From Candidatus Multivoradales bacterium (lineage in GTDB: Bacteria > Acidobacteriota > Thermoanaerobaculia > Multivoradales > Multivoraceae), in the NCBI GenBank assembly GCA_965223325.1, contig CBDCWI010000002.1:544001-608000 (forward strand): DNA of 64,000 nt, in the 5' to 3' direction. The translations under genes and the position numbers were made by a program. Below, one piece after another: positions 1 through 64,000 of this stretch; the first letter of the stretch is position 1, and each line of letters opens with the position of its first letter. The notes under the pieces were generated by a model. That model searched no databases. It saw nothing but the letters and a program-made list of their open reading frames with translations, and was not told the origin of the DNA.

Positions 1-1586
1 CCTATCAAGAGATGATCCTGCTTACGACCCTCGACGAGGAAACGCACCGCAGTCATTTTCTCGCCCGGGGACTATCGTCGGCGCGCCAACCTGAACGCTA
101 CCTGGAGTACTTTCCTGCTATTCGCCTCCAGCAGGAGCGCTTGATCGAACTGGCCGAAGAACGCGACATACCACTCCTCGACACCGCCGAGCGCGATCCG
201 TTCGCACCGCGTGCCCTGCAGATGCTCTCGACCTCTCTCGAATCGAAACTGCCGTGGCTGGCAGAGGCCGAACAGGTCGAGCCACGGGCCGTCCCGGGCG
301 TGCTGCTGATTCTCGACGGCGCTCCCGACCACCCGCTGCGAGCCCTTGGTGCCCGCACACCTCTCCAGGTAGCGGAGACCCCCAACCTCGACCGACTGGC
401 AAAGGAAGGCATCTCAGGCCTCGCTGATCCTGTGGCGGCCGGCGTCGTACCCGACACCGCCAGCGGCAACCTGTCGATCTTTAGCCAGTCGCCGCACGCC
501 ATGAAGCGTGGACCAATCGAAGCAATTGGTGCCAGCCTGCGGCCGTCGCAAGAGGACCCGAGAGTCCTGGTCGCAGGCGGAACGACCGCTCAGGGTGCGG
601 TGATCGTACCGCGCGTCGACGACATCTGCCTGCGCGCGAACCTCGCCACTCTCGACGACGAAGGGCGAGTCGTCGACCGCCGTGCCGGCCGCATCCGCGA
701 CGGAGTTGCGGAGCTGGTCGCGGCACTCAACGAGATCGAGATCGATGCTCGAGGCTTCAAGGGGGTGCAGCTACGAGTCATCGCCGCAACCGAGCATCGC
801 ATTGCGCTGGTCCTTCGCGGGCGTCGTTTGTCACCGAGCATCCATGGCAGTGACCCCGGTCAGGCGGCGCCGCCCGGGCCGCCACTCGTTCCAGCTGCGG
901 TCGAAGAGGGTGACCGCGAGGCCGAACGCACAGCGCGCTTCCTCCAACTCTTCGAACAGCGCGCCCGCGAAGTCCTGGCCGCCCACCCACTCAACGAGAA
1001 GCGCAAGAAGGAGGGGCTTCTGCCTGCCAACGTGATCCTCTCGCGCGGTGCTGGCCGGGTCCATCGGTTGCAGCCCATCGAGCATCACGGTCGCGAGTTG
1101 TCGCTGGCCTGCGTCGGAGGCGACCGCACCGTCCTCGGTATCGCCTCATTTCTCGGTGCCGAGGTGGTCCAGGCAGACGGTATGACCGCCAACCTCGATA
1201 CCGATCTCGACGCCAAGTTTGATCGCGCCTTCCGCCTGGCCAAAAAGCACGATCTGGTCGTCGTGCACTTCAAGGGCGCCGACATCGCGGCGCACGACCG
1301 GCGCGCCGATCTCAAGATCGAGTACCTCGAGAGGTTCGACGCTGCCCTGGGTCGCTTTCTCGAGAAGACCAGCAAGCGAAAGAAGCATCGGGTACGCGTC
1401 GCGGTGGCCTCAGACCACACCACCGTTTCTGAGACCGGTCAACACGACGCCGACCCGGTCCCAGTCGTCGTCTGGGGCCCCGGTGTCGAAAGCGATGAAG
1501 TCGAGGCCTTCGACGAAGCGTCGGCTGGAGAGGGCGCGCTCGAGAGGATCCCCCTTCAACTCCTGATCAGCCGGTTGTTCGCTTGA
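1..1586 (+). CDS. Fusion protein, 5'-truncated by the window edge: C-terminal part of a 2-phosphoglycerate-kinase-like domain followed by an archaeal-type cofactor-independent phosphoglycerate mutase (ApgM family)
   Basis: The frame is open from the window edge. DEETHRSHF..R..ERYLEYFPAIR.QQERL...A.ERDIP resembles the 2-PGK C-terminus. Alkaline-phosphatase-superfamily/ApgM motifs follow: ILDGAPD, TPNLDRLA, DRRAGRI, HFKGADIAAHD, SDHTT, HDADPVP. Confidence 0.75.
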   Translation, partial: YQEMILLTTLDEETHRSHFLARGLSSARQPERYLEYFPAIRLQQERLIELAEERDIPLLDTAERDPFAPRALQMLSTSLESKLPWLAEAEQVEPRAVPGVLLILDGAPDHPLRALGARTPLQVAETPNLDRLAKEGISGLADPVAAGVVPDTASGNLSIFSQSPHAMKRGPIEAIGASLRPSQEDPRVLVAGGTTAQGAVIVPRVDDICLRANLATLDDEGRVVDRRAGRIRDGVAELVAALNEIEIDARGFKGVQLRVIAATEHRIALVLRGRRLSPSIHGSDPGQAAPPGPPLVPAAVEEGDREAERTARFLQLFEQRAREVLAAHPLNEKRKKEGLLPANVILSRGAGRVHRLQPIEHHGRELSLACVGGDRTVLGIASFLGAEVVQADGMTANLDTDLDAKFDRAFRLAKKHDLVVVHFKGADIAAHDRRADLKIEYLERFDAALGRFLEKTSKRKKHRVRVAVASDHTTVSETGQHDADPVPVVVWGPGVESDEVEAFDEASAGEGALERIPLQLLISRLFA

Positions 1587-3163
1587 GTCCCCTCGGCAAG
1601 AAGGCAGAGGCCGGCTGGCCCGAGCGCGAGCGTAGAGCCAATCAACCACAGCAGGTCGGAATCATCGATCTCGGTTCGAACACCGCCCGGCTCGCGGTCT
1701 ATCGCTACATCCCCGGCACCTGGTACCGATTGACCGACTCGATTCGCGAACCGACTCGCCTCGCCGAAGGTGCCACCCGCGACGGCAAGCTCAAGCGAAA
1801 GGCCATGGAGCGCGCGCAGGCGGCGGTCGAGTTGTTCGCCGACTTCGCCGAGGCCGCCGGACTGCCGCATGTCGAAGTGCTGGCGACCAGTGCCGTTCGC
1901 GAAGCGCAGAATGGCGACGAGATGCTAGCGCGCATCGCACCCCTTGATCTTCCTCTCGCCGTTCTTTCGGGCTCCGATGAAGCGCAGCTGGGTGTCCTGG
2001 CTGTTGCCAACAGCGTCGAGTACGAGGACGCTTGGGTCATCGACCTTGGCGGCGGCAGCGTGCAGGTCTCATCGATGATCGGGCGGCGTTTCGAGCATGG
2101 CCAGGCCTACCCGCTCGGTGCGGTTCGGATGACCGAAGAAGCGCTCGGTGGTGGGCACAAGCGCATTACCAAAAAGATGGTCAAGAAGCTCGAAAGCCGG
2201 GTCTCGAAGGAGCTCTCAGACATCACCCGTCTGATGGCGGCGGACAAACGACCGATCGTCGCGCTCGGCGGTAGCGTGCGCAACCTGGCCCGCATCGTCC
2301 AGCGCCAGACCTCGAACTATCCCATCGTTCCCATCCACGGCTATCGCCTGACACGTGACGCCGTCGAGCAGCTAACGGTGCGCCTGCTCCAGATGACCGC
2401 CGCCGAGCGCGCAGCCGTGCCGGGCCTCAACCTCGATCGCGCCGACATCATTCCCGCCGCGGCACTCGTTTACCGCTGGATCTTGCGCTCCAGCGGGCGA
2501 GAACGCATCACCATTTCTGGCGACGGAATGCGCGAAGGCGCCTTCCACCGTCATTTCCTGCCTGCACCACACCTCGTTCGAGACGTGCGAACTTTCGGCG
2601 TCATGAACGTTTTCGGGCAGTACGAACAACCTCTCTCCCATACCGACAAGGTTCGTTCACTCAGTCTTTCGCTCTTCGATCAACTCGAAACACGACACCA
2701 GCTCTCGAGCTCCTGGCGAGAGATTCTCTGGGCGGCGGCCACCCTGCACGACATCGGCATGACGATCGACTATCACCGTCACCATCGTCACGGGCAAATG
2801 CTGGTCGAGGCATCTCCCCTACCCGGCTGGACCCACCGCGAACAAGCAATCATCGCTCAGCTCATCCGTCACCATCGCAAGGGTGAACCGGTCATGCAGG
2901 AACTGGCCGAGGTTCTCGATGATCAGGACTGTTCGGCGTTTCTGGTCCTGGTCACGCTCCTGCGCATCGCTGAGTCGCTCGAAAGGTCACGAACCGGGCG
3001 CGTGGCCGCAGTTCGGATCCATCTGAAGAAGAGCGCGGTGAAGATAGACGTCTTCGCTGAAGAGGAACCGGCAATCGAGATCTGGGAGGCCGGTAAGCAT
3101 GCCAGCCTCTTCGAGCGCGCGCTCGATCGACCCCTCGAGATTCGTTGGAAGGAGCCGTCCTGA
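1583..3163 (+). CDS. ppx: Ppx/GppA exopolyphosphatase with C-terminal HD domain
   Basis: IIDLGSNTARL, ATSAVREAQNG, DLGGGSVQ, GMREG and LHDIG motifs; overlaps the upstream stop by 4 bp. Confidence 0.9.
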   Translation: MSPLGKKAEAGWPERERRANQPQQVGIIDLGSNTARLAVYRYIPGTWYRLTDSIREPTRLAEGATRDGKLKRKAMERAQAAVELFADFAEAAGLPHVEVLATSAVREAQNGDEMLARIAPLDLPLAVLSGSDEAQLGVLAVANSVEYEDAWVIDLGGGSVQVSSMIGRRFEHGQAYPLGAVRMTEEALGGGHKRITKKMVKKLESRVSKELSDITRLMAADKRPIVALGGSVRNLARIVQRQTSNYPIVPIHGYRLTRDAVEQLTVRLLQMTAAERAAVPGLNLDRADIIPAAALVYRWILRSSGRERITISGDGMREGAFHRHFLPAPHLVRDVRTFGVMNVFGQYEQPLSHTDKVRSLSLSLFDQLETRHQLSSSWREILWAAATLHDIGMTIDYHRHHRHGQMLVEASPLPGWTHREQAIIAQLIRHHRKGEPVMQELAEVLDDQDCSAFLVLVTLLRIAESLERSRTGRVAAVRIHLKKSAVKIDVFAEEEPAIEIWEAGKHASLFERALDRPLEIRWKEPS

Positions 3164-3166
3164 CTG

Positions 3167-4483
3167 TCAGCTGCTAGAGCGTGCCGGTAGCACGCGACCT
3201 CGACACTCGCCGAAACCGATCGACTGGAAGCCAGAACGCTCGCAGCGACCCCGAAGAATCAGCTCGTCGCCGTCTTCGAGGAACGCGCGTTCCTCTCCGT
3301 TGGGGAGTTTCAGAGGTTCGCTTCCCCGACGCGTGATCTCCATCAGACTGCCAAGCGACTCTTCGCTCGCTCCCGAGACCGTTCCGGTCGCCATCAAGTC
3401 GCCAGGGTTGAGGTTGCAACCGTTCGAGCTGTGGTGGGTCACCATCTGAGCAAGTGTCCAATAGATGTCGCGAAGTGACCCGCAGCTCAAGAGATGCGGG
3501 CTGAAGTCGCCAGCACGCATCGATTCGGTTTCGAGAAAAACCTCGAGCGTCACGTCGAAGCCCGCCTGAAGCGGGTCGGCACCTTCGGTCAGGTAGGACA
3601 ACGGTTGCGGATCACCGTCCGGGCGTTCGAACTCGGGCGCCCGAAAGGGCGCCAGGGCCTCGAGGGTCACGACCCACGGCGAGACGGTGGTGGCGAAGCT
3701 CTTGCCCAGGAAGGGACCGAGGGGTTGGTACTCCCAGCCCTGTATGTCGCGGGCCGACCAATCGTTCAACAGGCACAAACCGAAAATGTGTTCTTCGGCA
3801 TGCGCCACATCGATCGGCGACCCCAGTGGGTTGCCTGGGCCAATGTAGAAGCCGACCTCGAGCTCATAGTCGAGCAAGCGAGAGGGTCCAAAACTCGGCG
3901 CATCGTCGCTCGGCGCCTTGCGCTGACCGGAAGGGCGATGAAACGGCGTTCCGCTGGCGATGACCGACGACGCGCGACCGTGGTAGCCAATCGGAATGTG
4001 CTTGTAGTTCGGAAGCAACGGATTATCGGGCCGAAACAGCTTGCCGATGTTGGTGGCGTGATAGACCGACGCATAGAAGTCGGTGTAGTCGCGGACCGAG
4101 GTTGGAACACACAGTGTTGCCGCTGCCATCGGCACCAGGCATTTCTCTACCGCTTGACGCTCTCGATCGTCGGAGAGAAGCTGCGACACGACCGCACGCA
4201 CCGCACTCCATGCCCCGGACCCGAGCGCCGCTAGAGCGTCGAGGTTGGTGCTCTGGCAGGCGGCCCGAACCTCAGGCGAGAGCGAATCAACCAGGCCGGC
4301 GTCGCAAAGTGCGGAGAGATCGACGATCTGATCACCGATCGCCACCCCGACCCCGGTGGTCATATCAGCGCCACTGGAGAAGCGGCCGAAGGGGAGGTTC
4401 TGGATCGGGAACTCAGTCTCACCGGTGGCGCTCTCGAGCCAGCTGGTGAGGCTCTGTCGATGGGTTTCATTCAGCCCCGTCAT
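3167..4483 (-). CDS. fahA: Fumarylacetoacetase
   Basis: FPIQNLPFG, DYTDFYAS..HATNIG, YHGRASS, LDYELE, NDWSARDIQ.WEYQPLGPFLGKSF; ATG at 4483 follows GGGAG. Confidence 0.95.
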   Translation of the reverse strand: MTGLNETHRQSLTSWLESATGETEFPIQNLPFGRFSSGADMTTGVGVAIGDQIVDLSALCDAGLVDSLSPEVRAACQSTNLDALAALGSGAWSAVRAVVSQLLSDDRERQAVEKCLVPMAAATLCVPTSVRDYTDFYASVYHATNIGKLFRPDNPLLPNYKHIPIGYHGRASSVIASGTPFHRPSGQRKAPSDDAPSFGPSRLLDYELEVGFYIGPGNPLGSPIDVAHAEEHIFGLCLLNDWSARDIQGWEYQPLGPFLGKSFATTVSPWVVTLEALAPFRAPEFERPDGDPQPLSYLTEGADPLQAGFDVTLEVFLETESMRAGDFSPHLLSCGSLRDIYWTLAQMVTHHSSNGCNLNPGDLMATGTVSGASEESLGSLMEITRRGSEPLKLPNGEERAFLEDGDELILRGRCERSGFQSIGFGECRGRVLPARSSS

Positions 4484-4508
4484 GTCAACACTCCCCAACT
4501 CAACTCTC

Positions 4509-5501
4509 TCATTTCAGGCTCTCTTCCAGGAAGCCATGCAGCGCCTCGGCGGCGTCACGGATCACCCAGCCCATCGATTGCAGGTCGTCGACCGGCTCCT
4601 CGAAGCTACAGGAACCGAAAGAGACGAAACTCATGCGCCTCATGCGTCGCAAGTGTTCCGTGTCGAAAGCGGTGTCCCGCCAGTGAAACGCATCGCCCTC
4701 TGTTGTGAAGTTCGTGTTGTCGACATCGAGGAGAATCTCCTCGAGATCGCCGGCTTCGCCGCCTGACGCAGCCTCGGCACGCGCCGCTGCGGCGAGCAGG
4801 TTCAAGAAGCCATGCATCCGTGCACGCGGTGGATCGTTCTCGTAGGTCAAGGCCTGCTCGGCGCGCACCGGATGATGAAGGCCAGCGGTTGCCTTCCAGG
4901 GCACCCCATAGCGCTGACAGGCAGCGACAAAGCGCGCAACCTCGGTGGCGGGCGGAATCATCTCGGCGACGACGCCGCCCGTGCGCACCTTGGCCAGGCC
5001 ACCCACCTCGGCAATGGCTGCCAGCCGCGCATCGAGGTCGCTATCGACCGGCGTTTCGTAGAACACCAGAACCCCACCACGCTGGCGCTCGTGGAACAGC
5101 CGAATCTCATCGGGCTCGGCAGGCCGCACCTCGAGCGCTTGAATCCGCACCTCGCCAGCCGTCGTTTGCGATGAGAGGAGATGGAGCTCGGTCGCCAGGC
5201 TCTCGAGCCGACCCCGTGCCTCGCAGAGGTCACCACGCACGAGAACCGAGAGCGGCCAGACAGTGCCCTCGGAGAGTTCCGCGGCCTCGATGACCTCCAG
5301 CAGCTCGACGACCCGTTCGAGCGGAATGACGAAGCTACCCAACATCCAACCGAACGGCGACCGCTGATAGCGGGCGAAGCGCGTCGCCGCGTCCGGCAAC
5401 TCGAGACTGGCGGGAGGGAACAGGCCCGCGTAATCGACCAGTGACTCCAAAAGCACGCGCGACGCCGAGGCATCACGCGCCTCATCAGATCGAAGCGTCA
5501 A
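4509..5501 (-). CDS. Conserved uncharacterised protein in the homogentisate operon
   Basis: LVDYAGLFPPA, KVRTGG, KATAGLHHPVR, MHGFLN and SFGSCSFEEP motifs; tightly packed between phhA and fahA. Confidence 0.8.
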   Translation of the reverse strand: MTLRSDEARDASASRVLLESLVDYAGLFPPASLELPDAATRFARYQRSPFGWMLGSFVIPLERVVELLEVIEAAELSEGTVWPLSVLVRGDLCEARGRLESLATELHLLSSQTTAGEVRIQALEVRPAEPDEIRLFHERQRGGVLVFYETPVDSDLDARLAAIAEVGGLAKVRTGGVVAEMIPPATEVARFVAACQRYGVPWKATAGLHHPVRAEQALTYENDPPRARMHGFLNLLAAAARAEAASGGEAGDLEEILLDVDNTNFTTEGDAFHWRDTAFDTEHLRRMRRMSFVSFGSCSFEEPVDDLQSMGWVIRDAAEALHGFLEESLK

Positions 5502-6414
5502 GAAACGACTCCAGGTCCTCTTCGTTGATCAACGGCTCTCCCGGCGAAACGTTGTAGAGCTTGCCTTCTCTCACCCAACGATCGAGCCGATCGACCTCGT
5601 GGTAGAGGTGTTCGAAACTGTCGACGACGAACAAGAGGGGCTGCACGTGATCGATCTCGAAGTACTGGTTCACCACCCACTCCAACTTGAAGGGGTAACG
5701 TTGGACGTCGGGCGACAAGAGGCAGTACTCGATTTCTTCCGCCGAGCTCAGAAGTCCCGAACCGTAGACGCAGAGCTCCTCGGAGTCGGGGCGCTTCATC
5801 AAACCGAACTCGACTGTGAACCAGAAGAAGCGTGCCATCGCTTTGATCACCGACTCGACAGCCGCCAGGCGACGGTCGTGGTCTTCGATCTTCTGCAGGT
5901 CGATGGCCGCCGAACGCGCAACGTCACCGAAGCGCACCAGAATGTCTGAGAACACCCGGTCGGTGTGCATCGGCACGTGACCCGAGAGATCATGGAAGAT
6001 GTCGGGCTCCGGCAGGTACTCGAGCCGCTCGCCGGCACGGATGGTAATCGTGGTTGGAAACTCGCGACGCCGGAGGCAGTCGAAGAAGAGATACGCCGGA
6101 ACGTAGCCGCTGACCGGCTTCGACTCGAAGCCCGAAAGCGGCGCAAGGAACTCATTGACCTCCTCGAGACGCGGAATACGCTCCGGGTTGAGCGCCAGTC
6201 GCTCGACTCCCACCAGGAACTGTGGATGGGCGTAGCGCTTCCACTTCTCCTCGAGGGCGGCGTAGAGCCGCCGCCAGGTCTCGTGGTTCTCCTCGCTGTA
6301 GAGCTCGTAGGGCTGTTCGATGAAAAGCTCCCCGCGATTGCGCGACTCTTCGATGAAGGCGGCTTTGGTCGTGGTGAGCCCCTTCGGGGTGCTGCTGGTT
6401 GGAGAGACGGTCAT
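5485..6414 (-). CDS. phhA: Phenylalanine 4-monooxygenase
   Basis: YLPEPDIFHDLSGHVPM (Fe-binding His residues), FWFTVEFGL, YGSGLLSS. Confidence 0.92.
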   Translation of the reverse strand: MTVSPTSSTPKGLTTTKAAFIEESRNRGELFIEQPYELYSEENHETWRRLYAALEEKWKRYAHPQFLVGVERLALNPERIPRLEEVNEFLAPLSGFESKPVSGYVPAYLFFDCLRRREFPTTITIRAGERLEYLPEPDIFHDLSGHVPMHTDRVFSDILVRFGDVARSAAIDLQKIEDHDRRLAAVESVIKAMARFFWFTVEFGLMKRPDSEELCVYGSGLLSSAEEIEYCLLSPDVQRYPFKLEWVVNQYFEIDHVQPLLFVVDSFEHLYHEVDRLDRWVREGKLYNVSPGEPLINEEDLESFLDASI

Positions 6415-6456
6415 GCTTGACTCCTCGAGTGCATTCCTTGGACGGGTGATTGCCGC

Positions 6457-7650
6457 TCAGCCGCCGGCGACACGGTCGGCGGACTCATCCGTGTCGTGGT
6501 TCCACGACATGGCGTAGCCGGTGTCCTCCAGGGCGAGGGCGTCACGGGTGAGCTGGAGCGGACGGAAGGTGTCGACCATGACGGCCAGTTCTTCGGTTCC
6601 GGCCTTTCCGATCGAGCCCTCGTAGGTACCCGGATGAGGCCCATGCGGAATGCCGTTGGGGTGCACCGTGAACGATGCCCGTTCGATACCCTTGCGCGAC
6701 ATGAAGTCGCCCTCGACGTAGTAGAGAACCTCGTCACTGTCGACATTCGAATGGTTGTAGGGAGCGGGAATGGCTTCCGGGTGGTAGTCGAACAGGCGCG
6801 GAACGAACGAGCAGATCACGAAACCGGGGCCGTCGAAGGTCTGGTGAACCGGGGGCGGCTGATGGACGCGCCCGGTGATCGGTTCGAAGTCTTCGATGTT
6901 GAAGGCATAGGGCCACAGGTGACCGTCCCAGCCGACGACGTCGAGCGGGTGATGACCGTACTCGTAGCGGGTGATCTGGCCGCGCGCCTTGACTCGCACC
7001 TCGAAGGTTCCTTCTTCGTCGTAGGTCAAGAGTTCCTGCGGGCCGCGGATATCGCGCTCACAGAAGGGTGAGTGCTCGAGGAACTGGCCGTAGCGGTTGA
7101 GGTAGCGCTTGGGCGGCTCGATATGGCCAAACGACTCGATGTGCAACTGGCGTTGCGCCACCCCCTCGTCAGGAAGCAGCCTCCAAATGACACCCGTTGG
7201 GATCACCAGGTAGTCACCCGGGCGATAGTCCAGACGGCCGAACTGGGTCTCGAGAACCCCGGTCCCTTCGTGGATGAAGAGCGTGTCGTCGCCGTGTGCA
7301 AAGCGATACCAGTAGTCCATTGCCGCATCGGGTCGCGACGTGTAGAGAACCACGTCCTGGTTGCCCATCATCGCGACTCGCGAGGAAATCGCATCGCCGC
7401 CGGCCGGCGCTTCTGCGGCACGCAGGTGCCGATGTTTGAGTGCGCCAGCTTCCTCGTACTCGATCGCCACACTCTCCTGCCGGTCGACTTCTCGCACCCT
7501 GGTCGGCGGATGCAGGTGATACAGAATCGATTGGATTCCCGCAAAACCGTGAATGCCCATCACCTCTTCATGGTGCAGAGTGCCGTCGGGCTTTCTGAAC
7601 TGGGTATGACGTTTGTGGGGTACGTTCCCCATGCTCAGGTAGTGGGTCAT
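6457..7650 (-). CDS. hmgA: Homogentisate 1,2-dioxygenase
   Basis: True start is ATG 7650 (MTHYLSMGNVPHKRHTQF); the upstream extension in the ORF track overlaps hppD. HQPPPVHQTF, PYNHSNVDSDEV, HPNGIPHGP and ELAVMVDTF motifs. Confidence 0.93.
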   Translation of the reverse strand: MTHYLSMGNVPHKRHTQFRKPDGTLHHEEVMGIHGFAGIQSILYHLHPPTRVREVDRQESVAIEYEEAGALKHRHLRAAEAPAGGDAISSRVAMMGNQDVVLYTSRPDAAMDYWYRFAHGDDTLFIHEGTGVLETQFGRLDYRPGDYLVIPTGVIWRLLPDEGVAQRQLHIESFGHIEPPKRYLNRYGQFLEHSPFCERDIRGPQELLTYDEEGTFEVRVKARGQITRYEYGHHPLDVVGWDGHLWPYAFNIEDFEPITGRVHQPPPVHQTFDGPGFVICSFVPRLFDYHPEAIPAPYNHSNVDSDEVLYYVEGDFMSRKGIERASFTVHPNGIPHGPHPGTYEGSIGKAGTEELAVMVDTFRPLQLTRDALALEDTGYAMSWNHDTDESADRVAGG

Positions 7651-7690
7651 GAACTGTTCTCCTTCTGGAGTCCTGCCATCAAGAGTTCTT

Positions 7691-8791
7691 CTAGAGGTTG
7701 CCGCGCAGAGCCTGGTCGCGCTCGATGCTCTCGAAGAGCGCCTTGAAATTGCCTTCGCCGAAGCCGCGCGCTCCGTGGCGCTCGATGATCTCGTAGAACA
7801 CGGTCGGCCGATCTTCGACCGGGCGGGTGAAGATCTGCAGCAGATAGCCGTCGTCATCGCGGTCGACGAGGATGCCGAGCTCGGCGAGGTCTTCCGTCGG
7901 TTCGTCGATCTTCCCGACCCGCTCTTCGAGGTCGTCGTAGTAGGTGGTCGGAACGTAGAGAAACTCAACGCCGCGCTCGCGCATAGCGCGTACCGTCTTG
8001 ATGATGTCGTCGGTCTGGCAGGCGATGTGCTGCACGCCCGGGCCATCGTAGTAGTCGAGAAACTCTTCGATCTGCGACTTGTTGCGACCCTCGGCAGGCT
8101 CGTTGATCGGAAACTTGATCTTGCCGCTACCGTCCTGCATCACCTTCGACATCAACGCCGAGTACTCGGTCGAGATCGCCTCGTCGTCGAAGTGTGCGAG
8201 CTGCGAGAAACCGAGGCAGTTGGCGAAGAAGTCCACCCAGGCGTTCATCTTGCCGAGCTCGACGTTGCCGACCATGTGATCGATGGTGTGCAGGCCGACA
8301 CCGTTGCCGTTCTCGGTCGCACGCGGTACGAAGCCCGGCGCGAAGACGCCTTTGTACTCGCCCCGCTCGATGAACTTGATCAAGGTATCGCCGTAGGTCT
8401 TGATCGCCGACCAGCAGAGGGTCCCGTGCTCGTCGCTGTCCTCGGTCGTCTCCTGTGCCGACTCGGCGCCACGATCGGTTGCCTGTTCCCAGGAGTGCTG
8501 GGCCGAGTCGACTTCGAGCGCGATGACCTTGACGCCGTCGCCGTGGCGGGCCACGTGACGGGTGATCTCGTGGTCGGGCGAGAGCGCGGTACTCAAGACG
8601 AGGCGCACATCGCCTTGTTGCATCAGATACGAAGCGACCTCTCGCGACCCGGTTTCGAGCCCGCTATAGGCGGCCTCGGTGAAGCCGAAGCTGTGTTGGT
8701 AATACACCGACGCCTGCTTGGCGTTACCGACATAGAACTCGACGTGGTCGAAGCGCTTGATGGGAAGAAAGTCGGAATGGGATTCAGTCAT
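7691..8791 (-). CDS. hppD: 4-hydroxyphenylpyruvate dioxygenase
   Basis: DHVEFYVGNAKQA, IDHMVGNV, SQIEEFL..YDGPGVQHIA, YLLQIFT, GFGEGNFKALFESIE. Confidence 0.96.
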   Translation of the reverse strand: MTESHSDFLPIKRFDHVEFYVGNAKQASVYYQHSFGFTEAAYSGLETGSREVASYLMQQGDVRLVLSTALSPDHEITRHVARHGDGVKVIALEVDSAQHSWEQATDRGAESAQETTEDSDEHGTLCWSAIKTYGDTLIKFIERGEYKGVFAPGFVPRATENGNGVGLHTIDHMVGNVELGKMNAWVDFFANCLGFSQLAHFDDEAISTEYSALMSKVMQDGSGKIKFPINEPAEGRNKSQIEEFLDYYDGPGVQHIACQTDDIIKTVRAMRERGVEFLYVPTTYYDDLEERVGKIDEPTEDLAELGILVDRDDDGYLLQIFTRPVEDRPTVFYEIIERHGARGFGEGNFKALFESIERDQALRGNL

Positions 8792-8842
8792 GGAAGAGAC
8801 TCCGGGATTCAGATGGAGTTGGAGCAGTTCTTGTCGAGGAGA

Positions 8843-10123
8843 TCAGTGGGTTTCCAGCTCAGCTTCGACCAGGCGGCCGAGGCGTCGCACGGCGTCTTCG
8901 AGCGCCGCCGGTTCGAGGGTCGAGAAGGAGAGGCGCATCGAGCTTTCGCCAACGCCTGGCCGTGCCGCAAAGGCGTGGCCCGGAATGAACGCGATGCCTT
9001 CGTCTTCGATCGCCTTCTCCACCAGCCGGGCCGACGACATGCAACCGCCACTAACAGTCGGCGGTAGGTCGACCCAGACGAACATGCCAGCCGTTGGCCT
9101 CGACCACACGGTGCCGGCCGGCATGTATCTCTCGAGTGCCGCGAGCATCGCGTCGCGGCGGCCGCGATAGTTCGAACGCAGCATCTCGAGCCGTTGCGAA
9201 AGCGGATGACAGTCGAGCAGGCGGCTCACTGCGCGCTGGGTCAAAGCCGAGCATTCGAGATCGACACCTTCTTTGGCGATCGACAGGCGCTCGGCGAAGC
9301 GATCGGGAACGATCATCCAACCGAGCCGCAAGGCGGGCGCGAGAATCTTCGAGAACGAGCCGAGGTAGAAGGTGTTCTCTGGATCGATGCTTTTTAGCGC
9401 CGGCGCCGCCGGGCCGTCGTAGGTCAAGAGACCGTAGGGATCGTCTTCGACAATCAAAACACCGTGCGCCCGACAGAGCTCAGCGATCGGCTGCCGACGA
9501 TCGGCAGCCAGGCTGACCCCGAGCGGGTTGTGCCCTTCAGGAATCACGTAGAGGAAACGTGGCGCGCGCCCCGTGCCGTCTTTTCTTCCCAGAGCCTGAT
9601 CGAGTGCCGCAACCGAAAGGCCCTGATCGAGATCGGTGGCAACGGTCCGCCGCAGCGCAGCGCGCGGAGCGAGCGCTTGCAGGATGCCGGTGTAGGTCAG
9701 CTCCTCTGTGACCACCGCGTCGCCCTCGTCGACGAGCGCCAGAGCGAGAAGGGCGATTCCCTGCTGGGCACCGGTGGTCAAGAGAATCTGTTCGGGCCGG
9801 CATTCGACGCCGCGCAGCGCCATCACCTCGACGATGTGAGCCAGTAGCTGCGGGTGCACCGGACCGTACTGCAGGGCGCGCCGGTCTTCGGTGAGCACCC
9901 CGGCGAATGCTTCGGCGAGTTCCGCTCCCGGAAACAAGTCGGCTGCCGGCAGGCCACCAGCCATCGACACCACCCCGGGCCGCGACACCAGCGACACCAT
10001 CGACCGCAGGATCGAGCGCTCCTGGGCAAGTAGCCAGGTCGCGAGCTCGGTCTCGGGACGCTCCATCTGTGGAGGGGTCGCGGTCAGAGTGGCGCGCGCT
10101 GTGTCGTTGCCGTGGGTTGTCAC
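8843..10123 (-). CDS. PLP-dependent class I aminotransferase (LysN/ARO8-like), probably aromatic amino acid aminotransferase
   Basis: SMAGGLP, ALQYG, HNPLG, EDDPYG, SFSKILAPALRLGW. Start is uncertain (GTG 10123 or ATG 10066). Confidence 0.85.
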   Translation of the reverse strand: MTTHGNDTARATLTATPPQMERPETELATWLLAQERSILRSMVSLVSRPGVVSMAGGLPAADLFPGAELAEAFAGVLTEDRRALQYGPVHPQLLAHIVEVMALRGVECRPEQILLTTGAQQGIALLALALVDEGDAVVTEELTYTGILQALAPRAALRRTVATDLDQGLSVAALDQALGRKDGTGRAPRFLYVIPEGHNPLGVSLAADRRQPIAELCRAHGVLIVEDDPYGLLTYDGPAAPALKSIDPENTFYLGSFSKILAPALRLGWMIVPDRFAERLSIAKEGVDLECSALTQRAVSRLLDCHPLSQRLEMLRSNYRGRRDAMLAALERYMPAGTVWSRPTAGMFVWVDLPPTVSGGCMSSARLVEKAIEDEGIAFIPGHAFAARPGVGESSMRLSFSTLEPAALEDAVRRLGRLVEAELETH

Positions 10124-10296
10124 CGGGAAGGTCCTGGGGCGCAAGAAGCGCTGCTGGGGAGGCGATGGACGAAGGGAAAGAGATCCGAAGTGGACAGGCT
10201 GGAGTATAATCGCAACCGCTCGAGCTTTCAAGGTATCTTTTCGCTACTCTCTTCTCGAATCTCGAGTACAAACAGACCTCGACCGAGGCCGCGCAT

Positions 10297-10845
10297 ATGG
10301 TCCAGACCGCCCCCCAGTCCCCTCCCCGATCGATCCGCGAGCCGAAGCCGCCGCGTCGTCGTCTCGACGCTCTCGACCTCGAGATCCTCGACATCCTCCA
10401 GCACGACTCGAGCGTCAGTGCCGCTGAGGTTGCACGACGGGTCGAGCTCTCTCCCGCAGGCCTCCAGAAGCGCATCAAGAAACTCAGCGAGTCGGGAGTC
10501 ATCCGCCGCGAGGTCGCACTGCTCGGGCGCGAGGAGCTCGGCCTCGACCTTCTGTGCTTTGTCCAGGTCGGCCTGGCTCACCACCAACCCGACGCGGTGA
10601 CCGGCTTCCGCCGGGCGGTCGGCACCCTCCCGGCGGTGCTCGAATGCCACCACCTGACCGGTGAATTCGACTACATGCTCAAGATCGTCGCCGCCAACCA
10701 TCGCTCACTGGAGCGCTTTCTGGTCGAGAAGCTCACCCAGATCCCTGGCGTCGACAAAGTGCGAACCTCGATCGTGCTCTCCGAGGTCAAGTCCTCCACC
10801 GCCCTGCCCATGGACGCGGCGCCGCTCGCCAACCACCGGGAGTAG
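10297..10845 (+). CDS. Lrp/AsnC family transcriptional regulator, divergent from the Phe/Tyr operon
   Basis: LDALDLEIL..LQ.D HTH, ECHHLTGEFDYMLKI. Confidence 0.92.
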   Translation: MVQTAPQSPPRSIREPKPPRRRLDALDLEILDILQHDSSVSAAEVARRVELSPAGLQKRIKKLSESGVIRREVALLGREELGLDLLCFVQVGLAHHQPDAVTGFRRAVGTLPAVLECHHLTGEFDYMLKIVAANHRSLERFLVEKLTQIPGVDKVRTSIVLSEVKSSTALPMDAAPLANHRE

Positions 10846-10917
10846 CCGAACAGGGATGAGCGCCGAAGCGTCCGCTGAGTTGCCCTGGAGCCTCGGATAC
10901 AACCCATAGAGGGTTAC

Positions 10918-10979
10918 ATTGACTTATTGACTATTATTGATATCCTTGTTTTCGCCGAAATCTCTTTTTTCGGCGCAAG
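10918..10979 (+). promoter_or_regulatory. AT-rich upstream region of the giant gene: three ATTGAY direct repeats and a hairpin just before the RBS
   Basis: ATTGAC at 10918 and 10926, ATTGAT at 10936; CGCCGAAA (10953-10960) pairs with TTTCGGCG (10968-10975); GAGAGG precedes ATG 10985. Confidence 0.4.
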
Positions 10980-10984
10980 AGAGG

Positions 10985-13900
10985 ATGTCCATGCTCGTCT
11001 ACCCTGCCCAAGTCCAACCTCGACTCTCCCGCGCCGCCGCCGCTCTGCCGCTTGCGCCCCTCGTGCTCCTGACCGCTCTGCTCCTTGCGAGTCCGGCCGC
11101 AGCTCAGCTCACTCTCCCCCACACCGAGGGTTTCGAGAGCGCCAACTCGGCGACCTACACGACAGCTCAGAATCCCGTCCCCGGTCTCACCGGGGTCGAG
11201 TTCAAGAAGACCAACAACGCCCGCCTGCGCACCGCTTATACCAGCGGCATCCGCACGGGCAGCCGCTCGATCACCATGGACAGCTCGAGCGGCTACTCAC
11301 GTGGCGACGTGATCGTCAAGCTCGACCTCTCGAACTACACCGGCGGCTGTTCGAGCGTCTCGATCGACTTCTGGTTCCGCGAGTACGCCGACGAGCCCCA
11401 CAGCACGCAGAGCGCCGGCACCAGCAACCCACCACTGGTCGGAGAAACGACCACCACTCCGGCTGACGCCAACGACTGGGTCTACATCCGCGGCTCGAAC
11501 ACAGACGATTGGGTCCTGGCCTACAACTGGGGCGCCTCGGCATCGTCGACTTTCCAGAAAGTCACTCTCAACGTCGGAACGCTTCTGAGCGGTGCATCAC
11601 CGGCACAGAGCATCTCGAGCACCACCGAGCTCATGTTCCGCTGGTACGACAACTCCGGCGTCACCGGCGATGGTGTCGCCTTCGACGACATTACGGTCAC
11701 CGAAACCAACACCTGTAGCACGCTCTCTGGCCGCGTTGGCATCGACGGCAAGTCGGGCGGCTTCGGCGTGCTCGGTTCATCCGATGCCGAGTTCCCGGCC
11801 TCCGTTCAGCTCGAGCTCCAGGACGGCGTCTGCGCCCCTGCGGTCAACTGCCCGACGACGACCACCAACAGCAGTGGTGCCTATAGCTTTCCCAACCTTC
11901 TGACCGGCACCTACACCATCGACGTTCGTGACACCGACATTCCTCTCGGCTTCGTTCTCGAGCCTGGCACGACCTCGGTCGGCGCCACCGCTGAGCCCAT
12001 GACGTCCATCTCGGTCACCAATCCGACCAACAAGACGATGAACTTCGCCTACGTGCCGACCGCGCCATCCTTGCCCTTGAAGGAAGGCTTCGAGGGCGCC
12101 GGCAATGACACCTATACGGCCTTCACCAATCGGCTGGCTGGCCTCTCGAACGTCTACTTCGGCGACGAAGACGGCACCTCAGTCGGCCGACTGCGCACCG
12201 CGGTCGGTTCGGCCTTCTACCACGGTGGCGATAACGCCGCGACCGTCGACACCACGACCGGGTCAATTGCCGACACCGAGGTCATTCTCTCCTACGACCT
12301 CTCGGCCTTCGACACCGCGACCGACACGGTGATGCTCGAGTTCTGGTGGATGGACCACGCCGACGAGAACAACTGGCCCGAGTTCGTCTCGTTCCGCGCC
12401 TCGTCGAACGCCAACTGGTCGCAGATCTACGATCGGGGCGTGAACTCTCAGGACACCTCCCCTCCAGCCAACATCGCGCCCAACGACGGTATCTGGCAGC
12501 AGGTCACCGTCGACCTGACGGCCAACCACCTCTCGCCGGTCTCGGGGGCACCAAGCAACTTCACCAAGTCATTCCAACTGCGTTTCCACCAGCGGGACAA
12601 CGCACAGACCACCTCGACCACTGGCGGCGACGGCGTCACCTGGGACGACATCTGCATCTACCTGCAGGGAGGCGCCGACTGCTCGGGTTCTGAGATTGGC
12701 AACCGCATTTGGAACGATCTCGACGGCGATGCAGTCGACGATCCGGGGGAACCTGGCATTCCGGGCCTCACCGTCACCCTGCGTGACGACGCCGGCAACC
12801 AACTCGATCAGACCACGACCGACGCCCAGGGCGCCTACAGCTTCATCACCTCGTTGACCGGCACCTTCAGAGTCGTCATCACCCCTCCGGCGGGTGCCAA
12901 CAACACTTCCGATCCCGACGGTGGCATCTGCACCAGCCAGCAGCAGCTCGGCGTTTGCGACCACGAAACCACTCTCACCATTGCCGCTCCCGGCGAGGTC
13001 CACACCGATCGCGACTTCGGCTATCTGTTCACCGGTTCGATCGCCGGTACGGTGCTCGACGATCGAGACGGCGACACGGTGGCCGATCCCGGCGAAGGCG
13101 GAATCGCCGGCCTGACCGTCGAACTGCGCCAGGGAGCGGTCGTCCATCAGGTCACCACCACCGATGCCAACGGCGACTACTCCTTCGTCAGTGTCGGCCC
13201 GGCGACCTGGACCACCGTCATCACCACCGCTCCGGCTGGCGCTACGCCAACCTTCGACCCCGACGACGCCAGCGCTCCGGTTTCGACCGCCCACCAGTCG
13301 GTCTACACCCTGCCGTTCGGCCAACAGAAGTCGGCGTACGATTTCGGCTACCAGTATCAGGGCTCGATCTCGGGTCGCCTTTGGGACGACCAGGACGCCA
13401 ACCAGGTCCAGAACGGCGCCGAGCCCGGAATCGTCGGTGCAACGTTGACGTTGAAGAACGGTGCTGACACCCACCTCATCGTCACCACCGATGCCAACGG
13501 CGACTACTCGTTCACGGCGATTCCAGGCGCAACCTGGGATGTGATCGTCACCCGCCCCCCTGGAGGTCTGGCAACCTTCGATCCCGACGCGACTCTCGAC
13601 AACCAGACGCAGATCGTCCTGGCAGCTGGCGGCACGTCGACCGCACAGAACTTCGGTTACGACATCGCACCGGCGATTGGCGGTCGGGTCTGGAACGACA
13701 CCAACCAGAACGGCATCGTCGATAGTGGCGAAGCCGGCTATGACGGAATCGACCTCGAACTGCGCGACGGCACCTGCACGCCCGGCACCAACTGCCCGGT
13801 CGAAACCACCGCCGGCGGAGGCTTCTACGAGTTCCGCGGCCTCTCCGCCGGGATCGCGTACGTCATTCTCATCGACGAGTGCACGCTACCGATCTCGGGT

Positions 13901-16900
13901 GTTCTCACCACCAGCAACGTGCCCTACAACAGGACCCTGGCAGCCAACGAGATCGTGGGTGACGCGAACTTCGGCTATCGCGCCCAGACCCTGCCGGTCG
14001 TCGAGGGCTTCGAAGGGGCTCTCGATCGGCAGGCGCAGTACACCGCCAACAGCTGTGTGCGCGGCGCACCGGGCTTCGACTTCGCTCACGACAATGTCGG
14101 CCGCCTCCGTCTACAGGCCGGCGAAGACTTCAACACCAGTCATCCGGAAGCCTGGAAGCGGGCACGCTACTACTATCGCAACGGGCTCGCCTCGGCGCTT
14201 CTCGATACCGCCACTGGCGGCCAGGTGTCACAGAACGACTTGACCCTGTCGCTCGACCTCTCCGACCTGGCGCTCGCCTCGGACGAGCTCCTCCTCGACT
14301 ACAGCGTCTTCGATCACAGCGACGAAGGAGCGGCCGGCGATAAGGTCGAGATGCGCGTCGGCACGATGGCCGCCGGTCTGTGGGTGGAAGTCGAAGACTG
14401 GGGCGCGGCTGACCGTAACGAAGTCTGGACTGACGTTGCGAACCTGAACCTCTCGCAGGTTCTGCGTGACTACAACACCGCCAACGGAACCTCCCACGAT
14501 TTCGACTCCGGCTTCCAGGTCCGCTGGCGTCAGGTCGACAACAACCCGGCGACCCAGCCCTCGTGGAGTGACGGGTTGTCGGTCGACGACATCTGGCTGC
14601 GCCTGGGTACAGGCACGGCCCACCTGGGGGGCCAGGTCTGGAAGGATCTCGACAACGACGTCACGCTCGACCCCGGCGAAGGCGCGCCGTGCCTCCTGGT
14701 CGAGCTCTATGACGACACCAACGGTAACGGAGTCCTCGACGGCGTCGAGGGGAACACCGTCCTGCGAACGAGTACCGCGGCCGCCGACGGCTCCTACGAG
14801 TTTCCGGCTCTCGCCGCCGGCGACTACCTGGTCGACATCAACTCCGACTATCTGCCCCACCAGACGAATGTAGTCGGTGCACCCTTTGCTACGACCTTGA
14901 GCGCCGGTCAGCAGGTGACCGCCAGCAACATCGAGCTTTCGGGCCGCGTTGTCCTGCCCTACTCACAGGGCTTCGAAGACGCCACGGATCGGGTCTACTT
15001 CGGCGACACGGATTGCCTCAACGGTCTGCCCGACTTTTCGTTCAGCGAGCCCGACACGCCGACTACGGTCGGCTACGGGCGCGTCAACTTCATTCACTCC
15101 GCTGCCCACGTCAAGACCGGCAACCGCGCCGCAACCCTCGACGGCGGCCCGTTCTCGAGCCTCGACGACGAGGAAGAGCTCATCCTCACCCTCGACATGA
15201 GCAACTACGACATCACCATGCCGGTCACCCTGGACTTCCAGATGATGCCGCACTCGCCGTTCGGCTCATCGTTCATGCAGGAGGCCAAGGTCTTCATCCG
15301 CGGCTCGAAGAGCGACGCCTGGCTCGAGCTCTACGACCTCGAGAACACCCGCACCACAAACGATCAGGGCACCTACAAGCTCTACAGCGCCCTCGACCTG
15401 TCCGACACGCTGTGTACGGGCGCAGGCGCTTCGTCGCCCTGCAACTCTTCCTCCCCGGTGCAAGACTTCAGCAGTTCCTTCCAGATCAAGTGGTGGGGCT
15501 CGCAGGATCTCCATGCCGAGGTGACCTACAACGATCGCCAGGGCGGCTACTCCATCGATGACATCACGATCAATGGTCCTGGCGCCTCAGTCATCGGCGA
15601 CATGATCTACAACGATCTCGACGGCGATTCCACCCGCGATGCCGGCGAGCCGGGTATCCCGGGCCTTTCGGTGCTGGTCAAAGATTCGAACGGCGACATC
15701 GCCGCCACCGACACGACCGCTGCCAACGGCTCATACCAGCTGTCGGTGTCGGGGCTTGGCAACCACACGATCGAAGTCACTCCACCAGCCGGAGCGACCC
15801 CCACCGAAGATCCCGACGGCACGGGCACGCCGAACAAGTCGGTCTACAACGTGCCCTTCCAGGGCTCCTTCACCGACGCGCAGGACTTCGGCTACCAATT
15901 CAGCGGCTCGATCGCCGGCAAAGTCTTCCAGGACGCCAACGGTAACGGCACGCAGAACGGCGTCGAGCCCGACTGGAGCGGTCTTACGGTGGAGCTTCGC
16001 CAGGGCGCTACGACCTATTTCACCACCACTACCAACGGTTCGGGAGCCTACTCCTTTACCGGCCTCAGTCCTGCTACCTGGACGGTGGTCGTTACTCGAC
16101 CTACCGGCACGATTCCAACCGTCGATCCCGATGGCATAGCGACCCCCGACGCCTACGACGTCGCACTCGCCGCATCACAGGCGGTAAGTGGCGCCACCCT
16201 CGGCTATCGCTACAACGGTTCGATCGGCGGCTACCTGTGGAGTGACGACAACCTGGACGGCGTCCAGGATCCCGGTGAGGACCCGCTCGTCGGCCTCGAA
16301 GTCGAGCTCCAGGACGGCGCCAGCAACCCGATCGGGGTCGCCCAGACCTCGGCCACCGGGGCCTACCTCTTCGAGCACCTACCGCCCAACGGCTACATCC
16401 TCCTCGTCGCCCCGCCGCCCGGCTTCCTGCCGACCTGGGACCGCGACGGGTCGCCCGACAACACGACGGCAGTGGCGCTCGGCGCCGGTCAGACTGTTCA
16501 GGACGCCGACTTCGGCTACCAGACGCCGGAACTGGTCGGTACCGTTTACCACGACGTCGATGGCAACGGCTCGTTTGGCGCCGGTGACGTGACTCTCGCC
16601 AACGTCGACCTGACCCTCCTCGGGCCGGGCTGCAACCCTTGCAGCGCGACAACCGACGGTTCAGGCGACTACCGTTTCGCCGGCATCGCGCCGTCGAACT
16701 ACTCGCTCAATGTCGACCTCGACACTGTTGTCCTGTCGGGCCAGCCGAAACCGAAGAACCCGGGCGCCCTGCCGGCCACCATAACGCTCGCTCCGGGTAG
16801 CAACACCCAGAATGTTGGCTTCGAGGCCGAGGACCTCCCCGGTGTGACATGCACCACCGACAACGACTACTACTACGACTTCACCGGCATCCAGAACATG

Positions 16901-19900
16901 ACCTACGGCAGTGGCGCCGGGCCCTTCAGCGGCACGATCATCGGCGCACCGGATTGGAAGTGGGAGACCGAAGATCAGTCGGTCCCCGGCTGGTCGTACA
17001 GCGATGGCCGCATCTTCACCGGCGAAAACGCCATCATCGATCGCGACGGCTCCGATCCGATCCAGGCGATCACCTTGCATTCGCAGGGGTGGGCCAGCAA
17101 GTGGGTGACCCTCCAGCTCGACCTGTCGCCCCTGGGCTCCTCCGACCTTCTACTCGACTTCAGCTGGACCGACCACGGCGACGACGCCACCTGGGATGAC
17201 CGACTCGAGGTGCGCGGCACGACCAGCGACCCGTGGATCCGGGTACAGAACTTCTACCCCGAGCGTAACCCCGACGATCAGTGGATCGACTTCGCAGACA
17301 TCAACCTGGCCAGCTTCCTCGAGGCCAATGGCCAGTCCCCAGGCGCGACCTTCCAGCTCCGTTTCGGCCACCGTGGACAGTATCTCGCGGCTCTCGGCAC
17401 CGGCTACGACGGCACGACGATGGACAACGTCTGTCTGCGCACCGGCAACGTTCCTGATACCGGTGATCTGATCGGCTTCGTCTTCCGCGATTACGACGCC
17501 GACGGTGAACGCGACGATGACGAGGCGCCCTACGCTGGCGTCGAGATCGAGATCACCGGCCCCGGCTGCTCTCCCTGCACGCGCACCACCGACGAAGGCG
17601 GCCGCTATACCTTCGAGGACCTGACGCTGGGAAACTACACGCTCAACGTGACCTCGGTTCCCGGCGGCGGCATCCAGACCAAGGCTCGCCGCGCGCCGAC
17701 CAATGTCGTCGTTCGCGGTGGCATCAGCACGGTTCAGGACTTCGGTTTCCAGTCGACCCTCGCCTTCACCGAAAACACGGTGATGACGGCCAAGTCAAAG
17801 GCGATCTGGTTCGTCGACCCGACCACCGGATCGGCGCGCAAGGCGACCGACACAATCGTCGAGGGGATCAACTCGCTGGCCGCGAACCCCAACAGCTGCC
17901 AGGTCTACTACGGAGTCGACAAGAGCCTCTATCGCTGGGACGTGATCTCGGACACGCACCACCTCATCAGCGATCTGGGCGTCGACTACGCCGGAACCTT
18001 TACCGGCCAGAACCTCGACTCTTCTGGGGCCACCTACTGGCCGCCAACCGACACGCTCTACCTGGGCGCCGAGGGTGGTCCAGCCGGTTCGTTCGATGCC
18101 GAAGGGATCTACAAGATCACCATGGGCTCTGGAGGTACGGCGATCACCAGCCTCACGCGGATCGATATCCAGAACATCGCCGCGACCGATCCCGAGACCC
18201 CGCATTCGCCCGTTGGCGGCTTTGGTGACTTCGTTGCCTTCGACAACGGCAGCGGCGGTGTGCGCCTCTTCGGTTCGACGCAGAACAACAACCCCAAGGA
18301 AATCTATTGGTGGACCTACGACGACGCCTCGGGAGACTACGTCCACCTGCGGACCCTTGGTGGCGGCTCCAAGATGTACCAGCTCGGTCGTACACCGAGC
18401 GGCACGATCTTCTCGGGTCAGTCCTACATCTTGCAACGCATGTCGCCGGTCGACGGCACCCTGCTCGGTGACCCGATCGAGGTTCCGGCCACCTTCCACA
18501 TCAACGACATGACCGGTTTCATCAGCGGCTGCCTGGCACAGATTGGTTCTGCCAAGCGCGTCGTCACGGGCCCCACGAACAACGGAGACGGCACCTGGAC
18601 GGTCGGCTTCCGCGTACGGGTCGAGAACCACGGCGTCTCCAACCTGTTCGACGTCCAGCTCGCCGACACCCTGGATGTCGAGTTCGGCACCCACGTTGTT
18701 GGTGTGCCGGCCGCCCCGGGTCAGTACACCGTATCGGCGGCACCGAACCTTTCCGCCACCAGCGGCGGCGCGGTGCTCACCGCCAACGCCGCTTTCGACG
18801 GCTCGGGTGACCAGAACCTCTTGACCTTGAACGGCGGTGACAGCCTGCCGATCGGCGCGACCGCGGATGTCGACTTCAGCATCCGCTTCTTCCCCGTGAC
18901 CACCAAGTCGGTGTTCTACAACCAGGTGCTGGCGGCCGCCGACACCGCCGAGAACGGCACCACCGAGGGAGAGACCGACGATCTCTCGGACAACGGTGCC
19001 GACCCCGATCCCGGTGACGGCTCGGGTGGCGCGGCCAACGACAACCCCGAGGACTCGGACGAGGACGACCCGACTCCGGTAGCCATCAACACCGGCTATG
19101 ACCTGGCAATGACCTACACGTACGTCTCGGATACGTCCCTCGACGGCATTTCGAACGACGCCCGGGCACGCTCGGGTGATGAGATCACGTTCATGGTGAC
19201 GCTCATCAACCAGGGCACCACCGCGGTGACCAACCCGGTTCTGCGCGCCTATGTCGACTCGTCGTTGTTCGCCAACTTCCGACTCGGCGACAACCCCAAC
19301 GCGGCGACTGGCGGCACGCACTCCATCCCCTACACGTGGGCGGTCTCGGGTGGCCACGGGCTGGTGACTCTCAACGGCTCACTGCCCGGTGGCGGCTCGG
19401 TCACCCTTCCCGTCACCCTGACGTTGACTTCCAACGCGCAGGGCACCAAACGCGCCTACGTCGAGGTCTACTCGGACAACGGCGCCGACGTCGACTCGAC
19501 GCCCGAGAGCGAAGAGCTCAACAACAACGGCGATCCCTTGGTCCTTGGTGTGACCGACGGCACCGGCGGCGATGAGGACGACCACGACGCCTCAGAGTTC
19601 GTCATCCCGGGCGGCGGTATCGGCGACTTCATCTGGCATGACATCAACAACAACGGCTCCCAGAACGGCTCCGAGCCGGGGATTGGTGGCGTGACGGTTC
19701 GCCTCTATCGCGACGACGGGACGACCCCGGGTGTGCTCGATGGCGGCGACACCCTCATCGCCACAACCGTCTCGGACGGCAACGGCGGCTACGCCTTCTT
19801 CGGACTCGAAGAGGCGACCTACATCGTCGATCCAGATGAGACCACCATGTCTCCGGGCTTCAGCCCGAGCTTCGGTGCGACCGGGGTCAGTGGTCCAATC

Positions 19901-22900
19901 GTCCTGGTCGCCGACACGTTCAACGACACGGTCGACTTCGGCTACACCAATGCCGGCTCGAGCGCGATCGGCGACTTCGTCTGGTACGACACCGACGGCG
20001 ACGGCGAGCAGGATCCGGGCGAAATCGGCTTCAAGAACATCGGCGTCGGGGTGACCGGGCCGGGCGGCTACAACCAGGCAACCACGACCGACTCTGCCGG
20101 CCTCTACCTGGTCACCGGTGTGACCCAGAGCGGTACCTACACGGTGACCATCAACACCGCCAGCCTGCCGGCAGGCGTCAACCCCGTGCCGACCAACCAG
20201 CCCTCGGCGAGTGCTCCCCACAACGTGCTCAACCCGCAGGACTACCTGCGCGCCGACTACGGCTTCAACGGCGGCAACCCCGGCACCATCGGCGACCTGG
20301 TCTTCCGTGACCTCGACAACGACGGCGTGCGCGACGTCGGCGAGCCGGGTATAGGCAACGTCACCGTCGACCTGACGGATGGCAGCGGAGTCCACATCGC
20401 CACCACCACCACCGCCGTCGACGGTTCCTACGACTTCTCCGGCGTTTTCCCCGGTACCTACCAGGTTGTCGTCACCGACACCAACGGTGCGCTCTTCGAC
20501 GTGCAGTTGTGTGCCGGCTCGAGCCCGACGGGCAACATCGGCCTACTGGCGGGTCAGGACTACAACGGCGCTGACTTCGGGTACTGCCCGAACGAGGAAG
20601 GCCTGATTGGCGACCTGGTCTTCCATGATCAGGACGGTGACGGGTTCTTCGATCCGGATGAGAGTGGTATCGAGCTCGTCGAGCTCGAACTGTGGCGTGA
20701 CGAGAACAACGACTGCATCCTGCAGGAAGGCTTCGACACGCTACTGCGGACGACCAAGACCGACGAAATCGGCCGCTATCGCTTCCAGGTCCTCGATACT
20801 CCCGAGGACTACCTGGTGCGTCCGATTGTCACTCAACCGGTCCTGGCACCAATGACGCAGACGATCGGCAGCATCGGCTCTGACGAGTACGGTCAGCCCT
20901 CGCCCTACTGTGCCCAGCTGACACTCGCCAGTCCCACGAGGATCGGTGCTGACTTCGGCTTCCGCACCGCCGCCGGCCTCTTGATCTCGGGCACCGTCTT
21001 CAAGGACGCCGAAGCCAACGGTGTCTACGAACCGCAGGTTTCCGACGAGCCGGTACCCAACGCCACCGTGACTCTCTACCGCGACCTCAACAGCAACGGC
21101 GAGATCGACGCCGAGGATCCGCGCTTCGGCCAGGTGATTACACCTGCCAATGGCTACTACGCCTTTACCTCACTGCCGGGCGGCACCAAGTGGATCGTCA
21201 CCTCGCAGGTGACCAACACCGTGGTCTCCGGAGGCGTACAGACCACCCAGACCACGACTGGCGGCAAAGAGCCGGTCGAACTCCAGCCAGTGCGCAACAG
21301 CACCGGTCACGACTTCGGCTACACCACCTCCCCCACCCTCGCCCTGATCACCAGCTTCAAGGCGTATGACGAGGGCGATGTGGTCGTCGAATGGACGACT
21401 TCGAGTGAGCTCGGCACCCTCGGCTTCCAGCTCTATCGCACCAGCGGTGGCGAGTGGGTGCCGGTCGGTGACTACGTCGCTTCGCCGGGTGAGCCTCTCG
21501 GCGCAACCTACCGCGTCGCTGATCCAGGCGCTTCGACATCCGGCATGCTCGAATACGCCCTGGTCGAGGTTGAACCGCGCGGCGGCAGTCGCACCTACGG
21601 CCCGTTCCAGGTCTTCGCCCAGAACGCCGGCCGCTCGGCCGGAACGGCGCTCGGCGCCACGGCGCGGCCGCGCACCGGGATCCACCTCGACCGTCAGCAG
21701 GCACGGCGCGTCGAGGCACGACGTCCGCTCGAAAACCCGAACGAGGTCGGCACCGCCCTCAAGATGACCGTCCTGGGCGGCGGGGTCTACTCGGTGAGTG
21801 CGGCGACGATCGCCGACGGTTTGGGGATTCCGCTGGATCGAGCAGAGGACTGGATTGCTCAGGGTCTGTTCCGCCTTCGCCGCGACCTGCGGGTCGTCGA
21901 CTGGTGGAGCAACGACGGTACGTCCATTCAGTTCTACGCCCCGGAGGCCAATAGCCTCTACACCGCAAACGTCGATGTCTACCTCGAGCAGCTCTCGGGC
22001 CGCACCGCCAGAGCGCAGCTCCTGCAACCGGTCGCTCCCGTCGATGGCAGTACCTTCCTCGCCAATGTGCGCCAGGAAGACGACGTCTTCGGTGCTACCG
22101 CTGCGGCACGCTCGGCGACCGAAGAATTCTGGTTCTGGCGCGTGCTCGGCACGTTCGGCAACTTCCGCTCGACCACCATCGACTTCGATCTGCGGCACCA
22201 CACCGGTGAGGGCCCCGCAAGCGTCGAGGTCTCGGTGTTCGGTGCAACCGACTCGGAACGTTTGATCGACCACAGCTTCAACCTCTTCCTCAACGATCGC
22301 TTGATCGACACGGTGGAATGGAGCGGCGCTGGTCATCGCCAGTTCGCCTTCGATGTCGCGGGCAGTGATCTGCTCGAGTACGGCAACGAGCTTCGAATCG
22401 AGGCCGAGATTCCGACTGGCATCGGAATTGGCGTCTTCTACCTCGACGCCGTCGAGATCACCCACGAACGGGATCTGATGGCCGAAAACGGGCAGCTCGA
22501 GTTCTTCGCTGACGAGCCAGTCTCGACGATCACGGGCTTTGACAGTCAGTCGGTCCAGGTTCTCGACATCACCGACCGCTACCGTCCGATTCGAATCGGC
22601 GGAGCAACGGTCGACTACCAGAACAGCTACCGCGTCACCTTCCCGCCGACGGCTGGACACACCTACCTTGCGACCGAAGCCAGCGCAGTGGAGAACGTCA
22701 CCGCGACACCCATCACGCCACTACAAACGGCGGGTGCCGAGTACGTCGTCGTCGCTCCACGTGAACTCTCCGCGGCGGCAGAACGGCTGGCAGATCTGCG
22801 CCGTGCCCGCGGTCTCACCGCCGAGGTCTACGCAGTCGAAGACATCTACGACGGCCTCTCTGGCGGCATCGAAGATCCAGAGGCCATCCACGGCTTCCTC

Positions 22901-23848
22901 GAGAACGCCTGGGTGACCTGGGATACCAAGCCGCGCTTCGTTGCGCTCGTCGGTAAGGGCACCTTCGACTACGAAGACACCAAGGGCCTCAACTCCAACC
23001 TGATTCCGCCGCCCCTCGTCGCGTCAGCCAGCGGTCTGTTCTCTGCCGACCGCATCATTGGCGACGTCGTCGGCGACGATCTCAGGCCGGAAGTTGCGGT
23101 CGGTCGCATCCCCGTTCTCACCGAGGCTGAGCTCGACGCCTACATCGACAAGCTGGCACTCTGGGAAAGCGGTCAGAACTCCGGTTCGAACCGCATCACC
23201 CTGGTCGCGGACAACCCTGACAACGCCGGTAACTTCAGCGAGACCCTCGATGTCTTAGAAGGCACTCTCCAGTCGAGCCACGAGGCCAACCGCATCGAAC
23301 TCGCCGAACTCGGCCTGGTCGAAGCCAAGAGTCGCCTCCAGGCGGCCTTCAACGAAGGGTCCTTCCTGGTCTCCTACGCCGGCCACGGCGGTCTCGACCG
23401 CATCGCGGCAGAAGGCATGATGACGCTCTCAGACCTCGGGTCACTGACCGCCAGCGGCCAGATCCCGATCGTCTCGGCGATGACCTGCACCCTCAACCGC
23501 TTCGAGGTCCCGGGCTTGACCTCGCTCGGTGAGGCGTTGGTCCTCGACCCCGACGGCGGCGCGATCGCAGTCTTCGCACCGTCGGGCCTGTCCGAGAACC
23601 TGGCAGCCCAGGACCTCGGCGAGCAACTCCTCGAGGAGATCCTCAGCGGCGGCGCCGAGACTCTCGGTGAAGCGGTCCTCGCGGGACTTCACAGTGGCGA
23701 CGTCAACCCGAAACGCCTCACCTCATACACCCTCCTCGGCGACCCGGCGCTCGTGCTTCCCGAGCAGGTGATCGATGAGGAACCCGATGTCCTGTTCGAA
23801 GACGACTTCGAAAGCGGCTCAGTAGCCAACTGGATCACCCGGCCCTGA
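10985..23848 (+). CDS. Giant secreted/surface protein (~4290 aa): signal peptide, 5 jelly-roll/MAM-like domains, ~16 SdrD-B-like domains, propeller-like and DUF11-like segments, C-terminal C25 (gingipain-like) cysteine peptidase
   Basis: Hydrophobic signal ending AAA-Q; repeated IG(D/G)xVWxDxDGD...GEPG...DFGY units; LPxxEGFE...DGxxxDDI domains; C25 motifs VAVGRIP, SYAGHGG (His codon 23384) and AMTC (Cys codon 23486), YTLLGDP. Confidence 0.85.
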   Translation: MSMLVYPAQVQPRLSRAAAALPLAPLVLLTALLLASPAAAQLTLPHTEGFESANSATYTTAQNPVPGLTGVEFKKTNNARLRTAYTSGIRTGSRSITMDSSSGYSRGDVIVKLDLSNYTGGCSSVSIDFWFREYADEPHSTQSAGTSNPPLVGETTTTPADANDWVYIRGSNTDDWVLAYNWGASASSTFQKVTLNVGTLLSGASPAQSISSTTELMFRWYDNSGVTGDGVAFDDITVTETNTCSTLSGRVGIDGKSGGFGVLGSSDAEFPASVQLELQDGVCAPAVNCPTTTTNSSGAYSFPNLLTGTYTIDVRDTDIPLGFVLEPGTTSVGATAEPMTSISVTNPTNKTMNFAYVPTAPSLPLKEGFEGAGNDTYTAFTNRLAGLSNVYFGDEDGTSVGRLRTAVGSAFYHGGDNAATVDTTTGSIADTEVILSYDLSAFDTATDTVMLEFWWMDHADENNWPEFVSFRASSNANWSQIYDRGVNSQDTSPPANIAPNDGIWQQVTVDLTANHLSPVSGAPSNFTKSFQLRFHQRDNAQTTSTTGGDGVTWDDICIYLQGGADCSGSEIGNRIWNDLDGDAVDDPGEPGIPGLTVTLRDDAGNQLDQTTTDAQGAYSFITSLTGTFRVVITPPAGANNTSDPDGGICTSQQQLGVCDHETTLTIAAPGEVHTDRDFGYLFTGSIAGTVLDDRDGDTVADPGEGGIAGLTVELRQGAVVHQVTTTDANGDYSFVSVGPATWTTVITTAPAGATPTFDPDDASAPVSTAHQSVYTLPFGQQKSAYDFGYQYQGSISGRLWDDQDANQVQNGAEPGIVGATLTLKNGADTHLIVTTDANGDYSFTAIPGATWDVIVTRPPGGLATFDPDATLDNQTQIVLAAGGTSTAQNFGYDIAPAIGGRVWNDTNQNGIVDSGEAGYDGIDLELRDGTCTPGTNCPVETTAGGGFYEFRGLSAGIAYVILIDECTLPISGVLTTSNVPYNRTLAANEIVGDANFGYRAQTLPVVEGFEGALDRQAQYTANSCVRGAPGFDFAHDNVGRLRLQAGEDFNTSHPEAWKRARYYYRNGLASALLDTATGGQVSQNDLTLSLDLSDLALASDELLLDYSVFDHSDEGAAGDKVEMRVGTMAAGLWVEVEDWGAADRNEVWTDVANLNLSQVLRDYNTANGTSHDFDSGFQVRWRQVDNNPATQPSWSDGLSVDDIWLRLGTGTAHLGGQVWKDLDNDVTLDPGEGAPCLLVELYDDTNGNGVLDGVEGNTVLRTSTAAADGSYEFPALAAGDYLVDINSDYLPHQTNVVGAPFATTLSAGQQVTASNIELSGRVVLPYSQGFEDATDRVYFGDTDCLNGLPDFSFSEPDTPTTVGYGRVNFIHSAAHVKTGNRAATLDGGPFSSLDDEEELILTLDMSNYDITMPVTLDFQMMPHSPFGSSFMQEAKVFIRGSKSDAWLELYDLENTRTTNDQGTYKLYSALDLSDTLCTGAGASSPCNSSSPVQDFSSSFQIKWWGSQDLHAEVTYNDRQGGYSIDDITINGPGASVIGDMIYNDLDGDSTRDAGEPGIPGLSVLVKDSNGDIAATDTTAANGSYQLSVSGLGNHTIEVTPPAGATPTEDPDGTGTPNKSVYNVPFQGSFTDAQDFGYQFSGSIAGKVFQDANGNGTQNGVEPDWSGLTVELRQGATTYFTTTTNGSGAYSFTGLSPATWTVVVTRPTGTIPTVDPDGIATPDAYDVALAASQAVSGATLGYRYNGSIGGYLWSDDNLDGVQDPGEDPLVGLEVELQDGASNPIGVAQTSATGAYLFEHLPPNGYILLVAPPPGFLPTWDRDGSPDNTTAVALGAGQTVQDADFGYQTPELVGTVYHDVDGNGSFGAGDVTLANVDLTLLGPGCNPCSATTDGSGDYRFAGIAPSNYSLNVDLDTVVLSGQPKPKNPGALPATITLAPGSNTQNVGFEAEDLPGVTCTTDNDYYYDFTGIQNMTYGSGAGPFSGTIIGAPDWKWETEDQSVPGWSYSDGRIFTGENAIIDRDGSDPIQAITLHSQGWASKWVTLQLDLSPLGSSDLLLDFSWTDHGDDATWDDRLEVRGTTSDPWIRVQNFYPERNPDDQWIDFADINLASFLEANGQSPGATFQLRFGHRGQYLAALGTGYDGTTMDNVCLRTGNVPDTGDLIGFVFRDYDADGERDDDEAPYAGVEIEITGPGCSPCTRTTDEGGRYTFEDLTLGNYTLNVTSVPGGGIQTKARRAPTNVVVRGGISTVQDFGFQSTLAFTENTVMTAKSKAIWFVDPTTGSARKATDTIVEGINSLAANPNSCQVYYGVDKSLYRWDVISDTHHLISDLGVDYAGTFTGQNLDSSGATYWPPTDTLYLGAEGGPAGSFDAEGIYKITMGSGGTAITSLTRIDIQNIAATDPETPHSPVGGFGDFVAFDNGSGGVRLFGSTQNNNPKEIYWWTYDDASGDYVHLRTLGGGSKMYQLGRTPSGTIFSGQSYILQRMSPVDGTLLGDPIEVPATFHINDMTGFISGCLAQIGSAKRVVTGPTNNGDGTWTVGFRVRVENHGVSNLFDVQLADTLDVEFGTHVVGVPAAPGQYTVSAAPNLSATSGGAVLTANAAFDGSGDQNLLTLNGGDSLPIGATADVDFSIRFFPVTTKSVFYNQVLAAADTAENGTTEGETDDLSDNGADPDPGDGSGGAANDNPEDSDEDDPTPVAINTGYDLAMTYTYVSDTSLDGISNDARARSGDEITFMVTLINQGTTAVTNPVLRAYVDSSLFANFRLGDNPNAATGGTHSIPYTWAVSGGHGLVTLNGSLPGGGSVTLPVTLTLTSNAQGTKRAYVEVYSDNGADVDSTPESEELNNNGDPLVLGVTDGTGGDEDDHDASEFVIPGGGIGDFIWHDINNNGSQNGSEPGIGGVTVRLYRDDGTTPGVLDGGDTLIATTVSDGNGGYAFFGLEEATYIVDPDETTMSPGFSPSFGATGVSGPIVLVADTFNDTVDFGYTNAGSSAIGDFVWYDTDGDGEQDPGEIGFKNIGVGVTGPGGYNQATTTDSAGLYLVTGVTQSGTYTVTINTASLPAGVNPVPTNQPSASAPHNVLNPQDYLRADYGFNGGNPGTIGDLVFRDLDNDGVRDVGEPGIGNVTVDLTDGSGVHIATTTTAVDGSYDFSGVFPGTYQVVVTDTNGALFDVQLCAGSSPTGNIGLLAGQDYNGADFGYCPNEEGLIGDLVFHDQDGDGFFDPDESGIELVELELWRDENNDCILQEGFDTLLRTTKTDEIGRYRFQVLDTPEDYLVRPIVTQPVLAPMTQTIGSIGSDEYGQPSPYCAQLTLASPTRIGADFGFRTAAGLLISGTVFKDAEANGVYEPQVSDEPVPNATVTLYRDLNSNGEIDAEDPRFGQVITPANGYYAFTSLPGGTKWIVTSQVTNTVVSGGVQTTQTTTGGKEPVELQPVRNSTGHDFGYTTSPTLALITSFKAYDEGDVVVEWTTSSELGTLGFQLYRTSGGEWVPVGDYVASPGEPLGATYRVADPGASTSGMLEYALVEVEPRGGSRTYGPFQVFAQNAGRSAGTALGATARPRTGIHLDRQQARRVEARRPLENPNEVGTALKMTVLGGGVYSVSAATIADGLGIPLDRAEDWIAQGLFRLRRDLRVVDWWSNDGTSIQFYAPEANSLYTANVDVYLEQLSGRTARAQLLQPVAPVDGSTFLANVRQEDDVFGATAAARSATEEFWFWRVLGTFGNFRSTTIDFDLRHHTGEGPASVEVSVFGATDSERLIDHSFNLFLNDRLIDTVEWSGAGHRQFAFDVAGSDLLEYGNELRIEAEIPTGIGIGVFYLDAVEITHERDLMAENGQLEFFADEPVSTITGFDSQSVQVLDITDRYRPIRIGGATVDYQNSYRVTFPPTAGHTYLATEASAVENVTATPITPLQTAGAEYVVVAPRELSAAAERLADLRRARGLTAEVYAVEDIYDGLSGGIEDPEAIHGFLENAWVTWDTKPRFVALVGKGTFDYEDTKGLNSNLIPPPLVASASGLFSADRIIGDVVGDDLRPEVAVGRIPVLTEAELDAYIDKLALWESGQNSGSNRITLVADNPDNAGNFSETLDVLEGTLQSSHEANRIELAELGLVEAKSRLQAAFNEGSFLVSYAGHGGLDRIAAEGMMTLSDLGSLTASGQIPIVSAMTCTLNRFEVPGLTSLGEALVLDPDGGAIAVFAPSGLSENLAAQDLGEQLLEEILSGGAETLGEAVLAGLHSGDVNPKRLTSYTLLGDPALVLPEQVIDEEPDVLFEDDFESGSVANWITRP

Positions 23849-24104
23849 TCTTCGGGCTCGGAACGAAGGAGTTCGCGGATCGATACAGGCAAACCCAAAC
23901 GCAACACAAACCAGAAGGACGGGGCTCGATCGTTGTCCTTGCCGCTTCTTGGTTGATCGACGTGAGGTTGGTCTGGGGATGGTTGGGGTTGGTTTGGGGT
24001 TGTTGGAGAGGTCGGGGTGGATCGGCCGTGCGGGCGGGCGATGGGCGGCGGTCCAGGGCACGGCGACGCTTCGGCAGACTGCGAAAGATTGCGCCGCCTG
24101 CGCT

Positions 24105-24643
24105 CGACGGCCGCGAATCGGCGCTTCGCCTGCGATGGCGATACAAGTTCGGCCGTCGAGAGCACCCTGGACCGCCGCCCATGCGCCCGCCCGCACTCTC
24201 GCGCTACCAAAGTCGTGAGGACCTACCGCCCGACCGGGGCGAATCGGCATCGGGACGGACAAGGATCTCGCTTAGGGCGGGGGGTACGATGGCCGAAACG
24301 TCTGTGGGCTTAGGAAACGGCGTAGAAAAGGCGTAGAAAAGTGTCTGACACCTTCGCGACCTTCGCGAAGGGCGAAGGCCGTCGCTACAACCAAAAGGGC
24401 GAAGGCCGCGATCGTTGTCCTTGCCGCTTCTTGCGACGGCCGCGAATCGGCGCTTCGCCTGCGATGGCGATACAAGTTCGGCCGTCGAGAGCACCCTGGA
24501 CCGCCGCCCATGCGCCCGCCCGCACTCTCGCGCTACCAAAGTCGTTAGGACCTACCGCCCGACCGGGGCGAATCGGCATCGGGACGGACAAGGATCTCGC
24601 TTAGGGCGGGGGGTGTGCTGGCTGAAACGTCTTTGGGCTTAGG
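24105..24643. repeat. Two ~210-bp direct repeats (24105-24314 and 24434-24643) in a mosaic intergenic repeat region
   Basis: Near-identical copies offset by 329 bp; a 25-bp repeat at 23927 and 24409; a ~31-bp inverted repeat 24028-24058/24165-24196. Confidence 0.9.
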
Positions 24644-24731
24644 AGGCGGAGCAGGAAAGTGTCTGACACCTTTCGGGAGGCCGAAACGGCGTAGAAAAGG
24701 CGTAGAAAAGGCGTAGGAAAGTGTCTGACAC
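24341..24731. repeat. Three REP-like GTGTCTGACAC palindromes (24341, 24659, 24721)
   Basis: Identical 11-mer, each preceded by AAA; the same motif flanks the RAYT gene at 41.5-42.9 kb. Confidence 0.8.
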
Positions 24732-24777
24732 TTTTGGGGAGGCCGCGCTGGGGCGATGGCTTGCTGGCGGTGTGGTT

Positions 24778-25359
24778 CTAGCCGCCTTCTAGGGGGACTT
24801 CGGGCAGGAACGTTCCGACGAGCGCCAGTAGGAAGAGGAGCCCGCCCAGGGCCAGGGCGAGCCAGTTGCCTACGCTCCAGCGCCGCAGAGCGCTGAGGTC
24901 GTGGCCGCGCTTCTCCTCGATGGCTGCCGCGGTCTTGTCGACGACGACCAGTGGGATGAAGCTGAGAAACCCGAGTAGCCACCATGGGTCGGGTAGCTGG
25001 ATGAGAGCGGAGAGCGCCAGGTAGAGAACACCCAGCAGACCGGGTGAGAGCGTAGGACCGAGACCTTCTGCCTCGGCTCGATCGCGGATTCTGGCGACAA
25101 GGCTGAAGAACCAGAGCGGGCCGAAGAAGGCACGCCAGAAGGGCCACATCTGAAGGCCGGTGGAGGCCTTGATGTGGGACCAGTTCTTGTAGAGCCACCA
25201 GATCTGGTAGAGGTTGAAGGTCGCCAGTGAGAGAACGATCAGGTTGAGTGGGCCAACCGCGAAGAGGGTTGGTGCGCCTGAGGACGCAGTCCCCTCGAGT
25301 TCAACTTCGGCGGCCGGCGGCTGGTAGGGATTGGACGGGTTCTGATCGGCCGCGGTCAT
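24778..25359 (-). CDS. Hypothetical membrane protein (DUF4234-like)
   Basis: NPYQPP N-terminus, LSLATFNLYQIWWLYKNW, several TM helices; ATG follows GGAGG. Confidence 0.7.
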   Translation of the reverse strand: MTAADQNPSNPYQPPAAEVELEGTASSGAPTLFAVGPLNLIVLSLATFNLYQIWWLYKNWSHIKASTGLQMWPFWRAFFGPLWFFSLVARIRDRAEAEGLGPTLSPGLLGVLYLALSALIQLPDPWWLLGFLSFIPLVVVDKTAAAIEEKRGHDLSALRRWSVGNWLALALGGLLFLLALVGTFLPEVPLEGG

Positions 25360-25662
25360 GGATGTGCCTCCAGTCTCGAGGGCCAGCGCAGCCACTCGGG
25401 GTTGTAAGGGCGGGCCAGGACATCGTAGGAGCGGAGCCTACCCTCCACCCTCGCCACTCTAGGCGAGGTCCGCGTCCGGCCACATTTCGCCCCCCATCCA
25501 TTGCCACCACCGCCAATCAACAAGGCGCCAGGACGGCGATTGGGCGCCCCTCGTCTGGCGAGTCGTGCTTGGAGCGGTCCTCGACCGGTCGGATTCGCTA
25601 TGACTCGGAGTTGGTATGTTGCCGATCCTCACCCTTCGAACCAACAGGAGACGCTCCCCACC

Positions 25663-27234
25663 ATGAACGGCGCCGAAAAACTCATGCAAACTGCCGTCGC
25701 TGGCGGGGTCGAGGTCATGTTCACCAACCCCGGCACGACAGAGATGCTGCTGGTCGCAGCGCTCGACACCGTTCCCGGGATGAAGAGCGTGCTGGCGTTG
25801 TTTGAGGGAGTCGTGACCGGAGCGGCTGACGGTTACGGCCGTATGGCCGATCAACCCGCGATGACCCTTCTCCACCTCGGTCCCGGCTTCGCCAACGGCA
25901 TCGCCAACCTCCACAATGCGCGTCGCGCCCGCAGTCCAGTGGTCAATCTCATCGGCCATCATGCAACCTGGATTCGCAACTACGATCCGCCGCTCAACAG
26001 CGACGTCGAAACCCTCGCCGCGCCAGTCTCGGCCTGGCAACGCACCAACGCCTGCGCCAACGAGATTTCGCGTGACACCGCCGACGCAATCGCCGCTGCC
26101 CGCCAGCTGCCCGGCCAGGTCGCCACCCTGGTGGTTCCCGGGGACAGCCAGTGGGACGAACCCCTCGACGAAGCGGTCGTCGCAGTGCCGGGGCCGGCAG
26201 GCCGCGGCGTTGCGGACGCAACGGTCGCCCACGCCCGTGCCGCACTCGGCCAGCACAAGAAGTCCCTCCTGCTCCTCGGCCAGGGCGGACTTCGTGACAA
26301 GGGCTTGCGAGCGGCCGGCAGGATCGCCGCCACCACCGGCTGCACCTTGATGAGCGAAACCTTTCCCCGCCGTATGGAGAGAGGGCCCGACCTGCCGGCG
26401 CTCTTGCGCCTGCCGTACTTCCCGGAACAGGCAACAGAGGTACTCAGCGAATACGACCACATCGTCCTCGCCGGCGCAGCCTCACCGGTCTCGTTCTTCG
26501 GCTACGAAGACGGCCAGACTTCGCTGGTTCCCGAGGGTGTCGAAGTCACCGTACTCGCCCAGCCTACCGACGACACCGCCGACGCCCTCACGACCCTCGC
26601 GATGGCGATGGATGCCAAAGACTCTTTTGCCACGCCCGGGTTACAGCTGCCGCCGCGCCCGGAAGGACCAATCTCCGCTACCGCGATTGCGCAGGCGGTC
26701 GTCAACACACTGCCGGACAACGCCATCGTGATCGACGAAGGGGTCACCTCCGCCGGTGCTGTGTACCCAGTTTCGGCGACTGCCCCGCCGCACTCGTACC
26801 TCTCGCTCACCGGCGGTGCCATCGGCTGGGGTATGCCCAGCGGTACCGGTGCCGCGATTGCCTGCCCTGACCGCAAGGTCCTGGTGCTCGAAGGGGACGG
26901 CTCGGGTCTCTACACCTGCCAGGCGCTGTGGACGCAGGCTCGCGAAGGTCTCGACATCGTCAACCTGGTGTTCAACAACAGCGTCTATCGCATTCTCCAG
27001 GTCGAGCTCATGCGCGCGGGGGTTGCAGAACCTGGCCCGCAGGCCTTGTCGCTGACCGACCTCTCGAGGCCCGCGATCAGCTGGGTTTCGCTCTCAGAGA
27101 GCATGGGAGTGCCGGCCGTGCGGGTCGAAACCGCTGAGGCCCTGACCGTCGCCCTGGAACGTGGCTTTGCTTCAGAGGGTCCAATGACCATCGAGGTGAT
27201 GATGCCCGGAAGCGGAGCGATCTCCGCGCCATAA
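25663..27234 (+). CDS. ThDP-dependent enzyme, acetolactate synthase large subunit-like/decarboxylase
   Basis: MNGAE, FTNPGTTEM, FEGVVTGAADGYGRM, TLLHLGPG, GDGS...N ThDP motif. Confidence 0.88.
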   Translation: MNGAEKLMQTAVAGGVEVMFTNPGTTEMLLVAALDTVPGMKSVLALFEGVVTGAADGYGRMADQPAMTLLHLGPGFANGIANLHNARRARSPVVNLIGHHATWIRNYDPPLNSDVETLAAPVSAWQRTNACANEISRDTADAIAAARQLPGQVATLVVPGDSQWDEPLDEAVVAVPGPAGRGVADATVAHARAALGQHKKSLLLLGQGGLRDKGLRAAGRIAATTGCTLMSETFPRRMERGPDLPALLRLPYFPEQATEVLSEYDHIVLAGAASPVSFFGYEDGQTSLVPEGVEVTVLAQPTDDTADALTTLAMAMDAKDSFATPGLQLPPRPEGPISATAIAQAVVNTLPDNAIVIDEGVTSAGAVYPVSATAPPHSYLSLTGGAIGWGMPSGTGAAIACPDRKVLVLEGDGSGLYTCQALWTQAREGLDIVNLVFNNSVYRILQVELMRAGVAEPGPQALSLTDLSRPAISWVSLSESMGVPAVRVETAEALTVALERGFASEGPMTIEVMMPGSGAISAP

Positions 27235-27337
27235 GCGGCGGAAACCTCGCTCTTTTCGCTGCGTACCAGAAGGTGCCGACCCTGCCTACGGAGTCACACA
27301 AGGGCCCGTGAGCAATTCGACTTCAGGAGAGAACCGC

Positions 27338-29785
27338 GTGTCTGATCTTCTTCGCGACCTCAAGTACTCAGCCCGCCTACTGCAAAAGCGCCCAACGTTC
27401 GCTCTGATCGCGATCGTTTCTCTGGCGCTCGGGATCGGTGCCAACACCCTGATCTTCAGCCTCGTCAACGAGCTCTTTATCAAGGCCTTGCCGGTCGAAG
27501 AGCCAGGCGAAGTGGCCGCGGTCTTCGCCACCGATGAGCGCATTCCAGGCATGATGCAGATGTCGCACCTGAACTGGGTCGACCTGCGGGATCAGAACGA
27601 GGTCTTCGAAGACTACGCCGGCTACGCTTTCGCCCCCCTTTCGGTGGTCTCTGGTTCTCGCGACCCTGTGTTCCAGTTCGGCCTCCTGGTCTCGGGCAAC
27701 TACTTCGACACCCTCGGAGTGCGTGCCGTTCACGGTCGAACCTTCCAGCCCGACGAAGATCTCGTCCCCGGTGAGCGGCCCGTCGCGGTCGTTGGCCACA
27801 CCTTCTTCGAACGCCAGCTCGGAGGAGATCCCGGCGTCGTTGGCAAAGAGCTATCTGTCAACGGTCGTTCGTTTACCATTGTCGGCGTTCTTCCCGAAGG
27901 CTTCCAGGGGATCAACGTCGGTGTCGAGCCGGGCGTCTACATCCCCTTCGCTATGAACGCCGCGATCCTGCCCGATGCGGAACTGAACTGGTTCGATGAA
28001 CGGCGCGGCTTGTTTATCAACGGGGTCGGCCGGCTGCGCACGGGTACCGACCTCGACGCGGCGCGCGCCAACATCACCGTCGTCGGAGAGCGCCTTGGAG
28101 AGGCCTATCCCGACGATAACGACGGCCGCAACTTCGACTTGATGCCGGTCAACGAAGCCTCCATCGTGCCGCAAGTTCGCGGCGGACTGGTCGCCGGCAC
28201 CACCATGCTGATGGCGACCGTTGGCCTGGTGCTGTTGATCGCCTGCGTCAACGTCGCCAACCTGCTCCTGGCGCGCGCCACCGAACGACGTCGCGAGATC
28301 GCCATGCGCCTGGCGCTTGGCGTGTCACGTGCACGCCTGGTGCGCCAACTCCTCACCGAGAGTGTGATGGTCGCGCTACTCGGCGGAACCCTGGGCATTG
28401 CGCTGGCGTTTCTCGGGCGCAAGACGCTCCTGGCGCTTCTGCCCGCGTTGCCCTTCGGCGGCAACCTGACCTTGAAACTCGCCTTCGATCTTCCGGTCCT
28501 CTTGTTCACCCTCACCCTCGCCGTTTTGACCGGCCTCCTGTTTGGCCTGGTGCCCGCGATCCAGTCTTCGAAGCCCGAACTCGTCGCGGCACTCAAGGAC
28601 CAGGACGCCGGCGGCGGTGGCGCACAGCGCTTCAACCTACGCAATGCTCTGGTCGTCGCCCAGCTCGCTTTGTCGCTCGTCGCTCTGCTCGGCGCCGGGC
28701 TCTTTCTGCGCAGCATGACCGCAGCCCAGCAGCTCGATCTCGGCTTCGACCCCGATTCCCTGGTGGCGATCACCCACGACGTAGGCCTGGCGGGGTACGA
28801 CCAGGCGCGCGGCGAGGGCTTTCACCAGCAGGTCATCGAGCGCGTCGAGGCGTTGCCCGGCGTCGAACGCGCTGCTCTGGCCACCGCCGGTCCCCTGCAG
28901 GGCAGCATCATGCGGTCAGTGTTGATGCCTGGAGCCGACAGCGATCAGGAGCGTACCTTCGTGCAGGTCAATACGGTCGGCCCTGGCTATTTCGAAACCG
29001 TAGGCATTCCGGTCGTCGATGGCCGTCCGTTTTCAGCCATCGACCGTGCCGACGCCCAGCCGGCGGTGATCGTCAACGAAACCATGGCGGAACGCTTCTG
29101 GCCCAACGAATCGGCCGTCGGCAAGACCTTTCGGTTCTTCGGTCAGGATGAGATGGTCGTCGTCGGAACCGCCAAAGACATCAAGTACAACACTCCGGGT
29201 GAAGACCCACAGCCCTACGCCTATCGCCCCCTCGGGCAGTCGTACGCCACCACGATGACCCTGATCGCCCGCACCGAACGCGAGCCCGAGTCGGTCATCG
29301 CCAGCCTCGAGCAGGAGATGCGCGCTATGGACCCAGCGCTACCGCTGATCAACGTCAGCACGGTTCCCGATCTGCTCAGTGCGGCCCTTTTCGCGCCGCG
29401 TTTCGCCGCCGGCTTCCTCAGCATCCTCGGCGGCCTGGCTCTGGTGCTGGCGGCGATTGGCATCTACGGAGTCATGTCGTACGCCGTGAGCAGGCGCCAG
29501 CGCGAGCTCGGCATTCGTGTCGCCCTCGGCGCTGACCGCAATGAGATTCTGGGACTGGTCTTCAAACAGGGGCTGGCCTTGACCACCGTCGGCCTGGTCC
29601 TTGGCCTGGTGATCGCCTTCGCCAGCACGCGGCTCCTTGCCAGTCTCTTGTTCGTCAGCCCCACCGATCCCGTCGCCTTCATTGGAACCGCGGTCGTACT
29701 GCTCGCGGTTGCCTCGGCCGCGGTGCTCGTTCCAGCGCTGCACGCCATGAGGCTCGACCCTATTCGGGTCCTGCGCGCCGACTGA
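27338..29785 (+). CDS. ADOP family duplicated MacB/FtsX-type ABC permease
   Basis: DLKYSAR.L.KRP.F, LALGIGANT.IFS, LLIAC.NVANLLLAR, REIAMRLALG, RRQRELGIRVALGA, DPIRVLR.D. Confidence 0.9.
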   Translation: MSDLLRDLKYSARLLQKRPTFALIAIVSLALGIGANTLIFSLVNELFIKALPVEEPGEVAAVFATDERIPGMMQMSHLNWVDLRDQNEVFEDYAGYAFAPLSVVSGSRDPVFQFGLLVSGNYFDTLGVRAVHGRTFQPDEDLVPGERPVAVVGHTFFERQLGGDPGVVGKELSVNGRSFTIVGVLPEGFQGINVGVEPGVYIPFAMNAAILPDAELNWFDERRGLFINGVGRLRTGTDLDAARANITVVGERLGEAYPDDNDGRNFDLMPVNEASIVPQVRGGLVAGTTMLMATVGLVLLIACVNVANLLLARATERRREIAMRLALGVSRARLVRQLLTESVMVALLGGTLGIALAFLGRKTLLALLPALPFGGNLTLKLAFDLPVLLFTLTLAVLTGLLFGLVPAIQSSKPELVAALKDQDAGGGGAQRFNLRNALVVAQLALSLVALLGAGLFLRSMTAAQQLDLGFDPDSLVAITHDVGLAGYDQARGEGFHQQVIERVEALPGVERAALATAGPLQGSIMRSVLMPGADSDQERTFVQVNTVGPGYFETVGIPVVDGRPFSAIDRADAQPAVIVNETMAERFWPNESAVGKTFRFFGQDEMVVVGTAKDIKYNTPGEDPQPYAYRPLGQSYATTMTLIARTEREPESVIASLEQEMRAMDPALPLINVSTVPDLLSAALFAPRFAAGFLSILGGLALVLAAIGIYGVMSYAVSRRQRELGIRVALGADRNEILGLVFKQGLALTTVGLVLGLVIAFASTRLLASLLFVSPTDPVAFIGTAVVLLAVASAAVLVPALHAMRLDPIRVLRAD

Positions 29786-29792
29786 AAATCGC

Positions 29793-30242
29793 TCAGCTTC
29801 CGGCGGGCTCAGAAAGAGCGCCGTAAACGCTGAAGTCGAGGCACAGCCCGAGGGCCGCGGCGCGCCGGCTGCGGGCGGCGTCGAGTCGGAACGCGGCCAC
29901 GGTTTCGGTCGAAACCAGGCACGAAAGGCAGGGCTCGATGTTGCGGTCGGCGAGTTCAGAAACCGCCGCGGCGCGCTCCTCGAGCTTGGCGAGCCAGTAG
30001 TCGATCTGCGCCTCGAGGCCGTGTTTCTCGACCTCTGCCGGCGGCCACCGTTGCCAGCTGCCGGTAGGTCTGAGCAGGTTCAGCTGGATGGGAGTCTCAG
30101 GATCAGCACGGTCTCCAACCGCCAGAGGATCGAACCGCTCGCTGGCGCTGTGCGGCGCAAAGCCGATGCGTTCCGTGACCTCGGCGGGCACCAGGGTCTC
30201 ACCCCGGAAACGCAAGACGACGCTGCCGCGGTAGCTACTCAT
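29793..30242 (-). CDS. DUF4279-like protein
   Basis: LRFRGETL.PAEVT..IG..P N-terminus and LGL.LDFSVY C-terminus. Confidence 0.6.
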   Translation of the reverse strand: MSSYRGSVVLRFRGETLVPAEVTERIGFAPHSASERFDPLAVGDRADPETPIQLNLLRPTGSWQRWPPAEVEKHGLEAQIDYWLAKLEERAAAVSELADRNIEPCLSCLVSTETVAAFRLDAARSRRAAALGLCLDFSVYGALSEPAGS

Positions 30243-30316
30243 GAGGTGGGAGCTGGAGGAGACCGAAGCGAGCGAATCGCTTCGCCAGAACGAGGCTTAC
30301 GTACCACGCGTCGCAC

Positions 30317-31072
30317 TCAGCCGCCACGCTCCATCGAGTGGGCCAGTTCGGCGACCCAGGTCCGCAGGTCTCCACCCGGGACTTGCGCCGCAAGCACTCG
30401 CTTGGTCGCCGCATGGGGCCCCGGCGGGTGCGACGCGAGCTCGGTCGCCAGGGCCAACGCGCGCGCTTTCACCTCGCCGTCTGGCACGACCTCGGCCACC
30501 AGACCCATCTCGGCCAATCGGTTCGCGGGCACCCGACGCGCCATCATCACCAACTCGCGCGCCCGCGCTGCGCCCACGTCGAGCGTCAACCAGGCGAGGT
30601 TGAGCGGTGCGGTCATTCCGAGCAGGGCTTCGGAAACGTGGAGGTAGGAACTCTCCCCCGCTACCCTCAGGTCACAGGCGAGGGCCAGGCCGGAGCCACC
30701 GGCAATTGCATAGCGCTCGAGTGCGCACACCACCGGGATCGCACTTTCACGCAGCGCCAGGTGTAGCTCGAGCCACCGACCCTTGAACCGCGCCCGCCAC
30801 GGCTGCGGTGGGTCCTCCCTGAAGGCGTCGAGATCGAGCCCCGCGCAGAAAGAATCTCCCGCTCCTTGCAGTACCAGGGCGCGCACCGTGCCATTGGTCT
30901 CGAAGGTACGCACCGCCTCGAGTACACCTTCGACCAGCGGCCCGGTCAGTGCGTTGCGTCGTTCGGGACGACAGAGAGTCACGACGCCGACCAGGCCCAC
31001 CGTCTTGACCTCGACCGGGGGCGGCTGGTCTTCACCTGTCACGGGTTTCTGCGCTTGCGCCATCTGCTGCAT
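30317..31072 (-). CDS. Enoyl-CoA hydratase/isomerase family protein
   Basis: RPERRNAL, FCAGLDL, AIAGG.GLALACDLR. Start is 31072 or 31063. Confidence 0.85.
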   Translation of the reverse strand: MQQMAQAQKPVTGEDQPPPVEVKTVGLVGVVTLCRPERRNALTGPLVEGVLEAVRTFETNGTVRALVLQGAGDSFCAGLDLDAFREDPPQPWRARFKGRWLELHLALRESAIPVVCALERYAIAGGSGLALACDLRVAGESSYLHVSEALLGMTAPLNLAWLTLDVGAARARELVMMARRVPANRLAEMGLVAEVVPDGEVKARALALATELASHPPGPHAATKRVLAAQVPGGDLRTWVAELAHSMERGG

Positions 31073-31202
31073 CCCTCGACTCGTGTGCTGAGGTCTGTGT
31101 GGAGAGTGTACGTCGTGGACGCGACCCACCCCAACTCTGGAGCGCCGGATCATAGAATCCGGCTACTTCGCTCCTGTGGGGAGTTCCACCGAAAGGACGA
31201 TC

Positions 31203-32594
31203 ATGAGCCTCGCCAACGACTTCACCAGCTACCGCCCCGATCTCGATCCCCAGACCGGGCCGATTCCCCTACCGGCGGAAGTCGACAGCTTTAGCCACAT
31301 TCCCGGAGAGATCGGTCCGCCGCTTGTCGGCCACACGCTGGCCTTCGTGCGCGACCCCGAGAAGCTCACCCGCACCATGCGCGCGCGCCATGGGCGCAAT
31401 TTCAAGATCCGGCTCTTCGGCTACCCCACCCTGATCGTCGGCGACCCGGACTCGGTCAAGGCCGTTCTCCTCGACCAGGAGCGCAACTTCTCGAGCCGCT
31501 GGGGCTGGCATCACGCGATTGGAGAACTCTTCGCTCGCGGGCTCATGCTGCGCGACTTCGACGACCACCGCCTGCACCGCCACATCATGCAGCAGGCGTT
31601 TCGCGCCGATGCGATGAGCGGCTACGTCGACCGTATGAATCCGCTCATCGACAAGCGCCTCGCCGATTGGGCAGAGCTGGGGCCGCGGGTCAAGTTCTAC
31701 GAGGTCATCAAGCAGCTGACCCTCGACCTCGCAGCCGACGTCTTCATCGGCGTCAAACTCGGTCCCGAGGCTGACCAGTTGAATCGCGCCTTCATCGATT
31801 CGGTCAAGGCCTCGATCGCGCTGGTCAAGCGTGAAGTGCCCGGCCTGGCCTACGCCCGCGGCATGAAGGGCCGGCGCCTGCTCGAGCGCTTCTTCGCCGA
31901 ACGAGTTGCCAAACGTCGAGAAGGTGATGGGTCCGACATGTTCAGCGAGTTCTGCCGAGCGACCTCAGAAGACGGCGAGACCTACGCCGATCGCGACATC
32001 GTCGACCACATGATCTTTCTCTTGATGGCCGCTCACGACACCACCACCAGCGCACTGACCAGCATGGTTCTGCACGTCGCCCAGGATCAGGCAATTCAAG
32101 ACCGCCTCCGCGAGGAAGCGCGCGGGCTCGAGGTGCCAGCCATCACCTGGCAGGATCGCAACAAGCCCGTAGGTGTCGACTACGCCTTCCGTGAGACCCT
32201 GCGTCTCCACCCGCCGGTTCCTTTCATCGGTCGTCGGACGGTGCGCCCGTTCCAGCTCGGCGACCTCGAGCTGCCGGCCAGCGCCGCGGTCAGCGTTTGT
32301 TCATTGGTCACCCATCGCGATCCCGAGCTCTGGCCCGAACCCGAGCGCTTCGACCCCGAGCGTTTCTCCCCCGAGCGCGCCGAGCACAAGCAACACAGTC
32401 ACGCCTGGTTCCCCTTTGGCGGCGGTGCCCACACCTGCATCGGCATGCACTTCGCCTACGCCCAGGTCAAGGCAGTCATGCATCAGCTGCTGCTCAGCTA
32501 CCGCATCACGCTCGATGGCGACCCAAAGCCGTTGCGCGCGATCCCGATTCCCCACCCCACCGACGGTCTACCGATCCGCCTCGAGAAGCTCTGA
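31203..32594 (+). CDS. Cytochrome P450
   Basis: AAHDTT I-helix, ETLR, PERF, FGGGAHTCIG haem motif. Confidence 0.95.
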   Translation: MSLANDFTSYRPDLDPQTGPIPLPAEVDSFSHIPGEIGPPLVGHTLAFVRDPEKLTRTMRARHGRNFKIRLFGYPTLIVGDPDSVKAVLLDQERNFSSRWGWHHAIGELFARGLMLRDFDDHRLHRHIMQQAFRADAMSGYVDRMNPLIDKRLADWAELGPRVKFYEVIKQLTLDLAADVFIGVKLGPEADQLNRAFIDSVKASIALVKREVPGLAYARGMKGRRLLERFFAERVAKRREGDGSDMFSEFCRATSEDGETYADRDIVDHMIFLLMAAHDTTTSALTSMVLHVAQDQAIQDRLREEARGLEVPAITWQDRNKPVGVDYAFRETLRLHPPVPFIGRRTVRPFQLGDLELPASAAVSVCSLVTHRDPELWPEPERFDPERFSPERAEHKQHSHAWFPFGGGAHTCIGMHFAYAQVKAVMHQLLLSYRITLDGDPKPLRAIPIPHPTDGLPIRLEKL

Positions 32595-32642
32595 TCGCCC
32601 CGCTGCCGGTCCAGGAGCCCCGTTGGGCCGACCGCTTCAGCG

Positions 32643-33551
32643 TCAATCCCCGAGGAGGGCCGCGCAGCCACCTGGCAGACCCTGCTCGGCGAGCGTCTTC
32701 TCGATTCGCTCACGCGCTCGCGCCAGGTAGGCGCGGTAGCCCTCGGGATCGACGAAGGCTCGCCGGTTCCCGGCGCGCACTGCCTCTCTTTTCTCGGCGG
32801 CGCGAATGAAGGAGCCGTGGGAGGCCAGGAAGATGTCTGGCGAAAGGCTTTCGAGATGAGCAACGCTGGTGCAGAAGTCCTGCGCGATCCCCGGGTAGCT
32901 CTCCTCGGCACCAAGCAGCTGGTAACCGTCGAGAACCGTCAGACTGCACACCGAGACCCAGAGGAGCTCCTCACCCCCGATCGTCGCCGTGCCGCTCCAC
33001 GAGGTGCAGCCGCGGGTGTGACCCGGGGTCAGGTGCGCAGTGAGAGTCGTCGACCCGAGGCGCAGCTTGTCGAGGTGCACCAGCTCGAGAGAGGCCTCTG
33101 CCGCTTCGTAGGGGGCACTGTCGGCGAGATGAAAGTCTCCTCGCCCGCCGTTCGCGACCAGCGTCTTGTCTGCAGCTGAGAGAGCCAGTTGCGCGCCGGT
33201 CGCTCGAAGAGCATCAGCGATCCCACCGGTGTGGTCGAAATGCCCGTGGCTGGCGAGCTGAATCCTGACGTCCGCCGGATCAAAGCCGAGCTTTCGGATG
33301 TTCCCGAGTACCAGCTCGACGTTCTCTGCGAGTGGCACATCGATCAGGAAGTGCCCCTCATCGGTGGTGATCAGGTAGGCGGCAAGGTCTTCGCTCCCGA
33401 CCCAGTAGAGGTTCAGAGCGATCTGAAAGGGCTCGATCGGGCTCGTCCAGGAGGCCGGCGTCTCCCAGTCCTGTGCGGCGACCGGAAGACTGAGCCCGGC
33501 TGCCGAGCAGGTTGCGAAGAGGGTGACAGCCAGCGTTCGGATTGCGCTCAT
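32643..33551 (-). CDS. Subclass B3 metallo-beta-lactamase with signal peptide
   Basis: Signal peptide, PFQIA.NLYWVG, SHGHFDH, TPGHTRGCTSW, FLASH; ATG 33551 follows GAGG. Confidence 0.85.
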   Translation of the reverse strand: MSAIRTLAVTLFATCSAAGLSLPVAAQDWETPASWTSPIEPFQIALNLYWVGSEDLAAYLITTDEGHFLIDVPLAENVELVLGNIRKLGFDPADVRIQLASHGHFDHTGGIADALRATGAQLALSAADKTLVANGGRGDFHLADSAPYEAAEASLELVHLDKLRLGSTTLTAHLTPGHTRGCTSWSGTATIGGEELLWVSVCSLTVLDGYQLLGAEESYPGIAQDFCTSVAHLESLSPDIFLASHGSFIRAAEKREAVRAGNRRAFVDPEGYRAYLARARERIEKTLAEQGLPGGCAALLGD

Positions 33552-33699
33552 CGCGGGTACCTCGAAGAGTCCGGGGGTCAGGAGACGTCGCATGCTAACC
33601 GCCACGACCGCATTGGCGAACCAGTGGTTCGAGGGGCGCACGTTCTTGGTTTCTTTCGAAGCTACACATTCAGCAGAAACGTGGCATCATGACGGCCGT

Positions 33700-34719
33700 A
33701 TGAAATACGCCGTGACATTGATTTCCGGGGACGGAATCGGCCCCGAAGTTGCCAAAGCCACCGTCCGCGTGGTCGACCACGTGACTGATCAACGCATCGA
33801 ATGGGACCCGGTGACCGCCGGCATGGGGGCAGTCGACCAGGGGCTCGAGCCGCTGCCCGACGGGGTACTCGAGTCCATTCAAAAGACCCGCATCGCCATC
33901 AAAGGTCCGCTTCAGACTCCCGTGGGCGGCGGCTACCGGAGCGTCAATGTAACCCTTCGTCAAGCACTCGAGACCTACGCCTGTGTGCGGCCCGTACGCT
34001 CATTGCCGGGAACCACCCGGGCGCGCTACGACAACGTCGACCTCATCATCGTGCGCGAGAACACGGAAGGGCTCTATAGCGGCCGCGAGCACGAAGTCGT
34101 CGACGGTGTTGTCGAAGCGCTCAAGATCGTCACCCGCGAGGCCTCCGAACGCATCATGCGTTTCGCCTTCGAGTACGCCCGCAATCACGGCCGCAAAAAG
34201 GTCACGGTGGTACACAAGGCCTCGGTCATGCGGCTTTCCGATGGGCTGTTTCTCGAGTGCGCGCAGAGAATTGCCGCCGACTATCCGTACCTCGAGGTCG
34301 AATACAAGCCGCTCGACAGTCTCGCCCTCGAGTTGGTGCGTGACCCGACGGTGTTCGATCTGCTGGTGATGGGCAACCTCGACGGTGATCTGGTGAGCGA
34401 TCTATGTGCCGGTCTGGTGGGCGGGCTCGGGCTCGTTCCCGGCGCCAACATCGGCGACGGTTGCGCGGTTTTCGAGGCCGTCCATGGAACGGCGCCCGAC
34501 ATCGCCGGCAAAGGGATCGCCAATCCGCTGGCGCTCATTCTGTCAGCAGAAATGATGCTGCGCCACATCGGCGAGGCCGGTCCCGCCGACCGCCTGATTG
34601 CGGCGGTTGAAACGCTTCTGAGCGAAGGCAAGCACCTGACCGGTGACCTCGGCGGCAAAGCCAACACGCGAGAACTCACCGACGCCTTGATCGAGATTCT
34701 CGACCGGAGTGCATCATGA
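33700..34719 (+). CDS. Isocitrate/isopropylmalate dehydrogenase family protein (NAD-IDH-like), copy 1
   Basis: GDGIGPEV, KGPLQTP, SVNVTLR, RENTEGLY, VHKA, GDLVSD, EAVHGTAPDIAGKGIANP. Confidence 0.9.
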   Translation: MKYAVTLISGDGIGPEVAKATVRVVDHVTDQRIEWDPVTAGMGAVDQGLEPLPDGVLESIQKTRIAIKGPLQTPVGGGYRSVNVTLRQALETYACVRPVRSLPGTTRARYDNVDLIIVRENTEGLYSGREHEVVDGVVEALKIVTREASERIMRFAFEYARNHGRKKVTVVHKASVMRLSDGLFLECAQRIAADYPYLEVEYKPLDSLALELVRDPTVFDLLVMGNLDGDLVSDLCAGLVGGLGLVPGANIGDGCAVFEAVHGTAPDIAGKGIANPLALILSAEMMLRHIGEAGPADRLIAAVETLLSEGKHLTGDLGGKANTRELTDALIEILDRSAS

Positions 34720-35744
34720 ATCCGAAAGTTGCACTGATCGTTGGCGGCTCGATTGGCGCTGAGATCGTTCCACCGGTCCTTGACGTCCTGAGCGCGGCGG
34801 GGGCCAGGATCGACTGGCAACGCGTCGACGTGCCGGCCGCGACCGAAGACTCGAACCTGCAGGAGCTGCTCGGCGAGGCCCTGACGGCGGTCCGTGACTG
34901 CCGGCTGGCCCTAAAGACCCGGCTAATCGGTCCCAAACCGCACGAACTTGCCACCGACAACAATGCACCCGGGCCGATGAACCCGAATGTGAACCTGCGC
35001 ATGGAACTCGGCCTGTTCGCCGCCGTCCGGCCGATTCGCACCATGCCGGGCCTGTTCACCCGCTACCCTGACCTCGACCTCATCCTGGTGCGCGAGAACA
35101 CCGAGGACATCTACAAAGGGCTCGAACACGAGATCGTGCCTGGGGTCGTTGAAAGCGTCAAAGTCGTCACGCGCGAGGCTTGCGATCGGGTGGCACGCTA
35201 CGCCTTCGAGATGGCGCACGAATACGGGCGCTCGAAGATCACCTTCATTCACAAGGCCAACATCATGAAGAAGGCAGACGGCCTCTTCATGCGCACCGTT
35301 CAGGCGGTCGCCGACGAGAACCCCGACATCGAGTTCAAGACCATGATCGTCGACGCTTGCTGCATGCAGATGGTACTCAACCCGTATCAGTTCGACATCA
35401 TGTTGATGGGCAACCTCTACGGCGACATTCTGAGCAACCTCGGAACCGGCCTGGCTGGCGGCATCTCGATCGGTCACAGCATCGGCATCGGAGAGGACGA
35501 TCTCAGGGTCTTCGAAGCCATCCACGGTGATGCACCCCACCTCGTGGGAACCGGGAAGGCCAATCCGCTGCCTCTTCTGACTCCCGCTGTCGAGCTACTC
35601 CGACACCTCGGCCTCGAGGAGTCGGCCGAGCGCGTCCTGGCAGCTGCCGGGCAAGTTCTCGAGGCTGGGCGCGATGTCACCCCGGACCTCGGCGGTGAAG
35701 CGAGCACCACAGAAATGTGTCGCGCGATCGTCGATGCGCTCTAG
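34716..35744 (+). CDS. Isocitrate/isopropylmalate dehydrogenase family protein, copy 2 (divergent motifs)
   Basis: RENTEDIY, IHKANIM, NLYGDILSN, EAIHGDAPH, TPDLGG; ATGA overlap with copy 1. Confidence 0.88.
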   Translation: MNPKVALIVGGSIGAEIVPPVLDVLSAAGARIDWQRVDVPAATEDSNLQELLGEALTAVRDCRLALKTRLIGPKPHELATDNNAPGPMNPNVNLRMELGLFAAVRPIRTMPGLFTRYPDLDLILVRENTEDIYKGLEHEIVPGVVESVKVVTREACDRVARYAFEMAHEYGRSKITFIHKANIMKKADGLFMRTVQAVADENPDIEFKTMIVDACCMQMVLNPYQFDIMLMGNLYGDILSNLGTGLAGGISIGHSIGIGEDDLRVFEAIHGDAPHLVGTGKANPLPLLTPAVELLRHLGLEESAERVLAAAGQVLEAGRDVTPDLGGEASTTEMCRAIVDAL

Positions 35745-36370
35745 CCCCCGACCCGAAGGTCGAGCACGCGCAGGAAGTCCGAGATGATGCGGTAGGTCAA
35801 GCCCCAGACCACGTGCCGGTCGGGCTCGCCGACCAGGATTCCGGGGAAGGTCGATACAGGCATCAGCGGGTAGCGGTACGAAACGCGGCGTTCGGGATCG
35901 ATCAGTCGCGAGAGCGCCACCCAATGCGCACTCGCCACCTCTTCGCTGAAGGTGAGTTCAGGATCGCCTGATATCTGCCAGGCGAAAGCAGCAATACTGA
36001 GCCGCATGCTGCCTGCAGTGCTCGGCGACTGGTCGTCCAGGCGGGCCAGCGCCCCCTCCGTCCGGCTCGATGCGAAAAGGTCTAGACCCACTTCTTCGAG
36101 AGTCTCGCGGGCGGCGGTTTCTTCGAGCGACGCGTCGCCCTTCTCGACGCGACCACCGGGCAGTGCCATTTGACCAGACCAGCGGTCGCCGGGCCGTGCC
36201 GAACGTTCGATGAACAGGACCTCGGTGTCGACCTCGCCCCGCATGATGAGCGCCACTGCCGCTCCCGGTTTCGGCAGCCTGACCTGGCGAGGCCTTCTGG
36301 CGGTCAGGGCCTCACGAATTGCGATGCGGTCTGGCAGATCGAGGCCATCTGGTTGATCGTGGTCAGACAC
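35741..36370 (-). CDS. Nudix CoA pyrophosphatase (NudL/PCD1-like)
   Basis: SGQMALPGG, Nudix box ARETLEEVGL, VWGLT. Confidence 0.88.
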   Translation of the reverse strand: MSDHDQPDGLDLPDRIAIREALTARRPRQVRLPKPGAAVALIMRGEVDTEVLFIERSARPGDRWSGQMALPGGRVEKGDASLEETAARETLEEVGLDLFASSRTEGALARLDDQSPSTAGSMRLSIAAFAWQISGDPELTFSEEVASAHWVALSRLIDPERRVSYRYPLMPVSTFPGILVGEPDRHVVWGLTYRIISDFLRVLDLRVGG

Positions 36371-36416
36371 GGCGGGAGAGATGGTACTGCTTTCCGGCGC
36401 TGGTTGTTGGTGTGAG

Positions 36417-36968
36417 TCAATCGAGCGGCAGGAACTCGAGGGTCAGGCCCTCGTAGGTCACGCTGTCGATGCGCACCGCAGCCAGGCGCCCCTGGTCGGT
36501 CTCGACACAGAGACAGTTCTGGTTCTCGAGATCAGGAATGGAGGTGTCTACCATTGCGCTCCTGAGAGCTTGGCAACGCGCGCGGTCCGGCGCCTCCATG
36601 CCGGCGACCGCTGCACGGGCACCGTTCTCGGGCACGAGAAAGAGAACTGTCATCGAACCGCGGGATAGTTCGAGCGCCAGATCGGTCTTGGCGTCCCCGT
36701 CGGTCGCGGCCGGGTCGAGGTCGACCGAAGCCCGGTTCGGGTCGCCGGCGACGAGCTGCACGGTGACGGGTTGCGCGGGCTCGGCACCACCGGTGGAACC
36801 TTCATCCGCTGCGCGGGCCGCCGCTGCTGCGGGGTTTGCCACCGCGAGCTCTTCCGCCGGCGGACCGGTGCACGCGCCGGCAAGCACCGCCGACGCCGTC
36901 ACGCACGCGAGCATGGCTGTTCTCTTTGTGCTCTTTGCGATCGTCTTCGGGTCCTTATCCATCGTCAC
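36417..36968 (-). CDS. Hypothetical lipoprotein
   Basis: Basic N-terminus, hydrophobic stretch, LAGAC lipobox; 4-bp overlap with the lysozyme stop. Confidence 0.6.
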   Translation of the reverse strand: MTMDKDPKTIAKSTKRTAMLACVTASAVLAGACTGPPAEELAVANPAAAAARAADEGSTGGAEPAQPVTVQLVAGDPNRASVDLDPAATDGDAKTDLALELSRGSMTVLFLVPENGARAAVAGMEAPDRARCQALRSAMVDTSIPDLENQNCLCVETDQGRLAAVRIDSVTYEGLTLEFLPLD

Positions 36969-38005
36969 TCTCCGCGCGGAATGATGAGCTCCCGGCCAGC
37001 TCGAATCCTGTTGGGGTCAGCGATGTCGTTGGCAACGACGAGGGCCTCCACCGTCACGCCGTAGAGGCGGGCGATGCCACCCAGGGTCTCCCCCGGCTCG
37101 ATGCGATGCAGCCGTTCCGGCGTCTGGTAACCATGGGACCACACCTCACCTTCTCGTGCCCGACGACGGACGAGCCCCGGAAGAACCGCACCGCCGGCCT
37201 TGACCCATTTGTCGAGTTCTAATGGAACCGCGTCGTATTCCCCGCGATTGAGCCGCGCGCGGAGCGTTGAGCCCTCGAGCGCTCCGCCGCCGAGGTTGAA
37301 GGTGAACGAGACCAGCGCGTCGAACTGGTTCTGGTTGAGAGGCACCTCGATCAAGCGTCGCACCGCGTCCTCGGCGACCGAGGCGTCTTCGCGAGGCAGT
37401 GCGGACGCTTCAGAGCGAGTGATTCCGTTCTCGTACGGCGCCTCGCTAGCGCGCCCATCGCACGGCCCGAGGTGGACCAGGTGGCCGAAGCCGATCGTGC
37501 AGTGGCCAGCGGGATCGTCATAGAGAGTGCCGGAGAACCCTTCGAAACCGGCGATCAGTTCGACACCGCTATCGCTGAGACTGAGATCGGCATTCGGCGA
37601 CGGCGTCGTCAGGAGGGCGGCGCGGGTGCGGGGACCCACCAGCCCGTCAGCCGTCAGGCCTTCGGCGGTCTGGAAATCGCGCACGGCACGGTCTGTTCGG
37701 GCACCGAAGATCGAGTCGGCAGGACCTGGCGAGAAGCCGTGAATGGCAAGGCGCTCTTGAACCCAACGCACGCCGTCGCCGCGATCGCCCTGGCGAAGCG
37801 TCGTCGAGACCGGGGCAACGCTCTTGGCCTCGAACAGTGACGGCTGGGCGGACACGTAGCTGTCAGCCGGAGCGGAGGCGGTGACGGCCCCTTTGGGGGT
37901 TTCTCTGGGGGTTTCGATTGCGGCGGGGGTGGCGCCGCGCCGGAACAGCGACACGAGGTCACCTACCCAAGAGACAGCGAAGGCTGGTTTGAGAACAGAA
38001 GACAT
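36965..38005 (-). CDS. Peptidoglycan hydrolase: PG-binding domain + GH24 lysozyme + LysM
   Basis: LRQGDRG..V..VQ.RL...ADSIFG.RT..AV..FQ...GL.ADG.VGP.T; FEG...YDD.AGHCTIGFGH (E-x8-D-x5-T); NQFDALVSFTFNLG; GLVRRR; HRIEPGETL..IA..YG...N.I LysM. Confidence 0.9.
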   Translation of the reverse strand: MSSVLKPAFAVSWVGDLVSLFRRGATPAAIETPRETPKGAVTASAPADSYVSAQPSLFEAKSVAPVSTTLRQGDRGDGVRWVQERLAIHGFSPGPADSIFGARTDRAVRDFQTAEGLTADGLVGPRTRAALLTTPSPNADLSLSDSGVELIAGFEGFSGTLYDDPAGHCTIGFGHLVHLGPCDGRASEAPYENGITRSEASALPREDASVAEDAVRRLIEVPLNQNQFDALVSFTFNLGGGALEGSTLRARLNRGEYDAVPLELDKWVKAGGAVLPGLVRRRAREGEVWSHGYQTPERLHRIEPGETLGGIARLYGVTVEALVVANDIADPNRIRAGRELIIPRGE

Positions 38006-38230
38006 GAGAAGGGATTCCTCCGGTTACCATCAGACAGGCGACAAAGTGCCGGATCGGCTACCAGGAAAGATGTGTAGCCGCATGGATAGGTCAGCTTCAA
38101 TGGAAAGGAGTCCGGTGCCTTCCGAATTCCCGTCGATTCGTTACGAGTAGCGTTCCAACGCTCGAGTCGGATCGAGGGCGCAAGACCCCCCTACGGCCAC
38201 GTCAACGGCTTGTTTCGGGGGTATTCGGGC

Positions 38231-39235
38231 TCAGGCCCCGAGCGACGCAAAGACTCCTTTCAAGGTGGCAAGGGAAACATTGCCGCCGCAGACAACGATC
38301 GCCACGTGTCGGCCCTGGAGATGCTTGGCCATCCGCCGCCATCCCGCGATCGCTGTCGCTGCTGCGCCCTCGATGGCACGCCGCCGTGTTCGGAGGTGTT
38401 CGACCATCGCGTGGCTGATTTCATGCTCGGGAAGGCGAACCCAGGCATCGACGCTCCGGGCGCAAAGGGGAAGGGTCATCGTCCCGGGCTCGAGTCCGCC
38501 GGCGGATCCGTCCGAAAGCGTCTCCTCGTCAGGGTGCGAAACGAGTTCGCCCCGCGACACCGATTCCGCCATCACTGCGTTGGCACTCGGGCTGCAGCCG
38601 ATGACGATGGGTGTGGGTCTCTGGCCGCGGGTGACTTCGAGCGCCGCGGCTGTGCCCGAGATCAAGCCGCCGCCGCCGACTGTGATGAGAACGACGTCGA
38701 CCTCGGGCCATTGTTCACGCAACTCGATTCCGAGCGAACCCTGGCCGGCAATGACGTCTGGATCGTTGTACGGCGAAACATAGATCTTGCCACTGGCGCG
38801 AGCAGCCTTGCGAGCGGCGAGCTCGGCGTCGACACATCCGCCGTCAACGAGCTGGATCGAGGCGCTGGTGTCGTTGAGCTTGCGGCGTTTCGCAGCCACC
38901 GTAGAGGCGGGTACGAAGAGGGTCGCCGGGATATGAAAGCGGGAGGCGGCATGAGCGACCGCCAGGGCATGGTTGCCGGTCGACGCGGCGATGACGCCGC
39001 GCGCTCGTTCCGCGGGAGTCATCTGAAGCAGGCGCCAGGTGGCACCGCGGATCTTGAACGAGCCGGTCGGTTGCTCGCACTCGAGTTTGAGGCGCGGCTC
39101 GACACCCTCGATCGCCAGTTCGGGCGCCGAAACGAGAGGCGTCGGGGCCAGCTGGAGTGCAAGGGCCTGGCGGGCGCGTTGGCTCTCGGCGCCGAGCGTT
39201 GCGAGGTCGACCACGGTTGGAGAGGTCCTGGCCAC
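38231..39235 (-). CDS. PLP-dependent threonine/serine dehydratase family protein
   Basis: TGSFKIRGA, ASTGNHA, VGGGGLISG, CGGN. Confidence 0.88.
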   Translation of the reverse strand: MARTSPTVVDLATLGAESQRARQALALQLAPTPLVSAPELAIEGVEPRLKLECEQPTGSFKIRGATWRLLQMTPAERARGVIAASTGNHALAVAHAASRFHIPATLFVPASTVAAKRRKLNDTSASIQLVDGGCVDAELAARKAARASGKIYVSPYNDPDVIAGQGSLGIELREQWPEVDVVLITVGGGGLISGTAAALEVTRGQRPTPIVIGCSPSANAVMAESVSRGELVSHPDEETLSDGSAGGLEPGTMTLPLCARSVDAWVRLPEHEISHAMVEHLRTRRRAIEGAAATAIAGWRRMAKHLQGRHVAIVVCGGNVSLATLKGVFASLGA

Positions 39236-39241
39236 GGCGAC

Positions 39242-39742
39242 CTAGAGTTCCTTGCGCATGATCACTTCGGTGGGACGGTCGTAGCCTGGGTGCGCCCGGT
39301 GATCCACCACGCGAAAGCCGAGGGCGTCGAAGGTGCGCTGGTTCGCAACCAGCTCCATGCGCACGTCCAGCTCGAGCTGCGAGAGTCCGAGAGAGCACGC
39401 AATCTGCTCGAGGCGCTCGATCAAGCCGCGCGCCAGGCCGCGGCGGCGGAAGCGTTCATCGACGGCGACCTTGCCGACGTATAGCACGTCGTCACGGGGC
39501 TTACCGAAGGCGCAGGCAACCGGCCGACCAGACGCCAAGGCGAGAACCAGGTTCTCGCCGCGCGCCTTCTCTTCTAGCGTGTCGGTGTTCCAACTACGAA
39601 GCGACGACGGCGGGTCGATCCGGTCGTTCATATAGGCATACGACGCACAGAGGAGCCGCAGGAGAGCATGCCAGCCATGGAAGGCAGGTGGGTTCACGAG
39701 CCACTCGATCTCGGCTGTTCTGGGGTCTTTCATCTCAGGCAC
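39242..39742 (-). CDS. GNAT family N-acetyltransferase
   Basis: KVAVDERFRRRGLAR.L motif A; N...F..LGF. Confidence 0.85.
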   Translation of the reverse strand: MPEMKDPRTAEIEWLVNPPAFHGWHALLRLLCASYAYMNDRIDPPSSLRSWNTDTLEEKARGENLVLALASGRPVACAFGKPRDDVLYVGKVAVDERFRRRGLARGLIERLEQIACSLGLSQLELDVRMELVANQRTFDALGFRVVDHRAHPGYDRPTEVIMRKEL

Positions 39743-39802
39743 CTGTCTCCCAGTGAGAGTTCCTATGGAGACGGCTGGAGTGCCAGCTATAGTAGCCGCC
39801 GC

Positions 39803-40936
39803 ATGAAAGTCGCCGACTTCGAACTAGAGCGCTGGCAGTCCGAGTGGGAACACCGGGTCGATATCAACCTCGCCGAGAGCAGTGTCGAAGGCATGCCGCT
39901 GGGCGAGCTGCTGGCGCTGGCGCCTGATCCCGACGGTGCGCGCGAGGCGATGCTCAGGCAACGCCTCGCCTACACGCAGACCAACGGAACCGCGGAGCTG
40001 CGCGAGCTCGTGGCAGCGCTTCACCCCAGTGCCACGATCGACAACGTCCACATCACCAACGGCGGATCGGAGGCGAACTTCACCACCTGCTGGTCGCTGC
40101 TCGAGCCGGGCGACGACATGATCGTCGTGACACCGGTCTACCCGCAGCTTCTCGGATTGGCGGAGGCCTTCGGAGCGCGGCGCATCATCTGTCCGCTCGA
40201 CGAGGACCGGGAGACCGGAGTGTGGTCTCTCGATCTGGACCGGCTCGCGTCACTGGTCACGACCAGCACGCGGGTGGTGGCGATCTGCAACCCTGGCAAC
40301 CCGAGCGCGACCCGTATCGATGAAGCCACTCTCGAGGGGCTTGCGGGACTCGGCGAGCGTCACGGCTTCTGGATCCTCTCCGACGAGCTCTACCGTGGCA
40401 GTGAGCACGACGGTGTCGTAACCCCGTCGATGTGGGGTCGCACCGAGCGCGTCGTCGTCGTCGGTGGCCTGTCGAAGGCCTACGGCCTGGCTGGGCTACG
40501 CCTCGGTTGGACGGTCACGCCGGCCGCGCAGGCGGCGGAGACATGGCGTCGGCGCGACTACACCACCATCGCGCCAACGGCACTCGGGGATCATCTCGCG
40601 CGCATCGCCCTCGACCCGGCCGTTCGCCCTCGACTCATCGAGCGAACGAGGGGGCTGGCGGTCGAAGGCCTCGAGACTCTGCGTCAGTGGAACGGAGCTG
40701 ACGGTCCGCTTCGCTTCCCCGCTCCCGACGCCGGTGCCTTCGTCTTCGCCCACTACCAGGCCTTCGAACGCGGCGTCGACTCACGGAGGGTCGCGCAGCA
40801 GGCACTTGAGGACCACAGCGTGCTGGTCGTACCGGGCGCACACTTCGGCCACGAAGGCCGTCTACGAATCGGAACCGGCTTCGGCGCCGCGAACCTCCTC
40901 TCGGCGCTCGATCGCATCACTCCCCTTCTCACCTGA
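39803..40936 (+). CDS. Class I/II aminotransferase
   Basis: FELERWQS, NLAESSV, CNPGNP, DELY, LSKAYGLAGLRLGW. Confidence 0.88.
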   Translation: MKVADFELERWQSEWEHRVDINLAESSVEGMPLGELLALAPDPDGAREAMLRQRLAYTQTNGTAELRELVAALHPSATIDNVHITNGGSEANFTTCWSLLEPGDDMIVVTPVYPQLLGLAEAFGARRIICPLDEDRETGVWSLDLDRLASLVTTSTRVVAICNPGNPSATRIDEATLEGLAGLGERHGFWILSDELYRGSEHDGVVTPSMWGRTERVVVVGGLSKAYGLAGLRLGWTVTPAAQAAETWRRRDYTTIAPTALGDHLARIALDPAVRPRLIERTRGLAVEGLETLRQWNGADGPLRFPAPDAGAFVFAHYQAFERGVDSRRVAQQALEDHSVLVVPGAHFGHEGRLRIGTGFGAANLLSALDRITPLLT

Positions 40937-40988
40937 CGGCGATCCACCCGGCGTCGCGCGAGCGGCCCAGCCACGTCCAGGGAGCCCC

Positions 40989-41468
40989 ATGGATTCCAAG
41001 ACCTACCGCAACCTCATCGGTCAATTCGCGACCGGCGTCACCGTCATCACCAGCAACGTCGACGGTTGCCTCCATGGCATGACCGCGAGCGCCGTCGCCT
41101 CGGTCTCGCTCGACCCCATTCTGCTTCTCGTGTGCGTCGACCATGGCTCGAACTGCTACCAACAGTTGGCGCGAGCCACGCACTTCGGTGTCAACGTGTT
41201 GCGGGAGGGCCAGGACGCCGTCTCCAACAAGTTCGCCACCAGACACGATCCCGAACGCAACGCGCTCGCCGAAGGCGTCGAGTTCGAAGTCGGTCACGCC
41301 GGCGTACCACTCCTGGCCGACTGCCTCGTCCGCTTCGTCTGCCGCACCACCCAGCGCCAAGTAGCCGGCGACCACACCATCTTCATAGGCGAAGTCCAAA
41401 CCGGCGACTCCGTCACCAACGACGCCCCCCTCATCTACTGGAACGCCGCCTACCACTCCCTAACCTAG
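40989..41468 (+). CDS. Flavin reductase family protein
   Basis: FATGVTVIT, HGMTA, SVSLDP.LLLVC, GDHTIFIGEV. Confidence 0.9.
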   Translation: MDSKTYRNLIGQFATGVTVITSNVDGCLHGMTASAVASVSLDPILLLVCVDHGSNCYQQLARATHFGVNVLREGQDAVSNKFATRHDPERNALAEGVEFEVGHAGVPLLADCLVRFVCRTTQRQVAGDHTIFIGEVQTGDSVTNDAPLIYWNAAYHSLT

Positions 41469-41471
41469 AAA

Positions 41472-41553
41472 GTGTCTGACACCTTCTGCCTTCCTTCTGC
41501 CTTCTGCTCCTTCTCGGTAGGCGCTAGAAGGGGCGCCAGAAGGTGTCGGACAT
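41472..41553. repeat. REP-like palindromes left of the RAYT gene (GTGTCTGACAC 41472; variant GTGTCGGACAT 41543)
   Basis: Same 11-mer as at 24.3-24.7 kb and 42.8 kb. Confidence 0.75.
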
Positions 41554-41608
41554 CTTTGTGGCACCAGGGATGTAACAGTCGCGGCCCGGTTCGTAACTAC
41601 CCGACGAC

Positions 41609-42568
41609 ATGGGCCATCCACTCTGCTACGTACCGCCCGATGAGTCGGGCTGGCGAGTCGTCGAAGTCACTGCTCGAACCCATCGGGGCGCCTTCTTGCT
41701 GCGTCCCTCAGCGCAGCTTTGTGACCGCGTCATCGGCATTCTCGGGCGCGCACAGCGCGCCACGGAGGTGCGCATCTACCAATTCACCTATCTCTCGAAC
41801 CATCTGCACATGCTCCTCGGCGTACGAGACGGTCAGCAGTGCGCAGCCTTCATGCAGAGGGTCCAGGCCCAAACCAGCGTCGAGCTGCGCCACCTGGTGT
41901 CCTGGCGCGGGCCCGTGTGGCAGGGGCGCTACAAGAGGACTGTTCTGAGCCACGAGGCAGCAAACCTGACGCGCAGAATGCGGTACCTGCTGGCTCAGGG
42001 CTGCAAGGAGGGGCTGGTCGACTCCCCGCTTGACTGGCCTGGGCCGAGCTCCTCGCGGTCGCTCTGCGCGGCCGATTTCGAGTTGACTGGCAGCTGGATC
42101 GACCGCACCCGCATGTGCCGGGCGCCGAAGCATCAGCTCGGCGCCATGAGTCCGGCGGAAGATGACTTTCGAGAGGCGGAAACCGTGCACCTTTCGAAAC
42201 TCCCGGGGTTCGACCACCTCAGCGATGAAGCCTACGCAACCTGGGTGAAGAGCCTTGTCGAAGACATCGAACAAGCAACCGCCGCCATGCATCGCGCAGC
42301 GGGAACCCGACCCATGGGTGTGACCAGGGCCCTCCGAGCTCGACCGCATCATGTTCCCCGAAGGGTCGCCTGGGGACCGAGACCACGCGTCGTCGCGTCG
42401 AGCCGCCGTGAGCGCGAGCGCCTGATGGAAGCCCTCAGCATGGTGGTCGGCGCCTATCGGCGTGCGTGTAAGAAACGAGATGGAACCGACGGGGCGGTGA
42501 AGTTCCCGGAGGGAACATTCCCGAGCGCCCGCCGCTTCGTTCCCTCCCGAGACGGGCCGATGGCCTGA
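41609..42568 (+). mobile_element. REP-associated tyrosine (HUH/Y1) transposase, RAYT-like
   Basis: EVTART, SNHLHML (HUH), VWQGRY, RY...Q..KEGLV..P.DWPG.SS (catalytic Tyr region). Confidence 0.85.
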
Positions 42569-42777
42569 GGCTGGTCGGGACAGAGGAGGTCACTTCGTTG
42601 GCGCGTGTCCGGAGACGCCTCCGAGCGGAGCACCAGTCTTCAGCGCCATTCGTGCGCCCACCGTGCGCGTCGGAGGGCAATGATCGGCTGTCAGCCCATC
42701 ACAGGGAGAGAGAACCGGCCCCCAAGACCGCCCACGACGACCCGAGCCGCGAGTTCGAAGGCAGTGCCGCCGAAGAT

Positions 42778-42859
42778 GCGCCGAAAGCGCCAAAAGTGTC
42801 TGACACCTTCTTCACGACGCCTGGCCGCGCGCCGAAAGCGCCGAAAGTGTCTGACACCT
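42778..42859. repeat. REP-like palindromes right of the RAYT gene (GTGTCTGACAC 42796, 42847)
   Basis: Two copies with 51-bp period, each preceded by (GCGCCRAAA)x2. Confidence 0.8.
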
Positions 42860-42865
42860 ACTCGC

Positions 42866-45115
42866 TTACTCGATGGGGGTGGGGGGGCGGTTGTTGCGGA
42901 ACCAGCGCTTGCGGGGTGGTAGGTAGCCGCGGCGGAAGTATTCTTGGCGGCTGCCACGACGGTCGTTGCCCACGAGGAGACCGCTTTCTGGTTCAATTGA
43001 GCGCACGACGACTCTGGGGGGGCGGGCGGGGGCCACCAGGTCGCGAGTCGCGTCGACTCGACGGGCTACTTCTGCCCAAATGGGCCCGGCTGTCGACGCG
43101 CCACCGATGCCGCTGCCGCGACCGTCGTCGGCGCCGATCCAGGCAACGATGACGATGTTGCCAACGCCGCCAACGACCCAGGCATCGCGACCGTTCGACG
43201 ACGTGCCGGTCTTGGCGAACGCCCGGCCCGACATTCCATCGCCGCCGAGCAGCCGACGGGCTGGCTCGCGTAAGACTTCGGTGACCATCCACGCGGTCGT
43301 CGCGCGAGCGACACGTTCGCTGTCGCGGACCTCCCCACCGACGCGACGACCGCCCGGCAGCACGAGGCCACGAATCGCGTGCGGCTCGCGGCGCACTCCA
43401 CCCCCAGCAAGCGCACCGTAGGCGCGGGCGAGATCGACCGGCGTCACCTCGACGGCACCCAGGACGAATGCCGGCGGAACCGGCCTCGGTAGCTGGAGCC
43501 CCGCACGCTCGAAACGATCGGCCACCGCATCGAACGAGCACCAGCGCGCCAGGCGGACAAACGGCACGTTGAGAGATCGCTCGGTGGCCTCACGCAGGGT
43601 GACGAATCCCCGGTGGCGGCCGTCAGGGTTGCGCGGCGACCACGGCTTCGGCTCGAGCTCGATCGTCACCGCGCGATCCGAAACCCGGCGCGCTGGATAG
43701 ACCGGTTTCTGCCGCCCGCAGCGTTCGAAGGCTTCGAGCAGAACGAGCGGCTTGACGGTTGACCCGGGCTGCCGTTTCGACTTGCGCGCCCGGTCGTAGG
43801 AGTCGCCCCCGGACCCCGGACGCCCACCGACCCAGGCCAGCACCCGGCCCGTCTCCGCCTCCATCACGACCACCGAGGCGTTTGCCTGACGGACGCTTTT
43901 CAACCCACGGGTGACAGCCGCCTCGGCCTTCTCTTGCAGCCATGGATCGACCGTAGTCTCGAAGACCAGGCCGCGCCCCGCGTCGGCCCGCGACGGCGCA
44001 CGTTGCTCCCCGCGCTCGGCCAACCAGTCCAGCAGATACCGCGGTCCCGCGGCCTCCGGCCTTCGCACCTGCGCTCTGGGAAGACCACGGCGACGCTCGC
44101 GCGCAACGGCCGCGGCCGACGCCCAGCCTTCTTCCTCCATTGCCGCTAAGACCTGGCGCTGCCGATTGACCAGGCGGTCCGTCGGGCGGTCGGGGTGCAT
44201 CGCGTTGGGCCCCTGCACCATGGCGGCCAAGGTCGCCGCCTCACCGAGATCGAGCTCACGCGCCGACTTGCCAAACCACGCCCGCGCCCCAGCCTCCATG
44301 CCATAGATATTGACCGCGCCCAGATGCCCCATGAAGACATGGTTCAGGTAAGCCTCGAGGATCTCCTCCTTGTCGTGCTCTGCTTCCAGCGAAACAGCCC
44401 GCACCGCCTCCGACACCTTGCGACCGACGGTGCGCTTCGCGGTGAGCTCACGCATCTTGATCAACTGCTGGGTGATGGTGCTGCCGCCTTCCGAGATACG
44501 CCCGCGTTTCAGGTTGGCGAGCAACGCCCGCGCGACCGATCGGCCATCGACGCCCACATGATCGAAGAACCGCCTGTCTTCGATCGCCAGGACCGCACGC
44601 CAAACATGCTCCGGCAGAGAATCGAGTGACACCGGGTGGCGAGCGGCGCGATCGGGCCGCAGACTCTCGGCGAGCAGCTGCGGCTCGAGGACGCCCCACT
44701 CCGGAGCCTCGACCCCTGACAGCGGGTCACCCGCCTCGTCGAGAAAACTCCTCAATCGAACCGGCGAGCCACTGACACCGAGACCAAAGAGGCGCGGTGC
44801 GTAGTCGTCACCGCCATACTGAAAGCCGCGGCGGAAGATCCAGAAGCGTTCATGACCCCAGAAGTACTGCCCCGGACGGTCGGGCCGTCGCCCCCGCACC
44901 CGCTCGTAGCCCAATCGTTCGAGACGTTCAGGAATCCCCGCGGCAACCAGCTCGCTCCCGAGCGCCAGGCGGTAGGGGGCGCTCCATACCCGTGTCTCCG
45001 AGCGCCCGACGTCACGCTCGAGCTCCCCAGCATCGACACGCGCTGCAACGAGAAGCAGCACACCGCCCACAACCGCGTGCCCGATCCGCCCGGCCACCCA
45101 CCGAAGGTCCACCAC
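42866..45115 (-). CDS. mrcB: Class A penicillin-binding protein (PBP1B-like transglycosylase/transpeptidase)
   Basis: EDRRF, GGSTITQQL, RK..E, KEEILEAYLN; STVK, SLN, KTG. Start is approximate; the ORF-track extension overlaps the STAS gene. Confidence 0.85.
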   Translation of the reverse strand: MVDLRWVAGRIGHAVVGGVLLLVAARVDAGELERDVGRSETRVWSAPYRLALGSELVAAGIPERLERLGYERVRGRRPDRPGQYFWGHERFWIFRRGFQYGGDDYAPRLFGLGVSGSPVRLRSFLDEAGDPLSGVEAPEWGVLEPQLLAESLRPDRAARHPVSLDSLPEHVWRAVLAIEDRRFFDHVGVDGRSVARALLANLKRGRISEGGSTITQQLIKMRELTAKRTVGRKVSEAVRAVSLEAEHDKEEILEAYLNHVFMGHLGAVNIYGMEAGARAWFGKSARELDLGEAATLAAMVQGPNAMHPDRPTDRLVNRQRQVLAAMEEEGWASAAAVARERRRGLPRAQVRRPEAAGPRYLLDWLAERGEQRAPSRADAGRGLVFETTVDPWLQEKAEAAVTRGLKSVRQANASVVVMEAETGRVLAWVGGRPGSGGDSYDRARKSKRQPGSTVKPLVLLEAFERCGRQKPVYPARRVSDRAVTIELEPKPWSPRNPDGRHRGFVTLREATERSLNVPFVRLARWCSFDAVADRFERAGLQLPRPVPPAFVLGAVEVTPVDLARAYGALAGGGVRREPHAIRGLVLPGGRRVGGEVRDSERVARATTAWMVTEVLREPARRLLGGDGMSGRAFAKTGTSSNGRDAWVVGGVGNIVIVAWIGADDGRGSGIGGASTAGPIWAEVARRVDATRDLVAPARPPRVVVRSIEPESGLLVGNDRRGSRQEYFRRGYLPPRKRWFRNNRPPTPIE

Positions 45116-45137
45116 CCTCAAGCGAGCGCCACCGCCG

Positions 45138-45485
45138 TCAGGAGAACGACGCGATCGCCGACGACTCGTCGTCGAAGACCTTGAACATCGGCAGGATGTG
45201 CGCCATGCGCAAGACCCTGCCGGCACGATTGCTCTCGTCGGTTGAGCGAATGATCTTGAGGGACGCTCCGAGTTCCTCGGACACCCGCAGGCTTGCCACC
45301 AGTTCCCCAACCCCTGAGGAGTCGATCGACGAAACCTGGGACAGGTTGATCAAGAGCTTCTTGCACTGGTCTGAGAGCAAATCGTTGACGGCATCGCGCA
45401 GCTGCGCATCGCCGGTACCAGCGACCAACTTCCCCTGCAGGTCGATAATTCCGACCCCATCCATCTTCCGGACATCTACTTGCAT
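45138..45485 (-). CDS. STAS domain anti-sigma factor antagonist
   Basis: LLINLSQVSSIDSSGVGELV, E..AIASF. Confidence 0.9.
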   Translation of the reverse strand: MQVDVRKMDGVGIIDLQGKLVAGTGDAQLRDAVNDLLSDQCKKLLINLSQVSSIDSSGVGELVASLRVSEELGASLKIIRSTDESNRAGRVLRMAHILPMFKVFDDESSAIASFS

Positions 45486-45663
45486 GACAGGCGGATTCTA
45501 GCAGCTGATAGAACCGCACCATAGTGTTTCCACGGCAGTCCTTCGTCACGCCGTTCGTCATTCAGCACCCGCCAGCGACCGTCTGTGGCAAGATCGACCC
45601 CAACGACACCAAGCCGTGGACCCGACGACTTCCCTCCCACTCCTTCCTTCGAGGAATCGCTTC

Positions 45664-46311
45664 ATGCCTCATCGACCACGCGCTGCACAGAAAGTCCGCA
45701 GCACCGCGTTCGCGCTGGCGCTCGCCGGTTCGACCCTCACCGGCATCGCGACCGCAGCAGCCGGCACCGAAGACCGTGGCGTCGCCGACTCGGCCAAACA
45801 GGTGCAGCCACTCCTGGTAGGCGCTTCGGTTCCCGACACCACTTTGCTTTCGACCGATGGTGTCGAGACCTCGTTGCACCAGCAGGTCAAGGGTCGCCAC
45901 AGCATCCTGATCTTCTATCGCGGAGGTTGGTGACCGTTCTGCAACGCGCAGCTGGGTCAGCTGCAATCGATTGAGAACGAGCTCACCGAACTGGGATGGC
46001 AGCTCCTCGCCATTTCGCCGGACTCGAGAGAGAGCCTCCAACCAACCGTGGCGAAGAACGAACTCGCCTACTCGATCTACTCCGACCCGAACGCCGACAC
46101 CGCGAAGGCGTTTGGTCTTGCATTCACCGCCCCCGAGGCCTACAACAAGATGCTCGAGAAAGCATCGGGGCAGGACCACCACGTGATCCCGGTGCCGGCG
46201 GTCTACCTGGTCTCGCCGGAGGGCAAGGTGGTGTTCGTTTACACCAACCCCGACTACAAGGTGCGGCTCGAGCCGGCGATCCTTCTTGCCGCCGCCAAGG
46301 CCCTGAAGTAG
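45664..46311 (+). CDS. Secreted AhpC/TSA peroxiredoxin-like selenoprotein (UPFC; Sec TGA at 45931-45933)
   Basis: FYRGGW-TGA-PFCN.QL continues in frame through LLAISPD, IYSD, IPVPAVYLV, NPDYKVRL into ORF 46048-46311; signal peptide; SECIS-like hairpin downstream of the TGA. Confidence 0.88.
45948..45964 (+). promoter_or_regulatory. Putative bacterial SECIS element
   Basis: GCAGCTG-GGT-CAGCTGC perfect 7-bp stem; G-initial loop about 21 nt after the UGA. Confidence 0.75.
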
Positions 46312-46413
46312 CCCGGCCCACCTCCAGCCTCAGTGTTTCGTTGGACAGTCCCGCCCGCCCCGTTCTAGGGTGGCGGGCAAGATCCCGCAACTCAAACTGA
46401 CTTCGGAGGCACC

Positions 46414-48093
46414 ATGCCGAAAAGCGTTCACGCCCTCTTTCTTCGCCGAGGCTCCGGTGCCCACCGTCATGCGCTGCGATTCCTCCTGGTCAGCGCGCTC
46501 TCGATCTTTGCCTGCTTGGGCTGCGAACCGGCGGGGGATCTGGGCGACGAGGAAGCTGCAAAGGCAAATGCCACCGAACAAGAAGCCGGACCGCCCGGGG
46601 GGCCGCCGGCGTGGATCCTCCAGGCAAAACAGCAGCCCCGAGGGTTGATCACCAGCACGCCAGACGCCGCACCCGGCTATCTCCTCTTCTCGACCTTTTC
46701 TCACAGCGCGACCTTCCTGGTCGATACCGCCGGGCAAGTCGTCCACACCTGGGACAGCGACCGATCGGGCTCCTCGAACTACCTCCAGGACGACGGCTCC
46801 CTGATTCGCATTTCGGGGCTCGACAACCCACCAAACTTTCACTCCGGCGGCGTCGCTGGTCATGTCGAGCAGGTCTCCTGGGATGGTGAGCTCCTCTGGC
46901 GCTGGCACTACGCCGACGAAGATAAGATCAACCACCACGACATCGAACCGCTCCCGAACGGCAACCTGCTGGTCATTGCCTGGGAACAGAAGACCGCTCG
47001 AGAAGCCCTCGCCGCCGGCCGCCGCGCCGACCTGGTCGGCAGCAAAGGCATCTGGTCTGAGGTTCTACTCGAAATCGAACCGCTGCCACCTGACGACGCG
47101 CGCATCGTTTGGGAATGGCGCATCTGGGACCACCTCGTGCAGGACATAGACCCTGAGGCCCCGAACTTCGGCGACCCTCGTGCCCATCCCCATCGCCTCG
47201 ACCTCAACGTTGACGCCGATCACGAGGCCATCGACGAAGAGGAACTCGAGCAACTCAAAGCACTCGGCTACGTTCCCGACGACGCCGACATGGACGACAT
47301 CGCCGCAGACTTCCTTCACATGAACAGTGTCGACTACAACGCAGCACTCGATCAGATCCTCCTGAGCATTCCCGAGGTCGACGAGATCTGGATCATCGAC
47401 CACTCGACCACCACAGCCGAGGCGGCCACCAGCTCTGGTGGCCGCTACGGTCGCGGCGGTGATCTGCTCTATCGCTGGGGCAACCCGGCCGCCTACGGCC
47501 GCGGAGACGAGAGCGACATTCAACTCTTCTACCAGCATGAAGCCACCTGGATCAGGGACGGCTCGCCCGGCGCCGGCAACGTCCTACTCTTCAACAACGG
47601 CCGCGACCGGCCCGATCCCGGCTGGTCTACCGTCGACGAGCTCACCCTTCCGGTCGCTGCCGACGGGTCCTACCCTTTGCCCGAGAACGGACCGTGGGGA
47701 CCTCCGGCACCCGCCTGGACCTTTGGCGGCCCGGACCGCCCCGAGTTCTTTGCCGAGTTCGTCTCCGGCGCGCGTCGCCTCCCGAACGGCAACACCTTCA
47801 TCTGCTCGGGCCCGCAAGGGGTCTACTGGGAGGTCACCCCCGACGGTGAAACCGTGTGGGAATACCGCAACCCATTCCACGGCGACTCCACTTCCTGGAC
47901 GCCTCCCGGCACCACCGAGACGTTTCCCTACGGCTCGTTCCGGGCGCACAAGATCGCCCCCGACCACCCCGGCCTAGAGAACCGCAGCTTGCAACCTCTA
48001 GAGGAACAACCTGCCACCTGGACGCCGCATCCGCGTCCCGCCGGACCTCCCGGGGCGCCAGAGGAACAAGCGGCGGCGAACGCCGATGCGTAG
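46414..48093 (+). CDS. Arylsulfotransferase (ASST) family lipoprotein
   Basis: CLGC lipobox-like, NHHDIEPLPNGN.L, DFLHMNSVDY, YRWGNP, QH.A, SGA.RLPNGNT.I. Confidence 0.85.
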   Translation: MPKSVHALFLRRGSGAHRHALRFLLVSALSIFACLGCEPAGDLGDEEAAKANATEQEAGPPGGPPAWILQAKQQPRGLITSTPDAAPGYLLFSTFSHSATFLVDTAGQVVHTWDSDRSGSSNYLQDDGSLIRISGLDNPPNFHSGGVAGHVEQVSWDGELLWRWHYADEDKINHHDIEPLPNGNLLVIAWEQKTAREALAAGRRADLVGSKGIWSEVLLEIEPLPPDDARIVWEWRIWDHLVQDIDPEAPNFGDPRAHPHRLDLNVDADHEAIDEEELEQLKALGYVPDDADMDDIAADFLHMNSVDYNAALDQILLSIPEVDEIWIIDHSTTTAEAATSSGGRYGRGGDLLYRWGNPAAYGRGDESDIQLFYQHEATWIRDGSPGAGNVLLFNNGRDRPDPGWSTVDELTLPVAADGSYPLPENGPWGPPAPAWTFGGPDRPEFFAEFVSGARRLPNGNTFICSGPQGVYWEVTPDGETVWEYRNPFHGDSTSWTPPGTTETFPYGSFRAHKIAPDHPGLENRSLQPLEEQPATWTPHPRPAGPPGAPEEQAAANADA

Positions 48094-48412
48094 GTACCAC
48101 CACATGGGTATCCCGACCAAAGAGCGGCTCCCAGACGAGGTCCACCTCGAGCACCTCAAGGTCTACGTCAGCGGCTACCGCGAGAGCGAGTTCAACATCG
48201 AGTGGATGCGCTACGAAAACGACGCGCCCTACCCCGAGCTCGTCAAGACCGTTCCCCATGTCGCCTTCGAGGTCGATGACCTGGAGGCAGCGATCGCGGG
48301 CAGAAAGGTGATCATCGAACCCAACAGCCCCAGCCCAGGAGTGCGGGTGGCAATGATCGAAGACAACGGTGCGCCGATCGAGTTCCTCGAGATCGACGAC
48401 ACCGTAAGGTAG
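48086..48412 (+). CDS. VOC/glyoxalase-like protein
   Basis: YHHMGIPT, PHVAFEVDDL, GAPIEFLE. Confidence 0.8.
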   Translation: MRRYHHMGIPTKERLPDEVHLEHLKVYVSGYRESEFNIEWMRYENDAPYPELVKTVPHVAFEVDDLEAAIAGRKVIIEPNSPSPGVRVAMIEDNGAPIEFLEIDDTVR

Positions 48413-48871
48413 CGAGGGGCGTGGTACGAACGCCCACCTCGACCCCGTCAACCGGCACCCACCACTGACCGCGGGAACGATGAAGGCACGGTCGGCCTGA
48501 CCGGGAGCGGTCCTGAGCCTTCTACAGTCCCTTCATCGAAGGATTCCGCGGCGCGCGACGGAAGACCGCAGTCTCAGGTCGAATGTGCAGGGCGACCGCC
48601 GTCGAACCAGGCTCGCGCTACGGACCGCCTGCGCCGCAAGAGTGACGGTAGCGAGGGGCGTGGTACGAACGCCCACCTCGACCCCGTCAACCGGCACCCA
48701 CCAGCGACCGCGGGAACGATGAAGGCACGGTCGGGCCTGACCGGGAGCGGTCCTGAGCCTTCTACAGTCCCTTCATCGAAGGATTCCGCGGCGCGCGACG
48801 GAAGACCGCAGTCTCAGGTCGAATGTGCAGGGCGACCGCCGTCGAACCAGGCTCGCGCTACGGACCGCTTG

Positions 48872-50781
48872 GATACGCCGGGATAAACCGGCATGGAGAA
48901 AGGAATGAGAGAGTCCCACCCTCGAAGGGGTAGCGACCCAGAGGGTCCCCGAGTCATGCGCCGGCTCCCGCGAGGGTGCGGTGAAGCGTTGACAGGGGCA
49001 CACACAGGCCGGGTATTGAGCCGCGAAATAAGAATTTGGGAGTGCCGACGCTGTCAAGCGAAGCGGAAGGCGAGACTCCGTAGCGCGCTATCGCGAGCTC
49101 TGCGGCGACTCCCCGCGGTCGTAGACCCTGTGCATGTGTGGAATCTCCATGCGCGAGAACCGGGAGATCCGCGATCTGGCCAGTTGGGTATCTGGTCCGC
49201 ATCGGGAAGGCTAGAGGCCGTAAGCCGATGACGCACGGATGGCGGAAGTCAGACAGGCCCGTAGTACCTGCGAAGTCGTCGAACAACGGTGGGAGACCAG
49301 CGGCGGAGGCGGTGGAGGGAAGGGGCCTGGCCAAGGGGAACACGGGCAAGCAAAACGCACCCCGGACACAGAGCCGGATGGAGAGTGCGAGCAATGCGCT
49401 GGGCCGTGTACGAGAAGCCGCCCGCAGGGGCAAGGAAGTGAAGTTCACAGCGCTTCTTCACCACATCACGGTCGAGCGACTCCGGAGCGCATTTGACGTG
49501 TTGCACCGAGACGCAGCGGCAGGAGTGGACGGAGTGTCATGGAGCGAGTACGCAGAATCTTTGCTGAGCAATCTCGAGGACCTGCACTCTCGTGTCCACC
49601 GTGGGAGCTACCGGGCGAGTGCGACTCGTCGCGTCTACATCGAGAAATCGGATGGGCGGTTCCGACCGCTTGGCATCGCCACGTTGGAGGACAAGATCCT
49701 TCAGCGCGCCGTCGTCTCGGTGTTGGATGCGATCTACGAGGAAGACTTTCTCGGGTACTCATACGGATTCAGGCGAGGCCGCAGCCAGCACGATGCTTTG
49801 GATGCGCTATTCGTTGGAATCACAAAGCGGAAGGTGAACTGGGTGCTCGACGCAGACATTCGTGGGTTCTTCGATGCCCTGGACCACGAGTGGCTGGTGA
49901 AGTTTCTCGAGCACCGTATCGGAGACCGTAGGATCCTTCGCCTCATCCAGAAATGGCTGAGGTCCGGAGTGATGGAAGACGGTAAGTGGCACGCGAGCAC
50001 GCGGGGGACTCCTCAGGGGGCGACGATTTCGCCTCTCCTCGGGAACGTGTACCTGCACTACGTGCTCGATCTCTGGGTCCAGCAGTGGAGGAAACGCAAC
50101 GCGCTTGGGGACATGATCTTCGTGCGCTACGCGGATGACTTCATCGTTGGATTTGAGAGGCAGGAGGAGGCAGAACGATTCCTCGAGGAACTGAACCTGC
50201 GACTCCGTGACTTCTCGTTGGAGATCCAACCCGAGAAGACGCGCCTGCTGGAGTTTGGCCGCTTTGCGGCCTACAACCGACGCGCGCGAGGTCTCGGGCG
50301 GCCGGAGACCTTCGAGTTTCTAGGCTTTACGCACTGCTGTGCGCAGTCTAGTCGAGGGAGGTTCTTGCTGAAGCGCATCACGAGCCGCCACCGAATCCGC
50401 AGGACACTGAAGGCTGTCGGTACGGCCCTTCTGGGACACCGACACTCGCCGCTACCAGAGCAAGGTCTCTGGCTGGGATCCGTGGTGCGAGGCTTCAATG
50501 CCTACTACGGCGTACCCGGCAACTCAGCGGCGTTGAACGCCTTTCGACAGGAGGTCATTCGGCACTGGATGCGCGCTCTGCGCCGACGCAGTGACAAAGA
50601 CCGCACGTCCTGGAAACGGATGTGGGCCCTGGTGGCCCACTACCTACCCAAAGCCCGAGTCCAACATCCCTGGCCTGATGAGCGACTTGTCGTCAATACC
50701 TGAGGCAGGAGCCCAGTGCATTAGCAGTGCACGCTGGGATCTGTGCGGGGGGCGCCGGGCAACCGGCGCTCCTACCGCGAT
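48872..50781 (+). mobile_element. Group II intron (IIB-type, tentatively bacterial class E), apparently full length
   Basis: Removing 48872-50781 restores the repeat (CGCTTG|CGCCGC); EBS1 CAAGCG (49055-49060) complements IBS1 CGCTTG (48866-48871); DV GAGCCCAGTGC..GCACGCTGGGATC near 50709-50741; DVI ends CCTACCGCGAT. Confidence 0.93.
49228..50703 (+). CDS. ltrA: Group II intron reverse transcriptase/maturase (no endonuclease domain evident)
   Basis: RPLGI..LEDK, SYGFR, DADI.GFFD, GTPQG..ISPLL.N.YL, RYADD, FLGF, domain X; ends just before DV. Confidence 0.95.
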   Translation: MTHGWRKSDRPVVPAKSSNNGGRPAAEAVEGRGLAKGNTGKQNAPRTQSRMESASNALGRVREAARRGKEVKFTALLHHITVERLRSAFDVLHRDAAAGVDGVSWSEYAESLLSNLEDLHSRVHRGSYRASATRRVYIEKSDGRFRPLGIATLEDKILQRAVVSVLDAIYEEDFLGYSYGFRRGRSQHDALDALFVGITKRKVNWVLDADIRGFFDALDHEWLVKFLEHRIGDRRILRLIQKWLRSGVMEDGKWHASTRGTPQGATISPLLGNVYLHYVLDLWVQQWRKRNALGDMIFVRYADDFIVGFERQEEAERFLEELNLRLRDFSLEIQPEKTRLLEFGRFAAYNRRARGLGRPETFEFLGFTHCCAQSSRGRFLLKRITSRHRIRRTLKAVGTALLGHRHSPLPEQGLWLGSVVRGFNAYYGVPGNSAALNAFRQEVIRHWMRALRRRSDKDRTSWKRMWALVAHYLPKARVQHPWPDERLVVNT

Positions 50782-51127
50782 CGCCGCAAGAGTGACGGTA
50801 GCGAGGGGCGTGGTAAGAACGCCCACCTCGACCCCGTCAACCGGCACCCACCACCGACCGCGGAAACGATGAAGGCACGGTCGGGCCTGACCGGGAGCGG
50901 TCCTGAGCCTTCTACAGTCCCTTCATCGAAGGATTCCGCGGCGCGCGACGAAAGACCGCAGTCTCAGGTCGAATGTGCAGGGCGACCGCCGTCGAACCCG
51001 GCTCGCGCTACGGACCGCTTGCGCCGCAAGAGTGACGGTAGCGAGGGGCGTGGTAAGAACGCCCACCTCGACCCCGTCAACCGGCACCCACCACTGACCG
51101 CGGAAACGATGACAACCACGCCCCTCG

Positions 51128-52348
51128 CTACCTCTCGGTGATCACACGGTGGGCGCGCAGGCGCAAGGCGTTGAGACGGATAAAGCCCTGCGCATCCGTC
51201 TGGTCGTAGCCGCCCGCTACGTCCATTGACGACAACTCCTGGTTGTAGAGCGAGCTCGGCGAGCGCCGCCCGAGAATACGCACATTGCCCTTGTAGAGCT
51301 CGATCCCGACCGTGCCGTCGATGAGCTCCTCGGCCTTCGCGAACGCCGCGCGAATAAAGTCCATTTCGGGGCTGAACCAGAAACCGTTGTAGATCAACTC
51401 GGTGAATTTCGGCGACAGGCTGTCGCGGAGCCGCAGGACCTCGCGGTCCATCGCGATGCCTTCGAGATCGCGCAAGGCTGCATGCAAGACCGTCCCGGCA
51501 GGCGTTTCGTAGACCCCCCGCGACTTGATGCCAACGAAACGGTTCTCGACGATGTCGATACGGCCCACCCCGTGCTCGGCGGCCAGTTCGTTGAGCCGTA
51601 CGAAAAGCGCCAGAGGCTCGCGCTCTTCTCCGCCCGGCCAGTTCAACTGCACCGGCCGCGCGTCCCGGAAGCGAAGCTCGATCTCGACCGCCTCGTCGGG
51701 CGCATCGAAAGCCGAACGCGTCAGGTCGTACATCGAGTCCGGCGGCGTTTTCGCCGGGTCTTCGAGCATGCCCGCTTCATAGCTCTTGTGCATGAGGTTT
51801 TCATCCATGCTGTAGGGCTTCTCAGACGATGCCTCGATGGGGATTCCCTCCTTCTCGGCGTACTCCAACAAGTCGGTGCGGCCGCGAAAGCGAGCCAAGA
51901 ACTCGGAGTCTTTCCATGGCGCGATGACTTCGAGGTGAGGCCCCAGTGCCGCGTACGCGAGTTCGAAACGCACCTGGTCGTTGCCCTTGCCAGTGGCACC
52001 GTGCCCCACCGCAGTGGCTCCGTGTTCGATCGCACAGTCGACTTGCGCGCGCGCGATCAGCGGACGCGCCAGAGAGGTGCCTAGAAGGTAGCGGTTTTCA
52101 TATACCGCGTTGCCAGCCACCGCCGGAAAGATGAAGTCGGTGACGAACTCTCCCTTGAGGTCGGCAATGATCACATCGGAGGCGCCAATCGCCTCCGCGC
52201 GCCGCGCACCGACCTCGAAGTCTTCGTTCTGGCCTACATCGGCAATGAAGGCGATGACGTCGTAGCCCTTCTGCTGCAGAACGCGCAGAATGACCGAGGT
52301 GTCGAGGCCCCCGGAGTAGGCAAGTACCGCTTTCTTCTTGGTCGACAT
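51128..52348 (-). CDS. argG: Argininosuccinate synthase
   Basis: [43 protein letters not shown]. Confidence 0.96.
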
Positions 52349-52513
52349 CGGAAGCTTCCTTCCTGTTGGGTTCATCTTGTGTGAGATGGGGCCGGCGCAG
52401 TATCCCCCATCCGGCCCCGGATCGGAACCCTTCGAGCGTGCGCTTTGCCGCAAGTGGGCCCACGCCGTCAAACCCAGAGGGCGCGGGCCGGAGTCTTGGA
52501 AGACTGTGGGCTC

Positions 52514-53869
52514 CTAGAGCGCCTCCACCGCTCGCACCGTGCCGCGGAATCGAGTGCGAATGCGCAGCGCCAACAGGATCGCGACGATCGAAAGGCCAAC
52601 GGTCAGACCCCACCATAGGCCCTCCGGGCCCATCCCGCGCCGGAAGGTCAGCCACCAGCCCAACGGCAGGCCAATCACCCAGAAGCCGACGAACGCCAAG
52701 AGCGCCGGCACCCGGGTGTCCGCAAGACCACGCAGAACCCCCGACGCCACCGCTTGCACCCCATCGCCAAGTTGGAAGATGGCCGCGATCGGAATCAAGC
52801 CAGCCGCCAGAGCGATCACTTCGGGTTCGGTCGTATAGAGGCCGGCCAGGAGCTGAGGCAAGGTCGCAAAGAGCACTGCAAATGCCAGCATCACGGTCGA
52901 GCCCGAAGCCAGAGCAAGGCCGGCCGCCACTCGCGCCTCCCCAACCGCCTCTCGCCCGATCGCGTTACCCACCACGGTAGAAGCCGCCTGGCCGATGCCG
53001 AGGGGAACCATGAACGAAAGGCTCGCCAGGTTGATCGCGATCTGATGGGCCGCCATCGGCACCGCACCGAGGCTACCCATGATCAGAGCCACGACTGAAA
53101 ACACCAGGTACTCAATTCCGACATGAAGCGCGATGGGACAACCGATCACCAGGACCTGAACGAGTCCTCGCATGTGGACCGCGGCAAGCTGAAAACGCCT
53201 GGCGAGCGGAAACAGACGGCGGCGCCCGAAGAACAGCAACGAGACCACGAGCACCCATCGCGAAAGAGAGGTTGCCAGTGCCGAGCCACTCACACCGAGT
53301 GCCGGGAAGCCGAAGTAGCCGAAGACCAACGCGAGGTTCGCAAAGACGTTGAAGACGTTGGCGACCACGATCGCCTCGACCGCGGGGCGCACGACGCGCA
53401 TGCTCTGCAGGGTCGAGCGCAGTACTCCGTAGATGAGAAACGCCAGGTTGCCCGGAAGAAGCGCGATCAGGTACTGGCCCGCCGGGTTCAATAGCTCGTC
53501 GCTCTGGCCCAAGAGATCGAGGTTCGAGGCGAACCACAGCATCGAACCGGTCACGGGCACCGTGACCGCCAACGAGACCACGAGACCGCGCAGGAAGACG
53601 TTTGCGACCCGCTGCTCGTCGCCAGCACCCCAAGCCTGCGCGATCAGGGGATCGAGCGCCAACAACAACGCCATGCCGAGAATCAAATGCCCCATCGCGA
53701 CGACATGGCCGAGCGCCCCCGCCGCCAGTGCGACTTCTGAAACCCGACCGAGCATCATCACGTCGACCGTTCCGGTCAGCATGAGACCGAACTGAACGGC
53801 TGCGATCGGCGCTGCCAGCGAGAGCAAACTAGCCAACGGCGCACGCAGAGACTCCAGACCACGTTTCAC
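52514..53869 (-). CDS. MATE family efflux transporter
   Basis: VDVMMLG, N..LVFG.FGFPALGV.G, AAHQIA, FQL.DG.Q...SGVLRG..DT; about 12 TM helices. Confidence 0.9.
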   Translation of the reverse strand: MKRGLESLRAPLASLLSLAAPIAAVQFGLMLTGTVDVMMLGRVSEVALAAGALGHVVAMGHLILGMALLLALDPLIAQAWGAGDEQRVANVFLRGLVVSLAVTVPVTGSMLWFASNLDLLGQSDELLNPAGQYLIALLPGNLAFLIYGVLRSTLQSMRVVRPAVEAIVVANVFNVFANLALVFGYFGFPALGVSGSALATSLSRWVLVVSLLFFGRRRLFPLARRFQLAAVHMRGLVQVLVIGCPIALHVGIEYLVFSVVALIMGSLGAVPMAAHQIAINLASLSFMVPLGIGQAASTVVGNAIGREAVGEARVAAGLALASGSTVMLAFAVLFATLPQLLAGLYTTEPEVIALAAGLIPIAAIFQLGDGVQAVASGVLRGLADTRVPALLAFVGFWVIGLPLGWWLTFRRGMGPEGLWWGLTVGLSIVAILLALRIRTRFRGTVRAVEAL

Positions 53870-54038
53870 TGCGCGACCTTACAGCCACCCACCGTCTGCA
53901 GTCGTTCTACGAGGAGTCAGCCGAGCGCCATCTGGCGTGCACCTGTTTCTCCAACGACTCGGTACCTGGCTGCCCGTCCGACCTCGGACCGGGACGGTAG
54001 GTCCATCGAGGCGCTTTCGTTCGCGCCACCACAGACTC

Positions 54039-55658
54039 CTAGTGCCCGAGCGCCGGCCCGGGACGGACCAACCGGAACTCGCCGCCGCGATGAGGCACCA
54101 CCGCGACCTCCAGAGCCTGATCCTCGACCGCTGAACCCTGTTGATGCGAATCGGGAACGGTTGGAACGGGCCGCGGCGACGGTGCAACGATGTAGGCACC
54201 TTCCGGTGGCGCCCGGTGATCCGAGAATGTTCGAACTGGATGGTCGAGGTAGTAGTAGAGCGACGAATGTTTTCCCGCGGCATCGGCCGGCGTGCGCACC
54301 CACACCGTCTCGCCGGGTGGAAGGTAGGAGCGCAGCACCTCTGCGTTGGCTGATTGCTCGCGCGAGCTGGCCCGCCGCGGAATGAGAACGAACGCCTGCG
54401 CCACCGCAAGAACCAGCGAGGTTGCCACCAGGAGCGTCGCCACCGACCGACCAGGTCTTCTGGGCACGGGAATCGCGAACGTCCCGAGGAGCCCACAAGC
54501 CAGAATCACTCCCGGCCACAGTGGAACCATCAACCAGACCGCCGCCGCCATGCCGGCGGCCGCCAGAACGAGCAGCAACCCGCGCAGGCCAACCATCGCC
54601 GCTCGTGGAACCGGTCGTTCGAGCAGCGCATCGAGCGACAGCGCCACCAGAATGGCGTGCGCCGTGACCAACGGCAGGTAGTAGCGGCTCTCGTTCGTTG
54701 GAACGAGCACAAAGGGAACGAGACCGGCACCGAGGAACGCAGCCGCCGCCCGCCCCATCCGCTGACGCACCTGGTCACCAGAGGCCACGGCTCCGCCAGC
54801 CAGCAGCAGACACACACTCCACGGAAGGAACGATGCCAGCACCACGAGTGGTTTGGCGAGCGTGATCGAAAAACTCGAAAGGTCCCATCCGCCAGATCGC
54901 ATCTGCGCCTCGCGCAGCGGATGCTCGAACACCGACCATCCGCCCACCAGATAGGCCTGGCGAAGGTAGACCCCGACAACCAGCGCGAACAGCGAGGCAG
55001 CCAACAGGTGTCGCCACGAAAAGAGCGCCGGAAGATTCCTGGTGAAGACTGCTGCCAGGATCAAACCTGGCGCGAAGGCCATCAACGCCGGCGTGCCTTT
55101 GGCGAGGAACCCCACCGACAGTCCCAGGTAGGCCAGCAACCAAAGCCCGAGGTGGGGCCTACGAGCCGCTAGATTGGCCGTCGCACAAACCACCGCTGTG
55201 CCCACCCCGAATGCCAAAGGCGTATCGAACTCGGCCACCCTCACCTTCTCGAGCAGAAGCGGCGTTCCCGTCACCGCCAGCGCCGCGAACAAACCAACCC
55301 GTGGGGTCACCCGCCGACCGAGGACGACGAAGACCACCAGACTGAGCGCCACCGCACAGAGTGCGAACGGCAGACGCAGGATCCACTCGTTGGCCGGCCC
55401 CGGGAGCGCCTGTGCGGCGGCCGACAGCCAGTACGCCAGGGCCGGCTTGTAGGTGTACATCTCACCGTAGACCTCCGGCACGACCCAGCTGCCTCCAGCG
55501 AGCATGGTGCGGCCGCCGTCGACCACCATGCCCTCCATCCCCATGACCCCGAAGCCTCCGAGGTTGGCGAGACAGGTCAGGGCAACGAACACACCCCACA
55601 CCACAAAGGCGGCGGGCCAGCGCTCGATCTCAACGGTCCAATGGCGGTCGGTCTTCAT
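54039..55658 (-). CDS. ArnT/GT39-like integral membrane glycosyltransferase
   Basis: WVVP...GE.Y.YKP.L.YW, RLP, FLAKG, LPW, RYYLPL; many TM helices. Confidence 0.8.
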   Translation of the reverse strand: MKTDRHWTVEIERWPAAFVVWGVFVALTCLANLGGFGVMGMEGMVVDGGRTMLAGGSWVVPEVYGEMYTYKPALAYWLSAAAQALPGPANEWILRLPFALCAVALSLVVFVVLGRRVTPRVGLFAALAVTGTPLLLEKVRVAEFDTPLAFGVGTAVVCATANLAARRPHLGLWLLAYLGLSVGFLAKGTPALMAFAPGLILAAVFTRNLPALFSWRHLLAASLFALVVGVYLRQAYLVGGWSVFEHPLREAQMRSGGWDLSSFSITLAKPLVVLASFLPWSVCLLLAGGAVASGDQVRQRMGRAAAAFLGAGLVPFVLVPTNESRYYLPLVTAHAILVALSLDALLERPVPRAAMVGLRGLLLVLAAAGMAAAVWLMVPLWPGVILACGLLGTFAIPVPRRPGRSVATLLVATSLVLAVAQAFVLIPRRASSREQSANAEVLRSYLPPGETVWVRTPADAAGKHSSLYYYLDHPVRTFSDHRAPPEGAYIVAPSPRPVPTVPDSHQQGSAVEDQALEVAVVPHRGGEFRLVRPGPALGH

Positions 55659-55747
55659 TCGGGGAGCAGCGGTCTAGTCTGGATCGCCCGGAACTCTACT
55701 GATTCCGAGCGCCTCACGGCAGCCCTGGGTGACGAACTCCCGCGCGA

Positions 55748-56836
55748 TCACGAGCAGGCGCTGAAGGCCTTGGTGTCGAGAACCGGCAGGAAGTCCTGGC
55801 CGACGGGTGACTCATAGACCTTCTCGTCCCCGGTCATCGTGTCGGTGACGGTAAGCGTCACACCGACGTTGGTCAAACCGCCAGCAAACACCCAGAACGA
55901 CTCCGACAGGTTGCAAGCATCGAGCACCTTGACCAGGAGCTCAGTGTTTCCGGGACTGAAGAACCAGAACTCGCCCGAATCGGCCGAGCCGAGAATCGCC
56001 TGACCGACACCGTCGTTGCCCTCGAAGTCGACGAAGTTCACCCGCACTGCAAAACGACCTCCGCCCAGACAATGGGTGGTGGCGCCGGCGCTACACGCTG
56101 GCAAGGTGAACTCTGTGAGTTCGAGCTCGTCGTCTTTGATGAGTCCGATTCCCGGCGCGAAGTACTTGTCGTTGATCGACTCCGGGTCGAGCGCATCGGT
56201 ATCTTCGGTGTTCAGCACGTTGGTGAAGGTCCCAGCCTCAACCGTCAAGGTGAGACCACGGCCGGTGATCTCAGAACGGTCAAGCGCTATGTCTGGCGCG
56301 ATCTCCTGAAAGAAGCGCGCCCCCAACATCGGATTGCCGGGCATCAGAACACCCGCCAGAGCGCCGTCTCTACCGGCTCGCCATTCACCCTCGTGCCCAA
56401 CGACCTCGCCGTCCTCGTAGTCATCGACGTCTTCGCCGAAGTACCAGACGTCACCGGTCTCGCGACAGTGGGCCATGAAATTCGTCGACACTTCGACCAG
56501 CTCGTCGTCTTCGTACTCCTCTTCGAGGAACACCCGAGTGCGCACCCCGTCGATGACCTCGGTTGCGTGCGTGACGGTGTGCCGAACGAAGACCTCGATG
56601 ATTTCGCCCTCGTCCTCCTCTTCTGCCTCGAGCTCGAGAACCAGACCGGGTGTCAGTGGAAAGAAGGGGTTGTTGCCCACCGAGCTGAAGGTGCACGCGT
56701 CGCGGTCGAAGTCTTCGGTGAAGTCTTGAGCGAGGAGCGGACTGGACAGCACTGAGAGCGAAAGAACGAGAACCGAGATGAGGCCGAGGAGCCCTGGCGT
56801 GGGAAAACCGGATAGCGGGCGGTGCTTACTTCTCAT
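55748..56836 (-). CDS. Secreted hypothetical protein with an acidobacterial C-terminal WFF..N.ELLVKVLDAC domain
   Basis: Signal peptide; NPFFPL.PG...GDVWYFGE...W.AG.DGA.AG domain; C-terminal CLGGGRF.V...FWFFSPGNTELLVKVLDAC...FWVF.GGLTNV. Confidence 0.75.
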   Translation of the reverse strand: MRSKHRPLSGFPTPGLLGLISVLVLSLSVLSSPLLAQDFTEDFDRDACTFSSVGNNPFFPLTPGLVLELEAEEEDEGEIIEVFVRHTVTHATEVIDGVRTRVFLEEEYEDDELVEVSTNFMAHCRETGDVWYFGEDVDDYEDGEVVGHEGEWRAGRDGALAGVLMPGNPMLGARFFQEIAPDIALDRSEITGRGLTLTVEAGTFTNVLNTEDTDALDPESINDKYFAPGIGLIKDDELELTEFTLPACSAGATTHCLGGGRFAVRVNFVDFEGNDGVGQAILGSADSGEFWFFSPGNTELLVKVLDACNLSESFWVFAGGLTNVGVTLTVTDTMTGDEKVYESPVGQDFLPVLDTKAFSACS

Positions 56837-56931
56837 GAGGTGGTCCTCTCTGCACTCTCATCGAGCGCCGTAAGACGGCTCGTCGGACCACGGCCACGCA
56901 GAGGCGTGGCCGTGACCCCAGAGCTCAAGCG

Positions 56932-59565
56932 ATGGATTTCGCTGTTACTCTGGGGTGGATGCGCGATGACGCCGAATCCTTCGCGACGGGTGGTTCACTA
57001 CCTGGCCAACCGCTGCACTTTCGGCTCGCGGTGCTCATGGTGGCCCTCGCGACCCTCGCCGCCGCCTCGCCCGTCTGCGCGCAAAACGCCAGTGAACCTC
57101 GGTCACTCAGAAGCGCTCTCGAAGAACTGGCAGCCAACGGCCTGTCGGTCATCTTCACCGAAGCGCTCGTCCTCGAGCACATGCAGGTGACCGAGGAGCC
57201 CCAGACCGATGACCCGGTCGTCGTGTTGCAGGCGCTCCTGGCGCCCCATGGACTGGTCGCTCTCGAGCGCACCGAGGGGCTTTGGGTCGTCGCTCGCGCA
57301 ACCGGCGCACGCCTCAGCCAGGGAATCGCCGGCAGGGTGCTGGCTCGACACTCACAAGAACCCGTCGCTGGGGTCTCGCTCTCTGCCCGGAACCTGAGCG
57401 GCAACGCTTCTCACCAAACGACCAGTCGCGGCGACGGTCACTTCGCGTTGCCGGACCTTCCGGCGGGAAGCTACTCGTTGGTGTTCGAACGAACCGGCTT
57501 CTTGCCCGAGACCTTGGCAAGGCTCGACGTGCGCGAGGAAGGCACACCGCTGGTCACCGCCTGGATGACCGCTGCACCATACCTGCACGAAGAAATCGTC
57601 GTGCGCTCTGGCAACATCACCTTGATCGGCGCCAATCCCGCGTCGCCTCTTTCGCTGAGTCGTGATCAGATCGAAGCACTCCCCCACCTCGGCAACGACG
57701 TCTTTCGGACGCTCGAGCTGTTCCCTGGCGTCACCAGCAACGACATCAGCGCCAGGTTCAACGTGCATGGCGGGCGACCGGACGAGGTCAAGGTCCTTCT
57801 GGATGGCCAGGAACTCTACAACGCCTTCCACCTCGAGGACTGGGGTGGCGCGCTGTCGCAAGTGGACGCCGGTGAGCTCGGCAATGCCGCCCTCACGACC
57901 GGTGGGTTCGCCGCCGAACATGGCGACCGCATGGGCGCGGTGCTCGACCTTCGCACCCGCGGCGCCTCCGGGCCTCTTCGAGGCCGCCTGAACGCCTCGC
58001 TGCTCTCCATTGCGCTCTCGGGTGCCGGCCCGATCGCGCGCGAACGGGGAGGTTGGTTGGCCTCGGCCCGGCGCGGGTCGCTCGACCTTGCGGGCCGCCT
58101 CTACGGAGACGAGAGGCCGGAGTTCTGGGATGGGTTCGCAAAGCTCGAGTGGATACCGACAAGTCGAGAGCGCCTCCGTGCCCATAGCCTGACCGCCCGC
58201 AACCAGCTGCGTTTCACCGAGCAGGTCCTTGGCGACGACTTCATCGAGGAGTCCAACTTCGCAACCAACTACAACAACGCGGTTCACTGGCTGAGCCATC
58301 AGGTGGCAGTCGGCTACCACTCGCTGGCCACCACCCGTGTCTCGTGGTCTGAGGCGAGCCGCAATCGACTCGGCCTCGAGAACGAAGAGGACCAGAGCTT
58401 CATGGTCGACGATCGTCGAGACAGCTCCGTCATTGACCTGTCCCATGGCTGGATCTTTCAACTCAGCCCTCGGCGGAGTCTCGAGGCGGGTCTCCAGGCA
58501 CGGAGGTTCGACGCGGAGTTCGACTACTTCAACCGCTCCGATCAAGAGCTCGGCGTCGCTGCTCCGGGAAGCGCTGCGAGCACCTCGGACCGCGTACAAA
58601 CCAGCCACCGAAGCGACCACTTCGGCAGCTACGTCACCGGTCGCTTCGCTCCCGACCCACTCACGATCGAGGTCGGCCTACGCTACGACCGCCACACCTT
58701 GACCGATGACACGCTCCTGAGCCCGCGTTTCAACCTGGCCTGGCGAGTAGCCCCGAGAACCGTCGCACGGCTTCATTGGGGTCTCTTTCATCAAAGCCAG
58801 AGGCCCTACGAACTGCAGGTCGAAGACGGCGTTTCCACCTTCTTTCCCGCCGAGCGTTCGGAACACCGGACACTCAGCTTCGAACAGCAGGTGAACCGAA
58901 AAGCCAGCGCACTCCTCCGCACCGTGCGCGTCGAGCTCTACCGTCGCGAGGTCGACAACCCACGGCCTGAGTGGCGCAACATCTACGAACCCTTCAACAC
59001 CTTCCCCGAGGTCGAGCGCGATCGGACGTTCCTGGCGCCCGACTACCGCCTCGCCGAAGGCGTCGAGTTGTCGCTTCGCGGCGGCGGGCACAGGAACGTG
59101 GGCTGGTGGCTGAACTACACGCACGGGACGTCTGAAGATCACCGTGGGTCGGAGCGTCTCCCGCGCCCGCAGAGCGAACCCGACAGCGCCGCTTTCGGCC
59201 TCAATCTCATCTTGCCGCGGCACTTCCAACTCAACCTCGCCTGGCGGTACCACACCGGCTGGCCCACGACTCCTGCCAGCCTCGCCTTCAGGCCCGACGA
59301 AGACGGCGAACCTACGCCTATTCTGATCGCGGGCTCGCTCTACGCCGACCGCCTGCCCGACTACCATCGATTGGACATCCGTCTCAGTCGGCGCTGGCAG
59401 TTTTCGTCGTCGCAACTGCGCATCTTTCTCGACCTGCAGAACGCCTACGATCGCGACAACATCGCCGGCTTCGACTTCGAGGTCACGGACGATGGGTTGT
59501 TGGAACGCCATCCGGAGGAATGGGCGGGGATCTTTCCGTCGCTAGGGATCGATTTCCGGTGGTAA
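56932..59565 (+). CDS. TonB-dependent receptor with N-terminal STN-like and carboxypeptidase-regulatory-like domains
   Basis: Signal peptide, GRV...PVAG.....G.F.L..LPAG.Y, plug D.FR.L...PGV / VHGG, GLRYD, SPRFN, terminal aromatic FRW. Start uncertain (56959 or 57037 possible). Confidence 0.88.
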   Translation: MDFAVTLGWMRDDAESFATGGSLPGQPLHFRLAVLMVALATLAAASPVCAQNASEPRSLRSALEELAANGLSVIFTEALVLEHMQVTEEPQTDDPVVVLQALLAPHGLVALERTEGLWVVARATGARLSQGIAGRVLARHSQEPVAGVSLSARNLSGNASHQTTSRGDGHFALPDLPAGSYSLVFERTGFLPETLARLDVREEGTPLVTAWMTAAPYLHEEIVVRSGNITLIGANPASPLSLSRDQIEALPHLGNDVFRTLELFPGVTSNDISARFNVHGGRPDEVKVLLDGQELYNAFHLEDWGGALSQVDAGELGNAALTTGGFAAEHGDRMGAVLDLRTRGASGPLRGRLNASLLSIALSGAGPIARERGGWLASARRGSLDLAGRLYGDERPEFWDGFAKLEWIPTSRERLRAHSLTARNQLRFTEQVLGDDFIEESNFATNYNNAVHWLSHQVAVGYHSLATTRVSWSEASRNRLGLENEEDQSFMVDDRRDSSVIDLSHGWIFQLSPRRSLEAGLQARRFDAEFDYFNRSDQELGVAAPGSAASTSDRVQTSHRSDHFGSYVTGRFAPDPLTIEVGLRYDRHTLTDDTLLSPRFNLAWRVAPRTVARLHWGLFHQSQRPYELQVEDGVSTFFPAERSEHRTLSFEQQVNRKASALLRTVRVELYRREVDNPRPEWRNIYEPFNTFPEVERDRTFLAPDYRLAEGVELSLRGGGHRNVGWWLNYTHGTSEDHRGSERLPRPQSEPDSAAFGLNLILPRHFQLNLAWRYHTGWPTTPASLAFRPDEDGEPTPILIAGSLYADRLPDYHRLDIRLSRRWQFSSSQLRIFLDLQNAYDRDNIAGFDFEVTDDGLLERHPEEWAGIFPSLGIDFRW

Positions 59566-59676
59566 CGATCGCCGTGGTTTGACGGCCTCTTTAGGGCGAC
59601 GGTGGGTTCGGGTGGCGGTGCTGTTGGAGCGGCTGACTCGTGAGTGCGGCAGGTCGTTACCACGGCGATCGTTACC
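59561..59676. repeat. Module bounded by an 18-bp inverted repeat (GGTAACGATCGCCGTGGT)
   Basis: 59561-59578 is the exact reverse complement of 59659-59676; 14/18 identical to the 48.4-kb terminal motif. Confidence 0.9.
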
Positions 59677-59728
59677 CGTCACTTTTGCGGCGCAAGCGCT
59701 CCGACGGGCGGGCTGTGTGCGGGGGCGC

Positions 59729-60114
59729 TCGCCCTGCACTTGCGATCTCGGACTACGGCGGCCCGGCGCGCGCCGCGGATTCTTACCCTCTCGAAACCTC
59801 TTCCCGGAAGTCCTTCTCAGAGCTCCCTGGCTGGATGACCGCCAGATCGCTACCGGTCGCCCTGCACTTGCGATCTCGGACTGCGGTGGCACGGCGCGCG
59901 CCGCGGATTCTTGCCCTCTCGAAACCTCTTCCCGGAAGTCCTTTTCAGAGCTCCCTGGTTGGATGACCGCCAGATCGCTACCGGTCGCCCTGCACTTGCG
60001 ATCTCGGACTGCGGTGGCACGGCGCGCGCCGCGGATTCTTGCCCTCTCGAAACCTCTTCCCGGAAGTCCTTTTCAGAACTCCCTGGCTGGATGACCGCCA
60101 GATCGCTACCGGTC
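59729..60114. repeat. Three tandem 128-bp repeats
   Basis: TCGCCCTGCACTTGCG starts at 59729, 59857 and 59985; near-identical units. Confidence 0.95.
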
Positions 60115-60169
60115 ACGCCCGCGCAGCAAGCGCTCCGACGCGCGGCTGTGTGCGCCGGCCGGCCGGCGC

Positions 60170-61300
60170 TCAGCCTCTCGCGCTGACGCGCAGCACCTTT
60201 GCGTCGGCTGAGACTTCCAGGTCGGAGGCCAGGGCTACGGATCGCAGGGCCTCCTCGAGGTTGCTGATGGCGAGGGGCGATCCCGACATGCGGCTTGCGA
60301 GTTGGTCGGCGACCGAGGCCGCTTCGACCAGCTCGAGACCGTGCTCGCGGGCGATGGCCGCTAGTACTTGACGGATCTCACGCCCGTCGACCGGTAGCTT
60401 GGGCGCCGCCGCGGCAACCCACTGCCAGGTGGTACCGAATGGGTCGACGGAGCGCCGTTGTGGCGGGCCGTCGACCGCGTAGCGCAGTTCTTCACCCGCC
60501 AGGACGACCAGGGTGGCAACGGCATCGTCGTCTGCGGCTGCGGGCGCTAGATCGACCCGGCCCTCGCGTACGCGGATACGCAGTGCACCGCTGTCCCCTT
60601 CCTTCGCCTCCTCTTCATTGGCCTCGAGCAAACGTACTTCGAACTGCGTTCCGATATCGCGCGCCTCACCGTAAACAGTCACGACGCGCAGGTGCGCGGA
60701 GGTATCGCCGTCTGAGCCGGAGTCGACGTAGACCGCCCCACGGCTGAGCGAGACGGTCGCCCGGCTGGTGATCTCGAGTTGACTGTTTTGATCCAGGCGC
60801 ACGGTCAACCCGTCGGCGAGTTCGGCAGTGGCGAAACTCTGCGGTCCGGTGACAAGAGACGCACCGGCAACAACTGGCACTCCCTCGTCGAGGGACCCCA
60901 GGGCGGGATCTGACCAGGCAGCCTGGCCGCCAACGCGAAGCACTGAGCCCAACACCTCGACCGGAACCTCTGCAATCACGCCGGCTGGTGGGGGCCCATC
61001 GGGCGACGGCCGGTTGACGAGCCAGGCCAGGCCGAGTACGAGGAGTGCCAGAACGGCGGCAAGCAGCCATGGCGCCGGCCTCTCGGCCTCGAATTCGGGC
61101 GTTTCTGCCGGTTGCGCTCCCCATCTCTTCTGCCACTCTGCATGTGCCGCCTTGCGCAACTGGGCGGTCGTTTCTGGAGGGGGATCCGGGCGCGGACCCG
61201 CTGCACCCAACAGCGCGCGGAGTTCCCTCTCCTGCTCGCTGTCGTCGCGCGCCTGGCTGGCGCGCCTTCGATCTTTGCCGTCGCTCATCGCCTGGGTCAA
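60170..61300 (-). CDS. FecR family anti-sigma factor
   Basis: One TM helix, VRLDQNS.L, L.RGAVYVD, DIGTQFEVR, VREGRV, W.WV. Confidence 0.88.
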   Translation of the reverse strand: MTQAMSDGKDRRRASQARDDSEQERELRALLGAAGPRPDPPPETTAQLRKAAHAEWQKRWGAQPAETPEFEAERPAPWLLAAVLALLVLGLAWLVNRPSPDGPPPAGVIAEVPVEVLGSVLRVGGQAAWSDPALGSLDEGVPVVAGASLVTGPQSFATAELADGLTVRLDQNSQLEITSRATVSLSRGAVYVDSGSDGDTSAHLRVVTVYGEARDIGTQFEVRLLEANEEEAKEGDSGALRIRVREGRVDLAPAAADDDAVATLVVLAGEELRYAVDGPPQRRSVDPFGTTWQWVAAAAPKLPVDGREIRQVLAAIAREHGLELVEAASVADQLASRMSGSPLAISNLEEALRSVALASDLEVSADAKVLRVSARG

Positions 61301-61926
61301 TCCATGAAGTCATCGTGAAAGGGTTGGAACCGGGTCCTGAAGGCGCCTCGTGCACGGGTGAGCAGAGACTCCGCCGCCTTGGGTGTGACCTCGAGACGCT
61401 CGGCGATTTCCGCCACCGGCAGCTGCTCGAGGTACTTCCACTCGAGCGCCCTGGCATGTCGGGGCGGCAGCTCATCGAGGACCTGGTGGACCAGGGCGCC
61501 CTTCTCGCGCAGCATGAGCGCCGCTTCCGGTCCGAGCAGGTCGTGGCCGCGCCGCCAGGTCTCGAGGGCACCACGCTCCTCGTCGGTGTCGAGCTGTACC
61601 TCGCTACGTTGCTTACGCCGCAGGTACATCCCGATCTCGTTGCGACAGCAGGTGTAGAGCCAATTCAGGAGAGGTGCGTCGGCCCTGAAGCTGTCTAGCT
61701 TCGCGATCACTTTACAGAGCGCGGTCTGCGCAAGTTCGCGCGCCACCTCTGGGTCCTTCATCTGACGGGCTGCGAAGCGATAGAGGACCGGCAGGTACTC
61801 GTCGCAGAAGAGATCGAAGGCCGCCTCTTCGCCCGCCATCATGCGCTCGACCAGCCGTCGGTCGGCGGCAAGATCTTCGGCGGAGGCACGCGCAGCGCTC
61901 CGTTCTACCGCCTGGCGACCGTTCAT
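61297..61926 (-). CDS. ECF RNA polymerase sigma factor
   Basis: DRRLVERM..G.E.AF, WLYT.CRN region 2, L..LP.R...LE.KY...EIAE.L...ESLL.RAR region 4. Start approximate. Confidence 0.9.
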   Translation of the reverse strand: MNGRQAVERSAARASAEDLAADRRLVERMMAGEEAAFDLFCDEYLPVLYRFAARQMKDPEVARELAQTALCKVIAKLDSFRADAPLLNWLYTCCRNEIGMYLRRKQRSEVQLDTDEERGALETWRRGHDLLGPEAALMLREKGALVHQVLDELPPRHARALEWKYLEQLPVAEIAERLEVTPKAAESLLTRARGAFRTRFQPFHDDFMD

Positions 61927-62098
61927 CCGGGCGGGCCGTGCCACGGACTCACTCTCGACTGCCCCGAGTGATCGATCTGCCAGACTCTGACCACTAGACT
62001 CGATTCCGCCAACACCGCCCCTCCGAGGCATATTGCACCGCGTTCGCACGCCAGGTTGGATGCCTGAGCCTACGAAATCCCTCTCTGAAAGAAGCAGA

Positions 62099-62442
62099 AT
62101 GTCACTAAAAACCGCATTTCTCGGGCTTCTGCTGGCACCCGCCCTGGCTTTCGCGTCCCCGACCGAAGAGACGGCCTGGCCGCTCGAGCGAGTGGCGAAC
62201 GGGGTGTTTGCTGCTCTCTTGCCTCCCGCCGAACGCTTCGACGACGCCAACTCGCTGATTGTCGTTGGCTAGCGCGCCGCGCTGGTGGTCGACGCCCAGG
62301 CCAATGACGAGACGGTCAGAGCGATTCAACGGGCAACCGCCAGGACGACCCGGTCGCCGCGCGCAACGGGCAGGGCTTTCTGCCACAGGGGATCGAGCGC
62401 GCCTGGCTGGAGGCCCGCGAAGAACTCGACGCCGTCCCCTGA
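62099..62442 (+). pseudogene. Internally deleted MBL-fold metallo-hydrolase remnant
   Basis: Signal peptide and ERVANGVFA...DANSLIVVG*RAALVVDAQ (TAG 62270). No HxHxDH motif. A shifted frame gives a plausible C-terminus DDPVAAR..GFLPQGIERAWLEAREEL* ending at 62442. Confidence 0.65.
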
Positions 62443-62589
62443 AGCCGCCGCGGTTGCCGCTCGCCGCGAGACAGAGCTACACTTCTCCGGCCCCGGTTTT
62501 CGCCGGGTCACAAGCTTTTTGAGTTCTTGCGATCGATCGGTTGGCCCGAGCTCCGCTGCTCGCTCTCAGACGGTCGCGAAGGAGTGTCG

Positions 62590-64000
<1,411 letters not shown>

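Follow-up and report, generated by a model that had tools for sequence, protein, structure and literature searches.

A tandem array in the window (the whole 64,000-nt stretch of Candidatus Multivoradales DNA analysed here) is split by a reverse transcriptase-encoding group II intron. The locus raises the question of whether the insertion was a chance event or whether the intron uses a dispersed non-coding repeat as its target and, if so, what it recognises there.

The intron and the array that it interrupts

Upstream of the intron the array (48408-48868) has a period of 240 with 98% matches (TRF). It resumes at 50782-51132, giving ~3.4 units in total, where the first-pass annotation had counted 3.3. 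The intron ends were set by alignment with unit 3, whose site is empty (...CCGCTTG↓CGCCGC, the arrow marking the insertion point), and any other parse fails to restore the unit. With the intron taken out, units 2 and 3 disagree at 5 positions out of 240, and no indel separates them. The first-pass claim that the intron splits unit 2 and that its excision restores the unit is thereby confirmed, and the mismatched site of unit 1 and the perfect empty site of unit 3, both proposed earlier, are read directly in the sequence (Table 1).

Table 1. Features of the intron, the array and their neighbours (window positions).
Feature	Position	Strand	Basis or remark
Upstream ORF, 108 aa	48086-48412	+	No Pfam family; stop codon inside first S arm
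Repeat unit 1, 239 nt	48408-48646	+	Begins with hairpin arm S; upstream ORF stops at TAG 48410-48412
Unit 1 site variant CGCCTG	48626-48631	+	Vacant; pairs with EBS1 except for one mismatch
Repeat unit 2, 5' part (5' exon)	48647-48871	+	Terminates in IBS1 CGCTTG, 48866-48871
Group II intron, full length, 1910 nt	48872-50781	+	Empty-site comparison with unit 3
Ribozyme domain 1 region	48910-49128	+	Rfam RF02005 (group-II-D1D4-6), 180.6 bits, E 1.6e-53, model positions 1-225 of 225
EBS1 CAAGCG	49055-49060	+	Terminal loop of D1 hairpin in Rfam alignment; pairs with 5' exon CGCTTG
Intron-encoded RT/maturase ORF, 491 aa plus stop	49228-50703	+	TIGR04416, RVT_1; alternative later ATG start at 49378
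Domains 5 and 6, predicted	50704-50781	+	Fold -46.9 kcal/mol, z -3.9; assignment is the authors' reading of the fold
Repeat unit 2, 3' part	50782-50796	+	3' exon, first base C
Repeat unit 3	50797-51036	+	Intact module M (covariance-model match 50916-51063); perfect empty site 51016-51021, +1 at 51022
Helix P1, 5' strand, unit 3	50938-50947	+	Partner 51016-51027 is the strand holding the intron site
Terminal hairpin S-V-C	51037-51132	+	18-bp stem, 60-nt loop; CTA 51128-51130 is the minus-strand argG stop codon
Argininosuccinate synthase gene argG, converging on array	51128-52471	-	PF00764, PF20979
Second locus of repeat family	59556-60057	-	One full module and two partial; without intron

Domain 1 of the ribozyme scored far above the RF02005 gathering score of 49. 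The same family detected domain 1 in all 14 intron copies of the genome and had zero matches among 14 control genomes. The intron begins with GAUACG in 14 of 14 copies, extending to all of them the non-canonical 5' end described earlier, and so departs from the GUGYG consensus, while its 3' end, AU, agrees with AY (consensus as given in an excerpt of PMC4028801). The predicted D5/D6 fold consists of two hairpins. AGC sits at the foot of the D5 stem, and the A at 50774, part of a UA bulge 7-8 nt before the 3' end, may serve as the branch point. The Rfam D5-D6 family RF00029 gave no match at E<=1 in 44000-55000. Because the 5' end is non-consensus and RF00029 did not match, it is the identical, precisely bounded copies that suggest a competent ribozyme. 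Splicing and current mobility likewise appear probable from the 14 near-identical, precisely bounded copies.

The encoded RT/maturase scored 342.6 bits against NCBIfam TIGR04416 (cut-off 300). RVT_1 (8e-39) was its sole Pfam match and no HNH/En domain was found in the Pfam search, in agreement with the first reading of the ORF. As far as the class features excerpted from PMC3552965 extend, the absence of En is compatible with IEP classes A, C, D, E or F. Comparison with PDB entries gave 1e-41 for IIC reverse transcriptases and 8e-38 for LtrA, values that do not discriminate between classes. Without the ORF, counted with the ATG at 49228 as start, the intron measures ~434 nt. For EBS2, no complement of exon bases -7 to -12 was seen in any D1 loop, as checked by eye only.

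A composite repeat family and its intron copies

Searches with nhmmer, run to convergence, yielded ~177 matches to a module of ~140 nt, designated M, in ~57 clusters or loci, of which ~44 are free of the intron. The family has a composite architecture, (M-S-V-L)n closed by a terminal S-V-C hairpin, with 1 to 7 modules per locus and repeat units of 130-360 bp. M alone, ~140 nt of the ~240-nt unit, is the conserved core and the remainder is locus-specific, so that the 240-bp repeat first described stands as a local period but not as the unit of the family. The arrays have diverged to 70-80% identity, and the breakpoints of their units are array-specific.

Covariation was observed in two stems. 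In helix P1, 99% of cells are paired and three pairs are altered on both sides. The intron site lies inside the 3' strand of this covarying 10-bp helix, ~75 nt from the partner strand, one base 3' of a conserved TT bulge and without a U-tract. The S-C stem comprises 17-18 bp in the aligned elements, with 13-15 covarying pairs, and the stems are nearly free of G-U pairs. Neither a mutual-information scan nor a stem scan gave a solid further helix inside M (a trial helix, P3, was 66% paired). The terminal inverted arms S and C vary in sequence between loci, unlike classical transposase-bound inverted repeats, and the length of the terminal element stays within 242-249 nt across the 27 canonical elements whose loop is full-length. 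Since assigning flanking-gene orientation with a strict ORF filter left too many loci uncalled, a stop-codon test counting converging frames of at least 100 codons was used instead. In 29 of 34 terminal hairpins the base of the stem carries a stop triplet that ends such a frame, against a control rate of 14-15%.

The family appears to be restricted to this lineage. Module M was found in none of 60 related genomes, the same genus included, and a strict pattern search of 60 relatives returned nothing except one chance-like match. Metagenomes held at least 120 stretches with the pattern; 80 were scored with the covariance model and none was a family member. Within 44000-55000 the intron was the sole Rfam match at E<=1, and 20 repeat elements gave a best E-value of 0.23, under the gathering score. 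A tRNA-like origin of the repeat was considered and set aside, no tRNA-like or tmRNA-like gene having been found in it. Four relatives that were compared have argG at 70-74% nucleotide identity and have lost synteny, and are too diverged for an empty-site comparison. In the literature searched, neither this repeat nor an intron that specialises in arrays of this kind was found described.

The genome contains 14 full-length intron copies, 12 of them identical (3445 bits) and two with one mismatch (3441 bits), and one further, 5'-truncated fragment. All 14 are preceded by CGCTTG and followed by C. Thirteen sit at one column of module M, in M-sense orientation, at 13 separate loci with differing flanks, which strongly supports the earlier proposal that a dispersed non-coding repeat family serves as a multicopy target. 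The remaining, ectopic copy has no module M nearby (context ...GAGCGCTTG↓C). Two observations had been named beforehand as speaking against that proposal, namely intron copies in unrelated sequence and a repeat confined to one or two loci; the first occurs in this single copy, and the second does not, with the family at ~57 loci. Of the 1811 CGCTTG↓C sites in the genome, 127 (7%) belong to the module, yet these hold 13 of the 14 introns. A perfect site stands vacant in 114 module copies, compared with 1797 CGCTTGC positions genome-wide, and ~10% of the ~127 module sites are occupied. Four CGCCTGC variants, that of unit 1 included, occur in the family.

Read-based copy number, from the DNA contigs of run X2, gave a depth of ~103 on the intron versus ~10 on the flank. 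Other strains yielded no pair of empty and occupied alleles, and the DNA contigs of the runs break at the repeats. Runs X5 and X6 are labelled as other organisms; their insertion flanks are the same as in this genome and they are therefore not independent. No replication-strand bias was found for the introns (8 co-oriented, 6 head-on) or for the arrays (29 of 59 co-oriented).

Target recognition and competing explanations

Six of six Watson-Crick pairs form between EBS1 and IBS1 at all 14 sites, and in five related intron lineages the EBS1 loop changes in step with the 5' exon. The EBS1/IBS1 pair is CAAGCG/CGCTTG in the window intron, and UAAGCG/CGCTTA, UAACCG/CGGTTA, CCAGGU/ACTTGG and UAAGCU/GGCTTA in related lineages. 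The EBS1 call made in the first-pass annotation is sound because of this covariation, whereas its putative EBS3 (G49072) is contradicted by relatives: 6 of 8 aligned gammaproteobacterial copies have A at the corresponding position and still keep C at +1. Recognition would proceed through the 6-bp EBS1-IBS1 pairing and the C at +1, and the upstream CGGA, common to the targets of related introns, is probably also recognised; we infer a role for bases beyond IBS1 and +1. An extended motif, GGACCGCTTGC, has 90 copies genome-wide. By an estimate from the position table rather than a direct count, these copies appear to lie largely inside M, and if most of them do, sequence-based and structure-based recognition are inseparable in silico.

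Our explanation, held with high confidence, is that of an active group II intron, lacking an endonuclease, whose retrohoming target is a short conserved sequence in M of a lineage-specific composite repeat. The homing site would be roughly GGACCGCTTG↓C, in the 3' strand of covarying helix P1, with M as the repeated core at ~57 intergenic loci. Insertion would impose little cost on the host and vacant sites would always be present, because the site is non-coding and occurs ~127 times. Furthermore, array identity is 70-80% but the intron copies are identical, which makes the intron much the younger of the two. A rival is that the introns multiplied passively, by duplication or dispersal of a repeat unit that already carried one. 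Tandemly amplified, dispersed repeats make such copying conceivable, but two introns never occur in the same array, strongly differing flanks (S/C arms, variable regions) surround identical introns at the 13 loci, and one copy lies in unrelated sequence; passive multiplication is largely refuted and hardly credible. The further suggestion of the first-pass annotation, that the intron RT might contribute to amplification of the arrays, draws on the RT encoded in 14 copies and on truncated units that stop within a few bases of the intron site in one array (G000:C2:700738-701362). It is not supported and is very unlikely, since most loci lack the intron, unit breakpoints are specific to each array, divergence is far greater among the arrays than among the intron copies, and cDNA hallmarks were not seen.

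How the site is read within M is less one-sided. Targeting could be guided by structure, as in class C (IIC) introns, with the bulged P1 stem read in single-stranded DNA and EBS1 and +1 fixing the phosphate. The location of the site in P1 beside the TT bulge, the small non-ORF intron, the lack of an EBS2 candidate and the En-less protein all fit this, as does IIC insertion at terminator and attC motifs in the portion of PMC4424553 available. Weighing against it are the ectopic copy, inserted without a module at the short context given above, and relatives that use a near-identical CGGA-CGCTTA↓C in a differing context (beside an IS66-family element), which points to sequence reading. IBS1 also pairs over its full 6 bp, in contrast to the shorter IBS1 pairings of IIC introns, and the IIC reverse transcriptases in PDB are no closer than LtrA. 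We regard structural guidance as unlikely. A similar judgement applies to the modules being functional structured RNA genes (e.g. a 3'-UTR or antisense element), which would place the intron in an RNA gene. Covariation in P1 and the S-C stem, the tight length of the terminal element and its fixed placement relative to stop codons would suit such a function; the failure to find the module in 60 relatives, an M interior without supported helices, the variable copy number per locus and stems almost without G-U pairs, as expected for DNA-level or two-strand constraints, make it improbable. It is more doubtful still that the target is a new structured, tandemly expandable element whose hairpin donates stop codons and whose core folds single-stranded around P1, the intron reading the fold. 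If true, this would add a fourth mode of target recognition to those that bacterial group II introns use at homing sites, terminators and attC.

Related systems and significance

Relatives of the intron are the ltrA intron of P. putida plasmid NZ_CP047313 and copies in gammaproteobacterial and Solirubrobacterales MAGs, with protein identities of 56-62%. They share the ribozyme type, an alignable D1 and the EBS1 hairpin, are multicopy with mobile-DNA-associated targets, and have C at +1 in most copies. They differ in their 5' ends (GUACG, GAGCG, GUAGCG or GUGUG, against GAUACG here) and in an EBS1 that is off by one or more bases, and none is located in module M. The Pseudomonas putida plasmid copy lies ~100 nt from annotated IS66-family element genes and the Solirubrobacterales copies lie inside a DUF772/DDE transposase gene. 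The strategy, homing into multicopy selfish DNA, is therefore a known one, and what is novel is the target, an undescribed non-coding composite repeat. We infer that the intron was acquired horizontally from a lineage targeting IS ends.

RmInt1 of Sinorhizobium meliloti reportedly homes into ISRm2011-2. Like the window intron, RmInt1 (PMC4615759, PMC5894124) is a bacterial ORF-bearing group II intron without endonuclease, at high copy number, and its reported site lies in another multicopy element. The target of RmInt1 (class D) is an IS, whereas the window intron targets a non-coding tandem-array repeat and has the 5' end GAUACG. In the available portions of PMC4424553 and PMC3522654, class C introns insert after intrinsic terminators or into integron attC sites. 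The window intron resembles them in its small ribozyme, the lack of En, the absence of an evident EBS2 (by eye), a structured multicopy non-coding target and low site occupancy. It differs in its 6-bp IBS1, in having no U-tract and in its one ectopic copy without such structure; its site falls within a long-range helix rather than merely 3' of a hairpin, so that the class C location just 3' of a terminator or attC stem-loop was not found. In the part of Tobes & Pareja (PMC1525189) available, two of nine P. putida group II intron copies adjoin REPs.

The repeat itself is probably selfish, BOX/MITE-like DNA that expanded by local tandem duplication. Neither a target-site duplication nor an empty site or autonomous partner turned up for it, and IS66 transposase (PF03050), the one transposase looked for, is absent from this genome. 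Pneumococcal BOX elements, boxA-(boxB)n-boxC composite interspersed repeats in the excerpt of PMC3049150, share with it complementary terminal modules and a variable-number internal tandem module; both are enriched where gene ends converge, and each is limited to one lineage. The present repeat is far larger per unit (130-360 bp), includes in its repeated part a conserved core of 140 nt that has a covarying helix of its own, carries the stop codon of the neighbouring gene in its terminal stem, and has terminal arms that vary between loci. The family is sizeable, with ~57 loci and an estimated 35-45 kb; its covariation is real, its position is strictly tied to stop codons, and it will escape annotation pipelines. 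The intron offers a compact case of retargeting, in which a single U-to-C change in EBS1, compared with its closest relatives, and the shared CGGA fit it to ~127 harmless sites. It also provides a natural system for the minimal contacts that define a group II homing site, for target secondary structure as a help or hindrance to invasion, and for what holds occupancy as low as ~10%.

Intron and tandem array between converging genes

The tandem array spans the whole gap between two converging genes, and the second of its ~240-bp units is split by a 1910-nt group II intron. The part of the array 5' of the intron has a period of 240 with 98% matches (TRF). By comparison with the uninterrupted unit 3 (...CCGCTTG/CGCCGC, the slash marking the intron site), only a single placement of the intron boundaries is possible, and once the intron is taken out, unit 2 aligns with unit 3 without indels and with 5 mismatches over 240 positions, consistent with the first-pass annotation that excision restores the unit. 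RF02005 (group-II-D1D4-6) was the only Rfam match at E<=1 in positions 44000-55000. RVT_1 was the sole Pfam domain of the intron protein, which is therefore without an endonuclease domain, as had been noted. The last 78 nt of the intron fold into two predicted hairpins, which may represent domains 5 and 6. The 5' end, described at first reading as non-canonical, is indeed GAUACG instead of GUGYG; related introns begin with GUACG, GAGCG, GUAGCG or GUGUG, and GAUACG resembles GUACG with one A inserted behind G1.

Coordinates of the intron, the repeat family and associated features (plain numbers, window positions; C1 and C2, contigs of the genome, C2 holding the window)
Feature	Location	Remarks
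Array, part 5' of intron	48408-48868	
TAG in first S arm	48410-48412	stop of upstream ORF
Group II intron	48872-50781	
RF02005 match	48910-49128	E 1.6e-53
EBS1	49055-49060	CAAGCG, loop of D1 hairpin
Intron ORF	49228-50703	491 aa; above NCBIfam TIGR04416 (group II RT/maturase) cut-off
Bulged A	50774	in predicted 3' hairpins
Array, part 3' of intron	50782-51132	
CTA	51128-51130	stop codon of argininosuccinate synthase
Second repeat locus	59556-60057, minus strand	one complete terminal element, two partial modules; no intron
Family locus	C2:3545377-3545700	
Hairpin-only element	C2:1640907-1641021	
Hairpin-only element	C2:1789978-1790756	
Hairpin-only element	C2:4105022-4105267	
Hairpin-only element	C2:3512400-3512566	
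C5-6/G6/G6 module locus	C2:85297-85436	
C5-6/G6/G6 module locus	C2:4065335-4065485	
C5-6/G6/G6 module locus	C2:4105380-4106035	
C5-6/G6/G6 module locus	C2:3795038-3795726	
C5-6/G6/G6 module locus	C2:510637-513536	
Intron copy outside modules	C2:2349730-2351639, minus strand	oriented in sense to a 234-aa open frame
Intron remnant	C2:4242250-4242488	last 237 nt, 97% identical
Two inverted arrays	C1:819930-824174	head to head; near-identical hairpin arms
Intron copy in these arrays	C1:821002-822911	inner end of minus-strand array

Architecture of the repeat family and its link to stop codons

Within the 240-bp unit, a stretch of about 140 nt, hereafter module M, recurs in conserved form elsewhere in the genome, and the remainder does not. 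Iterated nhmmer searches of the genome yielded 113, 176 and finally 177 matches, which form 57 clusters of 1-7 copies each with periods of 130-360 bp. Each locus is built as (M-S-V-L)n and closes with a terminal S-V-C. Here M is the conserved core, S an arm of ~18 nt, V a segment rich in C and A (typically 74-82 nt long, in some cases 60 nt or 3-4 nt), L a linker specific to the locus, and C the reverse complement of S, usually single and at the 3' end. Of the 31 canonical terminal elements, 27 have a loop of full length, and these are 242-249 nt long. A few loci consist of the hairpin alone, S-V-C without the core; one of them, in the gyrB-gyrA spacer, has the inner stem motif of the family and no M. 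In one sub-family of modules, an additional insert of the type CCCCC..GGGGGG..GGGGGG (C5-6/G6/G6) lies directly 3' of the intron site, and this variant is the 3' exon of two intron copies.

Two helices were recovered. P1, inside M, comprises 10 bp with a TT bulge, is 99% paired and has both sides changed in three pairs; at variant loci its outer arms are wholly different yet complementary. Of the 17-18 bp in the S-C stem, 13-15 covary, and G-U pairs are almost absent. No further helix within M was supported, a trial helix being only 66% paired.

A stop triplet, in most cases TAG and otherwise TGA or TAA, stands at the base of the stem in each of the 34 terminal hairpins whose closing arm is perfect. 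In 29 of them it is the stop codon of a converging gene, terminating on the opposite strand an open frame of 100 codons or more; random stop-complement triplets do so at a rate of 14-15%. Because the variants are TGA or TAA and never sense codons, the pattern suggests that selection keeps a stop at the hairpin base.

Intron copies and recognition of the module

The genome contains 14 full-length copies of the intron, 12 at maximal score and two one step below, and RF02005 recovers the same 14; one 237-nt 3' fragment is also present. This 5'-truncated remnant remains attached to the 3' portion of a module with its terminal hairpin, and an AT-rich stretch lies just before it. The copy number is not an artefact of assembly, since depth in the DNA contigs of run X2 was ~103 on the intron versus ~10 on the flank.

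In all 14 copies CGCTTG lies immediately 5' and C immediately 3' of the intron. Thirteen occupy one position of M, always in one orientation, at 13 different loci with differing flanking sequence; the fourteenth lies in unrelated sequence. The site falls one base past the TT bulge, on the 3' strand of P1. CGCTTGC occurs 1797 times genome-wide, 114 of these within module copies. Modules thus account for 127 of 1811 potential sites yet received 13 of 14 insertions, for which our own simple binomial arithmetic gives a probability of ~1e-14, and occupancy of module sites is 13/127. The proposal that a dispersed non-coding repeat family serves as a multicopy intron target is upheld by these counts. 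The P1 structure may help targeting; an extended sequence motif seems to be mostly confined to M, so that recognition by structure and recognition by sequence are inseparable in silico.

D1 was aligned with that of related introns from other genomes (56-62% protein identity). The EBS1 loop and the last six exon bases change together across these lineages: CAAGCG with CGCTTG in this intron, UAAGCG with CGCTTA in gammaproteobacterial MAGs, UAACCG with CGGTTA in one Steroidobacteraceae MAG copy, CCAGGU with ACTTGG or ATCTGG in a Solirubrobacterales MAG, and UAAGCU with GGCTTA in a Granulosicoccus MAG. This covariation lends independent support to the EBS1 first assigned. The EBS3 proposed at G49072 did not hold, as six of eight aligned gammaproteobacterial copies have A there and still C at +1; no EBS3 position could be placed in the D1 alignment with relatives, and no EBS2 was found in D1 of the intron.

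The first-pass annotation had also suggested that the reverse transcriptase contributes to repeat amplification. This was not borne out: breakpoints are array-specific, and the introns are much younger than the arrays, since the introns are identical and the arrays diverged.

Related targets and distribution of the family

A Pseudomonas putida plasmid intron (exon ...CCGGACGCTTA/C) lies next to an annotated IS66-family element, on its tnpA side and ~100 nt from its genes. Two gammaproteobacterial MAG copies have identical 5' flanks over at least 70 nt and differing 3' flanks, as expected for insertion at the border of a repeated element. Across these two copies (L102, L104) and the plasmid copy (L258), the 5' flank is conserved (...GAAGGTGAGTTCGCC...CGCTTA) and the 3' flanks are unrelated; all three seem to have entered right at the border of such an element. 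Solirubrobacterales copies lie inside a DUF772/DDE transposase gene. The module site, ...ACGGACCGCTTG/C, is similar to the IS-associated site, with IBS1 one base different. The present intron would have derived from a lineage targeting IS-associated sequence, its fit to the module arising through a one-base difference in EBS1. No IS66 transposase was found in the genome.

Covariance model R1, for which 31 modules were used, gave at least 50 matches in this genome. In 60 relatives from its genus, family and order it gave none, under stricter filters with 50 candidates scored per genome; a strict pattern search over relatives gave the same picture. None of 80 metagenome stretches scored with R1 was a member, no Rfam family matched the repeat elements, and no tRNA-likeness was found. 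Even the closest relatives are far removed, with 70-74% nucleotide identity in argG. "Lineage-specific" here means without a match in the genomes searched. Along the entire length of C1 the cumulative GC skew declines monotonically, and on C2 it reaches its extremes at ~0.35 and 3.5 Mb; C1 and C2 may belong to a single chromosome and not be two replicons.

The family resembles composite interspersed repeats such as pneumococcal BOX (PMC3049150) in modularity, complementary ends, location at convergent gene ends and lineage restriction; its points of difference are a core that is large and structured and the use it makes of stop codons. The intron itself is well supported as following a known strategy, homing into multicopy, largely harmless DNA, on a new kind of target.
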